A DNA stretch of 64,000 bases from an uncultured delta proteobacterium (GTDB taxonomy: Bacteria; Myxococcota_A; UBA9160; SMWR01), in NCBI GenBank assembly GCA_963832165.1, contig CAWHTE010000011.1, positions 416,001 through 480,000 of the forward strand. Reading direction: 5' to 3'. The translations under genes and the position numbers were made by a program. This document shows positions 1-64,000 of this stretch, piece by piece (the stretch's first letter is position 1; each line of letters begins with the position of its first letter). The notes beneath the pieces were generated by a model that searched no databases, was not told the DNA's origin, and saw only the letters and a list, made by a program, of their open reading frames with translations.

Positions 1-805
1 CGGCGAGCGAGACGAACGCCACCGCTCGCTCGCGAAGCGCGTCGAGCCAGCGGCGCAGCCATTCCTCGAAGTGGATCCCCTCGGCCTCAGCGTGCACGCC
101 GACCACGTTCGGGCGATTCGGGGCGAGGTGCGCGTTGTACCAGCTGACTAGCTCGTCTGCGTGCACAGCGAGCGCAGCGCGCGCCGCGAGCAGCTCGTCG
201 CTCGTCGGAAGCGTGGTTGGAATCTGGAGCGTCTTCGCGCTGCCTCCGTCGAGCTCGGGATAGAACGGGACGTCGCCGCGGCAATCGCTCGCGAACGAGA
301 ACCCGAGCTCGTCCTGCACACGCAGGCTCGCGGGGGTGATCTGCCAGCCCGGCGCACCCGAGAAGCGCGGCGCGTGGCCGAGCGTCTGCGTGAACAGATC
401 GAGCGCGCGCGCATAGCTCGCGCGGACGGCGGGCTCGTCCATGCCCGCGACGGCGTCCTGCCAGCCGACGTGGTCGAAGCCGTGCAACCCGACCGCATGC
501 CCGGCGGACTCCGCGGCGCGCAGCAGTGCGGGCGCGCTCTCGCCCACGGGCTGCGCGGGTAGCAGCGTGCCGGAGAGCAGCGTGCGCACGCCGTACATGC
601 GCGGAGCGTGCGTGCGCAGCATCTTGGTCACGAAGCCGCGGCGGAAGATGCGGCGGATCGCCTTGCCCGAGTTGTCGGGCCCGAACGCGACGAAGATCGA
701 CGCGGGCGCGCCGGCCCGGTCGAGCGTGCGCAGCAACGCGGGCAGTCCCGCGTGGAGCGCGCGGTGATTGCAGACGTCGACCTTGAGCGCGACCTCGGTC
801 GTCAA
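1..805 (-). CDS. arnD: ArnD-like 4-deoxy-4-formamido-L-arabinose-phosphoundecaprenol deformylase (polysaccharide deacetylase family), 3' end runs off the window
   Basis: Not in the ORF track. Hand translation from TTG at 805 gives MTTEVALKVDVCNHRALHAGLPALL...ASIFVAFGPDNSGKAIRRIFRRGFVTKMLRT...YG...LLSGTLLP...VGLHGFDHVGWQD, matching ArnD motifs (GPDN-G, GLHxxDHxxWQ). Start overlaps the arnC stop (TTGA). Confidence 0.85.
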   Translation of the reverse strand, partial: MTTEVALKVDVCNHRALHAGLPALLRTLDRAGAPASIFVAFGPDNSGKAIRRIFRRGFVTKMLRTHAPRMYGVRTLLSGTLLPAQPVGESAPALLRAAESAGHAVGLHGFDHVGWQDAVAGMDEPAVRASYARALDLFTQTLGHAPRFSGAPGWQITPASLRVQDELGFSFASDCRGDVPFYPELDGGSAKTLQIPTTLPTSDELLAARAALAVHADELVSWYNAHLAPNRPNVVGVHAEAEGIHFEEWLRRWLDALRERAVAFVSLA

Positions 806-1779
806 CGCCCGACCGCGGCGCGCGCGGCCGGGACCTCCGCTACCGGATGCACCTCGCTGCGCACGACATAGCGCGGGCGCTGGCGCACCTGGTCGTACAC
901 GCGCCCGAGGTATTCGCCCAGTATGCCGAGCGCCACGAACTGCGCGCCCATGAACAGGAACAGCGCGGCGAACAGCGTGAACACGCCCTGGGCCGCCCAG
1001 TCGCTACCGAGCGCGATGCGCAGGATCACGATCAAGGCGCCCAGCGTCACGCCGAGTGCGGCCATCGAGAACCCAAACGCCGACAGCGCGCGCAGGGAGA
1101 ACATCGAGAACCCGGTCAGCAGATCGAGGAGCAGCGAGAACAGCCCGAACAGCGCATAGCGCGATTCCCCCTCGAGCCGTTCGGCGTGGCCGACCGGAAT
1201 CTCCGCCACGCGATCGGTGAAGCAGTGTGCGAGCGCCGGAATGAAGCTCGAGATCTCGCCGCTGTCGCGCATCGACCGCACGATCTCGATCCGGTACGCG
1301 CGCAACATGCAGCCGTAGTCGCGCAGCGCGACGCCGGTCGCCCTCGAGATCAGGCGGTTCATCGCGCGCGACGCGAGCCGCCGGAACCAGCTGTCGTGGC
1401 GGCTCTCGCGCCATCCGCCCACCACGTCGGCGCCCTCGTCGAGTGCCACCACCAGGCGCGGGATCTCGGCGGGCGGGTTCTGGAGGTCGGCGTCGAGCGT
1501 GACGACCGCGTCGGCGGTGCAGCGCGAGAAGCCCGCGAACACTGCCGCGTGTTGACCGAAGTTGCGAGCGAGCCGGATCGCCCGGAAGCGGGGGTCGCGC
1601 CGCGCCGCCTGCTCGAGCAGCGGCCACGAGCGGTCGCGACTGCCGTCGTCGACGAAGATCGCGCGCCACGGGATCTCGAGCGGACCGAGGTCGGCGAGGA
1701 GTCGCTCGAACAGGCGCGGCAGCGTGGCCTCCTCGTTGTAGACCGGGATCACGAGGTCGATGTTGCGGATCCGACTCAT
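802..1779 (-). CDS. arnC: ArnC-like undecaprenyl-phosphate glycosyltransferase (GT2)
   Basis: VIPVYNEE, VDDGSRD, RNFGQH, TLDADLQNPP and DYGCMLRAY motifs, two C-terminal TM helices, LGEYLGRVY. ATG at 1779 overlaps the arnB stop. Confidence 0.88.
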   Translation of the reverse strand: MSRIRNIDLVIPVYNEEATLPRLFERLLADLGPLEIPWRAIFVDDGSRDRSWPLLEQAARRDPRFRAIRLARNFGQHAAVFAGFSRCTADAVVTLDADLQNPPAEIPRLVVALDEGADVVGGWRESRHDSWFRRLASRAMNRLISRATGVALRDYGCMLRAYRIEIVRSMRDSGEISSFIPALAHCFTDRVAEIPVGHAERLEGESRYALFGLFSLLLDLLTGFSMFSLRALSAFGFSMAALGVTLGALIVILRIALGSDWAAQGVFTLFAALFLFMGAQFVALGILGEYLGRVYDQVRQRPRYVVRSEVHPVAEVPAARAAVGR

Positions 1780-2939
1780 CGCTCCACCTCGTCCGCGACC
1801 GCGCGGATCGCGCTGCAAACCCGCGTCACGTCGGCCTCGGTCATGCTGGGGAAGAGCGGCAGCGACAGCACGGAGAGATCGGCGCGCTCGCTGTGGGGCA
1901 GGTCGCCCGCGGTGTAGCCGTAGCGCTCGCGGTAGTAGCGGTGCAGGTGGACCGCGGTGAAGTGCAGGCCCGTGGCGATTCCGCGCTCGTCGAGGCGCGC
2001 CGCGAACTCCTCGCGATCACAGCGCAGCCGCTCCAGATCGAGCTTCACGATGAACAGGTGCCAGCCGTGGCGAGTCGTCGCCGGATCGAGTGCAAGCGGT
2101 GCCGCCACGGGGCATGCGCGCAGCGCTTCGCGGTAGTGCGCGGCCAGCTTCGCGCGCTGCTCGATGAATCCGTCGAGCCGTGCGAGCTGGTGGATGCCGA
2201 GCGCGGCCTGGAGATCGGTGAGGTTGTACTTGAATCCGGGAACGACGGTCTCGTAGCGAGTGGGGGCGCGCCCGGAGTGGCGCGCGGCGGCATCGCGGTC
2301 GATGCCGTGGAAGCGCAGGCGCCGCACGCGCTCGGCGATCCCTGCGTCGGACGTGGTCACCATGCCGCCCTCGGCGGTCGTGATGTTCTTGGTCGGCTGA
2401 AAGCTGAAGCAGGCCGTGCCCTGACCCGCGCCGATCCGGCGCTCGCGATACTCCGTGCCCGCCGCGTGCGCCGCGTCTTCGATCACGACGAGGTCGTGGC
2501 GCTGCGAGAGCGCGGCGAATCCGTCGAGATCGCACGACTGGCCCGCGAAGTGAACCGGCAGGATCGCGCACGTGCGCGGCGTGATCGCGGCCTCGACCGC
2601 GGCCCTCGTGATCTGGAGTGTCGCCGGGTCGACGTCGACGAACACGGGCCGCGCGCCGACCAGCTCGATGCAGTTCGCGGTGGAGGGCCACGTGATCGGC
2701 GTGGTCACCACTTCGTCGCCGGGGCCGATCCCGTGGGCGAGCAACGCGACGTGCAGAGCCGCAGTGCACGAGGAGACCGCGACCGCGTGCTCGCTACCCA
2801 CGTAGCTCGCGAACTCGCGCTCGAAGCGCTGCACGCGCGGACCCGACGTGAGCCAGCCCGAGCGCAGAACCGCTACGGCTTCGGCGATCTCTTCGTCGCC
2901 GAGGAACGGGCGCGAGAGCGGGAGCCTGTCGTCGTTCAT
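1776..2939 (-). CDS. arnB: ArnB-like DegT/DnrJ/EryC1/StrS PLP-dependent aminotransferase
   Basis: SGWLTSGP, SSCTAALH, IEDAAHA, FSFQPTKNITTAEGG, GFKYNLTD. GGAG RBS upstream of ATG 2939. Lies ahead of arnC and arnD. Confidence 0.88.
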   Translation of the reverse strand: MNDDRLPLSRPFLGDEEIAEAVAVLRSGWLTSGPRVQRFEREFASYVGSEHAVAVSSCTAALHVALLAHGIGPGDEVVTTPITWPSTANCIELVGARPVFVDVDPATLQITRAAVEAAITPRTCAILPVHFAGQSCDLDGFAALSQRHDLVVIEDAAHAAGTEYRERRIGAGQGTACFSFQPTKNITTAEGGMVTTSDAGIAERVRRLRFHGIDRDAAARHSGRAPTRYETVVPGFKYNLTDLQAALGIHQLARLDGFIEQRAKLAAHYREALRACPVAAPLALDPATTRHGWHLFIVKLDLERLRCDREEFAARLDERGIATGLHFTAVHLHRYYRERYGYTAGDLPHSERADLSVLSLPLFPSMTEADVTRVCSAIRAVADEVER

Positions 2940-3012
2940 GGGGCCGCGTACTCCTTCCACAACTCGAGCGGCGTTCTGATTCATCGCACGTCCGATGTCG
3001 ACCGCAACGAAC

Positions 3013-3028
3013 GTGACGCGATCGTCAT
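3013..3028. promoter_or_regulatory. Palindromic TGACG-N4-CGTCA site (CusR/CopR-box-like) in the divergent arnB/response regulator promoter
   Basis: GTGACGCGATCGTCAT is seen directly. Function is inferred from similarity to TGACA-N4-TGTCA boxes of CusR/CopR-type regulators. Confidence 0.45.
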
Positions 3029-3085
3029 CCACGCACACGGCGCAGGTCTTCGATGTACCCTCACGCGCGACAGAGGAAACCCCGC

Positions 3086-3748
3086 GTGAGGATTCTGCTC
3101 CTGGAAGACGATCTCGAGACCGCCTCCGCGGTCGAGAAGGGCCTGTCGCTCGAGGGCCACAGCCTCTGCGTCGCCGCGAGCGCGCGCGAAGCGCTGCGTT
3201 TCGTCGCGGAGGAGACGTTCGACGTGGCCGTGCTCGACATCGCGGTGCCCGACGGCTCGGGATACGACGTGCTCGCCGCGCTGCGCGCCGGGCGGGATCC
3301 GATCCAGGTGCTGATGCTCACCGCGCGTGGGAGCGTGGAGGATCGCGTCGAAGGCCTCGACCGCGGCGCCGACGACTATCTCGTGAAGCCGTTCTCGTTC
3401 GCCGAGCTCGCCGCGCGGCTGCGCGCGCTCGACCGCCGGCCCAGGCCCCGCGCGACGGAGCTGCACTCCGACGTACTCGCGCTCGACCTGATCCGGCGCA
3501 CCGCGACCGTGCGCGGCGAACGCCTCGATCTGACACCCACCGAGTTCTCGCTGCTCGCGGCGCTGCTGCGCGAGCGCGGCGCGCCGCTCTCACGGAGCGC
3601 GCTGCTGCGCGAGGTCTGGGGCTACGAGTTCGATCCGGGTACGAACGTGGTCGACGTCCACGTCAACCGCCTGCGGCGCAAGCTCGAGGATCGCGGGCTC
3701 GCGGAGATGATCCGGACCGTGCGCGGGAGCGGCTATGCGGCCGCGTGA
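3086..3748 (+). CDS. OmpR-family response regulator (CusR/CzcR-like)
   Basis: ILLLEDD, DVAVLD, LMLTARG, GADDYLVKPF, VWGYEFDPGTNVVDVHVNRLRRKL, IRTVRGSGY. GTG start after GAGGA. Confidence 0.93.
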   Translation: MRILLLEDDLETASAVEKGLSLEGHSLCVAASAREALRFVAEETFDVAVLDIAVPDGSGYDVLAALRAGRDPIQVLMLTARGSVEDRVEGLDRGADDYLVKPFSFAELAARLRALDRRPRPRATELHSDVLALDLIRRTATVRGERLDLTPTEFSLLAALLRERGAPLSRSALLREVWGYEFDPGTNVVDVHVNRLRRKLEDRGLAEMIRTVRGSGYAAA

Positions 3749-5126
3749 GCTGTTCCGGCGCTCGTTCGCGCGCTCCGACGTCCGGACGGTCTGGATCACG
3801 ACCGCGGCACTGCTGGTCGCCGTATTCGTCCCAGGAATGTTCCTGTACGCGTACTCCGCGACCGAGTCGCTCGAGGAGATCGATAGCTGGTTCGAGTTCG
3901 CGCTCCAGGTCGTCGTGCGCGAAGTGAACGAGCGGGGACCCGAGGCGATTGCCTCGGGCGAAGTAGTGGGGCGGCTGCCGCATCCCAACGCCGCGGTTCG
4001 CGTGCACGGCGCGACCGGGGAGCTGCTCAGCGAACGCGGGGTCTGGCCCGATCCGGAGAACGAGATCCGGGCGCTGACCCACGGTGACAAAGAGAAGCGG
4101 AACCTGGGAGCGCTTTGGCTGCTCCGGGATGCCCATTGGATCGTCGGTGCGCGCGCCGGGGCGTCGGGCGAACGGATCGAGCTCGCATTGCCGCTGCGCC
4201 AAGCCGCGTCCGAGACGATCGAGATTCTCCGCCACGTCACGGTGGCGACGCTGATCGCCGGAACCGTGGTGCTGCTGATCGGGCTCGTGACCACCCTGCG
4301 AGCGTTCGTGCCGCTGCGTCGCGCGACCGCGATGCTGCGCGAGGTCGACACGGGGAGCCTCGGCGTGCGCCTGCCCACGCGCGGCACGGGCGACCCGATC
4401 GACCTCCACGCCGAGACGCTGAACGGTGTGCTCCAGCGGATCGACGCGGGCTTCGCGCGGCTGCGCGCGTTCAGCAGCGACGTGGCCCACGAGCTGCGCA
4501 CGCCGCTCAACCGGATCAGCACCGTGAGCGAGGTGGCGCTGCTCGAGGGCAGCGATCGCGATCTGCGCAGCGCGCTCGAGGCCGTGCACGGCACCACCGA
4601 GGAACTCGCGCGGATGGTGCAGGCGCTCTTGCTGCTCGCCGAGATCGACGATCGGCGGCTCGCGCTGCGCCGGAGCCCGATCGAGCTCGCGCCATGGATC
4701 CAGCAACACGTCGGGGCCTACGCCCCCTCGTTCGAAGACATCGGTGTGAAGCTCTCGGCGCATGGCGAGGAGCTCGCGTTCGAGGGCGACCGCACGCTGC
4801 TCGATCGCATCATCGCGAACCTGCTCGACAACGCGCTCCGGCATGCGCCCGAGGGCAGTAGCGTCGAGATCCGGACGGGGCGGCGCGAGGCGGGCGTCGC
4901 GGTCACGGTCGACGATGCGGGCGCAGGCGTGCCGGAAGCCGACCGCGAGCGCGTGTTCGATCGCTTCGCGCGCCTCTCGGGTGAGAGAGCGCAGGGGCAC
5001 GGGCTCGGTCTCGCGCTCGCGCGCGCGATCGCGGAGCTGCACGGGGGCACACTGCGCGCGACGCGTTCACCGCTTGGCGGCGCGCGCTTCGAGCTGTGGC
5101 TGCCGAGCGTCTCGGGCGGACACTGA
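3735..5126 (+). CDS. Sensor histidine kinase (2 TM, HAMP, HisKA, HATPase; CusS-like)
   Basis: FSSDVAHELRTPL H-box, NLLDNA, DDAGAGV, VFDRF, GHGLGLA. Overlaps the response regulator. Confidence 0.93.
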   Translation: MRPRELFRRSFARSDVRTVWITTAALLVAVFVPGMFLYAYSATESLEEIDSWFEFALQVVVREVNERGPEAIASGEVVGRLPHPNAAVRVHGATGELLSERGVWPDPENEIRALTHGDKEKRNLGALWLLRDAHWIVGARAGASGERIELALPLRQAASETIEILRHVTVATLIAGTVVLLIGLVTTLRAFVPLRRATAMLREVDTGSLGVRLPTRGTGDPIDLHAETLNGVLQRIDAGFARLRAFSSDVAHELRTPLNRISTVSEVALLEGSDRDLRSALEAVHGTTEELARMVQALLLLAEIDDRRLALRRSPIELAPWIQQHVGAYAPSFEDIGVKLSAHGEELAFEGDRTLLDRIIANLLDNALRHAPEGSSVEIRTGRREAGVAVTVDDAGAGVPEADRERVFDRFARLSGERAQGHGLGLALARAIAELHGGTLRATRSPLGGARFELWLPSVSGGH

Positions 5127-5882
5127 TCGGTCGGCGGGATCGACCCGGGCCACACGCCGTTCGCGACCGCGCTGGTGGAGCTCCACCTTGATGGCGTTCA
5201 CGAGCAGTGCGATCGCCATTGCGCCCGCGACCAGGACAGCGCGGTCGAGGCCGCAGGCGAGCTCGACCCGACGCGCGAGCGACGCCACCGGAATCCATTC
5301 ACCGCGCACCGCCGCGATCGCGAGCAGCGCGGTGAGAGTCCAGGGGATGAGCTTCTTCTCGCGGTGCAACACTTCGCGCCAGGCCACGAGCGCATCGCTC
5401 GGCGCGCCGCGGTCGAGCCGGCGGAATCCGATCCAGCGCGGGACGTCGGCGATGTATTGCTGATACGCAACGCCTAACAGCTTTGTGAGGGCGCGTTCTT
5501 CGATCAGCACCACGGGGGTGTAGGCGATTAGCGTCGCGAACAGGAGCGCCAGGGCCATCCAGCCCGCGCCTGCGATCAGCCCGAGGCCGCACAGCATCAG
5601 CGCGGCCGCGAGGTAGAGCGGGTTGCGCGTCCAGCGGTAGGGTCCTGTGGTGATCAGCCCCGCCCGCGCGTGAGCATGGAACACCCGCGCGCCGCGTCCG
5701 ATCTGCCGCACCGCGCCCAACCGCAGCAGCACGCCCGCTGCGGCGGTGCCGGCACCGAGCAGCGCGCTGATGTAGTCGATCCCACCCCCGCGCAGGGCGG
5801 CGACGATCACCGGAACGGCGAGCGGCAGCAGCAGCGCCTCGCGATGCCGAAACAGGTACTTGCGCCACGCCTCGCGATTCAT
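5067..5882 (-). CDS. Isoprenylcysteine carboxyl methyltransferase family membrane methyltransferase (possibly LmtA-like)
   Basis: LITTGPYRWTRNPLYL and EERAL..LLG..YQQY...VPRW motifs, several TM segments. Confidence 0.8.
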   Translation of the reverse strand: MNREAWRKYLFRHREALLLPLAVPVIVAALRGGGIDYISALLGAGTAAAGVLLRLGAVRQIGRGARVFHAHARAGLITTGPYRWTRNPLYLAAALMLCGLGLIAGAGWMALALLFATLIAYTPVVLIEERALTKLLGVAYQQYIADVPRWIGFRRLDRGAPSDALVAWREVLHREKKLIPWTLTALLAIAAVRGEWIPVASLARRVELACGLDRAVLVAGAMAIALLVNAIKVELHQRGRERRVARVDPADRSVSARDARQPQLEARAAKR

Positions 5883-5929
5883 GCGGGGAAGGGTTCGTGT
5901 GGGGTTCTCCGTCTGCCATTCGCGGGTTC

Positions 5930-5950
5930 GAATCGTCATGAATCGTCATG
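5930..5950. repeat. 10-bp tandem direct repeat (GAATCGTCAT)x2, candidate OmpR-family binding site
   Basis: gaatcgtcatgaatcgtcatg between the dnaE2 stop and the methyltransferase start. Confidence 0.5.
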
Positions 5951-5959
5951 TTGAGCGCG

Positions 5960-8900
5960 TTATCGGTAGTCGTGCGAGCGCGGCAGATCGCCGTGCGTGC
6001 GCAGCGGGACGAGCTCGCGTACGCGCACGTGGATCACGCCGTCGACCTTCTGGAGCGGACCCGCGATCTCGAGCAGTGCAGCGCCGTGGAGCGCGGAGCG
6101 GAAGCGCTCGAAGTAGTGCGGCGTGAGCACGGCGTTCGAGGTGCCGGTCTCGTCCTCGAGGGTCAGGAAGCAGAAGCCCTTGGCCGTGCCCGGGCGCTGG
6201 CGCACGATCGCGTGGCCGGCCGTGCGCACGAACCGGCCGTCGGGTGCGTCGCGCAGCGCCGCGGCGGAGAGCACGCCGCGCGCGGTGAGCTCCGGGCGCA
6301 GATACTGCATCAGATGCGCACCGGTGGTGACACCGCTGCGCCGGTAGTCGGCGAGCGTCTCCTCGAGTGCGCTCATCTCGGGCAGCGGTGAGTCCTCGCG
6401 CGCGGGATCGACGCGCGCGAGCAACGGCTCGCGCGCGAGCCCCGACACCTGCCACAGCGCCGAACGGCGCGTGCGCGCGCTCGCGTCGATGCCCGCGAGC
6501 GCGCCGAGCTCCGCGAGCGCCGCGAGCTCTTCGGGCCGCGGCCGCACGCGCGCGGCGAAGTCGGCCGCGCTCGCGAACGGCTGGCGCGCGCGCTCCGCGC
6601 CGAGCCGCTCGGCTGTCTCCTCGCGCAGCCCCGACACGAGCCGCAGGCCGAGCCGCACCGCGTTCGCGGCATCCGGCGCCGCTTCGAGCACGCTGCGCCA
6701 CTGCGAGCGCGCCGCGTCGATCGGCAGTACGACGACGCCGTGGCGCTGCGCGTCCTTCACCAGCGTGGCCGCGCTGTAGAAGCCCATCGGCTGCGCGTTG
6801 AGCAGGCCCGCGAGGAAGGCCGCCGGGTGATGGCACTTGAGATAGGCGGAGGCGTAGGCGATCAGCGCGAACGAGGCCGCGTGCGATTCGGGAAAGCCGT
6901 AGAGCGCGAACGAGGTGATGCCGCGCAGGATCTCCTCCTGCGCGCGTTGCCCGATGCCGCGCTCGCACATTCCGGTCACGAGCCTCTGCTCGATCTGGCT
7001 CATCCGCTCCACGGAGCGTTTGAAGCCCATCGCGCGGCGCAGCTCTTCCGCCTCGCCGCCCGTGAAGCCGGCCGCGGTCATCGCGATGCGCAGCAGCTGC
7101 TCCTGGAACAGCGGCACGCCGAGCGTGCGAGCGAGGATCGGCTCGAGCGACGGATGGGGATAGGTCACGGGCTCGCGTCCAGCGCGCCGGGAGAGATACG
7201 GGTTCACCATCTTGCCCGTGATCGGGCCCGGCCGGATGATCGCCACCTCCACCACGAGGTCGTAGAAGCGCTCGGGCTTCATGCGCGGCAGCGTCGCCAT
7301 CTGCGCGCGGCTCTCGATCTGGAACGTGCCGATCGTGTCGGCCTGCCGGATCATCGCGTAGGTGACGGGGTCATCGGGCGGCAGCACCGCGAGATCGATG
7401 TGCTTTCCCTCGTGGACGCTCACCTGTTCGAGCGTGTCCTCGAGCGCCGCGAGCATGCCAAGGCCGAGCAGATCGATCTTGATGATCCCGAGATCGGCGC
7501 AGTCCTCCTTGTCCCACTGCACGACACGGCGATCCGGCATGCGCGCGGGCTCGATCGGCACCACCTCGTCGAGCCGGCCTGCGGCGATCACGATGCCGCC
7601 CGAGTGCTGTCCGAGATGGCGCGGGAGACCGCGCACGCGCGTCACGAGCTCGAGCAGCGCGGCGATGCGCGGCGCCGTCGGGTCGACGCCGGCCTCGCGC
7701 AGCGCGGCGCGCTCGCTTCCTCGATCGTCGGGATGCTCGACGCTCGAGAGCAGTGCCGCGAGGCGCCCGGTGGCGTCCTCGGAGAGCCCGAGCACCTTCC
7801 CCATCTCGCGCACCGCCATCCGCGTGCGATAGGTGATCACCACCGCCGTCATCGCGGCGCCGTGGCGGCCATACTTCTCGAATACGTACTGGATCACCTT
7901 CTCGCGCTGGTCGCCCGACGGCAGATCGATGTCGATGTCGGGCCACTCGCCGCGCTCTTCGGAGAGGAAGCGCTCGAACAGAAGGCCCATCGCCACCGGG
8001 TCCACTGCCGTGATGCCGAGCGCATAACACACGGCGCTGTTGGCGGCCGAGCCGCGCCCCTGGGCCAGCATCGGCGCATCGCGCGCGAAGCGCGCGATGT
8101 CGTGCACGATCAGGAAGTAGCCCGCGAGGTCGAGCTTCTCGATCACGGCGAGCTCGCGATCGAGCTGGCGGCGCGCGCGCGCGGGTACCGGCCGTCCGTA
8201 GCGCTCGCGCGCGCCGTACTCGGTGAGGATGCGCAGGAACGAGGCCTGCGTTTCGCCGGGCGGGATCGGAAACTCCGGGAAGCGGTAGCCGAGATGTTCG
8301 AGCGTGAACGCGCAGCGCTCGGCGATCGCGCGCGTGGCGAGCACCCATTCGGGCCGGTCGCCGAAGCGCGCCGCGATCGCTTCGCGCGTGTGCAGGTGCT
8401 CTTCGGCGTTGACGGCCAAGCGGCGTCCGGCTGCATCGAGCCGCGTCTTCTCGCGCAGGCAGGTGAGCGCGTCGGTCAGCCTGCGCCCCTCGGCGCGCGC
8501 GTGGCGCACGTCACCCGTGGCCACCACGGGCACGCGCGCGTGCGCGGCCAGATCGGCCGCGCGCCGGTTGCTGCGCTCCTGCTCGCGGCGGCCCTGGCGC
8601 GAGACGTCCACCCAGAGGCGCCCCGGAAAGAGCGCGCCCGCGCGGTCGAGCAGCGCGGGCTTGAGGCGGGCATCGCCGCGCACGAGGGCCGTGAGGCCGG
8701 CCGCGTGCTCTTCCACCTCGCTCCAGGAGACGAGCGCTCCTTCCTTTCCAATCCGTTCGTGGCCGCACGTGATCAGGCGCGCGAGGTTGCGATAGCCGCG
8801 CGGCGTCTCGACGAGCAGCAGCAGCGCGTCGGCGCCTGCGTCGGGCTCGCTCCGCGAAACCTGCAGCGTGGCTCCGACGATCGCGCGCAGACCAGCCGCG

Positions 8901-9084
8901 CGCGCTGCCTGGTGGAAGCGCGGGATCCCGTAGAGGCCGCCCCGGTCGGCCAGCGCGAGAGCGCTGTGGCCGCACTCGGCGCGGCCCAGACCAGATCCTC
9001 GGGATTCGACGACGCCTCGAGAAACGAGAACGCGCTGCGGCAGCGCAGCTCGACGTAATCGCACGCCGGGGGGCGAGGGGCCAC
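5960..9084 (-). CDS. dnaE2: Error-prone DNA polymerase DnaE2 (ImuC); one apparent 1-nt frameshift near 8980
   Basis: N-terminus YVELRCRSAFSFLEASSNPEDLV is in ORF 8773..9084. The rest is in ORF 5960..9064: QGRGSAANSAVCY, PDIDID, PRHLGQHSGG, KIDLLGLGML, YGFPESHA, RQRPGTAKG, C-terminal SHDYR (SRDFR-like). Confidence 0.93.
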
Positions 9085-9090
9085 GAAGCG

Positions 9091-9119
9091 ATTTTCGTCT
9101 TTTGTTCGCTTCCGGTCAA
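9091..9119 (-). promoter_or_regulatory. dnaE2 promoter/operator: TTGACC-17 bp-GAAAAT with embedded CGAA-N7-CGAA direct repeat (putative SOS box)
   Basis: Minus strand reads TTGACCGGAAGCGAACAAAAGACGAAAAT-6 nt-GTG; 24/29 identical to the element upstream of imuA. Confidence 0.75.
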
Positions 9120-9189
9120 TCGAAACGACTCAGCCCGAGGCCGAGGCCGACGGGCGAAGCGGAAGGCGACGCCGCGAAGTAGCTCTCGC

Positions 9190-11008
9190 CTAGTTCGATC
9201 CGCGCAATAGCTGCGCGGCGAGCGCCTCGGCCTGCTCGAGCAGCTCCTCGAGCAGGTCGAGGCCGCCGTTCCAGAACGCGGGATCGGCGATGTCGAGCCC
9301 GATCGCGGCGAGCAGGTGCTCCGGGGTATCGGAGCCGCCCGCCTCGAGCAGCGCCAGATAGCGCGGCACGAATCCGGCTCCCTCCTCGTCGTACCGGCGC
9401 AGCAGTGCGAGCACGAGCAGCTCGCCGAACGCGTAGGCATAACAGTAGAACGGCGAGTGTACGAAGTGGGGGATGTAGAGCCACCACCACGCGTAGTCGT
9501 CGGAGAGTGCGACCGAGTCGCCGAACATCGGCCGGTTCGAGTCCATCCAGAGCTCGTTCACGCGCTCGAGCGGCAGCTCGCCCTCCTCGCGCCGCGCCGT
9601 GTGGAGCGCCTGCTCGAAGCGCGTCATCGCGACCTGGCGGAACACGGTCGCGAACGCGTCCTCGAGCTTGCCGCACAGGAGTGCCAGGCGGACCTGCGGG
9701 TCGCTCTCCTCGCGCATCAAGCGCCGGAACACGAGCATCTCGCCGAACACGCTCGCGGTCTCGGCCGTGGTGAGTGGCGTGTCCTGCTCGAACAGACCCT
9801 GCACCGAAGCGAGCGACTGGTGCACGCCGTGGCCGAGCTCGTGAGCGACCGTCATCACGTCGCGCAGGTTGCTCCGTGTAGTTGAGCAGCACGTAGGGAT
9901 GAATCGAGGGAACCGTCGAGGCGGAGAACGCCCCGCCGCGTTTGCCCGGGCGCAGCTCTGCGTCGATCCAGCGCTCGTCGAAGAAGCGCTGCGCGATCTC
10001 GGCCATGCGCGGCGAGAAGTCGCGGTAGGCGCTCGTCACGATCTCGCGCGCCTCTGCGAAGCTGCGCTTCCCGTCGGCGCCGCCGAGCGGCGCATAGCGG
10101 TCGTAGTCGGCGAGCGCGGGCAGCCCGAGCAGGCGCGCCTTGAGGCGGTAGTAGCGCGCCACGAGGTCGTAGCGGCCGACACACGCGTCGAGCAGCGCAT
10201 CGACGCTCTCGCGGCGCGCCTCGTTGGCGAGGTGACGCGCGGCCATCGCGTGCGGATAGCTGCGCCGGCGATCGTCGGCGGCCTTGTCCTGGACCAGGAT
10301 GTTGAAGATGAATCCGAGCACGCGCGCGTTCGCGCGCAGCCCGGCCGACAGCCCGGCCGCCCCGGCGCGGCGCGTCTCGCGGTCGGGGTCGTAGAGCAGC
10401 GCGAGCGTCTCCTCCTCGGAGAGCTTCTGCACCTCGCCGCCGATCGTCACCTCGAACTGGAGGTCGGCCATGATCTGGTCGAACAGGCGGCTCCACGCGG
10501 CGCTGCCCGTGTTGTGGGCCTCGGCGAGCACGCGCTCCTCGGGCTCCGACAGCACGTGCTCGCGGTAGCGGCGCATTCCGGCGAGGTAGTGGCGGCGACG
10601 CGCGAGCTCGGGCTCGGCGAGCAGTGCCTCCGCGCGCTCGCTGTCGGCGGCCAGCCACTCGAGCTCGAAGAAGAGCAGTGCGTTGCGGATCTCGGTGCCG
10701 CGCTCCTGCACGTGCTGGAGCAGTGCGCCGTGACGCGGCGTCTGCGTGTCCGCCGCGAACAGGAGACCCGCGAACGCGCCCGCGCGCGCGGCGGGCTCCG
10801 AGATCGCTTCGATCTCGTCGACCGCGCGCGCGAGCTCTGCGGCGCCGAGCGACGCGACCCGGCCGCGATAGCGCTCCGCGAACGCGGTGGCGGCCGCGAG
10901 CACACCCGCGAGGTCCTTCTCGATCTGCGGGTCGTCGGGGCCCGCGTAGAGATGCGAGAGATCCCAGCGGACGCCCGCCGCAGAGCCGCCCGTTGCCGTT
11001 TCTGACAT
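9190..11008 (-). CDS. pepF: Oligoendopeptidase F (peptidase M3B); frameshift near 9870
   Basis: WDLSHLY N-terminus, RPGKRGGAFS, HPYVLLNY, then in another frame MTVAHELGHGVH (HExxH), AETASVFGE, YIPHFVHSPFYCYAYAFG. Confidence 0.88.
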
Positions 11009-11054
11009 GCATTCCTCGTCGGTGGGAGGCCGAGCATAGTACCCTCGCCGAGCC

Positions 11055-12293
11055 ATGCCGCCCCGTGTCGTGCTCCACGCCGATATGGACGCCTTCTACG
11101 CGTCGATCGAGCAGCGCGATCACCCGGAGCTGCGCGGTCGTCCCGTGGCGGTCGGGGGAGATGGACGACGCGGTGTGGTGTCGGCGGCGAGCTACGAGGC
11201 GCGCCGGTTCGGCGTGCACTCGGCGATGTCCAGCGTGGAGGCGCGGCGGCTCTGTCCCGAGCTCATCTTCGTGCGCGGCTCGATGCGGCGCTATGCGGCC
11301 GAGTCGAAGCGCATCTTCGAGATCTTCGGCCGCTTCACGCCGGTCGTGCAGGGACTGTCGCTCGACGAGGCGTTTCTCGACCTGAGCGGCACCGAGCGGC
11401 TGTTCGGCCCCGCGCGCGGAGTGGCCGAGGCGCTGCGCCGGGCCGTGCGCGACGAGACGCAGCTCGCGGTGTCGGTCGGCATCGCGCCCGTGAAGATGGT
11501 CGCGAAGATCGCGAGCGACCTCGCGAAGCCCGACGGTCTGCTCGAGGTGGCGCCCGCCGACGTGGCGGGCTTTCTCGAGCCGCTTCCGGTGCGCCGGATC
11601 TGGGGTGTGGGACCGGTTGCGGAGGAGCGCCTGCACGCAGCGGGCTTCACCACGATCGGCGAGCTCGTGCGCGCGGATCGGGTCGTGCTCGAGACGCGCT
11701 TCGGTGAATGGGGGCTCGCGCTGGCGCGGCTCGGACAGGGCCGCGATCTCTCCGAGGTGGATCCCTATCGCGACGCGGTCTCCTACAGCGAGGAGAACAC
11801 CTTCGCCGACGACGTGTCGTCACGCGAGGTGCTCGAGGCCGCGCTGATCACGCACGCTGAAGCCGTCGCGCAGCGGCTCCGGCGCGACCGGCTGCGCGCG
11901 CGTACCGTGGTGCTCAAGCTCAAGCTCTCACGGCGCGTCGCACCCGGGCCGCGCGGCTACCCGCTGCTCACGCGCCGCACCACGCTCGCGGAGCCCTCGG
12001 ACGACGGCGCGCTGCTCTCGCGGACCGCGGGCGAGCTGCTCACGCGCGCGGCGCTGCGCGAGCCGGTGCGCCTGCTCGGTGTGGGCGTCACGGGTCTGAT
12101 CAGCGCCGACACCGGTCAGCTCGCGCTGTTCGCATCCCCGCGCGACGCACGGCGCGAACGCCTGAACCGCGCGCTCGATGCGATCGCGGACCGCTTCGGC
12201 AGCGGCGCGATCGTGCGCGGCGACGCGAGGCCCGCCGCGCGTGCGGGCCTATCGCTGCAGCAGAAGCGCGGAGCGGATCCGAAGAATCGGTGA
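11055..12293 (+). CDS. dinB: DNA polymerase IV (Y family)
   Basis: HADMDAFYASIEQRD, SAASYEARRFGVHSAM, SLDEAFLD, AKIASDLAKPDG, VRLLGVG. Confidence 0.95.
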   Translation: MPPRVVLHADMDAFYASIEQRDHPELRGRPVAVGGDGRRGVVSAASYEARRFGVHSAMSSVEARRLCPELIFVRGSMRRYAAESKRIFEIFGRFTPVVQGLSLDEAFLDLSGTERLFGPARGVAEALRRAVRDETQLAVSVGIAPVKMVAKIASDLAKPDGLLEVAPADVAGFLEPLPVRRIWGVGPVAEERLHAAGFTTIGELVRADRVVLETRFGEWGLALARLGQGRDLSEVDPYRDAVSYSEENTFADDVSSREVLEAALITHAEAVAQRLRRDRLRARTVVLKLKLSRRVAPGPRGYPLLTRRTTLAEPSDDGALLSRTAGELLTRAALREPVRLLGVGVTGLISADTGQLALFASPRDARRERLNRALDAIADRFGSGAIVRGDARPAARAGLSLQQKRGADPKNR

Positions 12294-12335
12294 CGGACCG
12301 CGCGCCTCGCGGAGTGCGCGGTTATGATGCCGGCC

Positions 12336-13670
12336 ATGGTGGGTCAGGAAGACCACGCAATCGACGAGGGTCTGCGCGCCGACGATCTGCGCGAGATCTG
12401 GAGCTTCGCCAACCCGGAAGAGAAGGTGGAGGGATTCCTCTCGCTCTCGTTCACCGAGGCCGAGGCGCTGTTCCTCTCGCTCGACACGCGCGCACAGGGC
12501 GAGCTGCTCTTCGCTCTACCCGCGAACGAGCGCAAGCTCTGGGTGCGGCAGCTGCCCCCGGACGATGCTGCCGACGTGTGCCAGAAGGCGCCTCCGGAGA
12601 CGCGCGACGCGCTGCTGCAGCTGCTCGACGATGCGACGCGCAAGGAGGTGTTGGCGCTGCTCGCCTATGCCGAGGACGAGGCGGGCGGGCTGATGAGCCC
12701 GCGCTATGTCCGGCTCCGCCCGGACATGAACGTGGACGAGGCGATCAAGTACCTGCGCCGCGCCGCGCGCGAGCGGGCCGAGACGATCTACTACATCTAC
12801 GTGCTCGATTCCGAGCAGCGGCTGGTCGGCGTGGTGTCTTTCCGCGAGCTGTTCAGCGCGGCGCCCGAGCGCACGGTGCGCGACGTGATGCGCGATGGCG
12901 TGCTCTCGGTGCCCGAAGACCTCGACCAGGAAGCGGTCGCCAACGTGATGGCCGAGAGCAAGCTCATGGCGGTGCCCGTGGTCGACGCGCAGGGCCGGAT
13001 CAAGGGCATCGTGACGGTCGACGACATCGTCGACGTCGTGCGCGAAGAGGCGACCGAGGACATCCAGAAGATCGGCGGCAGCGCCGCGCTCGACGCACCC
13101 TATCTCGAGGTTGGCATTGGGGGGCTGGTGCGGAAGCGCGCGGGCTGGCTCACCGTGCTGTTCCTGGGTCAGCTCCTCACGGCCACCGCGATGGCCTACT
13201 ACGAGGACGCGATCGCGCGAGCAGTCGTTCTCGCTCTCTTCATCCCCCTGATCATTTCGAGCGGCGGCAACTCGGGCTCGCAGGCGAGCACGCTCGTGAT
13301 CCGAGCACTCGCGATGGAGGAGGTGCGCCTGCGCGATTGGTGGCGCGTGTTCGTGCGCGAGCTCGGCACGGGTCTGCTACTCGGACTGATCCTGGGGCTG
13401 ATCGGTCTGTTGCGCATCGTGCTGTGGCCGACGCGCGAGTCGCTCTACGGCGAACACTTCGTGCTGATCGGGCTCACGGTCGCCGTGAGTCTGGTCTGGA
13501 TCGTGGTGTGGGGATCGATCGCCGGATCGATGCTCCCATTCGTTCTGCACCGGTTCGGATTCGACCCTGCGAGCGCGTCGGCGCCGTTCGTCGCGACGCT
13601 CGTCGACGTGACGGGCCTCGTGATCTATTTCAGCGTCGCGACGCTGTTCCTGTCCGGAACGCTCTTGTAG
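12336..13670 (+). CDS. mgtE: Magnesium transporter MgtE
   Basis: AGGLMSP, tandem CBS domains, GIVTVDDIVD, SGGNSGSQ, DPASASAPFVATLVDVTG. Start placed at ATG 12336, 7 nt after TATGAT. Confidence 0.93.
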   Translation: MVGQEDHAIDEGLRADDLREIWSFANPEEKVEGFLSLSFTEAEALFLSLDTRAQGELLFALPANERKLWVRQLPPDDAADVCQKAPPETRDALLQLLDDATRKEVLALLAYAEDEAGGLMSPRYVRLRPDMNVDEAIKYLRRAARERAETIYYIYVLDSEQRLVGVVSFRELFSAAPERTVRDVMRDGVLSVPEDLDQEAVANVMAESKLMAVPVVDAQGRIKGIVTVDDIVDVVREEATEDIQKIGGSAALDAPYLEVGIGGLVRKRAGWLTVLFLGQLLTATAMAYYEDAIARAVVLALFIPLIISSGGNSGSQASTLVIRALAMEEVRLRDWWRVFVRELGTGLLLGLILGLIGLLRIVLWPTRESLYGEHFVLIGLTVAVSLVWIVVWGSIAGSMLPFVLHRFGFDPASASAPFVATLVDVTGLVIYFSVATLFLSGTLL

Positions 13671-13672
13671 CG

Positions 13673-14293
13673 CTACGCGGAGACTGCGCGAGGCGCGCTC
13701 GCGTCGTGCTTCTCCCAGCGATAGATCCGCATCGGGGGCACGTTGAGCAGCTCGGTCTGGACACGCGCGCGGCCGAATACCTCGCGGCCGAGCATGTGCA
13801 CGCGGTCGCGCACCTGATAGGCGACGAACGCGCCGCCGGGCGAGAGCGCATCGTAGACGGAGCGCAGGATGTCGCGGCCGATCGGCATCGCCATGGTCGA
13901 GAACGGGATGCCCGAGACGATCACATCGGGTGTGGGAAGGCCGCGCGCCGCGAGGATCGCGCTGATGTCGACCGCGCTGCCCTGTTCCACGATCAGGCGC
14001 TTGTCGGGCCAGCGGTCGAGGACCTCGACGAAGTGCGGGTTGATCTCGATCGCAAGCAGCTGCGCCTCGGGCTGCATCGCGCGTAGGAGTGCGCGCGTGG
14101 TGCCGCCGGTGCCGGGGCCGAGCTCGACGATCAGCCGGGCGCGGTGTGCGCGCGTGGCGCGCGTGACGCGGCGCTCGAGGAAGCGCGAGCTCGGGATGAT
14201 CGAGCCCACCTGCATCGGCCGCTTGAGAAAGCCTCGAAAGAAGGCGAAGCGGTCGTCAGGCTGCAGTTTCAGTGAGCGATTCGTCTCGGGCAC
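13673..14293 (-). CDS. Phospholipid N-methyltransferase PmtA-like (class I SAM methyltransferase)
   Basis: FFRGFLKRPMQVGSIIPSSRFL, VELGPGTG, IVSGIPF, FVAYQ, LLNVPP. GGAGG RBS before GTG 14293. Confidence 0.8.
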   Translation of the reverse strand: MPETNRSLKLQPDDRFAFFRGFLKRPMQVGSIIPSSRFLERRVTRATRAHRARLIVELGPGTGGTTRALLRAMQPEAQLLAIEINPHFVEVLDRWPDKRLIVEQGSAVDISAILAARGLPTPDVIVSGIPFSTMAMPIGRDILRSVYDALSPGGAFVAYQVRDRVHMLGREVFGRARVQTELLNVPPMRIYRWEKHDASAPRAVSA

Positions 14294-14372
14294 TAGGCGA
14301 TCCTCCCGGGAAAGCGCACCCCTCCGGGCGCGAAGTCGCGCACTGTATAGCCAATCTCCCTTCCATCTTGCT

Positions 14373-15932
14373 TCAATCGTACAGGGCGTCGATCTGCCAC
14401 TCGCGGCGGACGTGGTCGAAGCGCAGCCGAACCACCACACCGTCTTCGCTTTGAACGTCGAACTGATCGAAGGCAAAGCGCTCTTCGGGCGACCACCAGC
14501 CGCCCGTAGTGCGCCAGGGGCCGGCACAGCGCACCACGCGTCCGTTCGCGACCGCGCTGCGGATCCACGCCGGGGACTGCTGCTCTCGGCGCACCACGGC
14601 GGGGACCGGCGGCCGCAGCGCGCGCAGCGCGAGTGCGCCCGTGAAGGACCGCTCCCGCTCGGACGCCGTGCGCGGCGCGGTCGGCGCGAACGGAGCGAGT
14701 GCGAAGGCATCGGGGTGATGGGTATCGACAGCCACGGGTGCGCCCACGCGCGCATCGCCGCACAGGCTCCGCAGCGCGGCGAGCGTCTCGCCGAGCACCG
14801 CCGGGGCTGGCCCGGCAGGGCGGAACAGGTCGAGCTGATCGCGGCGCAAGGGGCTGGCGCGGGTCACGACGCGCACGCCCGCGGCCGGCGCTGCGAGTGG
14901 GCGCGCTTCGAGCGCGTGGCGTGTTAGGCGGACCAGCACGCGCAGGTCGGCGCACGGCGCAGCCATGCCGACCCGGCGCACGTCGCGCGCGCCGTCGGCG
15001 AGATCGAGCGAGAGATCGAGATCTCCGCAGCCCAGGTGCCGAACGCCGAGCCGCTCGAGCAGGCGCGAGAGCAGGCCCTGCAGCACGAACAGGAGCGGCT
15101 CGAGGCGGTCGATCGGCGCTTCCAGATCGATCGCCTCCACGAGCTGCAGCTCGCGCGCTTCGGGCAGCGGCACCTCGGTTGCCTCGCCGCGCGCCATCTG
15201 GATCAACTCGAGAGCGCTCGTGCCGAGCCGGGTGGCGAGGCCGCGGCGCGGCAGTGCGAGCAGGTCGCGCACCGTGTGAACGCCGAAGCGCGTGAGCGCT
15301 TCGGCGAGCGCATCGCCGGGATCGAGCAGATCGATCGACAGCGGTGCGAGGAAGGCGCGTTCGCGCTCCGGGGGCAGGGCGAGCACCCGGCCTCCCGCAT
15401 CCTCTTCGTTCTCGGATCGACACGGAGAGGTGTCAGTCGAAGTGGCGAGCTGGCGCACGGCGATGCGCGCCACGCCGCACGACGAGGCCACCGCCACGTC
15501 GGCGGGCAGGCCGAGTGCGAGGATTCGCGCGGCGAGCGCGGTGGCGAAGCCGGCTTCCGAGCGGAACAGCGCTCCGGTGCCCTCGGCATCGACGAAGACG
15601 GCGGCCTCGGTGGCGAAGACGCCGCCGCAGCGCGGCGCGAGCGCGGCGCGCGGTGCACACGAGAAGGCGGCATCGAGCAGCGTGTCGCGGGCGGCCTGCT
15701 CGAGCGCCGGGGAGGCCACGCGCACCGCGAGCCCTGCGCACAGGCTGCGCGCGTGGGCGGCGCTGGTTCCCGCGCACACGCCCGCGCGCGCCGCCGCTCG
15801 CGACACACACAAGAGCTCGGCGCGCGGACTCGCGCCGTCGGCGATCGCGAGCGGGCGGCCGTGCAGCTCCGGGTGCGCGCGCAGCTCGGCCGAGAGCGGC
15901 AGGTCGGCCACGCGCGCGCACGCGATCCTCAT
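14373..15932 (-). CDS. imuB: ImuB, inactive Y-family polymerase of the mutasome
   Basis: Degenerate Y-family fold lacking the catalytic acidic motifs, QLDLF beta-clamp motif, C-terminal GPWRTTGGWW...YD. ATGA overlap with imuA. Confidence 0.88.
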   Translation of the reverse strand: MRIACARVADLPLSAELRAHPELHGRPLAIADGASPRAELLCVSRAAARAGVCAGTSAAHARSLCAGLAVRVASPALEQAARDTLLDAAFSCAPRAALAPRCGGVFATEAAVFVDAEGTGALFRSEAGFATALAARILALGLPADVAVASSCGVARIAVRQLATSTDTSPCRSENEEDAGGRVLALPPERERAFLAPLSIDLLDPGDALAEALTRFGVHTVRDLLALPRRGLATRLGTSALELIQMARGEATEVPLPEARELQLVEAIDLEAPIDRLEPLLFVLQGLLSRLLERLGVRHLGCGDLDLSLDLADGARDVRRVGMAAPCADLRVLVRLTRHALEARPLAAPAAGVRVVTRASPLRRDQLDLFRPAGPAPAVLGETLAALRSLCGDARVGAPVAVDTHHPDAFALAPFAPTAPRTASERERSFTGALALRALRPPVPAVVRREQQSPAWIRSAVANGRVVRCAGPWRTTGGWWSPEERFAFDQFDVQSEDGVVVRLRFDHVRREWQIDALYD

Positions 15933-16627
15933 TCTTCCGCAGCGGCGCGCAACTGCACCGCGGCCGGAGGCCCCGGCCGCCCGCGGCGCTGGCGCGCGAT
16001 CGCCACCTCGATCTCCAGCCCTTCGAACAGGCTCGGGGTACCCGTGAAGCGGGCGCGGGTCGGCAGGAGCTGCAGCGCGAGGTCGGCGTTGGAGCCCGTG
16101 ACCCGCCGCAGCGAGACCACGATCAGCGCGGTTCCCCCCGCCGCCGCAGCGCGCGTGAGGCGCTGCCAGGTGGCCGCGGGCAGCGACTCCCACTCCGCGT
16201 CGCATCCCGCCGCGTCGAGCAGCACCGCTGCGAAGCCGCGCGCCCGGAGCAGGCGCTCGCTCGCGCGCACGGCCGCGGAGACACCCGGTGGGCGCGCCCA
16301 CAGCACCCGCTCGAGCTGCACCCCCGCACTGCGCGCGGACGCGGGGTGGAACGCGTCGGCGGAGTCGACCACCGCGACCACCTCTCCGGCCTCGGTCGCG
16401 CGCGCGAGCAGCGCGAGCGCCAGCGAGGTGCGGCCCGAGGAGGGCGGCCCGTGGAACTCGCACAGGCGGCCGCGCGCGAGCCCTCCGCCCAGCAGCGCAT
16501 CGAGCGCCGGAATGCCCGTCGCCAGATCGACGCGGGGCTCGCGGTCGGATCCTCCGCGCCGCACCTCGGACCCGAGGTCGTGCAGCAGGCGCGCGAGATC
16601 AGGACGCTCGGGGGAGGGGAGAGGCAT
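15929..16627 (-). CDS. imuA: ImuA, RecA-like mutasome subunit
   Basis: TGIPALDALLGGGLARG, GPPSSGRTSL degenerate Walker A, AVVD..DAFHP..A..AGV.LERVLW. Directly upstream of imuB. Confidence 0.85.
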   Translation of the reverse strand: MPLPSPERPDLARLLHDLGSEVRRGGSDREPRVDLATGIPALDALLGGGLARGRLCEFHGPPSSGRTSLALALLARATEAGEVVAVVDSADAFHPASARSAGVQLERVLWARPPGVSAAVRASERLLRARGFAAVLLDAAGCDAEWESLPAATWQRLTRAAAAGGTALIVVSLRRVTGSNADLALQLLPTRARFTGTPSLFEGLEIEVAIARQRRGRPGPPAAVQLRAAAEE

Positions 16628-16636
16628 GGGAGGCCT

Positions 16637-16665
16637 ATTTTCGTCTTATATTCGCCTCCCGGCAA
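16637..16665 (-). promoter_or_regulatory. imuAB promoter/operator: TTGCCG-17 bp-GAAAAT with CGAA-N7-CGAA direct repeat (putative SOS box)
   Basis: Minus strand reads TTGCCGGGAGGCGAATATAAGACGAAAAT-9 nt-ATG; near-identical to 9091-9119. Confidence 0.75.
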
Positions 16666-16672
16666 CTTCCGT

Positions 16673-17293
16673 CTATCGGCCCTCTTTGATCCTCACCCGC
16701 CTTCCCTCGACGGCGAGCCGCCCTTCGGCGATCAGCCGGATCGCCTCGGGCACCAGCCGGCGCTCCGCGGCCTGTACGCGCGCGGCCAGCGTCTCGGGGG
16801 TGTCGTCGTCGCTTACCCGCACCGCTTCCTGGAGGATGATCGGCCCGTGGTCGTACTCGTCGTCGGCGAAGTGGACCGTCGCGCCCGTCACCTTCACTCC
16901 CGCCTCGAGTACCGCCTCGTGCACGCGGTGGCCGTAGAAGCCGTGGCCCGAGAATGCGGGGATCAGTGCCGGGTGCACGTTGATCACGCGGCCCGCGAAG
17001 CGATCGCGCGGCTCGAACGGGGAAAGGAAGCCGAGCAGCGCGACGAGGTCGATTTCGAAGGGCGCGAGCGCGCGGTGCAGCGCATCGTTGAACGAGCGCA
17101 CGTCGCCGTGCTCGCGCCGCGGCACCGCGAGCGCGGGCACCCCGCGCCGCGCCGCGCGCGCGAGCCCGCCGGCGGTCGATTTCGAGGCGATCACCACTGC
17201 GACGCGCGCGGGCAGCCCCGAATCGATGTGCTCGAACAGGTTTTCGAGGCTGGTTCCCTCGCCCGAGAGCAACACGGCAACCTGCAACGGCAC
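16673..17293 (-). CDS. purN: Phosphoribosylglycinamide formyltransferase
   Basis: VLLSGEGTSL, INVHPALIPAFSG.G.YG..VH, TGATVHF.D..YDHGPII.Q. Confidence 0.93.
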   Translation of the reverse strand: MPLQVAVLLSGEGTSLENLFEHIDSGLPARVAVVIASKSTAGGLARAARRGVPALAVPRREHGDVRSFNDALHRALAPFEIDLVALLGFLSPFEPRDRFAGRVINVHPALIPAFSGHGFYGHRVHEAVLEAGVKVTGATVHFADDEYDHGPIILQEAVRVSDDDTPETLAARVQAAERRLVPEAIRLIAEGRLAVEGRRVRIKEGR

Positions 17294-17348
17294 GCGCGCA
17301 GTCTACCTTCAAACGAATTAGAATGCGCCGCTCGCTCGGAGGTCCCCG

Positions 17349-18284
17349 TTGTCGATCCTCGTATCCGGCTCAGTCGCGCTCGATCACATCATGGTGTTCC
17401 CGGACCGGTTCGCGAACCACATCCTGCCGGATCAGGTGCACGCGCTGAACGTCTCGTTCAACATCACGAGCCTCGACACCCACTTCGGCGGCGTCGCCGC
17501 GAACATCGCCTACCACCTGCGCAAGCTCGGCGCCGATCCGCTGATCCTCGCCGCGGTCGGATCCGACTTCGGCCCCTACGCCGCGTGGCTCGACCGCCAC
17601 CAGATCCGCCGCGACGGCATCGTGGTGTTCGACGATGTGCGCACGCCGCAGGGCTTCGTGACCACCGACCGCGAGGATTGCCAGATCTGGGCGTTCTACG
17701 AGGGGGCGATGGCGCGCGCGCACGAGGCCCGCGTCGAGAGCGTCTCTTCGCCGCTCGAGCTCGCGATCGTCTCCGCGAACGGCAAGCGCGCGATGCTCGA
17801 GCACGCGCGCGCGCTCAAGCGGCGCGGCGTTCCGACCTACATCGATCCGAGCCACGGTCTGCCGATCCTGTCGGGCGCAGAGCTGCTCGAGCTGATCGAA
17901 GGCTCGGCCGGCTACTTCGTGAACGACTACGAGTGGAAGCTCACGCTCGAGCAGACCGGCGTCTCCGAAGCGGAAATCGCGGCGCGCTGCGGGAGCGTGA
18001 TCATCACGTACGGCGCCGACGGTTCCGAGATTCACACCGGACGCGAATCGCTGCGGATTCCTCCGGTCGAGCCGAAACGCGTCGCCGACCCGACCGGCTG
18101 CGGTGACGCCTATCGCGCGGGCTACTTGTTCGGGATCGCGAACCGAGCGCCCGTCGACGTCGCGGGCCGGCTCGGGAGTCTGCTCGGCAGCTGGCAGGTG
18201 GAGGTCGAGGGCGCGCAGGCGCTCACCTACGACCTCGCCGCGGTACGCGCGCGCTATGCCGAGGTGTTTGGCGGGAGCTTCTAG
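17349..18284 (+). CDS. PfkB-family carbohydrate/nucleoside kinase (adenosine kinase-like)
   Basis: GSVALD, FGGVAANIAY, NDYE, DPTGCGDAYRAG. GGAGG RBS. Confidence 0.88.
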   Translation: MSILVSGSVALDHIMVFPDRFANHILPDQVHALNVSFNITSLDTHFGGVAANIAYHLRKLGADPLILAAVGSDFGPYAAWLDRHQIRRDGIVVFDDVRTPQGFVTTDREDCQIWAFYEGAMARAHEARVESVSSPLELAIVSANGKRAMLEHARALKRRGVPTYIDPSHGLPILSGAELLELIEGSAGYFVNDYEWKLTLEQTGVSEAEIAARCGSVIITYGADGSEIHTGRESLRIPPVEPKRVADPTGCGDAYRAGYLFGIANRAPVDVAGRLGSLLGSWQVEVEGAQALTYDLAAVRARYAEVFGGSF

Positions 18285-19087
18285 TCTTCGAGCCACACGC
18301 ACGCAGTCGACACGTTGTCTCCGGCGGCGTTCGCGCGCTGCGCGGCCAGTGCGTGTTCGACGACGCCGCGCGCCGCGGCGAGCGGGCGCAGGTCCGCGCT
18401 CTGCTGGCTTGCAGCGGCGACGCTCTGCGCGACCGCGCGCGGCGGATCGGCCACGCCGATCCCGGCTTCGGAGAGGCCGTCGGTCGCGAGCACGATCGCG
18501 CGCGGCAGCCCGAACTCGAGCGCACAGCGCACGCCGCGCTCGATGCCGGCGCGGTCGAGGCGCGCATCGCCCACGAACGTGACGTCGTCGGGTCCGGCGG
18601 GGCAGGGCTCGCGCGCGATCTTCGCCGCATCCACGCTGTACAGGTGGCTGTCGCCGATCAGCATCGCCGCCCACCAGCCCTCGCGCGGTCGCACGAGACC
18701 GAGCGCGAGCGTCGTGCGGCCGATCGGATGCTTCGGATCGACCGCGAGCAGCGTGCGGTTGAGGTCCTGCGCCACATCGGGCGCCTCGAGGAACCAGCGA
18801 TCGGAGAGCGCGATCGCGCCCGGGGAGGTCCAGCGCGGTGCGTGCCGTTGGAGCAGGCGGTCGAGTGCGTGCTCGGCGCCGCCGCTGCCCCAGTGGCCGT
18901 CGGCCACCGCGATCAGCCAGGCGTGCTCGGTCCACGCGAATGCGCACGCATCCTCGTTCGGATCGCGGTGGTCGTAGGTCTTCGCGGCGCCCCCGCGCGA
19001 GAGCGCGATTGCGACGCGGCGCTCTGCGAGCGTCGCCACGGCCCCGAGCAGCAGGTGCTCGCGACCGCGCAGGATGCCGGTGCGCAT
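18281..19087 (-). CDS. PP2C/SpoIIE-like phosphatase domain protein
   Basis: NEDA, AVADGHWG, IGDS, LATDGL, GDNVS motifs. Confidence 0.78.
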   Translation of the reverse strand: MRTGILRGREHLLLGAVATLAERRVAIALSRGGAAKTYDHRDPNEDACAFAWTEHAWLIAVADGHWGSGGAEHALDRLLQRHAPRWTSPGAIALSDRWFLEAPDVAQDLNRTLLAVDPKHPIGRTTLALGLVRPREGWWAAMLIGDSHLYSVDAAKIAREPCPAGPDDVTFVGDARLDRAGIERGVRCALEFGLPRAIVLATDGLSEAGIGVADPPRAVAQSVAAASQQSADLRPLAAARGVVEHALAAQRANAAGDNVSTACVWLED

Positions 19088-19172
19088 GCGAGGCGACTCC
19101 GCGACGGAAGGGGCGGCGAGTATATCCGCCCGGCCAGGATTGGCCCGATGCAGGGCGAGCGCGCGGGCTGCG

Positions 19173-20067
<895 letters not shown>

Positions 20068-20141
20068 GACTACCTCCTCGTCGCCCGGTCCTCGGGCGGC
20101 GGAACGCTAGGCAGCACATCGGCAGGTCGCAGCGCACGGGG

Positions 20142-20201
20142 TGTGAAACTTGCGTAAAACCCGGATCGACCCGGGTCCAATGTGAAACTTGCGTAAAACC
20201 C
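20142..20201. repeat. Two perfect 21-bp direct repeats TGTGAAACTTGCGTAAAACCC (39-bp period) with a palindromic spacer
   Basis: Copies at 20142-20162 and 20181-20201; the spacer contains GACCCGGGTC. Confidence 0.85.
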
Positions 20202-20260
20202 CGACGGACCGGACACTCGCGCCGCCGCGCCCGGGGGTGCGGATCACCCAGGAGACCGAG

Positions 20261-21055
20261 ATGGACGACCGCCGCAGCTGGCGCCTGTCGGAAGCCGAGC
20301 GCCGGGCCTGGCGCGACGACGGCTTCTTCGTGCGCGCAGCCGTGTTCGGCGCGGCGGAGCTCGCCGAGCTGGGTGCGGCGGCCGAGCGCTGTGTCGCGCG
20401 CGCGACCGCAGCGATGGAGACCTCGAGCACCCACTACGCGATCGACGGCAACGTCTATCACGAGGCCGGCGGCTCGACGATCCAGCTCGAGCACGCGGCC
20501 GGATCGCAGACGATCCGCGTGATCGAGCCGTTCCATCACCTCGAACCGCGGATGAATCGGTTGCTCGACGATGCGCGGATCGTCGAACCGATGCGCGACC
20601 TGATCGGCGACGAGCACGTGGCGCTGTTCACCGACAAGCTGAACCTGAAGCGGCCGCGCGAGGGCTCGCGCTTCCGCTGGCACCAGGACTCGCCCTACTG
20701 GGCCCACTTCTTCCGCGAGCTCGAACGGCTCCCGAACGTGTTGGTGACACTCGACGACGCCGACGAGTACAACGGATGCTTCCGAGTGATCCGCGGCAGC
20801 CATCGCCGCGGCATGCTGCCGGGCTGCGAAGGAGATGGCCGGCTCGGACCGCTATTCACGGACCCGCGCGCGTTCGAGCTCGCCGACCAGGTGCCCGCGG
20901 TCGCGCCCGCGGGCAGTCTGGTCTTCTTCAGTCCGCACACCGTGCACGGCTCGGAGCCCAACCGCTCCGACACGAGCCGCCGCGCGCTGGTGCTCACCTA
21001 TCAACCCGGTGGAAACCGGATGTTCAAGGTCGACGCGAAGCGCGAGACGGGCTGA
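20261..21055 (+). CDS. Phytanoyl-CoA dioxygenase (PhyH) family Fe/2OG dioxygenase
   Basis: DGFFV, KLNLK, WHQD (HxD), NGCFRVIRGSH, HGSEPNRS...RR. GGAG RBS. Confidence 0.88.
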   Translation: MDDRRSWRLSEAERRAWRDDGFFVRAAVFGAAELAELGAAAERCVARATAAMETSSTHYAIDGNVYHEAGGSTIQLEHAAGSQTIRVIEPFHHLEPRMNRLLDDARIVEPMRDLIGDEHVALFTDKLNLKRPREGSRFRWHQDSPYWAHFFRELERLPNVLVTLDDADEYNGCFRVIRGSHRRGMLPGCEGDGRLGPLFTDPRAFELADQVPAVAPAGSLVFFSPHTVHGSEPNRSDTSRRALVLTYQPGGNRMFKVDAKRETG

Positions 21056-21559
21056 CTACTTCTTGTAGGGCGGTTTCGCGAGCGAGCGCACGAACGCGAC
21101 CACATCGCGGATCTGATCGTCCGTGAGCGTGCCACCCCAGGGCGCCATCAGCGGCGACTTGCCCACCGCAGCGCCGCCCTCCTTGATCGTCTTGAACAGA
21201 TGCTCGTCGGTGAGCTTGTTCATGTAATTGCCGTCGCAGTGGTGGGCCGGCTGCGGGTCGAGTCCGGCGGCACCGGGACCGGCCGTACAGCCGTCTTCGC
21301 CGTGACAGGTGGCGCAGAGGAGCTTGTAGTGCGCGGCGCCGCGAGCGATCGCGTCTCCAGGGGTGGCCGCGGCCATCTCGGCCGGAGGCGCTGCGGGCGG
21401 CGGTGCCGGCGCGGGCGGCGGAGGCGGCGGTGCGGGCTCCTCCGCGGGCGGCGGCGGAGTCGGCGGGGTGGGGAGCGCAGTGGTCGTCTCACCCGAATCA
21501 CCACACGCGAGCGCCGTCCAGGCGATCGCGGTGCAGAGCGTCCAGCGAATCAAGCGCAT
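21056..21559 (-). CDS. Monoheme cytochrome c lipoprotein with Pro/Ala-rich linker
   Basis: Signal peptide with LAC lipobox, Pro-rich linker, CATCH heme motif, GKSPLMAPW axial Met region. Confidence 0.85.
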
Positions 21560-22161
21560 CGGCGTTCTCCTTCGAGGAATGCGTCCCAGAGCTCGTCGTA
21601 GGTGTGTGTCACCGGGAACTGCGGGAACTCGCGAATCACGTTGTCCGGGGGTCGGAACAGGATGCCGAAGTCGGCGGCGCCGAGCATCGCGGTGTCGTTG
21701 TAGGAATCGCCCGCCGCGACCACCTGGTAGTTCAGGCCCTGGAACGCCACGACCGCGTGTCGCTTCTGGTCCGGCATCCGGAGCTTGTAGTCGATCACGC
21801 GCCCGCGCGCGTCGGTCACGAGCCGATGGCAAAGGAGCGTGGGGAGCCCGAGCTGGAGCATGAGCGGCTTCGCGAACTCGTAGAACGTGTCGGACAGGAT
21901 CACGACCTGGAAGCGGTCGCGCAGCCGGTCGAGGAACGCGCGCGCGCCGTCGAGCGGCGCGATCTTCGCGATCACCGCCTGGATGTCGGGCAGGCCGAGA
22001 CCGTGCTGCTCGAGGATCGCGAGCCGCCTCTTCATCAGCACGTCGTAGTCGGGCTCGTCGCGCGTGGTCACGCGCAGCGCCTCGATGCCCGTGCGCTCAG
22101 CGACGTTGATCCAGATCTCGGGCACCAGGACGCCCTCGAGGTCGAGGCACGCGATCAGCAA
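21550..22161 (-). CDS. thrH: Phosphoserine phosphatase / homoserine phosphotransferase ThrH
   Basis: [45 protein letters not shown]. Confidence 0.93.
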
Positions 22162-22167
22162 CGGAGT

Positions 22168-23529
22168 CTACGGCTCGAGGATCGGATGGAGATTCTGAGC
22201 CGGCAGCGTCTCGCGCAGCTTCTTGAGTGCACGCGCTTCGAGCTGTCGCACGCGCTCGCGCGACAGGCCGAGCGACTGCCCGATCTGCTCGAGCGTGTGC
22301 TCCTCCTCGCCACCTAGGCCGTAGCGCAGGCGCAGGATCAGCTGCTCGCGCGACGTCAACGCGCCGATCAGGAAGCCGACTCCGGAGCGCATGCGCTCGC
22401 CGTCGAGTCCGTTGTCGGGCGCAGCCGAAGTCGGATCCGCGACGAAGTCCTCGAGCCGCTTCTCCGTTCCCGCGACCGACGACTCGAGCGAGATCGCCTC
22501 GCGCGACAACAGATCGAGCGCTTCGAGCGAGCCCGCGTCCGTGCCGAGCTCGGGTGCGAGCTCGGCGGGCGTCGGCTCGCGGCCCAGCTTGCCCGTGAGC
22601 TCCGCGCGCACGCGCTGGCTGCGCTGCAGCCGGTCGTGCACGTGCGAGGGCAGCCGGATCGTGCGCGAGTGGTTCTGGATCGCGCGCACGAGCGCCTGCC
22701 GGATCCACCACACGGCATAGGTCGAGAACTTGAAGCCGCGCCGGTGGTCGAACTTCTCGACCGCGCGGATCAAGCCGAGGTTGCCCTCCTGGATCAGGTC
22801 GGGGAACGACAGGCCCAGGTTGCGGTAGTCCTTCGCGATCGCGACCACGAGCTTGAGGTTGTGCTCGATGAAGCGATTCTTCTCGATGCTCATGCGCTCG
22901 TGGGCGTTCTCGACGTCGGCGACCTTGTCGAGCAGGTTCGCGCGCACCATCTCCACGTCGCGCTCGAGATCGCGGAAGCGCTTGGTGCCGCGGCGCGCAC
23001 GCTTCATCTCGAGCGACACGTCGAGCACGCGCTGGCGCATCTCCGCGAGCACGGCGAGCGAGAGCTGCGCCGCCTTCATCTCGCGCGAGATGCGCGCGTC
23101 GACCTTGGCGAGCTCCTTCTGGTTGCTCGAGTCGCGTGCCTTGTCGCGGTGCTGCAGCAGCGTGCGCAGCCGCTTCACGGCGCGCTCGACGCGTGCGGCG
23201 ATCTCGCCGGTCTCCTCGTCTCCCACCGACTCGGACAGCTTCGCGCCCGTGTGCGAGAGCGCGCGCAGCTCGTCCCAGCGCGAAACCACGTGGCGCGCGC
23301 ACAGCGGGATCGAGTACAACGCGTCGCGCAGATCCGACGTCGCGGCCTCGAGCTCCTTCGCGAGGAGAACTTCCTCCTCGCGGCGCAGCGTGCGCGTGCC
23401 GCCGATTTCCTGGAAATACGACTCCAGCGGCCGTCGCTCCCGGCCGGGATCCAGGTCATCGGCCGCAGCGGCGCGGGTGGCGCCCGTGGCCTGCTGGGTC
23501 TCATCTGTGGACTTGTTCTTGTGTTCCAC
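22168..23529 (-). CDS. RNA polymerase sigma-70 factor, RpoD/RpoS-like (lacks region 1.1)
   Basis: Region 1.2 [53 protein letters not shown]...[14 protein letters not shown]. Confidence 0.92.
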
Positions 23530-24100
23530 CTTCAGAAATTCCTCGACCCCCCCACGGTGCGACTCCGCACCGAGGTGTCGGATACCGCCCGGAGAGGTCC
23601 CGTTTCAAGCGTTTTCTTTGATATTTCCAACGGCCGCCCGTGCGAAGCGCCGGACGCAGTCCGGCGTTGCGGGTGAGCCGTCGGCCAGTGGGCGCAACAG
23701 GCTGGGATGGGGAAGGCGTTGTCCGGCCGGACGGTGATGATTGAACAGAACTGGAGGGGGGATGGCGCGAACTTGGATAACCCGGAATTTTGCAGGATAG
23801 AACCTTCAAAGTCCAGCGGTTTCTCGTGCTTATGCGGCTCGCAGCGGTTCGGATTAACGGGCGGGACGCCCTCTCCGGTCCGGTTTCTGTGTCGGGAATG
23901 GGTCATTCGTATCGGCTGGGGAGGGTGAAACCCCGAGCGCAGGGCAAAAAACAACGACACCCTCCTACCCTATGAAGTGGCCATGACGGCAGCTCGTGGG
24001 GCCCCAAGGGGAGAATCCAAAAACGGTGGCTCCCCCGGGGTCCTGGAAGTTCCGTCGATTTGCGCGTGAAACCCCGACATCCGCAACACTCGGGCGCGCC

Positions 24101-25243
24101 ATGACCGGGGATGCCCAGGATTGGGTCGGTGAGCCGTTCACGGAGAAGGCCTTCTACCTGGCCGATTTCCGCGAGCGCACGCTCGCGATCGCAGGCGGCG
24201 CCGACGCGCTCGCGGACCCCGCACCCGTGCGCTCGGTGTTCGCGGAGCTGGAGCCCAACCGCACGCGCATCGTGCTGCTCACGACCGACGCTGCGTTCGC
24301 GCGCGCGCTCGATGCGCCGATCGTCGCGCTCGCGCGCGAGCGCGCACGCGGATCGCTCTGGCGTGCGCTGCGCTCGGCGCCGCGCGTAGCGCTGCTCGTC
24401 GACCCCGGCGCGCCGTTTGCCGCCGCGTGTCGCGAGCTCGCGGTCAGTTTGCGCGTGTCGAAGCTGGTGTTCCTCGATCCGGTCGGCGCGCTCGTGCGCG
24501 GCGACGGCGCGCGGCTCTCGTTCGTGGATCTCGACGAGCTCGCCGCGTTGCTCGCGGATCCCACCGGCGATGCTGCGCGGCGAGCGCCGCTCTTGCGCGA
24601 GGTCGATGCGGCGCTGCGCGGCGGAGTGGCCGCGGTGAATCTCTGCACCGCTGCAGGGCTCGGCGAGGAGCTGTTCAGCTATGCCGGGTCGGGCACGCTG
24701 TTCACGGTCGGCCGCTATGTCGACGTGCGGCCGCTCGGGATCGACGACTTCGCCGCCGCGAGCGATCTGGTCGCGCGCGGCGTCGCCGAGGGATTCCTCG
24801 CACCGCGCAGCGAGCCCGACGTCGACCTCCTGCTCGCGAACGGCTTCGGCGCGTTCGTCGAACGCAGCCACCTCGCGGGCATCGGTGCGCTCGTTCCGCT
24901 CCCGGAGTCGGGCGCGGGCGAGATCGCGTCGCTCTATACGCTCACGCGCTTCCTCGGCGAGGGAATCGGCGGATACATCCTCTCGGCGCTGTGTCAGGTG
25001 GCGCGCGAGCGCGGACACGCCTTCGTGTTCGCGTGCACCACGAGCGAACGCGTCGCGGGCTTCTTCGAGCGCAACGGCTTCAAGCGCGTCGGGCCCGCGG
25101 AGATCCCCGCGGAGAAGTGGCGCGACTACGACCCCGAGCGCCGCGCGCGCGTGCTGTGTCTGCGCCGCGACGCTCACGCAGTCGACGAACTGGAAGCAGG
25201 GGGGCGACTCTCGCCGCCCCCCTGCCAGACTGACCGGACGTGA
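24101..25243 (+). CDS. ArgA-like amino-acid N-acetyltransferase (degenerate kinase-like domain plus GNAT)
   Basis: FY..DFRERT, KLVFL, ELFSYAGSGTLF, GFLAPRS, EIASLY....FLGEGIG, VFACTT, FFERNGF. Confidence 0.7.
   Translation: MTGDAQDWVGEPFTEKAFYLADFRERTLAIAGGADALADPAPVRSVFAELEPNRTRIVLLTTDAAFARALDAPIVALARERARGSLWRALRSAPRVALLVDPGAPFAAACRELAVSLRVSKLVFLDPVGALVRGDGARLSFVDLDELAALLADPTGDAARRAPLLREVDAALRGGVAAVNLCTAAGLGEELFSYAGSGTLFTVGRYVDVRPLGIDDFAAASDLVARGVAEGFLAPRSEPDVDLLLANGFGAFVERSHLAGIGALVPLPESGAGEIASLYTLTRFLGEGIGGYILSALCQVARERGHAFVFACTTSERVAGFFERNGFKRVGPAEIPAEKWRDYDPERRARVLCLRRDAHAVDELEAGGRLSPPPCQTDRT
25196..25225 (-). terminator. 11-bp GC hairpin, probable terminator of rnpB
   Basis: GCAGGGGGGCG-8 nt-CGCCCCCCTGC immediately 3' of rnpB on the minus strand; the U-tract is weak. 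Confidence 0.5.
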
Positions 25244-25665
25244 TCGGTAAGCCGGGTTCTGTCCCGCCGCGCGAGCGGCGGTGGGGATCATTCATCTAGG
25301 CGCCGCATTGCTGCGGCGCTCGAGCGCTCTAACCCGCGCACTGGCACTCCGAGGAGTGCTTCGGACGAGCCGCCCTCGACAGTGCGCCTATTCGAGCTTG
25401 CTCCGGGAGGGGCTTGCCCCGCCGCCGGTCACCCGGCTGTCGCGCGTGGGCTCTTACCCCACGATTTCAACCTTGCCTGAGCCTCCCCGCGCGTCGTCTC
25501 TCACAACGCCGCGCGGATCTGCGGCCATCGGCGGTGTCGTTTCTGTTGCGCTTTCCCTCGGGTCACCCCGGGTCGCCGTTAGCGACCTCCCTGCTCTGTG
25601 GAGCCCGGACTTTCCTCCCGCGAAAGAAGGTTGTCTTTCGCCGGCGATCCCCTGATCACCTCCGG
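25234..25665 (-). ncRNA. rnpB: RNase P RNA (bacterial type A)
   Basis: Minus strand contains GAGGAAAGTCCGGGCTCCACAGAGCAG, GGAAAGCGCAACAGAAA, GGTAAGAGCCCAC, GGCAAGCCCC..GGAGCAA, CTAGATGAATGA and ACAGAACCCGGCTTA. P1 ends CCGGAGGTGATC / GATCACGTCCGG pair. Confidence 0.97.
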
Positions 25666-25775
25666 CGCTTCCATCCTACCGAAGTTCCTGCCCGCAACCT
25701 GACTAAGAGTTCTATTTAGATATCAAGTAAAGTATCTATTGCATATCGATTCAATACCGGATAAATAGTCTGCCG

Positions 25776-26526
25776 ATGGCTACGAGCCCGAGTGCCGCGA
25801 CCCCGACGGTCCCCAAGCCCGACGAGATCTTCGATCCGGTCGGGCGCGGTCTCGACGTGATCGGTGACCGCTGGACGCTCCTGCTGGTGCGGCACCTGCT
25901 CGGGGCCCATCGCGGCTTCCAGGAGCTGCGCAAGCGCACCGGGATCGCGCCGCGCGTGCTGTCGAGCCGGCTGCGCCAGCTCGCTGCCGACGGGTTCGTC
26001 GAATCGGTCGCGGACGGCTCGCGCTCGCTCTACGCGCTCACGCCCCAGGGTCGCTCGCTCGCGCCGATCATCACCTCGATCGGGCGCTGGTGGATCTGCC
26101 ACGGACTGCGCGACCTCGACATCGACCCGAGCCGGTTCAACCGCACCTCGGCGCAGTCGGTGATCGAGTCGCTGCCGTTCATGGTTCACGCGGAGCGCGT
26201 CCGCGGGCGTCGATCTCACGTTCGAGCTGCGACTCGAGGGCGAAGGCGGCGGCGTCTGGACCGTGCGCGTGAACGACGGCTTCTGCGACGTGCGCCCGGG
26301 CTTCTCCCAGCGCGCCGACGTCCGCCTCACCGCCGACGCGCAGCTCTGGTGCGGCGTCGCGCTCGGCCTCGTCGATGCGCGCGATCTCTACCAGCGGGGC
26401 CTCCTGCGCAAGGAAGGCGGCCTCGAGGCGATGGACCACTACTTCCACCAGGTGGCGCCCGAGGGACGGGCGCGCCCGGTCGAGCAGGTACTTCCGCAAT
26501 ACGCAAGCGAAAGGAGTGACTCGTGA
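25776..26526 (+). CDS. HxlR-family winged-helix regulator fused to SCP2 lipid-binding domain; frameshift near 26205
   Basis: LDVIGDRWTLLLVR.L, F.EL....GI...VLS.RLR.L, YALTP.G. The SCP2-like part (WTVRV.DG...ADVRLTAD...) continues in another frame. Confidence 0.8.
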
Positions 26527-27623
26527 TCTCGTTCAAACCTACGGAGGAGCAGGAGCTCGTACGCGACGCGATGCACGAGTTCGCCGAACAGGCGATCCGT
26601 CCGATCGCGCGCGAATGCGACGAGGCGTCGCAGGTGCCCGAGAGCTTCCTCGAAGCAGATCCATGGCGCTCGGCCTCGTCTCGACTGCAGATCCCCGAGG
26701 CTTACGGCGGCGCGGGCGAACTGCGCTCGCCGATTACCAACGCGATCGTCGCTCGAGGAGCTCGCGCTGGGGCGACGCCACGCTCGCGGTTGCCGCGCTC
26801 GCGCCCGCCGCGTTCGCGAACGCGGTGATCGATCAGGGCACCGACGCGCAGCGCAAGGCGCTGCTGCCGCAGTTCTGCGGCGAGCGCTTCCACGCCGCCG
26901 CGCTCGCGTGGATCGAGCCCGGCGCCGTGTTCGAGCCGCTGCTCCCGCGCACGCTCGCCGAGCCGAAGGGCGCGCGGATTCGTGCTCTCGGGCGCGAAGA
27001 GCTTCGTGCCGCTCGCCGACCGCGCGAGCCACTTCCTCGTGATCGCGCGCAACAACGGCGGGCTCGATGCGTTCATCGTGCCGCGCGACGCGGCAGGGCT
27101 GCGCATCTCCGAGCCCGAGAAGCAGCTCGGGCTGCGCGCGCTGCCGAACGCGGTGCTCGAGCTCGAGCGCGTCGAGCTGCCGGCCGAGGCGCGGCTCGGC
27201 GGCGACGCGGGATGCGACGTGCGACGGCTGCTCAACCAGTCGCGCGCAGGGCTCGCGGCTGCGATGACGGGTCTCTCGCGCGCCGTGATCGAGTACGCGA
27301 TTCCGTATGCGAAGGACCGCGAGGCGTTCGATCAGGCGATCGCGCAGAAGCAGGGCATCGCGTTCAAGCTCGCCGAGATGCACATCGAGACCGAGTCGAT
27401 GCGCTGGCTCACCTGGAAGGCCGCGAGCCAGCTCGAGCAGGGGAGCGACGCGCTCAAGTCCTGTCACCACGCGCGCGCCTACGCGGCCACGCAGAGCATG
27501 TGGGTCGCCGACCAGGGCGTGCAGGTGCTGGGCGGGCACGGCTTCATCCGCGAGCACCCCGTCGAGATGTGGTACCGCAACGCGCGCACGCTCAGCGTGC
27601 TCGAAGGCACGCTCTCTCTCTAA
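26523..27623 (+). CDS. Acyl-CoA dehydrogenase (several frameshifts)
   Basis: MISFKPTEEQELVRD..HEFA, IPEAYGG, LSGAKSFV, LGLRA, YAKDREAFDQAI, GVQVLGGHGFIREHPVE.WYR. Confidence 0.85.
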
Positions 27624-27666
27624 CCCCGATGGCCTCCGCACCTGCAGTGCGGATGGAGGATCCAGC

Positions 27667-28847
27667 ATGATCGACTTCACTCTCACCGAGAAGGACAAGC
27701 AGCTGCTCGACCAGGTGCGCGCCGAGGCTCTCGTGTGCCGCAAGTACGCGCGCTACTACGACGAGAACGAGCACGAGTTCATCCCGGACGAGTTCCCCGA
27801 GGACAAGGACTTCCCGAACGTCTATGCCCATTTCGCCGGGCGTACCGAGACCGACTACGAGCATGCCCGTGATGAGCATGCTGCTCTCGTCGGGACAGAC
27901 CTGGGGCGACTACTCGGTGCGGCTGCGCCGCGCGAAGGGCGGTCTCGGCAACGCGGCGCTGCGGGCCTCGGGAACGCCCGAGCAGCAGGAGAAGTGGAAG
28001 GGGCCTGACGCTCGCCATGGCGATCACCGAGCCCGGCTGCGGCTCCGACCCGTCGAAGGTGCAGACCACTGCGGTGCTCGACGGCGACGAGTGGGTGATC
28101 AACGGCGAGAAGATCTTCGTGACCACGGGCTGCAAGGCCGAGGGCGTGGTGGTCTGGGCCACGATCGACAAGTCCGCGGGACGCGCCGGCATCAAGTCGT
28201 TCCTGATCGAGAAGGGCACGCCCGGCTTCGTCGTCGCCCACAAGGAGAAGAAGCTCGGCATCCGCGCCGACGACACCGCGGCCTACGTGTTCAAGGACTG
28301 CCGGATCCCGCGCGCGAACCTGCTCGGCGGCGACGAGTCGATCCCGAAGGAGAGCTCGGGCGGCTTCAAGCGGCGTGCTCAAGACCTTCAACATGACGCG
28401 GCCCGCGGTGGCTGCGGTCGGGCTCGGCATGGCGCAGGCGGCGCTCGACTTCACGCGCGACCAGCTTCGCGAGGCCGGCATCGAGATCGAGTACGGCGGG
28501 TCGCGTGCACAGCCAGTCGGCCGTGGTCGCGAAGTTCCTCGAGCTCGAGGCGCTGGTCGAGGCGGCCGAGCTCACGATCCTGCGCGCCGCGTGGCTCGTC
28601 GGGCGAGGGCAAGCCCAACAACCTCGAGGCCTCGGTGTGCAAGGCGAAGGCCGGCACCGTGGTGCGCCAGGTGACCCAGGGCTGCATCGAGCTGCTGGGC
28701 CCGCTCGGCCGTCTCGCGCGAGCACCTGCTCGAGAAGTGGTTCCGCGACGTGCGCATCACCGACATCTACGAGGGCACGGGCGAGATCCAGCGCATGATC
28801 ATCGCGCGCGCGAGCTGCTCGGCTACACCCGCGCGGAGCTCAACTAG
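27667..28847 (+). CDS. Acyl-CoA dehydrogenase (several frameshifts)
   Basis: MIDFTLTE, AMAITEPGCGSD, WVINGEKIFVT, KKLGIRADDTA, EASVCKAKA, LEKWFRDVRITDIYEGTGEIQR across frames. Confidence 0.85.
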
Positions 28848-31800
28848 GAGTCGTTCCGCCGCTTTCCGATGATTTCGCGCAACTGCTCGGGCTGCACGGG
28901 CTTCACGAGGTGTTGGTCGAATCCGGCCTCGTGCGTGCGGCGGCGGTCTTCGTCCTGTCCCCATCCCGTCTGCGCGATGAGCAGGAGGTCGCGGAACCGC
29001 GCATCGGCGCGCAGCGTGCGCGCGACTTCATAGCCGTTCAGTCCGGGCAGTCCGAGATCCACGAGTGCGATCTCGGGCAGGAACTCCGACGCCGCGTCGA
29101 GCGCGGCGTGACCATCGGCCGCGAGCTTCACCCGATGTCCCATCAGCTCCAGCAGCTGACCGAGGCTGGTCGCGTGATCCTGGTTGTCGTCCACGATCAG
29201 AATGCGCTTCGACTCCTTCGCGCGTTGGACCGGAGCGGAGGTCGGCTCGTCCGTCGATAGAGCGGAATCTCCGACCGCGAGCGGCAAGCGGACCCTGAAC
29301 TCGCTGCCCTGGCCGGGACCCGGACTGTGGGCCTCGATGGTGCCGCCGTGCACCTGCACGAGGATGCTCGCAAGCGCGAGGCCGACACCGAGGCCACCCC
29401 GCCGGTCGCCCAGCGCGCGGCTCCCCTGGGTGAACATCTCGAAGATGTGCGGCAGGAGATCTGCGGCGATGCCTTCGCCGGTATCGCGCACGGAGATCAC
29501 CAGCTCGTCGGGCGCCGACGGGTCCGCTCCCGGAAGACGCTTTTCATGCGCCCGTTCAGCGCTGATCGTGACGGGCCCGCCGCGTCGGCTGAACTTGGCC
29601 GCGTTGTTGATCACGTTGATCAGCACCTGCGACATTCGCACGGTGTCCACGTTCAGGAACAGCGGCTCGGACGGAAGCGTCACCTTCAGCGTGGCTCCCC
29701 TCGACTCCAGGTAGGCACGGCAGGACTCCACCGCATTCTCGACGAGCGTCACCAGCGCGATCCGCTGCGGGTGCAGCTCGATCTTGCGTTCGGTGATTCG
29801 CGTCACGTCCATCAGGTCTTCGACGATCGTCGTCAGATAGTGGATCTGGCGTTGCAGGACGTCCCGCGCGCGCTCGATCGCGGCCTCGTCGCGATCCGCC
29901 ACCTGCATGATCTCGATCGCGTTCTGCATCGGGGAGATCGGGTTGCGCAGCTCGTGGGCGAGCGTGGCGATGAACTCGTCCTTGCGGCGATCTGCGATCC
30001 GCAGCGACTCCTCGGCGCGTTTGTGCTGATCGATGTCCAGCAGGACGATCACCGCGCCGTCGATCTTGTCGTCCGAAGTCCGGTACGGGAAGATGCGCAG
30101 GGAGCGCCAGCGGCCCTCGCGATCGCGGATCTCGCGCTCCACGTGCTGGACGGTCTCGATCGTGTTCTCGATCAACTGCTCGAGATCGGGTACCAGACCC
30201 ACCGGTGTCAAGTCGCTGATCGGCCGGTTGACGTCGCTCGGCAAGAGGCTCAGCGACTTCTGAGCCGGTGGTGTGAAGCGCCGGATCCGCAAGTCACCTC
30301 CGACCATCACGACCGGGATGTTGATGCTCGAGAGCAGATTGGTCAGGTCGTTGTTGGCCCGCGACAGCTCGAGGTTGCGGTGCTGGAGCTGCTCGTTGAC
30401 CGTGGTCAACTCCTCGTTGGCGGACTGCAGCTCCTCTTTCGCGGTCTCGAGCTCCTCGTTGGTGCTCTGAAGCTCCTCGTTGCTCGAGAGGATCGCGTCG
30501 TTCGCGGAGCGCAGCTCCGCGTTCGCAGCGTCCTGCTGCTCGAGCAACGACTGCAGGTATTCCTTGGTGGCATCGAGCTCCCGCCGCAGCCGGGCTTGTT
30601 CGCGCCGATCGGGATTCTCAGCGGGATCCGGGACGGCGTTCGGAGCCGGCGGAGCGCCGGCGTTCTGCGCGGGGTCGTGGAACACCACCAGGAAACATCC
30701 GTTGGGGCCGTTGGGAGGCGTCACGGGTACGACCTCGAGGTCGATCTCGCGCACCGTTCCGTCGGTGCGCACGCGCGCGCCACGGCGCCGGGCCTCCTTG
30801 GACTGCCGGACCTCGTCCAGAAGGCTTCGAAGCTCGAGGAACAGGCCTTCGCGGGCCATCTTGAGCAGATTCGTGGTGGGTTCACCCGGCGGAGATTCGA
30901 GGAAGGCGCTGGTCCGCCCGCGGAACTGCACGATGTCGAGATTCTCGTTGATCAATACCGCCGGTGGCGCGAAGCGACCGAGCAGGATGCGATCGGCCTC
31001 CCGTTCGAAATCTGCCGGAGTCGGCGTGGCCGGAGCGCGGCGGGTCGCCGTCGCGCTCACATCGCGGAGATGCTCGGTCGGAAGATCGAGCAGCGGCCGG
31101 CTCGCCGTGGCCTTCTTCGCGTAGATCTTGTGGGTGCGGTCGACGAGCTCGAACAGGTCGGCGTTCTCGCCCACCGTCTCGGCGCTGCCGAGCACGAGGA
31201 AGCCCGGCGCATTCAGCGCGTAATGGAACGCCGGCAGCACGCGCCGCTGCAGCGGCGGCGCGAGGTAGATCAGCAGGTTCCGGCAGCTGATCAGGTCCAC
31301 GTGGGAGAACGGCGGATCCGAAGTCACGTTCTGACGCGCGAACACGCACATCTTGCGAATCGACTCGTCGATCCGATAGAGGTGATCCTCGCGCTTGAAG
31401 AAGCGGCGCAGGCGATCCGGGGCGACCTCGGCCTCGATGCTTTCGGGGTAGAGACCGGCGCGCGCCTTGTCGAGCGACGTATGATCGCTCAGATCGGTCG
31501 CGAAGATCTGGATCGCGGGGCGCATCGGACGGTCGTCGAGGAATTCGAGCAGTGCGATCGCGAGCGAATACGCCTCCTGGCCGGTCGAGCAGCCGGGCAC
31601 CCACAGCCGCAGGGGCACCCCGGGCGTCTTCTCGTCGATGATCGCGGGGAACACGCGCATCTTGAGCGCTTCGAACAGCTCCGGATCGCGGAAGAAGCTG
31701 GTCACGTTGATCAGCAGATCGCGGTGCAGCGCATCCACTTCGCCGCGATCGGATTCGAGTCGCTGCGCGTAATCGGCCAGCGATTCATGCGCGTGGAGCG

Positions 31801-32572
31801 CCATGCGCCGCAGGATCCGCCGCTTGATCGTGGTGTCGCGGTACAGGCTGAAATCGACGCGCGTCACCGCGCGAACCGCAGAGAGGATCCGCTCGTACTG
31901 CCGCTTCTCGTCGCGCAAGGTGGTCTCGGGCTGGACGTCGGCGAGATAAGGATGGCCGCCGAGCGAGGTGAGACGATTCGCGATCTCCTCCGGCGTCAGC
32001 ACGAAATCGACGCAGCCGCTGTCGATCGCGCTGTGTGGCATCCCCGAATGTTTCGCGGACAGCTCCTCCTGCGCGAACGTGATCCCACCGACCGCCTTGA
32101 TCTCGCACAGGCCCAGCGTTCCGTCCGAGCCCGTGCCCGAGAGGACAACCCCAATCGCCCGCGCTTGCTGGTCTTCCGCGAGAGAGCGGAACAGGTGGTC
32201 GATCGGCAGGTGGGGTCTCTGGGCCGCCGGACGCGGACTCACGCGAAGCACACCGCCTCCGATCGCGAGGTCCGCGTTGGGAGGGATCACGTAGACGTGG
32301 TTCGGACGCACGGCGACACCGTGGGTCGCCTCCTCGACGGCCATCGGTGTGGCCTTGGCAAGAAGATCGGTCAGCCCACTTTCGTGTCTGGGGTCGAGGT
32401 GTTGAACCAGCACGAAGGCCATGCCGGTCTTCTCGGGCAGGTGCGCCAGCAGCTGCTTGAACGCCTCGAGACCGCCCGCCGAAGCTCCGATGCCGACGAC
32501 CGGGAACGGCTTGTCTTCGCGCGGCTCGTCGGTCGAGCGCTTGATGCTCGGGGGATCCGGCTTGACGCTCAC
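28844..32572 (-). CDS. CheB methylesterase-CheR methyltransferase-PAS-histidine kinase-receiver hybrid
   Basis: GIGASAGG/VQHL/SGTGSDG CheB triad, NVTSFFRD and GCSTGQEAYS CheR, SNEELQSTNEEL coiled coil, AHELRNP, GGLGVGL, C-terminal REC domain. Confidence 0.93.
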   Translation of the reverse strand: MSVKPDPPSIKRSTDEPREDKPFPVVGIGASAGGLEAFKQLLAHLPEKTGMAFVLVQHLDPRHESGLTDLLAKATPMAVEEATHGVAVRPNHVYVIPPNADLAIGGGVLRVSPRPAAQRPHLPIDHLFRSLAEDQQARAIGVVLSGTGSDGTLGLCEIKAVGGITFAQEELSAKHSGMPHSAIDSGCVDFVLTPEEIANRLTSLGGHPYLADVQPETTLRDEKRQYERILSAVRAVTRVDFSLYRDTTIKRRILRRMALHAHESLADYAQRLESDRGEVDALHRDLLINVTSFFRDPELFEALKMRVFPAIIDEKTPGVPLRLWVPGCSTGQEAYSLAIALLEFLDDRPMRPAIQIFATDLSDHTSLDKARAGLYPESIEAEVAPDRLRRFFKREDHLYRIDESIRKMCVFARQNVTSDPPFSHVDLISCRNLLIYLAPPLQRRVLPAFHYALNAPGFLVLGSAETVGENADLFELVDRTHKIYAKKATASRPLLDLPTEHLRDVSATATRRAPATPTPADFEREADRILLGRFAPPAVLINENLDIVQFRGRTSAFLESPPGEPTTNLLKMAREGLFLELRSLLDEVRQSKEARRRGARVRTDGTVREIDLEVVPVTPPNGPNGCFLVVFHDPAQNAGAPPAPNAVPDPAENPDRREQARLRRELDATKEYLQSLLEQQDAANAELRSANDAILSSNEELQSTNEELETAKEELQSANEELTTVNEQLQHRNLELSRANNDLTNLLSSINIPVVMVGGDLRIRRFTPPAQKSLSLLPSDVNRPISDLTPVGLVPDLEQLIENTIETVQHVEREIRDREGRWRSLRIFPYRTSDDKIDGAVIVLLDIDQHKRAEESLRIADRRKDEFIATLAHELRNPISPMQNAIEIMQVADRDEAAIERARDVLQRQIHYLTTIVEDLMDVTRITERKIELHPQRIALVTLVENAVESCRAYLESRGATLKVTLPSEPLFLNVDTVRMSQVLINVINNAAKFSRRGGPVTISAERAHEKRLPGADPSAPDELVISVRDTGEGIAADLLPHIFEMFTQGSRALGDRRGGLGVGLALASILVQVHGGTIEAHSPGPGQGSEFRVRLPLAVGDSALSTDEPTSAPVQRAKESKRILIVDDNQDHATSLGQLLELMGHRVKLAADGHAALDAASEFLPEIALVDLGLPGLNGYEVARTLRADARFRDLLLIAQTGWGQDEDRRRTHEAGFDQHLVKPVQPEQLREIIGKRRNDS

Positions 32573-32593
32573 TGCATGGATAGGCAGGGCGTA

Positions 32594-32848
32594 TCAATCA
32601 CGGCGGATCGAATCCGAGTCCGCTGCCGAACTCTTTGCGCGCGCGAGCTCGCGGAGCTGGCTCTCGAGCGCATCGCGGGTTTCGTGGAGAGAGTGGCACG
32701 TCGCGCTGACGCGACCCGCGCCGGTATGGATCGTCGCCGTCCAGAGACTGTCGCGGCCCGGCAGGAGGTCGTACGTGATCGTGGCCGGAAGGGCGGGAAA
32801 CCCGCCGGGCCCCCTGTGATGACGACGGCCGATGTTCGTCTCTGCCAT
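32594..32848 (-). CDS. Small hypothetical protein (84 aa)
   Basis: ORF with mostly G/C-ending codons, directly upstream of and co-oriented with the CheBR kinase; no clear RBS. Confidence 0.4.
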   Translation of the reverse strand: MAETNIGRRHHRGPGGFPALPATITYDLLPGRDSLWTATIHTGAGRVSATCHSLHETRDALESQLRELARAKSSAADSDSIRRD

Positions 32849-33133
32849 ATCCGAGGCTCTCTGAGGCAGAGTACCCCGTCGCTCCGCTGGGCGCTGAAAA
32901 ATCTCAGGTGGGTGAATCGAAGTAGCTGGATGAAAGGATGAAAGGAGCAGCGCCTAATCAGGCCCGCTGCCCGCGGCGACCCCTCGGGGTGGCGGCTCGC
33001 GATGCCGATCCTTCGGGAACGGCGAGGCGGAACTCCTCGCCGTTGGCATCCATATGCTCAAGGATGTGACGGGCCACACCGATAGCTCCTGTGCGCGCCG
33101 TGTGCAGTTCATGGCGCATGGGAGGTCTTTAGA

Positions 33134-33340
33134 ATGCGCAATTTCCTCAAGCGATTGCTCTCCGAGGAGAGCGGTGCCACGGCCATCGAGTACGGCCTGA
33201 TTGCCGGCCTGATCGCCGTCGTGATCATCGGCGCGCTCACCGTCACGGGCACGAGCCTCAACACGCTGTTCGAAACGGTTTCGGGCGAGCTCGAGACCGT
33301 GGCGGGCGGCGGTGGTGGTGGCGCTCCCGCTGCTCCGTAG
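33134..33340 (+). CDS. flp: Flp pilin (Tad pilus major subunit)
   Basis: EESG|ATAIEYGLIA Flp motif, hydrophobic helix, GGGAGG RBS. Confidence 0.93.
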   Translation: MRNFLKRLLSEESGATAIEYGLIAGLIAVVIIGALTVTGTSLNTLFETVSGELETVAGGGGGGAPAAP

Positions 33341-33408
33341 TCCGATCGCGGTGTGATACGGCGGCGGCTCTGACTGCCGGGCGTAGCTGCGCCGCGGAAG
33401 GCGGTGTG

Positions 33409-33894
33409 ATGAGTCGCGTGCAGAAGACTCGGGATCGTCGACGCGAGCGCGGTGCGAGCGCGATCGAGTTCGCACTCGTGTTCCCGATCTTCTTCGGCCT
33501 CATCTACCTGATGATCAGCTACGGGCTCCTGTTCAGTCTTCAGCACTCGATTACGGAGGCAGCGAAGGAGTCGGCGCGCTCGGCAGTGGCCTGCGATCCG
33601 ACGCTCGCGACGGCGGCGCACGAGACATGCGTCACGACTCGCGCGCGCGCGACCGCAGCCGCATCACTCGACTGGCTCCCCAGCGATCTCCGCAATCGGA
33701 TCCTCGGCGCGTCGAACGGCAACGTGGATGTCACGTTCGCCACGAACGCGGGCACGGGGAAGACCGTGGAAGTTCTCGTGGAACTTCCCGACTACGCAGC
33801 GACTCCAATCCTTCCCACCCTCACTCTTCCGTTCCTCGGTTCGATCCCCCCCCTTCCGGACCGCCTCGCGGGCCGGGCCGTGGTCTTGCTCTAA
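33409..33894 (+). CDS. tadE: TadE-like pseudopilin
   Basis: RG|ASAIEFALVFPIF, AAKESAR motifs. Confidence 0.85.
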   Translation: MSRVQKTRDRRRERGASAIEFALVFPIFFGLIYLMISYGLLFSLQHSITEAAKESARSAVACDPTLATAAHETCVTTRARATAAASLDWLPSDLRNRILGASNGNVDVTFATNAGTGKTVEVLVELPDYAATPILPTLTLPFLGSIPPLPDRLAGRAVVLL

Positions 33895-33919
33895 CGCACC
33901 GCGCAAAGGGGCCTAACAT

Positions 33920-34750
33920 ATGCAGAGTCGGACGGTGCGAAACCTGGCGATCGCAATGATCGTCGTCGCACTCGGGCTGGGACTGTTCGCGCTGCGGCTG
34001 GTGCGGGACCTGCGCAATTCGGCGCAGGCCACCGAGACCACCGTCCGCAGCGACCTTCCGCGCGTGGTGGTCGCGGTCGCCGCGATCCCGGAAGGGAAGT
34101 CGGTCGAGTCCGAAGCGCTCTCCCTCGAGGCCGTATCGCTGGTCCCGGAGGGCTCGTTCCGCAAGCTCGAGGACGTGGTCGGGCGCAAGGTCTACCAGTC
34201 GGTGGGGCAGGGCGAGTCGCTGCTCGCGCGCCACTTCCGCCCGCCGGGTCCGGTTTCGAGCCGGATCAAGCCCGATGAACGCGCGATTGCCGTGAAGGTC
34301 GACGGTGTGATCGGGCTCGGCGGATTCATCCAGCCCGACGATCGCGTCGACGTGCTGCTCTATCTCGCGCGCGACCAGAGGGAGATCCCCGACACCCAGG
34401 CGCGCGTGCTGCTCGAGAACATCCGCGTGCTCGCCTACGGCGCGAACCTCGAGCGCCGCGAGCAGGAAGAGAGCGACGACAACACCAACAACGCGCGCAC
34501 GGCCGTGCTCGCGGTGCCGGAGGCCGACGTCGATCGCCTGATGCTCGGTGCGAGCAAGGGTCTCCTGCGGCTCGCGCTGCGCGGCGATCCGGTCGAAGGG
34601 GAGCTCGGGGCACTGCCCCGGCCCAAGGGTGAGTACGAGAGTCTGGCCAGCCTGCTCAGCAACGCGCCGTCCAAGGTCAGCGGTTCCGGCAAGGCTGTGC
34701 GCAAGCCCCGAGTGCTCCGCGGCGAGGAGCAGGAGATCGACCGCTATTGA
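33920..34750 (+). CDS. cpaB: Flp pilus assembly protein CpaB/RcpC
   Basis: SAF domain VVVAVAAIPEG, RAIAVKVD.VIG.GGFIQP.DRVDV, LENIRVLA, LRLALR. Confidence 0.9.
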   Translation: MQSRTVRNLAIAMIVVALGLGLFALRLVRDLRNSAQATETTVRSDLPRVVVAVAAIPEGKSVESEALSLEAVSLVPEGSFRKLEDVVGRKVYQSVGQGESLLARHFRPPGPVSSRIKPDERAIAVKVDGVIGLGGFIQPDDRVDVLLYLARDQREIPDTQARVLLENIRVLAYGANLERREQEESDDNTNNARTAVLAVPEADVDRLMLGASKGLLRLALRGDPVEGELGALPRPKGEYESLASLLSNAPSKVSGSGKAVRKPRVLRGEEQEIDRY

Positions 34751-35961
34751 GCGCCCAACACCACAACTCCTGGCGACGTCGACTCGCTGCAACCGGTCTC
34801 GCGATCGCGGGTTGGGCCGTGTTTGCGGGCCCGGCCCGCGCCACCGACATCGCGGTCGAGGCCGGCTCGCAGAGCGTGATCGTGCCTCCGAGCCCGGTGC
34901 GCCGTGCCGCGGTGGCGGATCCCGCGATCGCCGACGTCGAGATCATCAATCCGAACGAAGTGCTCGTGATCGGCAAGCATCCGGGTGCCACCAATCTCGC
35001 GCTGTGGGTCGAAGGCGCCGAGGAGCCCCACCGCTACGACGTGAACGTCGAGGCGGCGAGCCTGGGCAAGCCCAGCGAGGGCTCGGCCCAGGTCCAGATC
35101 GACACGCGCATCGTCGAGCTCTCGCGCAAGGCGCTGCTCCAGGCCGGAATCAACTTCGCGCGCGTCTCCAACAACTCCGCGATCGCGGTCTCGCCGCCGG
35201 GCACCCTCTCGGGCATCAGCGGCGGCGGCGGCACGGGCTTCCTGCTCGACAGCGCGAGCGGCTTCCTGCCGCTCTCCCAGGCGTTCAATCTCGCGTACGG
35301 GAACAACAGCGAGAACCTGCTCGTGACCGTGAGCGTGCTCGAGCAGAACGGCTTCGCGCACACGCTCGCCGAGCCGAGCCTCGTGGCGCTCTCCGGGCAG
35401 ACCGCGAGCTTCCTCGCGGGCGGCGAGCTCCCGATTCCGGTCGTTCAGAACAGCGGCGGCGGGAACTCGATCACGATCGAGTACAAGCCGTTCGGAATCC
35501 GCCTCATGGTGACTCCGACCGTGCTCGCGAACGATCGCATCGCGCTCAAGGTCGCACCCGAGGTGAGCGAGATCGACTTCACCACGAGCGTCGACACGGG
35601 CGGTGTGACGGTGCCGGGCCTGCGCACGCGCCGCGCCGACACGGCAATCGAGCTCGGGAGCGGCGAGAGCTTCGCGATCAGCGGGCTGATCAGCCAGCAG
35701 ATGAACTCGAACATCGACAAGATTCCGGGGCTCGGCGACCTGCCGATCCTCGGCGCGCTCTTCAAGACCACGCGCTTCGAGCGCGAAGACCGCGAGCTCC
35801 TCATGATCGTTTCACCCCATCTCGTGAAGCCGCTCCGCGCGGACGCAACGAAGCTGCCCACTCCCGGCGAGGAGTACGAGCACTACCTGCCGGGCCTGTG
35901 GGAGCTGCAGTTCGGCGAGACGGGAAAGTTCGACCCGGAAGGTCCCGGTTTCTGGCCCTAG
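34747..35961 (+). CDS. cpaC: Tad secretin CpaC/RcpA
   Basis: AVADPAIADV, LAEPSLVALSGQTASFLAGGELPIP, YKPFGIRL, PEVSE, KIPGLGDLPILGALF. Confidence 0.92.
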   Translation: MSAQHHNSWRRRLAATGLAIAGWAVFAGPARATDIAVEAGSQSVIVPPSPVRRAAVADPAIADVEIINPNEVLVIGKHPGATNLALWVEGAEEPHRYDVNVEAASLGKPSEGSAQVQIDTRIVELSRKALLQAGINFARVSNNSAIAVSPPGTLSGISGGGGTGFLLDSASGFLPLSQAFNLAYGNNSENLLVTVSVLEQNGFAHTLAEPSLVALSGQTASFLAGGELPIPVVQNSGGGNSITIEYKPFGIRLMVTPTVLANDRIALKVAPEVSEIDFTTSVDTGGVTVPGLRTRRADTAIELGSGESFAISGLISQQMNSNIDKIPGLGDLPILGALFKTTRFEREDRELLMIVSPHLVKPLRADATKLPTPGEEYEHYLPGLWELQFGETGKFDPEGPGFWP

Positions 35962-35971
35962 GGAGACGTCC

Positions 35972-37180
35972 TTGAAGCACCGGTTCATCGCCGTGACGGA
36001 GAGCGAGGCCCACGTCCAGTGGCTCGAGGAGAGCCTCGGTCCGCTCGCCGAGGCCGTCATCGCCGACGACATCGCGCCCGATCGCATCGCCCAGCTCGCG
36101 GACGCCGCGGCGGGCAGCGTCGTGTTCGTGCGCGTGAACGTGGCAGACCTGCGCTCGCGCACGGAGCTGATCAAGGCGCTGCTCCAGCGCAAGCCGCACC
36201 TGGGCGTGATCGCGATCGGCGACGAAGAGGACAAGGACGTGATCCTCGAATCGGTGCGGGCCGGCGCGCGCGACTTCGTGCGCGTGGGCTCCGACCGGCG
36301 CGAGGCCTACGCCGCGTTCCAGCGCGTGTTCGAGAGCGCGCCGAGCCAGACCGCGACGCCGAGCGGCAAGCAGATCGCGCTCTTGTGCTCGCGGCCCGAC
36401 ATCGCAGCGTCGAGCTTCGCGGTGCACCTCGCACTGCGCTTCGTCGAGATGGCGAGGCGGGACGAGAAGGTGCTGATGATCGACCTGGGCGTGCCCGCGG
36501 CCGACTCGCTGCTCTATCTCGACGTCGAGCCCTCGTATACGTTCGTCGACGCGGTCCGCAGCGTGCGGCGCTTCGACCAGACCCTGATCGAGACGGCCTT
36601 CTCGCGCGATCGCAGCGGGCTCGCGCTGCTGCCGCTGCTCGACGACCCGGGCCAGATCCGCGACGTGAACGGCAACGACATGCTCGCGCTGTTCTCGATC
36701 CTGAAGGCCCACTTCAGCCGCACGATCCTCTATCTGGGCGGGCTCCGATCGCCCGACTTCCTCGTGCAGGCGCTCTCGCAGGCCGACGAGGTGCTGCTGC
36801 TCGCCGACCAGTCGGTGGCGAACTGCTCGGCCGCGCGCCGCCTGCTCGACGATCTCAAGGAGCTCAACTACCCGGTTCGCGACATCCGCCTCGTGCTCGA
36901 GCGCTACACCGACAAGCTCGAGCCCCACGCGGACAAGGTGTCCGAGCTGCTGGGACTCCCGCTCGCCGCGGCGCTGCCGCCGAACGGCTTCGACATCGTC
37001 CGCGCGATGAACGGCGCCACGAACCTGTTCGAGATGGTGCCGAACTCGCCCTACGTGACCGGTATGCGCGCGCTCGTCGACGATCTGCTCGGTCGCAAGA
37101 CGTCGGAGAAGCCCACTTCGCGAGGCGCCGTTCTCATGAATCGGCTGCGCAAGGTCGTACGCCGCCGTGGCGCGCAATGA
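35972..37180 (+). CDS. cpaE: CpaE/TadZ pilus localisation protein (receiver-like plus MinD-like)
   Basis: RAGARDF receiver-like segment, degenerate MinD-like domain, position between secretin and ATPase. Confidence 0.8.
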   Translation: MKHRFIAVTESEAHVQWLEESLGPLAEAVIADDIAPDRIAQLADAAAGSVVFVRVNVADLRSRTELIKALLQRKPHLGVIAIGDEEDKDVILESVRAGARDFVRVGSDRREAYAAFQRVFESAPSQTATPSGKQIALLCSRPDIAASSFAVHLALRFVEMARRDEKVLMIDLGVPAADSLLYLDVEPSYTFVDAVRSVRRFDQTLIETAFSRDRSGLALLPLLDDPGQIRDVNGNDMLALFSILKAHFSRTILYLGGLRSPDFLVQALSQADEVLLLADQSVANCSAARRLLDDLKELNYPVRDIRLVLERYTDKLEPHADKVSELLGLPLAAALPPNGFDIVRAMNGATNLFEMVPNSPYVTGMRALVDDLLGRKTSEKPTSRGAVLMNRLRKVVRRRGAQ

Positions 37181-38466
37181 TGTTCGACAACTCCGCGTCG
37201 CCGATTCGCCTCCGCCAGGAAAACGACATGCAGGGCCTGAAGGGCCGCCTGCATCGCCATCTCATCGACGCGATCGACGAGGATCGCGCCGACATCGACG
37301 CGTGGTCGGCCGACGAGCTGCGCCGCTATCTCGAGACCCGGATCGCGCGCTTCATCAGCGAGAACAAGATCGCGGTGAACCGCAACGAGACGCAGGATCT
37401 CGTCGCGAGCATGGTCGACGAGCTCTCCGGGCTCGGCCCGATCCAGCCGCTCGTCGACGACGACGACGTGAACGACATCCTCGTCAACGGCCGCGACCGC
37501 GTATTCGTGGAGCGCAAGGGCAAGCTCGAGCTCACCGACATCCGCTTCAACGACGACCGCCACGTCCAGCGCATCATCCAGCGCATCATCGCGCCGCTGG
37601 GCCGGCGCATCGACGAATCGTGCCCGATGGTCGACGCGCGGCTCCAGGACGGCAGCCGCGTGAACGCCGTGATTCCGCCGGTCGCCCTCGACGGGCCCGC
37701 GCTATCGATCCGCAAGTTCCGCAAGGAGCCGCTGCGCGCTGGCGACCTGATCGCCTACGGCACGTTCGACGACCAGATGCTGCGCATGCTCACGGCGGCC
37801 GTGCAGGCGCGCTGCAACATCATCGTCTCGGGCGGTACCGGCGCGGGCAAGACGACGCTCTTGAACGTGCTCTCTCAGCACATTCCCGAAGGCGAGCGCC
37901 TCGTCACGATCGAGGACGCCGCGGAGCTCTCGCTCGGGCATCCCCACGTGGTGCGGCTCGAGACGCGCCCGCCGAACCTCGAGGGGACCGGCGAGGTCGC
38001 GGCACGCGACCTCGTGAAGAACGCGCTACGCATGCGCCCCTCGCGGATCATCGTCGGCGAGGTCCGCGGTGAAGAAGTGATCGACATGCTTCAGGCCATG
38101 AACACGGGCCACGAAGGGTCGATGACGACGATCCACGCGAACAGCGCGCGCGATGCGCTCACGCGCGTCGAGATGCTCGTCGGAATGAGCGGATTCAAGG
38201 GCAGCGACGCGACGCTGCGACACAACATCGCGAGCGCGATCGATTTCATCATCCAGATCAGTCGACTCCCGAGCGGCAAGCGCAAGCTCGTGAGCATCAC
38301 CGAGCTCACGGGCATCGGCGACGACACGTACATGACCCAGGACCTGTACAGCTGGGACTACGACAACGAGCGATTCAAGAGCGCCGGGGTGACGCCGAAC
38401 CACGCCGGGCTGCAGCGCACGCTGGGACAGCGGCCGCAGGCGAAGAGCGGGTTCTCCATTGGCTAG
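37177..38466 (+). CDS. cpaF: CpaF/TadA secretion ATPase
   Basis: [68 protein letters not shown]. Confidence 0.95.
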
Positions 38467-39368
38467 CGTCCTGCTGCTCGCGACCTTCGCTGCCCTGCTC
38501 TCGATCGCCGGGGCGGCGTTCTCGACGGTGATCCGCGAGCACGCGCAGCAGCGCGAGCGGATCCACGCGCTATTCGAGCGCGAGGCGCGCGTGGGTGCTC
38601 CGTCGGAGACGGTGATCGCGGCCCCTTCGGCCGTGGCCTCTTGGGTCGAAGACCGCATGCGGCGCGCGGGGATCGAGCCCCGCAGCTGGCACATCGTAGC
38701 GGCCGCGTTTGCGGGCGTGCTCTGGATCGGCACCGCTGGGCTGTTGCGCGGTCCGATCGGCGCGCTCGTCAGCGCGGTGGCACTGGGCGCCGCGGTCGTC
38801 CTGTTCCTCAACTGGAAGACGCGCAAGCAGAGCGAGAAGATCCTCGAGCAGCTGCCGAGCCTTCCTCGACCACATCACGCGCGCGGTGCAGACCGGCAGC
38901 AGCCTGCCGAATGCGCTCGTCGCGGCCACCGAGGAGATCCCGGAGCCGATCCACAGCGTGTTTGCGCGCGTCGTCCGCCAGACGCGGCTCGGTGTTACGA
39001 TCGAGGAGGCGCTGGATCAGGCCGCGTCGCTCTACTCGGTGCGCGAGCTCTCGATCCTGGCGCTCTCGGTTCGCGTCTCGCAGCGCTACGGCGGAAGCGT
39101 GCGCGACGTGCTCGGGAGCATCGTGACGATGATCCGCCAGCGAGAACGCGCGCGCCGCGAGTTCCGTGCGATGACGGGCGAGACGCGCCTGTCGGCGTTG
39201 ATCCTGGGGGCCTTGCCGACCGTGATCGGCGCCTACGTGATGATCGTGAATCCGGACTACCTCGGGCGGATGATGGCCGATCCGGTGGGCGTGATCCTGC
39301 TCTACGTGTCGGGCGGCCTCCAGGTGCTTGGAAGCTTCGTGCTCTGGCGGATGGTCAAGTCGGTCTAG
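38459..39368 (+). CDS. tadB: TadB inner-membrane platform protein; frameshift near 38860
   Basis: EQLP.FLD.ITRAV.TG.SL..A, QRYGG, RQRE..RRE.RAMTGETRLSA across two frames. Confidence 0.85.
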
Positions 39369-39370
39369 CG

Positions 39371-40297
39371 ATGGAAACGCTCGTGATGCTGCTGTTCGGC
39401 GCGGTCGCACTGCTCGTCTCGGGCAGCGGGGTTCTGCTGTTCTCCATGGCGCGCGCGGGTGCGGTATCGCGCGATCGCTCGAGTCGCTTCGAGCGGATCG
39501 TGCGCGGCGAGCGACTGAGCGCAGTGCGCAGCCGGCGCAGCTTCCGCTCGACGCTGATCGAGTTCGGCGCGCGGCGCGTCGACTCGGCCGACCAGGAAGT
39601 CACCCAGCTGCTCGCTCGCGCGGGCTTCCGCGGCCACGAGGCGATCGCGCTGTTCTCCGCGATCCGCTTGCTGTGCCCGATCGGCGTCACCGCGCTGTCC
39701 GCGCTCCTGTGGGTGGTGTTCTTCGGCAAGGGCGTCGGGGTGGGAATCGCGCTGGTCTGCTACGCGTCGTTCACGGTCAGCTATCTGGCGCCGAAGACAC
39801 TCCTGCGCGCGCGCGCCGACGCGCGGACGCGGCGCTTGCACGACGACATCTCGGCATTCACGCATATCCTGCGCGTGCTCTACGAGTGCGGGCTCAGCAC
39901 GGAGCAGGCGCTGCACGTGTTCTCGAAGGAGCAGCGCGGCGTGCTTCCGGATGTGGCGATGGAGATCGGCGAGGTCACGCGGCGCGTCAGCGCGGGCTCC
40001 GACCTCGAAGAGGCGACGCGATCGGTCGCGGACGAGGCCGGCGACGCCGAGCTCTCGGATCTGTTCGCGATGATCCGCCAGATCGATCGCTACGGCGGCG
40101 CGGTACAGGAGCCGCTCATGAAATTCGCGCAGCTGCTCGAGGATCGCGAGCGCACGCGGCTCCAGGAAAAGATCGGCAAGCTGTCGGCGAAGCTCACGAT
40201 GGCGATGGTGTTCTTCCTCTTGCCCGCGCTGCTCACGTTCGTGGGCGGGCCCGGCTTCGTCGCCGTGGTCCGCGCCCTGAGTCAGATCAATGCGTAG
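39371..40297 (+). CDS. tadC: TadC inner-membrane platform protein
   Basis: LARAGFR, ECGLS.EQAL, QIDRYGG, EKIGKLSAKL..MV.F.LPAL...GPG. Confidence 0.88.
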   Translation: METLVMLLFGAVALLVSGSGVLLFSMARAGAVSRDRSSRFERIVRGERLSAVRSRRSFRSTLIEFGARRVDSADQEVTQLLARAGFRGHEAIALFSAIRLLCPIGVTALSALLWVVFFGKGVGVGIALVCYASFTVSYLAPKTLLRARADARTRRLHDDISAFTHILRVLYECGLSTEQALHVFSKEQRGVLPDVAMEIGEVTRRVSAGSDLEEATRSVADEAGDAELSDLFAMIRQIDRYGGAVQEPLMKFAQLLEDRERTRLQEKIGKLSAKLTMAMVFFLLPALLTFVGGPGFVAVVRALSQINA

Positions 40298-40988
40298 CCG
40301 ACGGTCGACGCGCTGGATGACGGTCTCCGGGCTGCTGCTCACGGCGATCCTCGCGGGCAGCTGCGCGAGCGATCGCGGGCCCGCGCCGGTCGCGACGGAG
40401 GTGCGCAAGGAGCTCACTGGGAAGGAAGGGCCGAAGCTGCACCTCGAGCTGATCGAGAAGATGCTCGAAGGGGGGCGCGCACATGCCGCGCTGGCCCACC
40501 TCGACTCGCTCGGACCCGACGCGGCGCGCCCCGAAGCGCAGCTCTTGCGCGCCGAGGCCCTGCGCCGGACCGGGCAGCTCGAGGCCGCCTGGAAGGTCTA
40601 CGAGCCGCTGCTGCACAGCGCCGTCGCGGCGCCGGCGTGGCGCGGGCTCGGGCTGATCAAGGCCGACCAGGGCGATCTCGTCACTTCGATCGCCTGGCTG
40701 CGCCGCGCGCGCGACCTCTCCCCGACCGCAGGACGGATCCGCAACGACCTCGGCTACGCGCTGCTCTTGAACGGCGAACTCGAGCAGGCGCGGATCGAGC
40801 TGGTCACGGCGCTCGAGCTCGAAGGCGGGGTGCGCGCTGCGCGCAACCTGGTGCTCGTGCTCTTGATCGAGGGACAACCCACGGCCGCGGACCGGGTCGC
40901 GCGGCGCCACGAAATCGACGCGGCGGCGGTGGACCGCCTGCGCCGGCGCGCGGATCGCATGCGCGCAGGCATGGAACAAGGAGGTTGA
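40290..40988 (+). CDS. tadD: TadD-like TPR lipoprotein
   Basis: Lipobox-like AGSC, TPR repeats (AWRGLGL, RNDLGYALL, AARNL), position in the tad cluster. Confidence 0.75.
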   Translation: MRSRRSTRWMTVSGLLLTAILAGSCASDRGPAPVATEVRKELTGKEGPKLHLELIEKMLEGGRAHAALAHLDSLGPDAARPEAQLLRAEALRRTGQLEAAWKVYEPLLHSAVAAPAWRGLGLIKADQGDLVTSIAWLRRARDLSPTAGRIRNDLGYALLLNGELEQARIELVTALELEGGVRAARNLVLVLLIEGQPTAADRVARRHEIDAAAVDRLRRRADRMRAGMEQGG

Positions 40989-40990
40989 TC

Positions 40991-41278
40991 ATGATGCGCA
41001 AGATCGGTTTGGTCGCGGTGGTGGTGGCGGGATTCCTGCCCGCGATCGCATGGGCCGACGAGTCGGACGCTGCGAGCGAGGAGACGCCCACGCACCACGA
41101 GTTCCCGCTCGGGACGCGAACGCGCGCACATCTCGAGCGCCAGCGAAACGGCGACGAGGCATCGGTGGCGCACGGCTTGACGCCGCCCGCCGAGCGCCGC
41201 GCGCGCAAGCGCTACCTGCAGAGCTTCGAACATCCGATTCCGGAGCTGTTCGAAATGGACGAGGGCGGGGAGAAGTAA
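40991..41278 (+). CDS. DUF3613-like small secreted Tad-associated protein
   Basis: Signal peptide, G..TRA.LE.QR.G..AS and RYLQSFEHPIPE motifs; GGAGG RBS. Confidence 0.7.
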   Translation: MMRKIGLVAVVVAGFLPAIAWADESDAASEETPTHHEFPLGTRTRAHLERQRNGDEASVAHGLTPPAERRARKRYLQSFEHPIPELFEMDEGGEK

Positions 41279-41279
41279 C

Positions 41280-43033
41280 GTGTCGCGCGTGATGGGTCGC
41301 CTGGACCCCCGCCGGCGACGCGAGCGCGGGGCCATCTCTTTCGCCGCACCGTCGGTGTTGATCCTCGGGATCTTCACCACGGCGCTTGCCGTCGACGTGG
41401 GGCGTCTGGCCTGGAACCGGCGCCAGCTCCAGGAGATCGCCGACATCGGCGCGATCGACGCGATGCGCGCGTTCGGCCAGTGCAGCGCGAACCCGACCGA
41501 TCCGGTCGCGGCCGCGCAGGCGAGCGCAGTGCGCAACGGCTACACGGGAAACCTCGCCTCGGCGCCCAACGCCGTGCAGATCGGCAGCGTCACCACGGGC
41601 GCGAGCGGCGTGCGCACGTTCACGGCAGGAGGGTCGATCGAGACGGCAACGGCCGTGCGCGTGCTCGCGACGCGCCAGGTTCCGTTCACGATGATCGCGA
41701 GCTCGTTCCTGCCGGGCTCGGCGCAGCTCTCCGCCGAGGCGGTGGCCGCGCGCGAGGCGTGGGGAGCCTTCTCCGCGGGCAGCTTCGCGGCGCGCGTCGA
41801 TACCAGCGACTCGCCGCTCTTGAACCCGCTGATCGGCGGCCTCTTGGGCGGACCCTTGTCGATCAGCGGCGTCTCCTACGAGGGCCTCGCGAACGCGTCG
41901 CTCACCGTCGGCGAACTCGTCGCTGCCGCGAACGTGGCGACCGTCGACGAGCTGCTCGCGCTGGAGATGACGGCGCCCGAGTACATGGAGCTTCTGGCCG
42001 AGGCGCTCGCGGACGGGGGCGATGCGAGCGCCGCCGCCACGCTGACCACGATCGCGAACTCGGCCAACGACGCGCTCACGGTTCCGCTCGGCGAGGTGCT
42101 CGACATCGCCTCGGGCGCCACCAACTGCCGCGTTCGACGCGCAGCTGAACGCGTTCGACATGCTCGCCGTCGGCGCGCAGGTGGCGAACGGCGACGTCGG
42201 TATCTTGATCAATAATCTGGGCATCTCGGTGCCGGGGGTCGCAGGAATCTCGGCGAAGCTCAAGATCATCGAGCCGCCCCAGATCGCGATCGGTCCGCCC
42301 GGCCGCGATTCCGACGGCGAGTGGAACACGGCCGTGCACACGTCCCAGGTTCGCCTGGAGCTCAACGTCCGCCTCCTGGGCGTGCTCGGGATTCTCGGCA
42401 GCAGGCCGGTAGCCGTCGACATTTTCGCCGAGGCCGCGCAGACCGATGCGCATCTCGACGCGATCGATTGCGCCGACGCCGACGACCCGGTCCACCGTGC
42501 CATCGTGGGCGCCGAGCCGGGCCTCGTGCGCCTGGGGCTCGGCCACTTCCCGAACTTCGACACCTCGACGGATCCGGTACCGACCGACATCGTGAACCTG
42601 ACGCTGCTCGGGCCTGGTGCCGGTCGCCAAGATCACCGGATTCGCGGACGTGCCGTTCCAGAGCTCGGGCGAGGAGATCGAGTTCGCCGGGCCGTTCGTG
42701 CCCGCGATCTCGGTTCCCTCCGACGACAATACGCAGACGGTGGGCACTCCGCTCGGAGACGGGATGGCGACCGCGCTGTCCGGCCTGCTGGGGAACACGC
42801 AGCTCAAGGTCGTCGTGCTGGGCGGACTGCCGCTCTCGCTCGGGCAGAAGAACTCCGCACTCGCGGGCGTGGCGAATCTGCTCACGCCCGTACTCAACGT
42901 GATCGATGGGCCGCTCACGCAGCTGTTCGAGGCGCTCGGCCTCCACCTCGGTGGAGCCGACATCACGATTCTCTCGGTCTACACTCCCGGCGCCGACGAT
43001 CCTCCCGTCGAGCAGCCCTCGCTCGCGAGGTAG
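41280..43033 (+). CDS. tadG: TadG-like pilus tip/anchor protein; two frameshifts (about 42125 and 42610)
   Basis: RERGAIS, LAVDVGRL...RRQLQ.IAD..A, LLNPLIGGLLG, IIEPPQIAIGP, C-terminal L.PVL...D..L..L...LGL.LGGADI. Confidence 0.78.
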
Positions 43034-43065
43034 CCAGGGCTCCGCGACCCGCTACGTTTCGCCGC

Positions 43066-43629
43066 GTGGCGGTCATTCTCGGCCTCGCGGGCAGCCTGCG
43101 CAGCGGGTCGTACAACGCGGTGCTCCTGCGCGTGCTGCGCGACCTCGCACCGGAGTCGGTGCGCATCGAAGAAGCGTCGATTCGCGGCATTCCGCTCTAC
43201 GACGGCGACGTCGAGGACGCGACCGGACTGCCCGAGACCGTGCGCGCGCTCAAGGAGCGGGTCGCGAGCGCGGATGGACTCCTGCTCGTGACACCCGAGT
43301 ACAACAACTCGATTCCGGGTCCGTTCAAGAACGCGATCGACTGGCTCTCGCGCCCACCCTCGGACATTCCGCGCGTGTTCGGCGACCGCCCGGTCGCGCT
43401 GTGCGGCGCGACGGTCGGCTTCGGCGGGACGAACATCAGCCAGCTCGCGTGGCTGCCCGTGCTGCGCGTGCTCGGCGTTCGACTGTGGACGGCGCGCAAG
43501 CTCGCGGTGCTGACCGCGCACAAGGCGTTCGACGAGTCGGGCGCGCTGATCGACGAGAAGCTGCGCGAGCAGGCACGCGCGTTCATCGCGGGGTTCGCGG
43601 AGTTCGTCCTGGGCTCGCAAGCGCGATGA
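43066..43629 (+). CDS. NADPH-dependent FMN reductase
   Basis: GSLRSGSYN, IPLYDGD, VTPEYNNSIPG.FKNAIDWLSR. Confidence 0.9.
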   Translation: MAVILGLAGSLRSGSYNAVLLRVLRDLAPESVRIEEASIRGIPLYDGDVEDATGLPETVRALKERVASADGLLLVTPEYNNSIPGPFKNAIDWLSRPPSDIPRVFGDRPVALCGATVGFGGTNISQLAWLPVLRVLGVRLWTARKLAVLTAHKAFDESGALIDEKLREQARAFIAGFAEFVLGSQAR

Positions 43630-44605
43630 AGGCGATCCTGTTCGACAAGCCCGGCGACGAATCGGTGCTCTACCTCGGCGAGACCGCCGATCCCGCGCTG
43701 GGCGCGGGTGAGGTGCGGCTGCGCGTGCGCGCGTGCGCAGCGAATCGCGCCGATCTCCTGCAGCGCCAGGGGCTGTACCCGCCGCCGCCGGGTGCATCGC
43801 CGATCCTCGGGCTCGAGTGCGCGGGAGAGGTGATCGAGCTCGGCGCGGGCGTGCGCGAATGGAAGGTCGGTGACCGCGCGATGGCGCTGCTCGCGGGCGG
43901 CGGCTACGCCGAGCAGGTCGTGGTGCACGCGGGGTCGCTGCTTCCGGTGCCCGCGCACTTCTCGTGGGAGCAGGCCGCGTGTCTGCCCGAGGTCTACCTC
44001 ACGGTATTCCTGACCGTGTTCCAGCTCGGCGCGCTGCCCGCCGGGCAGGCGCCGTGCTCGTGCACGGCGGCGGCAGCGGGATCGGCACCGCGTGCACTCA
44101 GCTCGCGAAGCTCGCGGGAGCGATCGTCGTGGCGACTGCGGGCTCGGACGAGAAGTGCAAGCGCTGCCTCGAGCTCGGCGCAGACGTCGCGGTGAACTAC
44201 CGCGAGGGCGACTTCGTGGCCGGGGCGAAGCAGGCAACGGGCGGCCGCGGGGTGGACGTGGTGCTCGACTCGATCGGCGCGCCCTACCTCGAGCGCAACC
44301 TCGAGGCGCTCGCGATCGGCGGCCGGCTCGTGCTGATCGGGCTCATGGGCGGTGCCAGGAGCGAGCTGAACCTCGCGGCGCTGCTCGCGCGCCGGCTCTC
44401 CGTGATCGGCTCCACGCTGCGCGCGCGGCCCGTCGAGGAGAAGGCGGAGCTGGTCTCGGCGTTCCGGGCCCGCTTCGGCGACGCGCTCGCGCGAGGCGCG
44501 ATCACGCCCGTGGTCGATCGCGTGCTGCCGCTCGCGGAAGCGGGCGAGGCGCACCGCGCGATGAAGGCCTCCGAGCACTTCGGCAAGATCGCGCTCCGGG
44601 TGTAG
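43626..44605 (+). CDS. NAD(P)H-quinone oxidoreductase (PIG3/MDR family); frameshift near 44045
   Basis: [57 protein letters not shown]. Confidence 0.9.
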
Positions 44606-44733
44606 GCGGGGATCGGCAAGGAGGCCGACGAAAGTCGGCCGACGCGCAGCGAGGCGAAGCCGAGCGAAGCGTGGGCCCCCGCGAAGGAGGGCCGCTAATC
44701 TCCGGCGCCTTCGCCCGCGAGGAGAAGCCGACC

Positions 44734-45174
44734 ATGGCCACCGAACGCACCCTCTCGATCATCAAGCCCGACGCGACCGCCGTGCCCGGCGCCACCGGCG
44801 AGATCCTGCGCCGCTTCGAACAGGCGGGGCTCACGATCGTGGCGCTCAAGAAGATCCGCCTGTCCGAATCGCTCGCGCGCGGGTTCTACGCGGTGCACAA
44901 GGAGCGGCCGTTCTACGGCGACCTCGTGAAGTTCATGACTTCGGGGCCGGTCGTGGTGAGCGTACTCGAGGGCGAGAACGCGATCCGCGCGCACCGCGAC
45001 CTGCTCGGGCCCACCAACTCGTCCGACGCGCCCAAGGGCACGATTCGGGGCGATTTCGGCACCGACATCGAGCGCAACGCCGCGCACGGCTCCGACGCCG
45101 CCGCGACCGCAAAGATCGAGATCTCGTACTTCTTCGGCGCGGCCGAGATCCTCGCGCCGGTCGAGGCGCTGTAG
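44734..45174 (+). CDS. ndk: Nucleoside diphosphate kinase
   Basis: [45 protein letters not shown]. Confidence 0.96.
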
Positions 45175-45218
45175 CCAGCTCTCGCCGGGAGGCCGTTCTC
45201 ACTCCGCGCGACTTTTCG

Positions 45219-45234
45219 TGTGACGCTCGTCACC
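45219..45234. promoter_or_regulatory. CRP/FNR-family-like box TGTGA-N6-TCACC
   Basis: TGTGACGCTCGTCACC, 9/10 match to TGTGA-N6-TCACA, about 75 nt upstream of the small ORF. Confidence 0.45.
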
Positions 45235-45308
45235 CGGATCGATCTTCTCGCTCAAGACCCGCGCGTATTGCGCGAAACGGTGAGCTGGATCGAAAATCGG
45301 GGAGAACC

Positions 45309-45395
45309 GTGGAGCGCGCCCTCCGCAACCACAACGTCTGGCTGACGATCGCCTACGTGAGCTTGATCCTGCTCCTCGCGCAGACCTACGCCTGA
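45309..45395 (+). CDS. Unannotated 28-aa single-TM microprotein MERALRNHNVWLTIAYVSLILLLAQTYA
   Basis: GGGGAG RBS 4 nt before GTG; all 28 codons end in G or C; one hydrophobic helix; GC hairpin right after the stop. Confidence 0.65.
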   Translation: MERALRNHNVWLTIAYVSLILLLAQTYA

Positions 45396-45568
45396 TCCCC
45401 CGCCGCGGGCGGCGGAGGGGCTGCCCGCGCGGCGGAGAAGAGTCTGCAAAGCGCGCTGCAAGTTCGCGCGCGTCGCCCCGTCGTTGCGCCCGCGCGAAAG
45501 GCTGCGGCGTCGCCATCCTGGCCTGCGATTTGCACCTTCCCGTTCGACGGAACCCACCGGAGAACCGG

Positions 45569-46711
45569 ATGAAGCGCAAGATCCGCTACGCGGTGATCGG
45601 GCTGGGCCACATCGCGCAGGTCGCGGTGCTGCCGGCATTCCGGCATGCGAAGCGCAACAGCGAGCTCGTGGCGCTCGTGTCGAGCGATGCGGAGAAGCTC
45701 GAGGAGCTCGGGCAGCGCTACCGGGCGAAGCTGCGCTGCGACTACGAGGGCATCGACGAGCTGTACTCGAGCGGAGAGATCGACGCGGTCTACATCGCGC
45801 TGCCGAACTCGATGCACCGGGAGCACACGCTGCGTGCGGCGCGCGCCGGCCTGCACGTGCTCTGCGAGAAGCCGATGGCGGACTCTGTCGCGGAATGCGA
45901 GTCGATGATCGCGGCCGCGCGCGACGGCCGCGTCAAGCTGATGATCGCCTACCGCCTGCATTTCGAGCGCGCGACGCTCGAGGCACTCACGATTGCGCGC
46001 GCGTGGCGCTCGCGCCGCGGCGGCCGTTTCGCGCCGCGGCCCGGCCAGCTCGGCGACCTGCGCTTCTTCAGCTCCGAGTTCTCGATGCAGGTGTTCGACA
46101 ACAACACCCGCCTCGATCGCGACCTCGGCGGCGGGCCGCTCCAGGACATCGGGATCTACTGCATCAACGCGGCGCGCGCGGTGTTCGCGGAGGAGCCGAC
46201 CGAAGTGTGGGCCAGCGCGGTGACGCGAAGCGGTGGCCAGCGGTTTGCGGAGGTGCCCGCGACCGTCGCGGCGGTACTGCGCTTCCCGGGCGAGCGCGTC
46301 GCCTCGTTCACGTGCAGCTTCGACGCGGCCGACCGCTCCGTCTACACGATCGCGGGCACGAAGGGCAGCCTCACGATGGAGCCCGCCTACGCATACGCCG
46401 AGGGCCTGGCCTACCAGCTCCGGATCGGCGAGCGCAGCCGCAAGAAGAAGTTCTCGAAGAGCGACCAGTTTGCGCCCGAGCTGCTCCACTTCTCCGATTG
46501 CATCCTGCGCGACGCGGAGCCCGAGCCCTCCGGCGAGGAGGGACTCGCCGACGTGCGCGTGATCGAGGCACTCGAGCAGTCGATCGCGAGCGGCGACGCC
46601 GTGGCGCTGGACGAACCGCTGGATCGTCTGCGCCGTCCGGCGCTCGATCAAGAGGTGCGGCGACCTCCGGTCGAGAAGCCGCGGACCGTGAACGTGCGCG
46701 CGCCGCACTGA
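45569..46711 (+). CDS. Gfo/Idh/MocA family oxidoreductase
   Basis: YAVIGLGHIA, DAVYIALPN..H, HVLCEKPMA, GGGPLQDIGIYCIN. Confidence 0.9.
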   Translation: MKRKIRYAVIGLGHIAQVAVLPAFRHAKRNSELVALVSSDAEKLEELGQRYRAKLRCDYEGIDELYSSGEIDAVYIALPNSMHREHTLRAARAGLHVLCEKPMADSVAECESMIAAARDGRVKLMIAYRLHFERATLEALTIARAWRSRRGGRFAPRPGQLGDLRFFSSEFSMQVFDNNTRLDRDLGGGPLQDIGIYCINAARAVFAEEPTEVWASAVTRSGGQRFAEVPATVAAVLRFPGERVASFTCSFDAADRSVYTIAGTKGSLTMEPAYAYAEGLAYQLRIGERSRKKKFSKSDQFAPELLHFSDCILRDAEPEPSGEEGLADVRVIEALEQSIASGDAVALDEPLDRLRRPALDQEVRRPPVEKPRTVNVRAPH

Positions 46712-46726
46712 GCTCGCGCGCATCGC

Positions 46727-48226
46727 TCAGAGCCCGAGCGGGCGCAATCTCGGGGCTACGATCGAGAAGCGATCGACCACGTTCACGCCGTTCTTCGCGA
46801 GCGCTGATGGCGCTCATGCGCGCGGGCTGGAATGCGGTTGCCGGTGCGACATCCACCACGAGGACGCTGTGGTCGCCGAGGTAGCGCACGGCCGACCACG
46901 CCGCCGTCTCGGGCACGCGGATTCCGCCCTCGCACGTGACGTACGAGAGGGGGTGGAGCGTGCTCGGGTAAGGGGACTGACCGCCCGCGCCCGCCGTGAC
47001 GTAGGTGGTGCCCAGCACGCGAGGCGTCGATCTCGCTGCCGATCGGCGCGGCGGCCGTGACTGCTCCGTTGCGCACGGGGTGGGTGCGCTCGTAGCTGTG
47101 GTTGTGGCCGTTGATCACGAGGTCCACCCGATAGCGGTCGAACAGGCGCCCCACGCGACGCGAACGCCGCCGTCCGAGCCGTGCACGGTGTTGCTGCAGT
47201 ACATGCAGTGGTGGAAGCCGACGATGATGAAGTCGATCGCGGGATCGCTGCGCAGAGCGGAGAGCGTCGCATCGAGCCAGGCGCGCTGTCGCCCCGCCGG
47301 TGTAGCCCCGATTGCGATCGATCTCGTAGGAGACGTCGTTCGCGTCGAGCGCCACGAACGCGACGTTGCTCCAGCGGGTCACGTAGTAGGTGGCGGGCTG
47401 GGGAGCCGGGCAGATCTGCGATCCGCTGCCCGGAAGAACGATCCGGGCATGGAATCCGTCGTAGCCGAGCTGGCCCTGGCCGACCTCCATCTCGTGATTC
47501 CCGACCGTCGGGATCCACGGCACGCTCGCCGCGCTGGGCTCGATCTGCGCGAAGCCACGCGTCCCAGAGCGAGAGGTCCTGCAACGGCGTGCCGGAATAA
47601 TCGACCAGAGGGAGTGCGCCGCCGAGCCGATCGGCATAACACAGATCACCGACCATGAACACGCAATCCGGCTGTGCTTCCACGATACGGCTCGTGATCG
47701 CGGCCGCGTCGGCGTTGACGCCCATGTCTCCCATCGCACAGAACCGGAACGGGGTCTTGCCCGACGGCGCGGTGGTGAACGTTCCAGGTGCCGCCGGGAT
47801 CGTCGCCGTGGAATGCGCGATAGGAGTAGGTGGTGCCCGGCGCGAGGCCCGAGACCGGGCACGTGATGGTAGAGCGGTCCCGACGCCGTCGACGGCGCAG
47901 GTGTCTCCCGTGAACATGTTGCCCAGATATTGGTTGGGACCGATCTCGAGCCGGGGCGCGTCCACGATGCCGCTCGTGGACCACGAGACGGTGATCTCCT
48001 TGCGGGCGTCGCTCCCGAGGTTCACGTGCAGTCCCGCGGGCGTCGGGTCTGCGGCGCGCGCGGGACGCACCCAGATGAGCGGACCCGCCGCCGCTGCGGC
48101 GCCTGCGCCGACCATCCCCTTGAGGAACTGACGACGTGTGTGGCGCGCGCGCAGATAGTCGTGCGTCTCGGCCATCGACATGTCTCGCAAGAGGCGCAGC
48201 GGAATGTCACGGAGAGCGGTGCGCAA
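46727..48226 (-). CDS. Tat-exported purple acid phosphatase-like metallophosphoesterase (several frameshifts)
   Basis: TRRQFLK Tat motif, FN3-like N-domain, GDMG, GDLCYAD, GNHE, DLVINGHNHSYER, YVTAGAGG across frames. GGAGG RBS before TTG 48226. Confidence 0.82.
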
Positions 48227-48350
48227 GGGGGACCTCCGTTCCTATGCGTGGCCCGCACATCCTAGAGGGATGAGCGGTTCCCGGCCAATGATTGTTAGTC
48301 CAGCGAATCAACGAGCGAGCGATTGCGCGGATCGTCTAGCATCGGCGCGC

Positions 48351-49013
48351 ATGGAAGATCGGATCAGCGAGTTCCTGTACCTCGAGCTCTCGAGCCGCGC
48401 TACCTCCGCGTATGCGCGCGAACGCGTTCCGGAGGTGCTCGCGCTCGCGGGTGTCGAGCGCGCGACCTGGTGGCAGAACCAGAAGCCCGGGCGCACCGAG
48501 TTCGCGCGCACGATCGAGGAGTTCACGGGGCTCGGCATCTACGAGGTCGGCGACGGCTTCGAGGCGCCGCAGACTCCGCGCGACGTGCGCGGCCTCCACT
48601 TCCGCCACTACGGCCGCCCGGGTCAGGGCATCCTCACCGGCAAGCCGACGCTGGGGATCGAGCTCGTGCTCGTCTCGCCGCGTGATCCCGCGGGAGCACA
48701 GGCGTTGCGCGACTGGGCCGACTTCATCCACATCCGCTACATCGCCGCCGCGGCCGTCGAGGGCTTCACGATCATCACGCCCTATGAGAACGTCGCGGAC
48801 GGCTCGCCGCGCTTCATGCATCTGTACGAGATGGACACCGCGGACGCCGAGGAAGCGTTCCAGCGCATGACGCCGACCACGCGCGAGCGCCAGATCGGTC
48901 GCAACCGCGCGCTCTGGAAGGAATGGTCGGGCCACGAGCAGCTCGTGATCGACTACGTCAACACGTTCGCGAGACAGGGAGTCGCGCTACCCGGGATCGG
49001 GGGCCCGCGATGA
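48351..49013 (+). CDS. Hypothetical protein (possible dimeric alpha/beta-barrel, EthD-like)
   Basis: Protein-like ORF with two repeats ending in IYE/LYE motifs; no confident family. Confidence 0.6.
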   Translation: MEDRISEFLYLELSSRATSAYARERVPEVLALAGVERATWWQNQKPGRTEFARTIEEFTGLGIYEVGDGFEAPQTPRDVRGLHFRHYGRPGQGILTGKPTLGIELVLVSPRDPAGAQALRDWADFIHIRYIAAAAVEGFTIITPYENVADGSPRFMHLYEMDTADAEEAFQRMTPTTRERQIGRNRALWKEWSGHEQLVIDYVNTFARQGVALPGIGGPR

Positions 49014-51122
49014 GACGCGCTCGCGCAGGCGCCAGAAGAGCGGCGCGAGCGCGTTCTGGTAGTCGTCGGTCCAGAGCGTCGCAGATTCTACGCTCTGGTC
49101 GGAGCGCCAGTCGCCGCCCAGCAGCGCTGCGACGCGCTGCGCGTTCCGGCTCAGCAGATATGCGCGCGTCGGGGATTCGAACGGTGCGAGCGGCGCCGTC
49201 GAGCGTCCGTAGGCTCCGTGCAGTCCGAGCTCCTCGCCTGCGGCGCGCAGGATCGGATCGAAGTCGTAGAAGCGACTCGAGACGTGGAAGAGCAGCAGGC
49301 CGTCGCGGCGGAGCTTCTTCAGGTAGCCCTGCAGCGCCTCGCGCGTGAGCAGGTGCGCTGGGATCGAATCGCCGCTGAACGCGTCGACGAAGATCAGGTC
49401 GTAGTACCCGTCCGGCGCCTGCGCATCGCGCGCGAGCGAGAAGCGCGCATCGCCGACCACGAACCGCAGCGATGCGGCGCTGTCGCGCAAGTAGTGGAAG
49501 TAGGTCCGCGCGATCGACTCGCCGTCGGCGTCGAGCTCGTAGAACGCAACTGTGTCGTCGGCGCCGAAGTACGCCGCGACCGACCCGGCTCCGAGCCCGA
49601 TCGCGGCGACTCGCAGCGGTCCGTTCGGCAGTGAGCGCATCACCTCGCCCACGGGCGAGGCCGGGTGGTAGTAGCCGAGCGGGTGCCGTCCCCCGTCGTG
49701 GCCCATGAGCTGGACGCCGTGGACGGTGCCTCCGTGCACGAGGTAGCGCGTCTCGGCGCGCGGTGACGAGGGTACGCTCACGAGCCCGACTGGCTTCTCG
49801 GCGATCCGGTAGACGCCGTAGTAGTTGCGCAGCGCGATCGCGTCGGGGCCCTCGAGCAGGGTCCGGGCCGCGAAGTTCAGCAGTGTTCCTGCGGTGCACG
49901 CGAACGTGACGGCGCGCAGCAGGCGCAGCCGGCGCGCATCCGCGGGCGGATCCGGCTCGCGCGATACTCGCTTGCGCACGAGCAGCGCACCCGAGAGCAC
50001 GACGAGCGCGAGCGGCCACTCGATCAGGTCCGTGAACCAGAGCGGCGCGGCGAGACTCACGAACGCCAGTCCCGCCCAGCCTCCGAGGCCGATCACGAGG
50101 TAGTAGGTCGTGAGCTCGGCGGCGGGCGGCCGAACCCGGTGCAGCTCCGCGTGCGCGGACAACGCCACCCAGAACAGCAGCAGCAGCGGCGGCGCCAGCT
50201 TGCCCGTGAGTGCGATGCACGCGAGCGCGACGATCTCGGCGCGGTAGCGGCGCCACCGCGAGCCCGATGCGCAGCGCCCGCGGAACGCGAGCATGAACGT
50301 GCACAGGTAGACTGCGAGCGGGGCGACCCACGCGAGCGGGATCGAGCCGAGCTCGTTCACGATCAGGTTCGTCACCGCGAGCAGCGCGATCGCGGGCGAC
50401 GCGGAGAGCGCGAACCAGTAGGCGAGCATGCGCGGCGTGGTCGTGCGACGCGCGGCGGGCGCCTCGTACTGCATCGGCGCCGCGGGCTGCACGAGCAAGA
50501 ACGCGAGCCCTGCGTAGGCCACGAGCAGCCCGTTCCAGAGCAGGCGCTGCGCCTCGATACCGAATAACGGCTCGATCGCGAGCGGGTACGCGATCAGCGC
50601 GAGCAGCGACCCGGTATTCGATGCGGCGTAGAGGTGATAGGGATCTTCCGCGGATGGATCCGTCCGGCGCGCGAGCCACTGTTGCGCCACGATGCTCGTC
50701 GTGGAGAGCGCCACGAACGGGATCGCGGCGCGGTAGAGCAGGGCCCACAAGACCTCGAGCACGGGGCCGCCCGCGTATCCTGCCGTCCGCGGCTCCATCG
50801 CCATCCAGAGCAGCGCGGCGGCGATCAGGACGAGATGTCCGCGGCCGATTCGCGGTGCCACCCAATGCGCGTAGAGGTACCCGACCACGAGCGCGCCCGA
50901 GTAGAACATCATGCAGGTGTTCCAGACGTGGACGCCCGCACCGAACTCGACCGACAGCTGCCGGCCGGTCATCGGCTCGAGCATGAACAACAGCACCGCG
51001 CCTAGCACCACGAAGCCCTGCAGCGCGACACTCGTTGCGAGGCTCCCGGCGTTCGCATGACGGCGCCCGAGCGCCGGAATCGCGGCCGCCGTCGCGGAAC
51101 TCGCTGTGCTCCTCGGGTCCAT
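48987..51122 (-). CDS. Fused MFS-like / spermidine synthase-like membrane methyltransferase
   Basis: LLFMLEPM, VWNTCM.F, DPYHLYAASNTGSLLAL..YP, RNYYG, LVHGGTVHG.Q, IGLGAG, GDARF, DAFSGDSIP.HLLTREA, WTDD. Start uncertain. Confidence 0.82.
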   Translation of the reverse strand: MDPRSTASSATAAAIPALGRRHANAGSLATSVALQGFVVLGAVLLFMLEPMTGRQLSVEFGAGVHVWNTCMMFYSGALVVGYLYAHWVAPRIGRGHLVLIAAALLWMAMEPRTAGYAGGPVLEVLWALLYRAAIPFVALSTTSIVAQQWLARRTDPSAEDPYHLYAASNTGSLLALIAYPLAIEPLFGIEAQRLLWNGLLVAYAGLAFLLVQPAAPMQYEAPAARRTTTPRMLAYWFALSASPAIALLAVTNLIVNELGSIPLAWVAPLAVYLCTFMLAFRGRCASGSRWRRYRAEIVALACIALTGKLAPPLLLLFWVALSAHAELHRVRPPAAELTTYYLVIGLGGWAGLAFVSLAAPLWFTDLIEWPLALVVLSGALLVRKRVSREPDPPADARRLRLLRAVTFACTAGTLLNFAARTLLEGPDAIALRNYYGVYRIAEKPVGLVSVPSSPRAETRYLVHGGTVHGVQLMGHDGGRHPLGYYHPASPVGEVMRSLPNGPLRVAAIGLGAGSVAAYFGADDTVAFYELDADGESIARTYFHYLRDSAASLRFVVGDARFSLARDAQAPDGYYDLIFVDAFSGDSIPAHLLTREALQGYLKKLRRDGLLLFHVSSRFYDFDPILRAAGEELGLHGAYGRSTAPLAPFESPTRAYLLSRNAQRVAALLGGDWRSDQSVESATLWTDDYQNALAPLFWRLRERVSSRAPDPG

Positions 51123-51172
51123 CCCCCGTGAGTTGCCTCGGCGCGGAGTCCGGTGGCGGGGGCACGGTTAGT

Positions 51173-51208
51173 CGTCCCGCGGGCGGGACGCGTCCCGGGT
51201 CCGGGACG
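51173..51208. repeat. Two abutting 18-bp palindromes CGTCCCG-N4-CGGGACG
   Basis: CGTCCCGCGGGCGGGACG (51173-51190) followed by CGTCCCGGGTCCGGGACG (51191-51208). Confidence 0.7.
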
Positions 51209-51243
51209 CGCGGTTCTGCGCTGCGGGATGCCCGGAAGGCGGC

Positions 51244-52353
51244 TCAGCCGCTCGAGTCGCCCTCCGTCACGTCCTGCATCGAGATCCGCTCCTCGATCGA
51301 GTGGGCGAACGCGCCCAGGAACGCGTTGCGGAACACGCTCGCGATCGTGGTGAGGAGGTCGGTCTGGGTGCCCTGGATCGAGCCGCTGAACGGGATCTGC
51401 GCCGCAACCTGCTGGCGTGGCTGGTTCTCGAAGAGCTCGGCCGCGAGCTGGAGCGTCGCGCTCCAGAGCGTCTTCACGGGGTTCTGCTTCCCGGGTTCAT
51501 CGATGCCGATGAATCGCACGTCCTCGAGCATCGGCTTGGCATAACCCTCGTAGTGGCCATTGGCGGAGGCGATCTCGAGGTAGAGATCGAAGTCGCCGCT
51601 CTCCGCGTCTGCCTTGAGGTACTCGCGCAGCCAGGGATTGACCTTCGGGATCTTCACGTTCTCTACGGCGAAGTTGAGATCGAAGGTCGAGTTGTTCGTG
51701 AACGGCTTGGCGCTGCCGAACGCATATGCGGGCGCGTCGCCGAGCAGATCGCTGACGATGCGGAACTCCGCAAACGTCGGCTTATCCGTCTCCTCGACGT
51801 TGGTGATGTTGGTGATGATGCCGTTCACCTTGCGCGCGGTGAGCGCGTCCTCGCTCTCGATTCCGGGCGCACGGAACGTGATCGTGCCGCCGTGCACTTC
51901 GACCGTGTTGAACCGGAACGGAAACAGCTCTTCGAGCTTGCTGTGCCAGTTCTCCTCGGTGCCGAGCTGCGACCGCTTCTTCGAGCGCGACTCCACGAGA
52001 TTCAGCTTCGGCTGGTAGAAATGCGCCTCCGAGACGAGGCGTCCGTTGAGCAGGCTGTGCCACTCCACCGAGAAGTCGACGCGCTCGCTGTCGAAGAACG
52101 GTGTGCGCTGCTTGCCGCCCTTCTTGACGATCTCGAGGCCGTCGATGCGGTACGCGCCGCGCCAGAGTCCGATGTCGATGTCTGCGACGCGTCCGTCGTA
52201 GGCGTCGAGCGCGTGCAGGCGGCCGTTCACGTAGTCCTTGACGATGTACGGAAGTGCCGCGCGCAGCGCGATCAGCGCGATGGCGATCCCGAGGAGCGGG
52301 TAGAGCAGGTCACGTCGCCGGTGGACCCTTCGCGAGAGAGATCGGATCGTCAT
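51244..52353 (-). CDS. DUF748/AsmA-like membrane-anchored protein
   Basis: N-terminal TM, ALPYIVKDYVN, DIDIGLWRGAY, GYAKP, FRNAF motifs. Confidence 0.65.
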   Translation of the reverse strand: MTIRSLSRRVHRRRDLLYPLLGIAIALIALRAALPYIVKDYVNGRLHALDAYDGRVADIDIGLWRGAYRIDGLEIVKKGGKQRTPFFDSERVDFSVEWHSLLNGRLVSEAHFYQPKLNLVESRSKKRSQLGTEENWHSKLEELFPFRFNTVEVHGGTITFRAPGIESEDALTARKVNGIITNITNVEETDKPTFAEFRIVSDLLGDAPAYAFGSAKPFTNNSTFDLNFAVENVKIPKVNPWLREYLKADAESGDFDLYLEIASANGHYEGYAKPMLEDVRFIGIDEPGKQNPVKTLWSATLQLAAELFENQPRQQVAAQIPFSGSIQGTQTDLLTTIASVFRNAFLGAFAHSIEERISMQDVTEGDSSG

Positions 52354-52458
52354 GCTGCGCCCCGTCTACATCCCAGCAAGCGGCGTGCCGTGCTCGCGCG
52401 AGCCTCGCGCGCGGAGCGAGCGATCCGATTCGCAATCCAGGGGCATTTCTACAAAACG

Positions 52459-52492
52459 AGAAGGGACGGGCGCTCTCGCGCCCGTCCCTTCT
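52459..52492 (-). terminator. Intrinsic terminator downstream of ftsZ
   Basis: 15-bp perfect stem AGAAGGGACGGGCGC / GCGCCCGTCCCTTCT, GAGA loop on the minus strand, followed by CGTTTTGT. Confidence 0.8.
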
Positions 52493-52517
52493 TTCATGAC
52501 TCCGGTCTGACTGGTTC

Positions 52518-53924
52518 CTAGTCCGCCGAGCGGCGCAGGAACGCCGGGCTCTCGCGCTCTTCTTCGTCCTCATCCGTCCCGCGCCGGCGCAGGAAGGTGG
52601 GCACGTCGAGCTCGTCCTCGAACGGCGAGATCCAGTCGTCGCCGCCTGCGGGAGCGCGGTTGGCTTGTGCGGCGGGTGCCGCGTCTCGGCTGCGCGCGGG
52701 CGGCAGCATCGAGGGCTGCTCCCCTCGCGCGTAGTCGCCGCGTTCCGCGGACAGCGGCGCACGTTCGACCGGCACGGGCTCGCGGCGCAGCGGCGTGACC
52801 TTGCCGCCGTCTTCGATCGGGATGTCGCGGTCGCGCGTGCCGCGGCCGCGCCGCATCCGATCGCCCTCGAGTCCCGTCGCGATCACCGTCACGCGCATCT
52901 CGCCTTCCGGGATGCTCTCGTCGATCACGGCGCCGAAGATGATGTTCGCATCCTCGTGCGCGGCCTCCTGGATCAGCGTCGAGGCCTCGTTCACCTCGTA
53001 CAGCGACAGATCCGGACCGCCCGTGATGTTGATGAGCACCCCGTGCGCGCCGTCGATCGACAGATCTTCGAGCAGCGGGCTCGAGATCGCCATGCGCGCG
53101 GCCTCTTCGGCGCGGTCCTCGCCGCGCGCGACGCCCGTGCCCATCAGCGCGACGCCCATCTCGTTCATGATCGTGCGCACGTCGGCGAAGTCGAGGTTGA
53201 TCAGGCCGTGCACGGTGATCAGGTCCGAGATGCCGCGTACCGCGTTGTGCAGCACGTCGTCGGCGAGCTTGAACGCATCGCGCATCGCGGTGTTCTTTCC
53301 CGCGATCGAGAGCAGGCGCTGGTTCGGAATCGTGATCACGGTGTCGACCACGCGGTGCAGCTCGTCGAGCCCGCGCTCCGCGTGCCGCTGGCGCACCCGT
53401 CCCTCGAACAGGAACGGCTTGGTCACCACGCCCACCGTGAGCGCGCCCGCCTCGCGCGCCACCTCGGCCACGATCGGCGCGGCGCCCGTGCCCGTGCCGC
53501 CGCCGAGGCCCGCCGTGACGAACACCATGTCGGTGCCGCGGAACAGCTCGATCAGGCGCTCGCGCACCTCGATCGCCGAGGCGCGCCCCTTGTCGGGATC
53601 GGCACCGCAGCCCAGCCCGCGCGTCACCTCGCTTCCGAGCTGGATCTTGATCGGCGCGAGGTTGTGCTGGAGCGCCTGGGCATCGGTGTTCGCGGCGATG
53701 AACTCCACGCCTCGAAGTCCCGACAGCACCATGTTGTTGAGCGCGTTGCCGCCGCCGCCGCCCACGCCCACGACCTTGATCACGGCGTGGTGCGAGTCGG
53801 TGTCGGCAAACTCGATCGGATCTCGCTGCGGCTCGACAGCGACATCCGGGCTCGTAATGAGCTCGGTCTGACCCGGAAGACCCGCGCGCCCCGGCGCGCG
53901 GTCGTTCGGACGCTTGATGGCCAT
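52518..53924 (-). CDS. ftsZ: Cell division protein FtsZ
   Basis: [31 protein letters not shown]-terminal LDVPTFLRR / PAFLRRSAD. Confidence 0.97.
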
Positions 53925-54031
53925 GCTCTCACCCCCCAGTGCGCATTGCCGATTTGAAATCGGATCCTATCGAAAAACGTCGTTTCTTGTGAGTCCTCGG
54001 GGCGGTTTTTTTGCCCCGATCGTGAGAAAAC

Positions 54032-55261
54032 TCACTCGAACTGGAAGAACCAGTCCCGCATCCGCTGCTTCACTCGTCCGAAGATCGACTCATCGCGGAT
54101 CCGGAACCGGGTGTTGTCGCGATCCTGCGAGGCGCCGAATAGCACGAGCCCCACGCCCGTGGCGTACATCGGGCCGCGCACCACGTCCTGCAGACCGCCC
54201 ACTCGGGACGGGATCCCGATCCGGACCGGCGTCTCGAAGATCTCCTCCGCGAGGTCGGGCACGCCCTCGAGCGCGGAGCAGCCGCCCGTGAGCACCACGC
54301 CGGACGGGATCCGGTCCTCGAGGCCCTCCTTCACGAGCGACTGGCGCGCGAGCGAGAGGATCTCGTCGACGCGCGGCTCGATGATCTCGCACAGGAGCTT
54401 GCGCGAGACCTCGCGCGGGCGCCGGCCGCCCACGCTCGGGACGCTGATCACGTCGTCGCTGCCCAGGAAGCGCGCGGCCGCCACGCCGAACTTCTTCTTG
54501 ACCCGCTCCGCCTCGTCGAACGGCGTGCGCAGGCCCACCGCGATGTCGTTGGAGACGTGCGCGCCGCCGAGCCCGAGCACCGAGGTGTGCTTGATCGAGC
54601 CCTCGGAGTAGACGGCCACGTCCGTCGTGCCGCCGCCGATGTCGATCAGGCAGACGCCGAGATCGCGCTCGTCCTCGGCCAGGCAGGCCTCCGCGGACGC
54701 GAGCGGCTCGAGCACGATGTCCATCACGTTGAGCCCGGCCTTGTTGGCGCACTTGACGATGTTCTGGGCGCTCGTGACCGCGGCCGTGACGATGTGGATC
54801 TTGGCCTCGAGCCGCACTCCGCTCATGCCGAGCGGCTCGCGGATGCCGTCCTGGTCGTCGATGATGAACTCCTGCGGGATCACGTGGATCACCTCGCGGT
54901 CCATCGGAATCGAGACCGCCTTGGCGGCGTCGATCACGCGCTTCACGTCGCCGGGCGCCACCTCGCGGTCCTTCACCGCGACCACGCCGTGCGAGTTGAA
55001 GGCTCGGATGTGGCTGCCTGCGATGCCCGCATAGACCGAGCTGATCTCGCAGTCCGCCATCAGCTCCGCCTCCTCGACCGCCTGTTTGATCGAGTGGACG
55101 GTGGCGTCGATGTCGACCACCACGCCCTTGCGCAGCCCGCGCGAGGGATGGGTGCCGATCCCGATGATGTCGATGGTGTCCCCGTTCGGCGCCGCGACGA
55201 TCACGCAGACCTTCGTGGTGCCGATATCCAACCCGACGATCAGATCCTCTTTCTTGGCCAT
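54032..55261 (-). CDS. ftsA: Cell division protein FtsA
   Basis: GLDIGTTK, GIAGSHI, PLGMSGVRLE, IDIGGGTTD, GVVLTGG, YATGVGL. Confidence 0.97.
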   Translation of the reverse strand: MAKKEDLIVGLDIGTTKVCVIVAAPNGDTIDIIGIGTHPSRGLRKGVVVDIDATVHSIKQAVEEAELMADCEISSVYAGIAGSHIRAFNSHGVVAVKDREVAPGDVKRVIDAAKAVSIPMDREVIHVIPQEFIIDDQDGIREPLGMSGVRLEAKIHIVTAAVTSAQNIVKCANKAGLNVMDIVLEPLASAEACLAEDERDLGVCLIDIGGGTTDVAVYSEGSIKHTSVLGLGGAHVSNDIAVGLRTPFDEAERVKKKFGVAAARFLGSDDVISVPSVGGRRPREVSRKLLCEIIEPRVDEILSLARQSLVKEGLEDRIPSGVVLTGGCSALEGVPDLAEEIFETPVRIGIPSRVGGLQDVVRGPMYATGVGLVLFGASQDRDNTRFRIRDESIFGRVKQRMRDWFFQFE

Positions 55262-55352
55262 GACGTTGTCTCCCCCCTGAGACTGGACCGCCGGAACTAG
55301 CCGCGCGGTCCTGGTTCGGTGCCGCAGCGCCCCCCGCGCCGCGGCGCCTGAT

Positions 55353-56234
55353 TCAGGCCGACCCCTTCGGGTCGGTCTTGTTCGAAAGCACTGCCTGACC
55401 CGCGAAGCGCAGGTCCACCGAGGCCGCCTCGGCGACCTCCGCGGGCCGCTTCGCGAGCAGTTCGGCGAGCATCCCCACGCGCGCGTCGAGGTCGTCGGCG
55501 CCCATCACGAAGCGCGCCTCCATGCCCGGCAGACGCACCACGAGTCCCTCCGGATCCGCTTCCTTGCCGAGCGCGATCTCGCGCGGCATCGCGAGCCCGC
55601 GCGACGGAAACGTGCGCGCCACGCGGATCGCCTCGGCGATGCGGTGGTCGGGCTCGCCCGGCGGCGGCGTGCTCTCGCAGCGCAGCCGGGGCAGGTCCTT
55701 CGCTTCGCGCGCGTCGAGCACCGCGAACGGGCGCCCCTCCGCGTCCACGCCGAGCGGTCCGCCCCGCGCCTCGATCACCGCGAGCGCCTCGCGCTCTCGG
55801 ACGCGCAGCACGACCGTGCCGCCGGGTAGCCGGGCCGCACTCGCCTCGGCGATCCAGGCGTTCTGGCGCAGTCCACCCGCGAGGCGGCGAGGCTCCGCGG
55901 CCGAATAGCCGTCGCCCACCGCGATCCGTGCCGAGTGCGCGATCTCCTCGGCGGTCAGGTGCGAAGCGCCCTGGACCTCGATGGCCGAGACCTGCCAGCC
56001 CACGCTGCCGATCTGCGCGAGCGCGTCGTCGCCCACCCAGGCGCCGACGAAGAGCGCGAGCACGGGCGCGGCGATCAGCCAGACGCCGCGCGGCACGGGC
56101 AGCGAGCGCGTCGGTTTCGGCTCGCCGCCGCGCCGGTTGCGCAGGCGATCCAGGTGCTGGTTCGCACGGGTGCGCCGACGCTGCGCCTCCTGCTCGGTCC
56201 GATCCGTGAAACGAGAGATGCTGCTGTGATTCAT
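55353..56234 (-). CDS. ftsQ: Cell division protein FtsQ/DivIB
   Basis: Single TM, POTRA domain (IEVQG, WIAEAS..R.P...V..V.ER), VDLRF; located before ftsA. Confidence 0.85.
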   Translation of the reverse strand: MNHSSISRFTDRTEQEAQRRRTRANQHLDRLRNRRGGEPKPTRSLPVPRGVWLIAAPVLALFVGAWVGDDALAQIGSVGWQVSAIEVQGASHLTAEEIAHSARIAVGDGYSAAEPRRLAGGLRQNAWIAEASAARLPGGTVVLRVREREALAVIEARGGPLGVDAEGRPFAVLDAREAKDLPRLRCESTPPPGEPDHRIAEAIRVARTFPSRGLAMPREIALGKEADPEGLVVRLPGMEARFVMGADDLDARVGMLAELLAKRPAEVAEAASVDLRFAGQAVLSNKTDPKGSA

Positions 56235-57148
56235 GCTGTCCCCCCTACGATCCGCACCTCGCACTCGAGTCGGGTGCCGCTCTGCGCGTGCACCCGCTCC
56301 TGCGCGAGGCGGATCAATTCCAAGACGTCGGAGGCGGTGGCGCCTCCGAGGTTGGCAATGAAGTTCGCGTGCAGGGGGGAAATCTGGGCGCCGCCCACGC
56401 GGTGCCCCTTCAGTCCGGCGGCTTCGATCAGGCGCCCGGCGTAGTCGCCGGGCGGATTCTTGAACACGGATCCACACGAGGGCACCGAGAGCGGCTGGGT
56501 CTGCTCGCGGCGCTCGAGCAACTGGTCGACCTCGGCGCGTACGGCGGCCCCCGTGGAGCGGTCGATGCGCAGAAGCGCCGAGACGATCACGCTGCCGGGC
56601 GCGAGGCCGCGCAGCGCGCGGTAGCGGAAGTGCAGCCGCGAGCGCTGCAGATGCGAGAGGCCGGTTCCGCTCGGGTGGGCCACCTCGATCTCGAGCACGC
56701 GGTCGCCGATCTCGCGCCCCGGGATGCCCGCGTTCATCGCGATCCAGCCGCCGATGCTGCCCGGAATGCCCGCGCCGAACTCGAGGCCCGCGAATCCGCG
56801 CTCGCAGCAGAAGCGCGTGAGCTGGCTGTGCGACACGCCGGCCTCGACGCGCAGCGCGTTGCCGGGACGCTCTTCGAGTCGGCGGAAGCGCGAGAGCTGG
56901 ATCACCACGCCCGCGACGGGCGTATCGAGCGCGAGGCTGTTGAAGCCGCCGCCGATCACGTGGTGCGGCACGCGCGCGCGCGCGACGCGCCGCAGCGCGG
57001 CGCACAGCTGCGCGCGATCCGTGGGTGTCACCACCGCGTCGACGGGTCCGCCCACGCGCAGCGACGTGAGACGCGCGAGCGGTACGTCGAAGCGCACCGC
57101 CGACCCGAGCTGATCGGACAGCTCCGCGCGCAGCTCGCGCCCGATCAT
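56231..57148 (-). CDS. murB: UDP-N-acetylenolpyruvoylglucosamine reductase
   Basis: TSLRVGGP, GLEFGAGIPGSIGG...MNAG, GSVFKNPPG, HANFIAN, LECEV. Confidence 0.93.
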   Translation of the reverse strand: MIGRELRAELSDQLGSAVRFDVPLARLTSLRVGGPVDAVVTPTDRAQLCAALRRVARARVPHHVIGGGFNSLALDTPVAGVVIQLSRFRRLEERPGNALRVEAGVSHSQLTRFCCERGFAGLEFGAGIPGSIGGWIAMNAGIPGREIGDRVLEIEVAHPSGTGLSHLQRSRLHFRYRALRGLAPGSVIVSALLRIDRSTGAAVRAEVDQLLERREQTQPLSVPSCGSVFKNPPGDYAGRLIEAAGLKGHRVGGAQISPLHANFIANLGGATASDVLELIRLAQERVHAQSGTRLECEVRIVGGTA

Positions 57149-58543
57149 CGCGCGCGCTCCCTTGGTTTCTGCGAGAGCCGCTCGACCAGGCGCGCGCCCA
57201 GGCTCGCAATGCTTCCCGCGCCGAGCGTCACCACGAGGTCGCCCGCACGCACCTCGTGCACGAGGCGCTCGAGCGCGGCGTCGAGGTCGCCCTCGAAGTG
57301 CACGGAGCGGTGGCCGTGGTCGCGGATCGCCTCGGCGAGCAGCGACGCCTCGACGCCGGGCAGCTTGTCCTCGCTCGCCGCATAGATCTCCGTGAGCACG
57401 AGCACGTCGGCGTCGTTGAAGCAGCGCGTGAACTCGTCCCAGAGGTCGCGGGTGCGCGTGTAGCGGTGGGGCTGGAACGCGACCACGACCCGGCCGCGGT
57501 GGATCTCGCGCGCGGCCGCGAGCGTGGCCTCGATCTCGGCGGGGTGGTGGCCGTAGTCGTCGATCACGCGCACGCCGGCCGCGCTGCCCTTGTCCTCGAA
57601 GCGCCGCTCGATGCCGAGGAAGCTCTCGAGCGCGTCGGCGGCGGTGCGGAACGAGCACCTCGACCTCGTGCGCGACCGCGAGCGCCGCGAGCGCATTCAG
57701 CACGTTGTGGCGACCCGCGAGGCGCAGCCGCACGCGGCCGAGATCGCGGCCCTCGTGGCGTACCGAGAACCCGAGCCGGTCTCCGTCTCGCGCGATCTCG
57801 CTCGCGATCCAGTCGGCCTGCGCGGTCGTGCCGTAGCGGATCGCGCGCCGGTTCAGCCGCGGCAGGATCGCCTGCACGCCCGGATGATCGGCGCACAGCA
57901 CCACCGCACCCCAGAACGGCACCCGGTTGCAGAACGCCGCGAACGCGTCCTGGAGCGTGTCGTAGCTGCCGTAGTGGTCGAGGTGCTCGGGGTCGATGTT
58001 GGTCACCACCGCGATCACGGGCGCGAGGCGCAGGAACGACCCGTCGCTCTCGTCGGCCTCCGCGACGAGCAGCGACCCCGCGCCGCGGCGCGTGGTCGAC
58101 GGATCGCGGTCCGCCGCGAGCACGCGACCGCCGACCACCGCGGTCGGGTCGAGACCCGCGGCATCGAGCACGTGCGCGACCAACGAGGTCGTCGTGGTCT
58201 TGCCGTGGCTGCCCGCGACCGCGATCCCATCCTTGAGTCGCATCAGCTCGGCGAGCATCTCGGCGCGGCCGATCACGGGGATCTTCGCGGCTTCGGCGCG
58301 GCGCAGCTCGGGGTTGTCGGCGCGTATCGCCGACGAGTAGACCACGACGTCGGCGTCGCCGACGTTTCCGGCGTCGTGGCCGATCGTCACGGCGATGCCG
58401 AGCGAGCGCAGCCGCTCGGTATTCGCGCTGTCCTTCTGATCGGAGCCCGTGACGCGGTAGCCCTGGCTCGCGAGCAGCTCGGCGATGCCGCACATGCCGA
58501 TGCCGCCCGCGCCGACGAAGTGGATGCGCTGGATGCGTCTCAT
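57145..58543 (-). CDS. murC: UDP-N-acetylmuramate--L-alanine ligase; frameshift near 57655
   Basis: IHFVGAGGIGMCGIA, AGSHGKTTTT, AEADESDGSF, TNIDPEHLDHY, then DDYGHHPAEI and FQPHRYTRT in the next frame. Confidence 0.93.
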
Positions 58544-59643
58544 GATGCCGCCTCCGCGGTCCACGCGGCGCACGCCTCGACGATCTGCGCCGCGGCATCG
58601 GGACGCGCCTGGCGCGCCGCGGCCGCGCCCATCGCGACGAGCCGCTCGGGGCTCGCGGCGAGATCCGCGAGCGCGCGCAAGAGATCGTCGACCGCGAGCG
58701 GGCGCGACGGCAGCACGATCGCGGCGCCCGCGTCGGCCATCGCGCGCGCGTTCGCGCTCTGGTGATCGTCGGCCGCGTGCGGATAGGGCACGAGCAGCGC
58801 GGGCAGACCCGCCATCGCGAGCTCGGCCACCGTGAGCGCACCGCTGCGGCACAGCGCGAGGTCGCTCTCGGCATAGCGCGTGGGCATGTCGCGCTCGAAC
58901 GCCACCACGCGCGCGGGGATCCCCACCGCCTGGTAGGCGGCCTCGACCCGCTCGCGATCCGCCTCACCGGTCTGATGGAAGATCTCGAAGCCCGCTCGCG
59001 CGAGCCGCGGCGCGGCCTCGACCATCGCGTCGTTGATCTGTCGCGCGCCCTGGCTGCCGCCGAAGACGAGCAGGCGCAACGGCTTGGCGGGCGTGCGGCG
59101 CGGGGGTGAGTTGCGGAATGCCGCGATCAGCGCCTGGCGCAGCGGCGCGCCGACCACGGTCACGGCGCCTGCGCGGCGCAGCGCGTCCGCGGCGGCCCCG
59201 AACTGCACGAAGACGCCGCGCGCGAGCCGCGCTGCGAACCGGTTGGCGCGCCCGGGCATCGCGTTAGGCTCGACCAGCGCGATCGGAATCCGGCGCAGCG
59301 CCGCGGCGATCACGCCGGGCACCGAGGCGTAGCCGCCCACCGAGATCAGCACGCTGGCGCGCCGGGTCGCGAGCTCGCGCCGCGCCGCGAGCGCGCCGCG
59401 CAGCGTCGCGATCAGCGCGCGCAGCCGCGCGACCGCGCCGCGCCCCATGATCTGACCGCTCGGCAGCGTCACGAGCTCGAAGCCGGCCTCCGGCACGAGC
59501 CGGCGCTCGAGGCCGATCTCTCCGCCGAGCAGGAACGGCGCATCGCCGCGCGCGGCGACCGCCTCGGCGAGCGCGAGCGCGGGCGTGACGTGGCCGCCCG
59601 TGCCGCCGCCGGCGATCGCCCAGACGCGACGCGTGCCCGTCAT
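58540..59643 (-). CDS. murG: MurG GlcNAc transferase
   Basis: GGGTGGHV.P, GGYAS, GGSQGA, CRSGALTVAEL, DDHQ..NA. Confidence 0.95.
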   Translation of the reverse strand: MTGTRRVWAIAGGGTGGHVTPALALAEAVAARGDAPFLLGGEIGLERRLVPEAGFELVTLPSGQIMGRGAVARLRALIATLRGALAARRELATRRASVLISVGGYASVPGVIAAALRRIPIALVEPNAMPGRANRFAARLARGVFVQFGAAADALRRAGAVTVVGAPLRQALIAAFRNSPPRRTPAKPLRLLVFGGSQGARQINDAMVEAAPRLARAGFEIFHQTGEADRERVEAAYQAVGIPARVVAFERDMPTRYAESDLALCRSGALTVAELAMAGLPALLVPYPHAADDHQSANARAMADAGAAIVLPSRPLAVDDLLRALADLAASPERLVAMGAAAARQARPDAAAQIVEACAAWTAEAAS

Positions 59644-60782
59644 GCGCGAGCGAGCCGGCGCGCCGCAGAGTGCGTGCGCGGGGGACTGTAGGGCTCGCGG
59701 CCGGCGCGCAAGAGGATGCCGATCGCGAGCGCGGTACACAGAAGCGAGTTGGTGCCGTGCGAGAGGAAGGGCAGGGTGAGCCCCTTCGTGGGCACGAGCC
59801 CCATCACGACGGCCGCGTTGCAGAGCGCGGGCACGACGACGATCGCGGTGCACGCGCTCGCGGCCAGCAGCGCGAACGGCGTCCGCGCGCGGCGCGCGAT
59901 CCGCAGGCCCGCGAAGCACAGTGCCGCGAACGCGCCGAGGACGAGCAGCACGCCGAGCAGGCCCAGCTCTTCCGCCACCACGGAGAGGATGAAGTCGGTG
60001 TGGGCCTCGGGCAGGTAGGAGAGCTTCTGCAGGCCGTTGCCGAGTCCGACCCCCGTGGTTCCGCCGCGTCCGAACGCCACGAACGACTGCACGAGCTGGA
60101 AGCCCTCGCCTTGCGCGCTCTGCCACGGGTCGACGAAGCCGCGCACGCGCGCTGCCGCGTACGGACGCACCGCGATGTAGAGCGCCGCGCCGAGCGCGCC
60201 CGCGACCACGGGCAGCGCGAGCACGCGCAGCGGCAGGCCCGCCGCGAAGAGCACGAACCCGACCACCGCGCACAACATGACTGCGCTGCCGAAGTCCGGC
60301 TGCAGCAGGAGCAGCCCGACCGGCAGTGCGACCAACAGCCCCACGCGCTGCAGCAGCGCCCACGAGGCGAGGTTCTTCGGAGTGGCGTTCGCGAGCAGCG
60401 TGGCCACCGCGAGCGCGGTGGCGAGCTTCACGGGCTCGGCGGCCTGGATCGCCACGGGCACACCCGGGATCAAGAGCCAGCGCCGCGCGCCGTTCGCCTC
60501 GATGCCGAACGCGAGCGTGAGGACGAGCAGTGCGACGGTGCCCGCCCACAGCCACAGCGAGGCGCGCTCCCACATCCGCAGCGGCGCGCGCGCTGCGAGC
60601 ATCGCGCACAGGAGTGACGCGGCGACACCGGCCACGTGGCGCAACGCGAGCGGCGGCAGCGTCTGGCCGATCTCGAGCGCCGCCGTCGTGCTGTAGTTCA
60701 TGAGCACGCCGAGCGCGGTGAGCCCGAGCGCGCTCGCGACCACCGCGCCGTCCCAGGATTGAGTTGCGTTCGTGTCGCTCAT
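59640..60782 (-). CDS. ftsW: FtsW SEDS peptidoglycan polymerase
   Basis: NGARRW, QPDFGS, GFQLVQS..AFG.GG..G.GLG, LPEAHTDFI...EELG, PTKGLTLPFLS.G. Confidence 0.93.
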   Translation of the reverse strand: MSDTNATQSWDGAVVASALGLTALGVLMNYSTTAALEIGQTLPPLALRHVAGVAASLLCAMLAARAPLRMWERASLWLWAGTVALLVLTLAFGIEANGARRWLLIPGVPVAIQAAEPVKLATALAVATLLANATPKNLASWALLQRVGLLVALPVGLLLLQPDFGSAVMLCAVVGFVLFAAGLPLRVLALPVVAGALGAALYIAVRPYAAARVRGFVDPWQSAQGEGFQLVQSFVAFGRGGTTGVGLGNGLQKLSYLPEAHTDFILSVVAEELGLLGVLLVLGAFAALCFAGLRIARRARTPFALLAASACTAIVVVPALCNAAVVMGLVPTKGLTLPFLSHGTNSLLCTALAIGILLRAGREPYSPPRTHSAARRLARA

Positions 60783-62110
60783 TGGATGGCCGGGCCCTCT
60801 GCTTCGGCACGCGCCGCGGCGCGAAAACGCCGCCCGCGCTCCTCGAAATTCTGGAACTGGTCGTGGCTCGAGCAGCCCGGCGCGAGCAGCACGACGTCGC
60901 CCGGGCGCGCGAGCGCGCCGGCGCGGCGCACCGCGTCCTCGATGCTCGCCTCGCGGTGCACGGGCGGTCCGCCGCGCAGACCCTGCTCGAGCTGTGCGGC
61001 GGCCTCGCCGATCAGCACCGCGGCGCGCACGCGCGAGCGCGCGGCGCCCGCGAGCAGGCCGAGGTCGAGGCCCTTCGCGCGGCCGCCCGCGATCCAGATG
61101 ATCGGCTCCGCGAACCCCTCGAGCGCGCGCAGCGCGGCGCCCGGATTGGTCGCCTTCGAATCGTCGACCCAGGTGACGCCGTGCGCGCGCGCGACCACCT
61201 CGGTGCGGTGGGGCAGGGGCCGGAACAACGGCAGCGCCGCGAGCGCCCGCGCGAGCGGAGCGCCGAACGCGTACACGGCGGCCGCGGCCGCGATCGCGTT
61301 TTCGCGGTTGTGCACGCCGGGCTCGCGCCAGTCGAATGCGAAGCGCTGCGCGGGCGCGTCGTCCGCCCGCACCACGAGAGACCCCGCGTCGACTCCGACT
61401 CCGCGCTCGGGCACGCCGATGGCGCGGAACGGCAGCACGCGTCCGCGCGCGGCGTCGCGGAACAACGCGTACCACTCGTCCGCTTCGTTGAGCACGGCCC
61501 AGTCGTCGGCGCGCTGGTTCTCGAGGATCCGCGCCTTCGCGGCGACGTACGCCTCGAGCGTGTGATGGCGATCGAGGTGGTCGGGCGTCACGTTGAGCAC
61601 CACGGCCACCGTCGGCCGGAACTGCTCCGTGGTCTCGAGCTGGAACGACGACACCTCGAGCACCGCGGCGTCGAGCGGCATGCCGACCAGCGAGAGCGCG
61701 GGTGTGCCGACGTTGCCGGCCATCTCGGCGCGCAGCCCCGCCGCGCGCAAGAGCTCGGTCACGAGCGAGGTGGTGGTCGACTTCCCGTTCGTGCCCGTCA
61801 CGGCGACGATCGGCACCGAGAGCGCCGCGCAGGCGAGCTCGACGTCGCCGCACACGCGCGCGGCGCGCGACCGGTAGCGCTCGGGAGGCACGCCCGGGCT
61901 CGGCACGACGATGTCGAAATCCGCGGGGTCGGGGAACGAGCGCCCGAGCCACGGCTCGACGCCCGGCGGCACCGCACCCGCGAGCTCGTCGGCGGAGCGC
62001 TCGTCGGCTGCCACCACGCGCGCGCCGCGCTCGGCGCACCACGCGGCCGCGCTGCGCCCGGAAATTCCGAGGCCGAGCACGAGCACGCGTTTGCCGGCGA
62101 GCGATTCCAT
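60779..62110 (-). CDS. murD: UDP-MurNAc-L-Ala--D-glutamate ligase
   Basis: GLGISG, SPGVP, TGTNGKSTT, EVSSFQLE, PDHLDRH, DDSKATN, LLAPGCSS.DQF.NFEERG. Confidence 0.95.
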   Translation of the reverse strand: MESLAGKRVLVLGLGISGRSAAAWCAERGARVVAADERSADELAGAVPPGVEPWLGRSFPDPADFDIVVPSPGVPPERYRSRAARVCGDVELACAALSVPIVAVTGTNGKSTTTSLVTELLRAAGLRAEMAGNVGTPALSLVGMPLDAAVLEVSSFQLETTEQFRPTVAVVLNVTPDHLDRHHTLEAYVAAKARILENQRADDWAVLNEADEWYALFRDAARGRVLPFRAIGVPERGVGVDAGSLVVRADDAPAQRFAFDWREPGVHNRENAIAAAAAVYAFGAPLARALAALPLFRPLPHRTEVVARAHGVTWVDDSKATNPGAALRALEGFAEPIIWIAGGRAKGLDLGLLAGAARSRVRAAVLIGEAAAQLEQGLRGGPPVHREASIEDAVRRAGALARPGDVVLLAPGCSSHDQFQNFEERGRRFRAAARAEAEGPAIQ

Positions 62111-63183
62111 CAGCGCAACTTCAGCGACGACAGGGCGACGAGGCCCAGAATCGCGGAGATGATCCAGAAGCGCACGACGATCTTCTGCTCGGCCCAGCCC
62201 TGCTTCTCGTAGTGGTGATGGATCGGCGCCATCAGGAACACGCGCTTGCCGCGCAGCTTGAACGATGCCACCTGGATGATCACCGACAGCGCTTCCACTA
62301 CGAAGATTCCGCCCACCACCGCGAGCAGGATCTCCTGGCGCACGAGCACCGCGAGCGTGCCGAGCGCCCCACCGAGCGCGAGCGAGCCGACGTCGCCCAT
62401 GAACAGCTGCGCGGGCGCTGCGTTGAACCACAGGAAGCCCATTCCGCCGCCGATCAGCGCGCCGCAGAAGATCGCGAGGTGGCCCGAGCCCGGAACGAAC
62501 TGGATCGCGAGGTACTCGGCGTACTTCGCGTGCCCGGCCACGTAGGCGAGGATCAGGAACGTCCCCGCGGCCACCATCACGGGGCCGATCGCGAGTCCGT
62601 CGAGGCCGTCGGTGAGGTTCACCGCGTTGCTCGCGGCCACGATGATGAACGTGGCCAGCGGCACGTAGAACCAGCCGAGGTGGGGCGTCACGTTCTTGAA
62701 GAACGGCACCGTGAGGCGCGCGTCGAAGTCGGGATGGGTATAGATCGCGATCGCGACGCCGAGCGCGCCCAGCGTCTGCCAGAACAGCTTTGCGCGCGCC
62801 GAGAGGCCTGCGCTCGACTTCTTGGTGACCTTCGCGTAGTCGTCGATGAAGCCGAGCACCCCGTACCAGACGGTGAGCCCGATCAGGATCCACACGCCGC
62901 GCTCGTCGAGGTTCGACCACAAGAACACCGAGACGAGCGTCGAGAGCAGGATCAACAGGCCGCCCATCGTCGGAGTGCCCGCCTTCGCCTGGTGCGCGGG
63001 ACCGACCTCGCGGATCACCTGGCCCACGCGCAGCCGCGAGAGTGCGCGGATCAGCGGCGGGCCCACCACGAACGCGATGAACATCGCCGTGAGCGTGGCC
63101 GCGGCGGTGCGGAACGTGATGTAGCGGAAGACGTTGAAGATCCCGTACTCGGAGGAGAGCGGAACGAGCAGGTGGTAGAGCAT
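62110..63183 (-). CDS. mraY: Phospho-MurNAc-pentapeptide transferase
   Basis: KAGTPTMGG, GFIDDY, SNAVNLTDGLDGLA, FMGDVGSL, MAPIHHHYE. Confidence 0.97.
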   Translation of the reverse strand: MLYHLLVPLSSEYGIFNVFRYITFRTAAATLTAMFIAFVVGPPLIRALSRLRVGQVIREVGPAHQAKAGTPTMGGLLILLSTLVSVFLWSNLDERGVWILIGLTVWYGVLGFIDDYAKVTKKSSAGLSARAKLFWQTLGALGVAIAIYTHPDFDARLTVPFFKNVTPHLGWFYVPLATFIIVAASNAVNLTDGLDGLAIGPVMVAAGTFLILAYVAGHAKYAEYLAIQFVPGSGHLAIFCGALIGGGMGFLWFNAAPAQLFMGDVGSLALGGALGTLAVLVRQEILLAVVGGIFVVEALSVIIQVASFKLRGKRVFLMAPIHHHYEKQGWAEQKIVVRFWIISAILGLVALSSLKLR

Positions 63184-64000
63184 CAGGCGTGATCTCCCGC
63201 GCCGGCTGCCTTCTGCAGGTGCGCGACGATGCGCTCCATGCGCATCGAGCGCGATCCCTTCACGAGCACGCGGTCGCCCGGGGCCAGGTCCGCGAGCACG
63301 CGCTGTGCGGTCTCCTCCCAGTCGCGCGTGGCGTGCAGTGCGCTCGCGTCCATGCCCGCCGCGCGCGCGGCGGCCACGACCTCGCCCGCGTGCGCGCCGA
63401 CCGCGAACAGCCGGTCGATGCCGAGCTGTGCAGCGAGCGCGCCCGCGTCGCGGTGCGCCTCGGCGCCGTACTCGCCGAGCTCGCCCATGTCGCCGATCAC
63501 GGCGATCCGCCGCCCGCTGCCGTCGGCGCGCGCGAGCGTGCGCAGGGCTACTTCCATCGACTGCGGGTTCGCGTTGTAGGTGTCGTCGATGAGCAGGCCG
63601 CCGCTCGGGAGCGCGATCGGCTGGAGTCGCCCCGCGACGGGCGAGTAGGAGCGCAGACCCGCGGACACGTCTGCGAGCGACACGCCCGATGCGATCGCGG
63701 CCGCCGCGGCCGCGAGCGCGTTCGGAACCGTGGTCTCGCCGAGGCCCGCTACCTCCACCTCGGTGCGGCCCGACGGCGCCGTGAGCACGAAGTGGTAGCG
63801 GCCGTCCGAGGTCGGCTTCACCTCGTCGGCGCGCACGTCGGCGAGTTCGCCGCGCCCGAAGCGCATCACGCGCGCCGCCGTGCGCGCGGCCTGCGCGAGC
63901 ACGAGCGGATCGTCGGCGTTCAGGACCGCGGTGCCGTCGGCGTCGAGCGCGGCCACCAGGTCGCCCTTCTCGAGCGCGATCGCCTCGCGGCTGCCGAGGT
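63183..64000 (-). CDS. murF: UDP-MurNAc-tripeptide--D-Ala-D-Ala ligase, 5' end outside the window
   Basis: LNADD, NALAA, IDDTYNANP.SM, GDMGELG, VLVKGSR.MRME. Confidence 0.93.
   Translation of the reverse strand, partial: LGSREAIALEKGDLVAALDADGTAVLNADDPLVLAQAARTAARVMRFGRGELADVRADEVKPTSDGRYHFVLTAPSGRTEVEVAGLGETTVPNALAAAAAAIASGVSLADVSAGLRSYSPVAGRLQPIALPSGGLLIDDTYNANPQSMEVALRTLARADGSGRRIAVIGDMGELGEYGAEAHRDAGALAAQLGIDRLFAVGAHAGEVVAAARAAGMDASALHATRDWEETAQRVLADLAPGDRVLVKGSRSMRMERIVAHLQKAAGAGDHA

Follow-up and report, generated by a model that had tools for sequence, protein, structure and literature searches.

The window analysed here, a stretch of 64,000 nucleotides, carries the genes for a DNA-damage mutasome in two separated halves, imuA-imuB and dnaE2, with dinB lying between them (Table 1). 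In the assembly used, a frameshift interrupts dnaE2 close to its 5' end, probably as the result of a sequencing indel. The N-methyltransferase-like gene that lies beyond imuB may be co-transcribed with imuAB.

Table 1. Genes and putative or predicted regulatory features of the locus, with positions in the window.
Feature	Position	Strand	Remarks
dnaE2 (imuC), error-prone DNA polymerase	5960..9084	-	NCBIfam error-prone polymerase, 1211 bits (cut-off 939)
dnaE2 promoter (putative)	9091..9119	-	-35 TTGACC (9119-9114), 17-bp spacer, -10-like GAAAAT (9096-9091)
Tandem-repeat operator at dnaE2 (predicted LexA box)	9093..9109	-	GCGAA-N6-CGAAA form; 30.9 bits, second-best match in the genome
Oligoendopeptidase F-like gene	9190..11008	-	Belongs to the imuB/dnaE2 insert; assembly shows a frameshift near 9872
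dinB (DNA polymerase IV)	11055..12293	+	Opposite strand, between the two mutasome halves
mgtE, magnesium transporter	12324..13670	+	Part of the imuB/dnaE2 insert
Phospholipid/ornithine-lipid N-methyltransferase-like gene	13673..14275	-	Directly 3' of imuB; 5' end approximate
imuB, Y-family-like, 519 aa	14373..15932	-	Intact; Pfam IMS match; overlaps imuA stop
imuA, RecA-like, 232 aa	15929..16627	-	NF033429, 59 bits (below cut-off of 150)
imuA-imuB promoter (putative)	16637..16665	-	-35 TTGCCG, 17-bp spacer, -10-like GAAAAT
Tandem-repeat operator at imuA (predicted LexA box)	16639..16655	-	32.0 bits, best match in the genome
purN	16673..17293	-	Upstream neighbour of imuA; stop codon 8 nt 5' of the imuA -35 hexamer

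Two minus-strand 29-mers, at positions 9119-9091 and 16665-16637, are identical at 24 of 29 positions and have A+T contents of 59% and 55%, against a G+C content of about 69% for the whole genome. Recomputation thus returned the identity and the AT-richness given in the preliminary description, as well as the distances it had reported to the start codons, the 29-mers ending 6 nt 5' of the dnaE2 GTG (9084) and 9 nt 5' of the imuA ATG (16627). Each is the best match of the other in the 5.5-Mb genome, the next best reaching 20/29. A sigma-70-like scan of positions 8900-17000 returned the dnaE2 site as its sole match (1 found, 0.1 expected), the imuA site falling below the threshold of that scan. 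From their matches to the consensus we infer that the -35 and -10 hexamers are real promoter elements and that the imuA and dnaE2 transcripts are leaderless, which for dnaE2 is likely given a GTG only 6 nt past the -10-like hexamer. The bare CGAA-N7-CGAA core contained in both sites occurs 213 times in the genome and 7 times in the window, where 3.1 occurrences are expected and 6 of 100 shuffles reach 7. Because the core is this common, it is the longer A-rich unit, together with where it lies, that carries the signal, and a genome search with the bare core was dropped in favour of a matrix.

What is conserved is the tandem repeat TTTCG-N6-TTTCG, whose period is 11 bp. An all-4-mer dyad scan, run without a prior motif, placed CGAA-N8-GAAA and CGAA-N7-CGAA on top and indicated a rigid dyad spacing, with spacings of 6 or 8 nearly absent; the CGAA-N7-CGAA form is present in 120 of 152 upstream regions. 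The repeat reads forward at imuA (28/29 relatives) and at dnaE2, and is inverted at a SplB-like gene, at the recA operon and at most lexA genes. It is situated 5' of the -35 hexamer at the recA operon and over the -35/-10 spacer elsewhere, and several lexA genes have extra copies 3' of the promoter. Occurrence in both orientations is operator-like and not what marks a sigma element and, judged on sequence, the conserved repeat behaves as a candidate operator that, whichever way round it lies, overlaps the promoter or adjoins it.

These placements bear directly on the sigma factor element that had been put forward as an alternative and, more broadly, on the view that the shared sequence is a promoter only, either such an element or a copy left by an operon split, with no repressor involved. 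The identical orientation and register at imuA and dnaE2 are consistent with that view, as are the -10 hexamers, which start with GAA and end with T in 54 of 54 resolved cases. So too is the distribution of the second motif copy, that at dnaE2, which is present in all nine loci split by dinB and absent from the one unsplit cassette (pepF was mapped by its C-terminal half in this comparison). However, no promoter element could be turned round or displaced as the repeat is at lexA, the recA operon and the SplB-like gene; the inverted sites therefore largely refute the promoter-only explanation, which is judged very improbable. Promoter duplication, which the preliminary description raised as a refuting case, is probably still the origin of the dnaE2 copy but does not account for everything. 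The dnaE2 copy would be a duplicate of the imuA promoter, made as an original imuA-imuB-dnaE2 operon was broken up by dinB and further genes.

The scan matrix was built from 104 sites of relatives only, and sites at the SplB-like gene and the recA operon were kept out of training. In this genome it scored imuA at 32.0, dnaE2 at 30.9, the SplB-like gene at 27.4, the pgpA-cinA-recA/ruvX region at 25.5 and lexA at 19.9 bits. All five targets fall within the six genome matches of at least 19.5 bits, a level at which one shuffled matrix also yielded six matches, and one of these top six lies across an unrelated gene's start codon. At 25 bits or more there are four matches, as against 0-1 in 12 column-shuffled matrices. 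The recA-related site heads the pgpA-cinA-recA block and lies between two divergent genes, ruvX being the divergent one; directly upstream of recA there is no box (best 3.4 bits in 300 bp). The preliminary description had looked to lexA, recA, uvr and ssb genes for further sites. The matrix scan bore this out for lexA and the recA operon and went against it for uvrA, uvrB and ssb, which, together with recN, ruvC and dinB, lack a box in this genome whether 300 or 1500 bp are scanned (best 9.1 bits). The dinB gene of the locus likewise has no upstream box (best -2.8 bits), and the genome's own copies of an HNH family and of a small protein lack one, although the copies in relatives have it.

In the relatives, upstream sites were counted at 16 bits or more. 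For the targets kept out of training, a site was present at the SplB-like gene in 23/29 and at the recA operon in 17/29, and for the partly trained targets at imuA in 29/29, dnaE2 in 28/29 and lexA in 57/80; in-gene controls gave 0 in every set (0/29 for the SplB-like gene and the recA operon). At the recA operon the site is often degenerate, the strict dyad being present in only 6/29 relatives. The strict motif form occurs in 59 of 61 genomes, with 268 matches compared with 42 for the reversed control; of the 150 that were listed, 60 were inspected, and a good part of these lay inside coding regions of unrelated genes and was treated as noise. The preliminary description had made conservation in related genomes a test of the motif, and it is conserved there at imuA, dnaE2, the SplB-like gene, the recA operon and lexA. 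The predicted regulon looks small, comprising lexA, the recA operon (or the divergent ruvX), imuAB, dnaE2 and the SplB-like gene, and in some relatives it looks to include, in addition, an HNH-type family, helicases and a small unknown protein. According to the SOS gene sets cited from PMC8565304, lexA, recA, imuA-imuB-dnaE2 and splB are documented members of the response. A repeat that in many relatives also stands before lexA and the recA operon, as well as before a further repair gene, is very likely to be the LexA docking site predicted here.

The genome encodes a full LexA, with a winged helix-turn-helix domain (PF01726), an S24 peptidase domain (PF00717), an Ala-Gly site and catalytic Ser and Lys, these residues all aligning with those of E. 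coli LexA. Its recognition helix is SVATVHKH. Outside its class, its nearest relatives in a quick tree are in Acidobacteriota; an Atlas ranking placed a Parcubacteria cluster fourth at 0.97, level with Actinomycetota clusters, and no LexA relative was found in the viral contigs searched. The motif lies upstream of lexA in 48 of 50 loci of the class or of its nearest LexA relatives. Across a covariation set of 160 distinct lexA loci, the upstream pattern TTCG-N7-TT[C/T]G is present in 116/129 loci with Thr42, 0/26 with Gly/Ala42 and 0/5 with Ser42, counts which are not independent events since kin share both helix and motif. The 13 Thr42 loci without the motif include G099 and two Binatia-type loci. 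Same-phylum genomes with a M. xanthus-type helix have the repeat at lexA in 0/13 cases and GTTCAG in 11/13, and in a clade whose helix is different again, 10/10 lexA promoters have a TTCAC repeat in the corresponding position. At residue 45, Glu is accompanied by a TTCGG form of the repeat in 7/7 loci, Gemmatimonadota among them, whereas this form, with G after TTCG in both half-sites, is seen in 3/96 Lys45 loci that have the repeat. As far as alignments of helix and promoter can indicate, the motif changes in step with the recognition helix of LexA from lineage to lineage.

This covariation weighs on a different possibility, that the repeat is the site of another damage regulator (a non-LexA protein of XRE, WYL or S24 type) which also controls lexA and recA. 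LexA-independent damage regulators are described in PMC9578287, and PMC9705874 describes most of the genes that UV induces in M. xanthus as not being direct LexA targets. The genome moreover contains one other protein with a LexA-type DNA-binding domain. Being present in 2/61 genomes, against 59/61 for the strict motif, and having no peptidase domain, this second protein was rejected as the binder of the repeat. Because the motif shifts with the recognition helix of LexA, and does so at the same lexA promoter position in several clades, the LexA-independent regulator entertained in the preliminary description loses weight and is considered unlikely. The variant direct-repeat SOS operator that the same description had favoured is upheld by the sites at lexA and the recA operon and by conservation in relatives: with high probability, TTTCG-N6-TTTCG is the operator of this lineage's LexA at the imuAB and dnaE2 promoters, as predicted from promoter sequences and helix residues.

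The predicted box is a local variant of a tandem-repeat type known from other bacteria. The preliminary description had set it beside the alphaproteobacterial direct repeat, which it noted as also reported for Acidobacterium. The direct-repeat architecture and the 11-bp period do agree with the alphaproteobacterial box, but the boxes of Patescibacteria and Acidobacterium are closer. The LexA box of Acidobacterium capsulatum was reportedly given as GTTC-N7-GTTC by Mazon et al. in 2006. Among 49 acidobacterial lexA promoters, 27 carry TTCG-N7-TT[C/T]G, as here, while GTTC-N7-GTTC matches none of the 49 (A. capsulatum itself was not identified among them), the conserved letters being shifted by one base. 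Sanchez-Osuna, Barbe and Erill are said to have likened, in 2017, the LexA of Patescibacteria to that of Acidobacteria. The Patescibacteria were compared by description only: their direct repeat is bound by LexA, whereas that studied here is predicted to be, and the repeat here differs in having mostly C or T after TTCG, T before it, and Lys45 in the helix. The Patescibacteria motif is cited as a direct-repeat case in PMC7739468.

The alphaproteobacterial SOS box is GTTC-N7-GTTC (PMC9578287, Table 1; PMC8565304; PMC2248561, Table 5), and it might be argued that the present sites are simply weak matches to it, in its complementary form GAAC-N7-GAAC, and so a fully known case. The two share a direct repeat with an 11-bp period, an A/T-rich spacer (A-rich on the strand read here), a TTC core and lexA, recA and imuABC as targets; the dnaE2 site reads GAAC-N7-GAAA, and the footprint listed in Table 5 of PMC2248561 has the same layout. 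However, GAAC-N7-GAAC occurs in 2/152 upstream regions, against the 120/152 given above for CGAA-N7-CGAA, and the G of GTTC is replaced by T in 78/86 first and 62/86 second half-sites, with a G added on the 3' side. The helix also differs, SVATVHKH here as opposed to SKSG[V/I]HRL, and GTTC-N7-GTTC is found in 2/2 alphaproteobacterial reference promoters vs 1/129 Thr42 loci. That the sites are weak matches to the alphaproteobacterial box is thus extremely improbable, and identity of the two consensus sequences is refuted.

Two further boxes are less similar. That of Myxococcus xanthus, CTRHAMRYBYGTTCAGS according to PMC9705874, belongs to the same phylum and also serves a small regulon, and in the lexA promoter its GTTC lies as far behind TTGA as the second TTTC does here; its box and its helix (STNGV..H) nonetheless differ, and neither the GTTCAG half-site nor that helix is present here. 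The Gram-positive Cheo box, CGAAC-N4-GTTCG (PMC9578287, Table 1), has CGAA in its half-site, and the Bacillus helix SSSTVHGH shares Thr42, Val43, His44 and His46, but it is a palindrome with a 4-bp spacer in place of a tandem repeat, and its dyad occurs in 1/152 upstream regions. In the literature searched, the motif was not found reported for Myxococcota or Acidobacteriota; published supplementary motif tables may already list this variant.

In the proposed mechanism, the half-sites are separated by one helical turn, and the LexA dimer would occupy them with its two DNA-binding heads arranged in tandem. The tandem repeat would overlie the imuAB and dnaE2 promoters, where bound LexA would exclude RNA polymerase, and the promoters would stay blocked until DNA damage triggers RecA-dependent LexA self-cleavage. 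The genes with a predicted LexA box would then be induced by DNA damage.

Direct-repeat operator specificity is listed as having evolved several times (PMC7739468), and the kind of system is already known; what this analysis adds is the small predicted regulon and a testable helix-to-base covariation. A joint reading, offered tentatively and as somewhat less probable than its opposite, is that a single LexA subfamily, present in this myxobacterial class as well as in Acidobacteriota and Gemmatimonadota and probably in Patescibacteria, recognizes half-sites that are arranged head to tail and spaced by one helical turn, and does so by a simple residue-to-base code. Thr42 would specify TTCG, Asn41 with Ala/Gly42 would specify TTCA, and Glu45 would give TTCGG as against TTCG[C/T] for Lys/Arg45. 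The class would have exchanged a Myxococcus-type LexA for this one and assembled a minimal mutagenesis regulon anew, and the Acidobacterium GTTC-N7-GTTC would be a special case of the TTCG repeat, shifted by one base. If this code is true, single helix swaps would reprogram LexA specificity, and the change of SOS box would be directly testable. Close LexA proteins whose tandem boxes differ by 1-2 bases along with 1-2 helix residues form a natural series on which to test how direct repeats are bound by a repressor with two-fold symmetry and how operator specificity changes. Overall, two different LexA systems coexist within one phylum, and a usable candidate SOS motif, together with a first sketch of its regulon, is now at hand for a class represented here by metagenome-assembled genomes alone.

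The preliminary description had placed two similar 29-mers before dnaE2 and imuA; both were confirmed at these positions. They agree at 24 of 29 bases, and in a genome-wide comparison neither has a closer match than the other (next best 20/29). Rarity belongs to this longer unit and not to the bare CGAA-N7-CGAA core, which is common (213 copies in the genome; seven in the window vs. 3.1 expected). imuB is intact and directly follows imuA, and the imuB-dnaE2 interval holds a methyltransferase-like gene, mgtE, dinB (opposite strand) and a pepF-like gene. The dnaE2 gene is frameshifted near its 5' end (8980-9084, minus strand); in 27 of 29 relatives the same stretch lies in one frame (translations) or in long open frames. 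The pepF-like gene is frameshifted at about 9872 (minus strand), contigs of four runs being one base shorter at 9872-9873, and thpR and the intein region on contig C1 are likewise broken. Since nearly all relatives keep the frame and the assembly has further broken genes, the dnaE2 frameshift is likely an assembly error; these frameshifts are probably long-read indels.

The matrix used to search the genome rests on 104 sites, all from relatives (27 imuA, 26 dnaE2 and 51 lexA) and picked by the CGAA-N7-CGAA core. It gave 31 matches above 13 bits in the genome, six of them of at least 19.5 bits, a level at which shuffles gave 0-6; four matches reach at least 25 bits, vs. 0-1 in 12 column-shuffled matrices. 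The expectation that the motif would recur at DNA-repair genes held for lexA, the recA operon and a radical SAM gene, but not for uvrA, uvrB, recN, ssb, ruvC and dinB of this genome, where a box was sought upstream and none was found. In the recA block, recA was found by search, and cinA and thpR were identified by reading the sequence. The radical SAM gene has a Pfam Radical_SAM match and a weak SPL match below the cut-off; we read it as SplB-like, with an internal intein. The apparent intein lies within the cysteine motif, and would be an intein in a predicted damage-inducible gene. At the full-length lexA the repeat is inverted and its first base is the last base of a TTGACT hexamer. A divergent groES-groEL pair lies close to lexA, likewise in several relatives (L210, L230, L259).

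Features of the studied genome (G000; contigs C1, C7, C11; bare numbers, window) and loci of relatives (L numbers from L268)
Feature	Position or loci	Bits	Remark
29-mer, imuA	16665-16637 (-)	32.0	start ATG at 16627
29-mer, dnaE2	9119-9091 (-)	30.9	start GTG at 9084
Radical SAM gene promoter	C1:771939	27.4	
SplB-like gene (as read)	L146:1649-3436 (C1:770148-771935, -)		
Between ruvX and pgpA	C1:265173	25.5	head of pgpA-cinA-thpR-recA block
Start codon of unrelated gene	C7:676979	20.0	overlaps it
lexA, full-length	C1:851718	19.9	
lexA locus	C1:848968-851718		
Second LexA-type protein	L001:895-1737 (C11:639549-640391, -)		281 aa
Small VxVPVYxPF protein	C1:187342		no box upstream
HNH-like family, box	L268, L269, L270, L271, L272, L276, L278, L279, L286		
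Small VxVPVYxPF protein, box	L280, L281, L282, L285		
Acidobacterial lexA, TTCAC tandem repeat	L333, L335, L338, L339, L341, L344, L346, L350, L351, L357, L352		Ala/Gly/Ser42

The motif is conserved in relatives, as the preliminary description had anticipated. Among the best 29 relatives' loci per gene, of 36-60 genomes with a match, sites of at least 16 bits lie upstream of imuA in 29/29 and dnaE2 in 28/29, and of the genes independent of training in 23/29 (SplB-like) and 17/29 (recA operon); for lexA the count is 57/80, and in-gene controls gave none. Only six of the 29 recA operons have the strict dyad; in most, as many as three half-sites form a looser array immediately before TTGAC. A count of all 4-mer dyads in 152 upstream regions, which presupposed no motif, put CGAA-N8-GAAA and CGAA-N7-CGAA at the top; the latter occurs in 120 regions, its counterparts with spacings of 6 and 8 in five and four, GAAC-N7-GAAC in two, GAAC-N4-GTTC in one and CTGT-N8-ACAG in none. 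The strict 17-letter pattern is present in 59 of 61 genomes, with 268 matches vs. 42 for the reversed control.

In 53 of the 58 imuA and dnaE2 loci of relatives, 17 or 18 bp separate the -35 from the -10, and all 54 resolved -10 hexamers start GAA and end T. The first ATG or GTG lies most often 6 nt beyond the -10 (15/27 imuA and 11/27 dnaE2 loci), and this short distance suggests leaderless transcripts. The predicted leaderless imuA, dnaE2 and SplB-like genes (L006-L034, L116-L144, L179-L207) frequently have C-rich first codons, giving N-termini rich in Ser/Pro; this may be a remnant of promoter copying, or the 5' ends may have to stay unstructured. The repeat runs forward at imuA (28/29) and dnaE2, the SplB-like gene, the recA operon and most lexA genes carry it inverted, and several lexA genes have additional copies downstream of the promoter; by its placement, the repeat reads as an operator rather than a promoter element. 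The alternative that the 29-mers are merely a promoter duplicated at the operon split is partly borne out. Ten loci were chosen to span the taxonomic order. In nine of them dinB separates imuB from dnaE2 and a second box precedes dnaE2; the tenth (genome G044) is unsplit, dnaE2 starting 13 nt past imuB with no second box. The near-identity thus likely reflects a copied promoter kept under selection, but duplication does not account for the repeat at the other genes.

In the LexA of this genome both domains are present, together with the Ala-Gly, Ser and Lys residues. A second LexA-type protein, found in two of 61 genomes, joins a LexA DNA-binding domain to an unrelated C-terminal part without peptidase, divergent from a luciferase-like gene. 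Covariation was examined in 160 distinct lexA loci, which remained from 164 once duplicates and a single frameshifted locus had been removed. TTCG-N7-TT[C/T]G stands upstream of lexA in 116/129 loci with Thr42 (E. coli numbering), 0/26 with Gly/Ala42 and 0/5 with Ser42, although the helix groups are largely clades in a quick tree and so represent a handful of events, not 160 observations. Three of the 13 Thr42 loci without the motif (L098, L109, L303) have a pyrimidine-rich promoter element instead (TTTTTC..TTCTC). Same-phylum genomes with an STNGV helix have the motif in 0/13 and GTTCAG in 11/13, the latter agreeing with the published M. xanthus box as given in PMC9705874. In ten acidobacterial loci whose LexA has Ala/Gly42 (in nine, also Asn41), a TTCAC repeat takes the corresponding position in the lexA promoter; two loci with an SLGTxQNY helix (L364, L366) have a TTACG repeat. 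TTCGG in both half-sites goes with Glu45 (7/7; Lys45 3/96, Arg45 0/12). Acidobacterial L362, L363 and L367, with Ser42, show TTCG repeats at a 10-bp period. Across these lineages the motif follows the LexA recognition helix, and, with its presence at lexA and other damage genes, this supports the proposed variant direct-repeat SOS operator.

By title, the closest relatives of this LexA come from Myxococcota, Myxococcales or deltaproteobacteria (some from Spirochaetales), then from Acidobacteriota and Gemmatimonadota; other same-phylum genomes have a Myxococcus-type LexA. The genome therefore likely belongs to Myxococcota, and its class may be UBA9160. In the quick tree this class's LexA is set apart from the Myxococcus type (support 97); its position among acidobacterial and Gemmatimonadota rows, weakly supported (80-88), suggests a possible transfer of lexA.

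Sixty strict-pattern loci in relatives were examined, from 150 of the 268 matches, leaving out those at known coordinates. They include 13 lexA, two dnaE2, one site upstream of a UvrD-type and one of a DEAD-box helicase. Nine, with a strong box, precede members of a multicopy family of 600-700 aa whose C-terminus bears an HNH-like motif (six genomes); this genome's own six copies have no box upstream. Four precede a small protein with no Pfam family, a candidate new SOS gene. One (L287, genome G043) precedes a higB-type toxin with an IrrE/M78-domain partner, a TTGAC promoter plus box standing in front. The remainder have no assignment or lie inside unrelated genes. L273, L274, L275, L277 and L283 have promoter and box and no clear downstream protein gene; small RNAs or short peptides might be expressed from such sites.

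The repeat is thus a well-supported predicted LexA-type operator. Very probably, a LexA dimer would bind, and repress from, two tandem half-sites spaced by one turn of the DNA helix; at imuA and dnaE2 it would cover the spacer and the -10 until RecA-stimulated self-cleavage released it and allowed induction. The Acidobacterium box is reportedly GTTC-N7-GTTC and that of Patescibacteria TTCGG-N6-TTCGG; the former is found in none of 49 acidobacterial lexA promoters here, whereas 27 have the TTCG form. Self-cleavage is described as the general mechanism of LexA release (PMC9578287), and published direct-repeat LexA boxes come from Alphaproteobacteria (PMC8565304, PMC9578287, PMC3323433, PMC2248561), from Balneolaeota and, as cited cases, from Patescibacteria and Acidobacterium (PMC7739468). 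The passages of PMC3789691 and PMC3108266 consulted hold nothing on this motif, and a literature search, which did not cover the original Acidobacterium and Patescibacteria LexA-box studies, returned no report of this variant. Direct-repeat LexA boxes themselves being already known, what is new here is the operator sequence variant, in a lineage outside the surveyed literature, and the helix-to-base series of LexA and box is the part most worth experiment.
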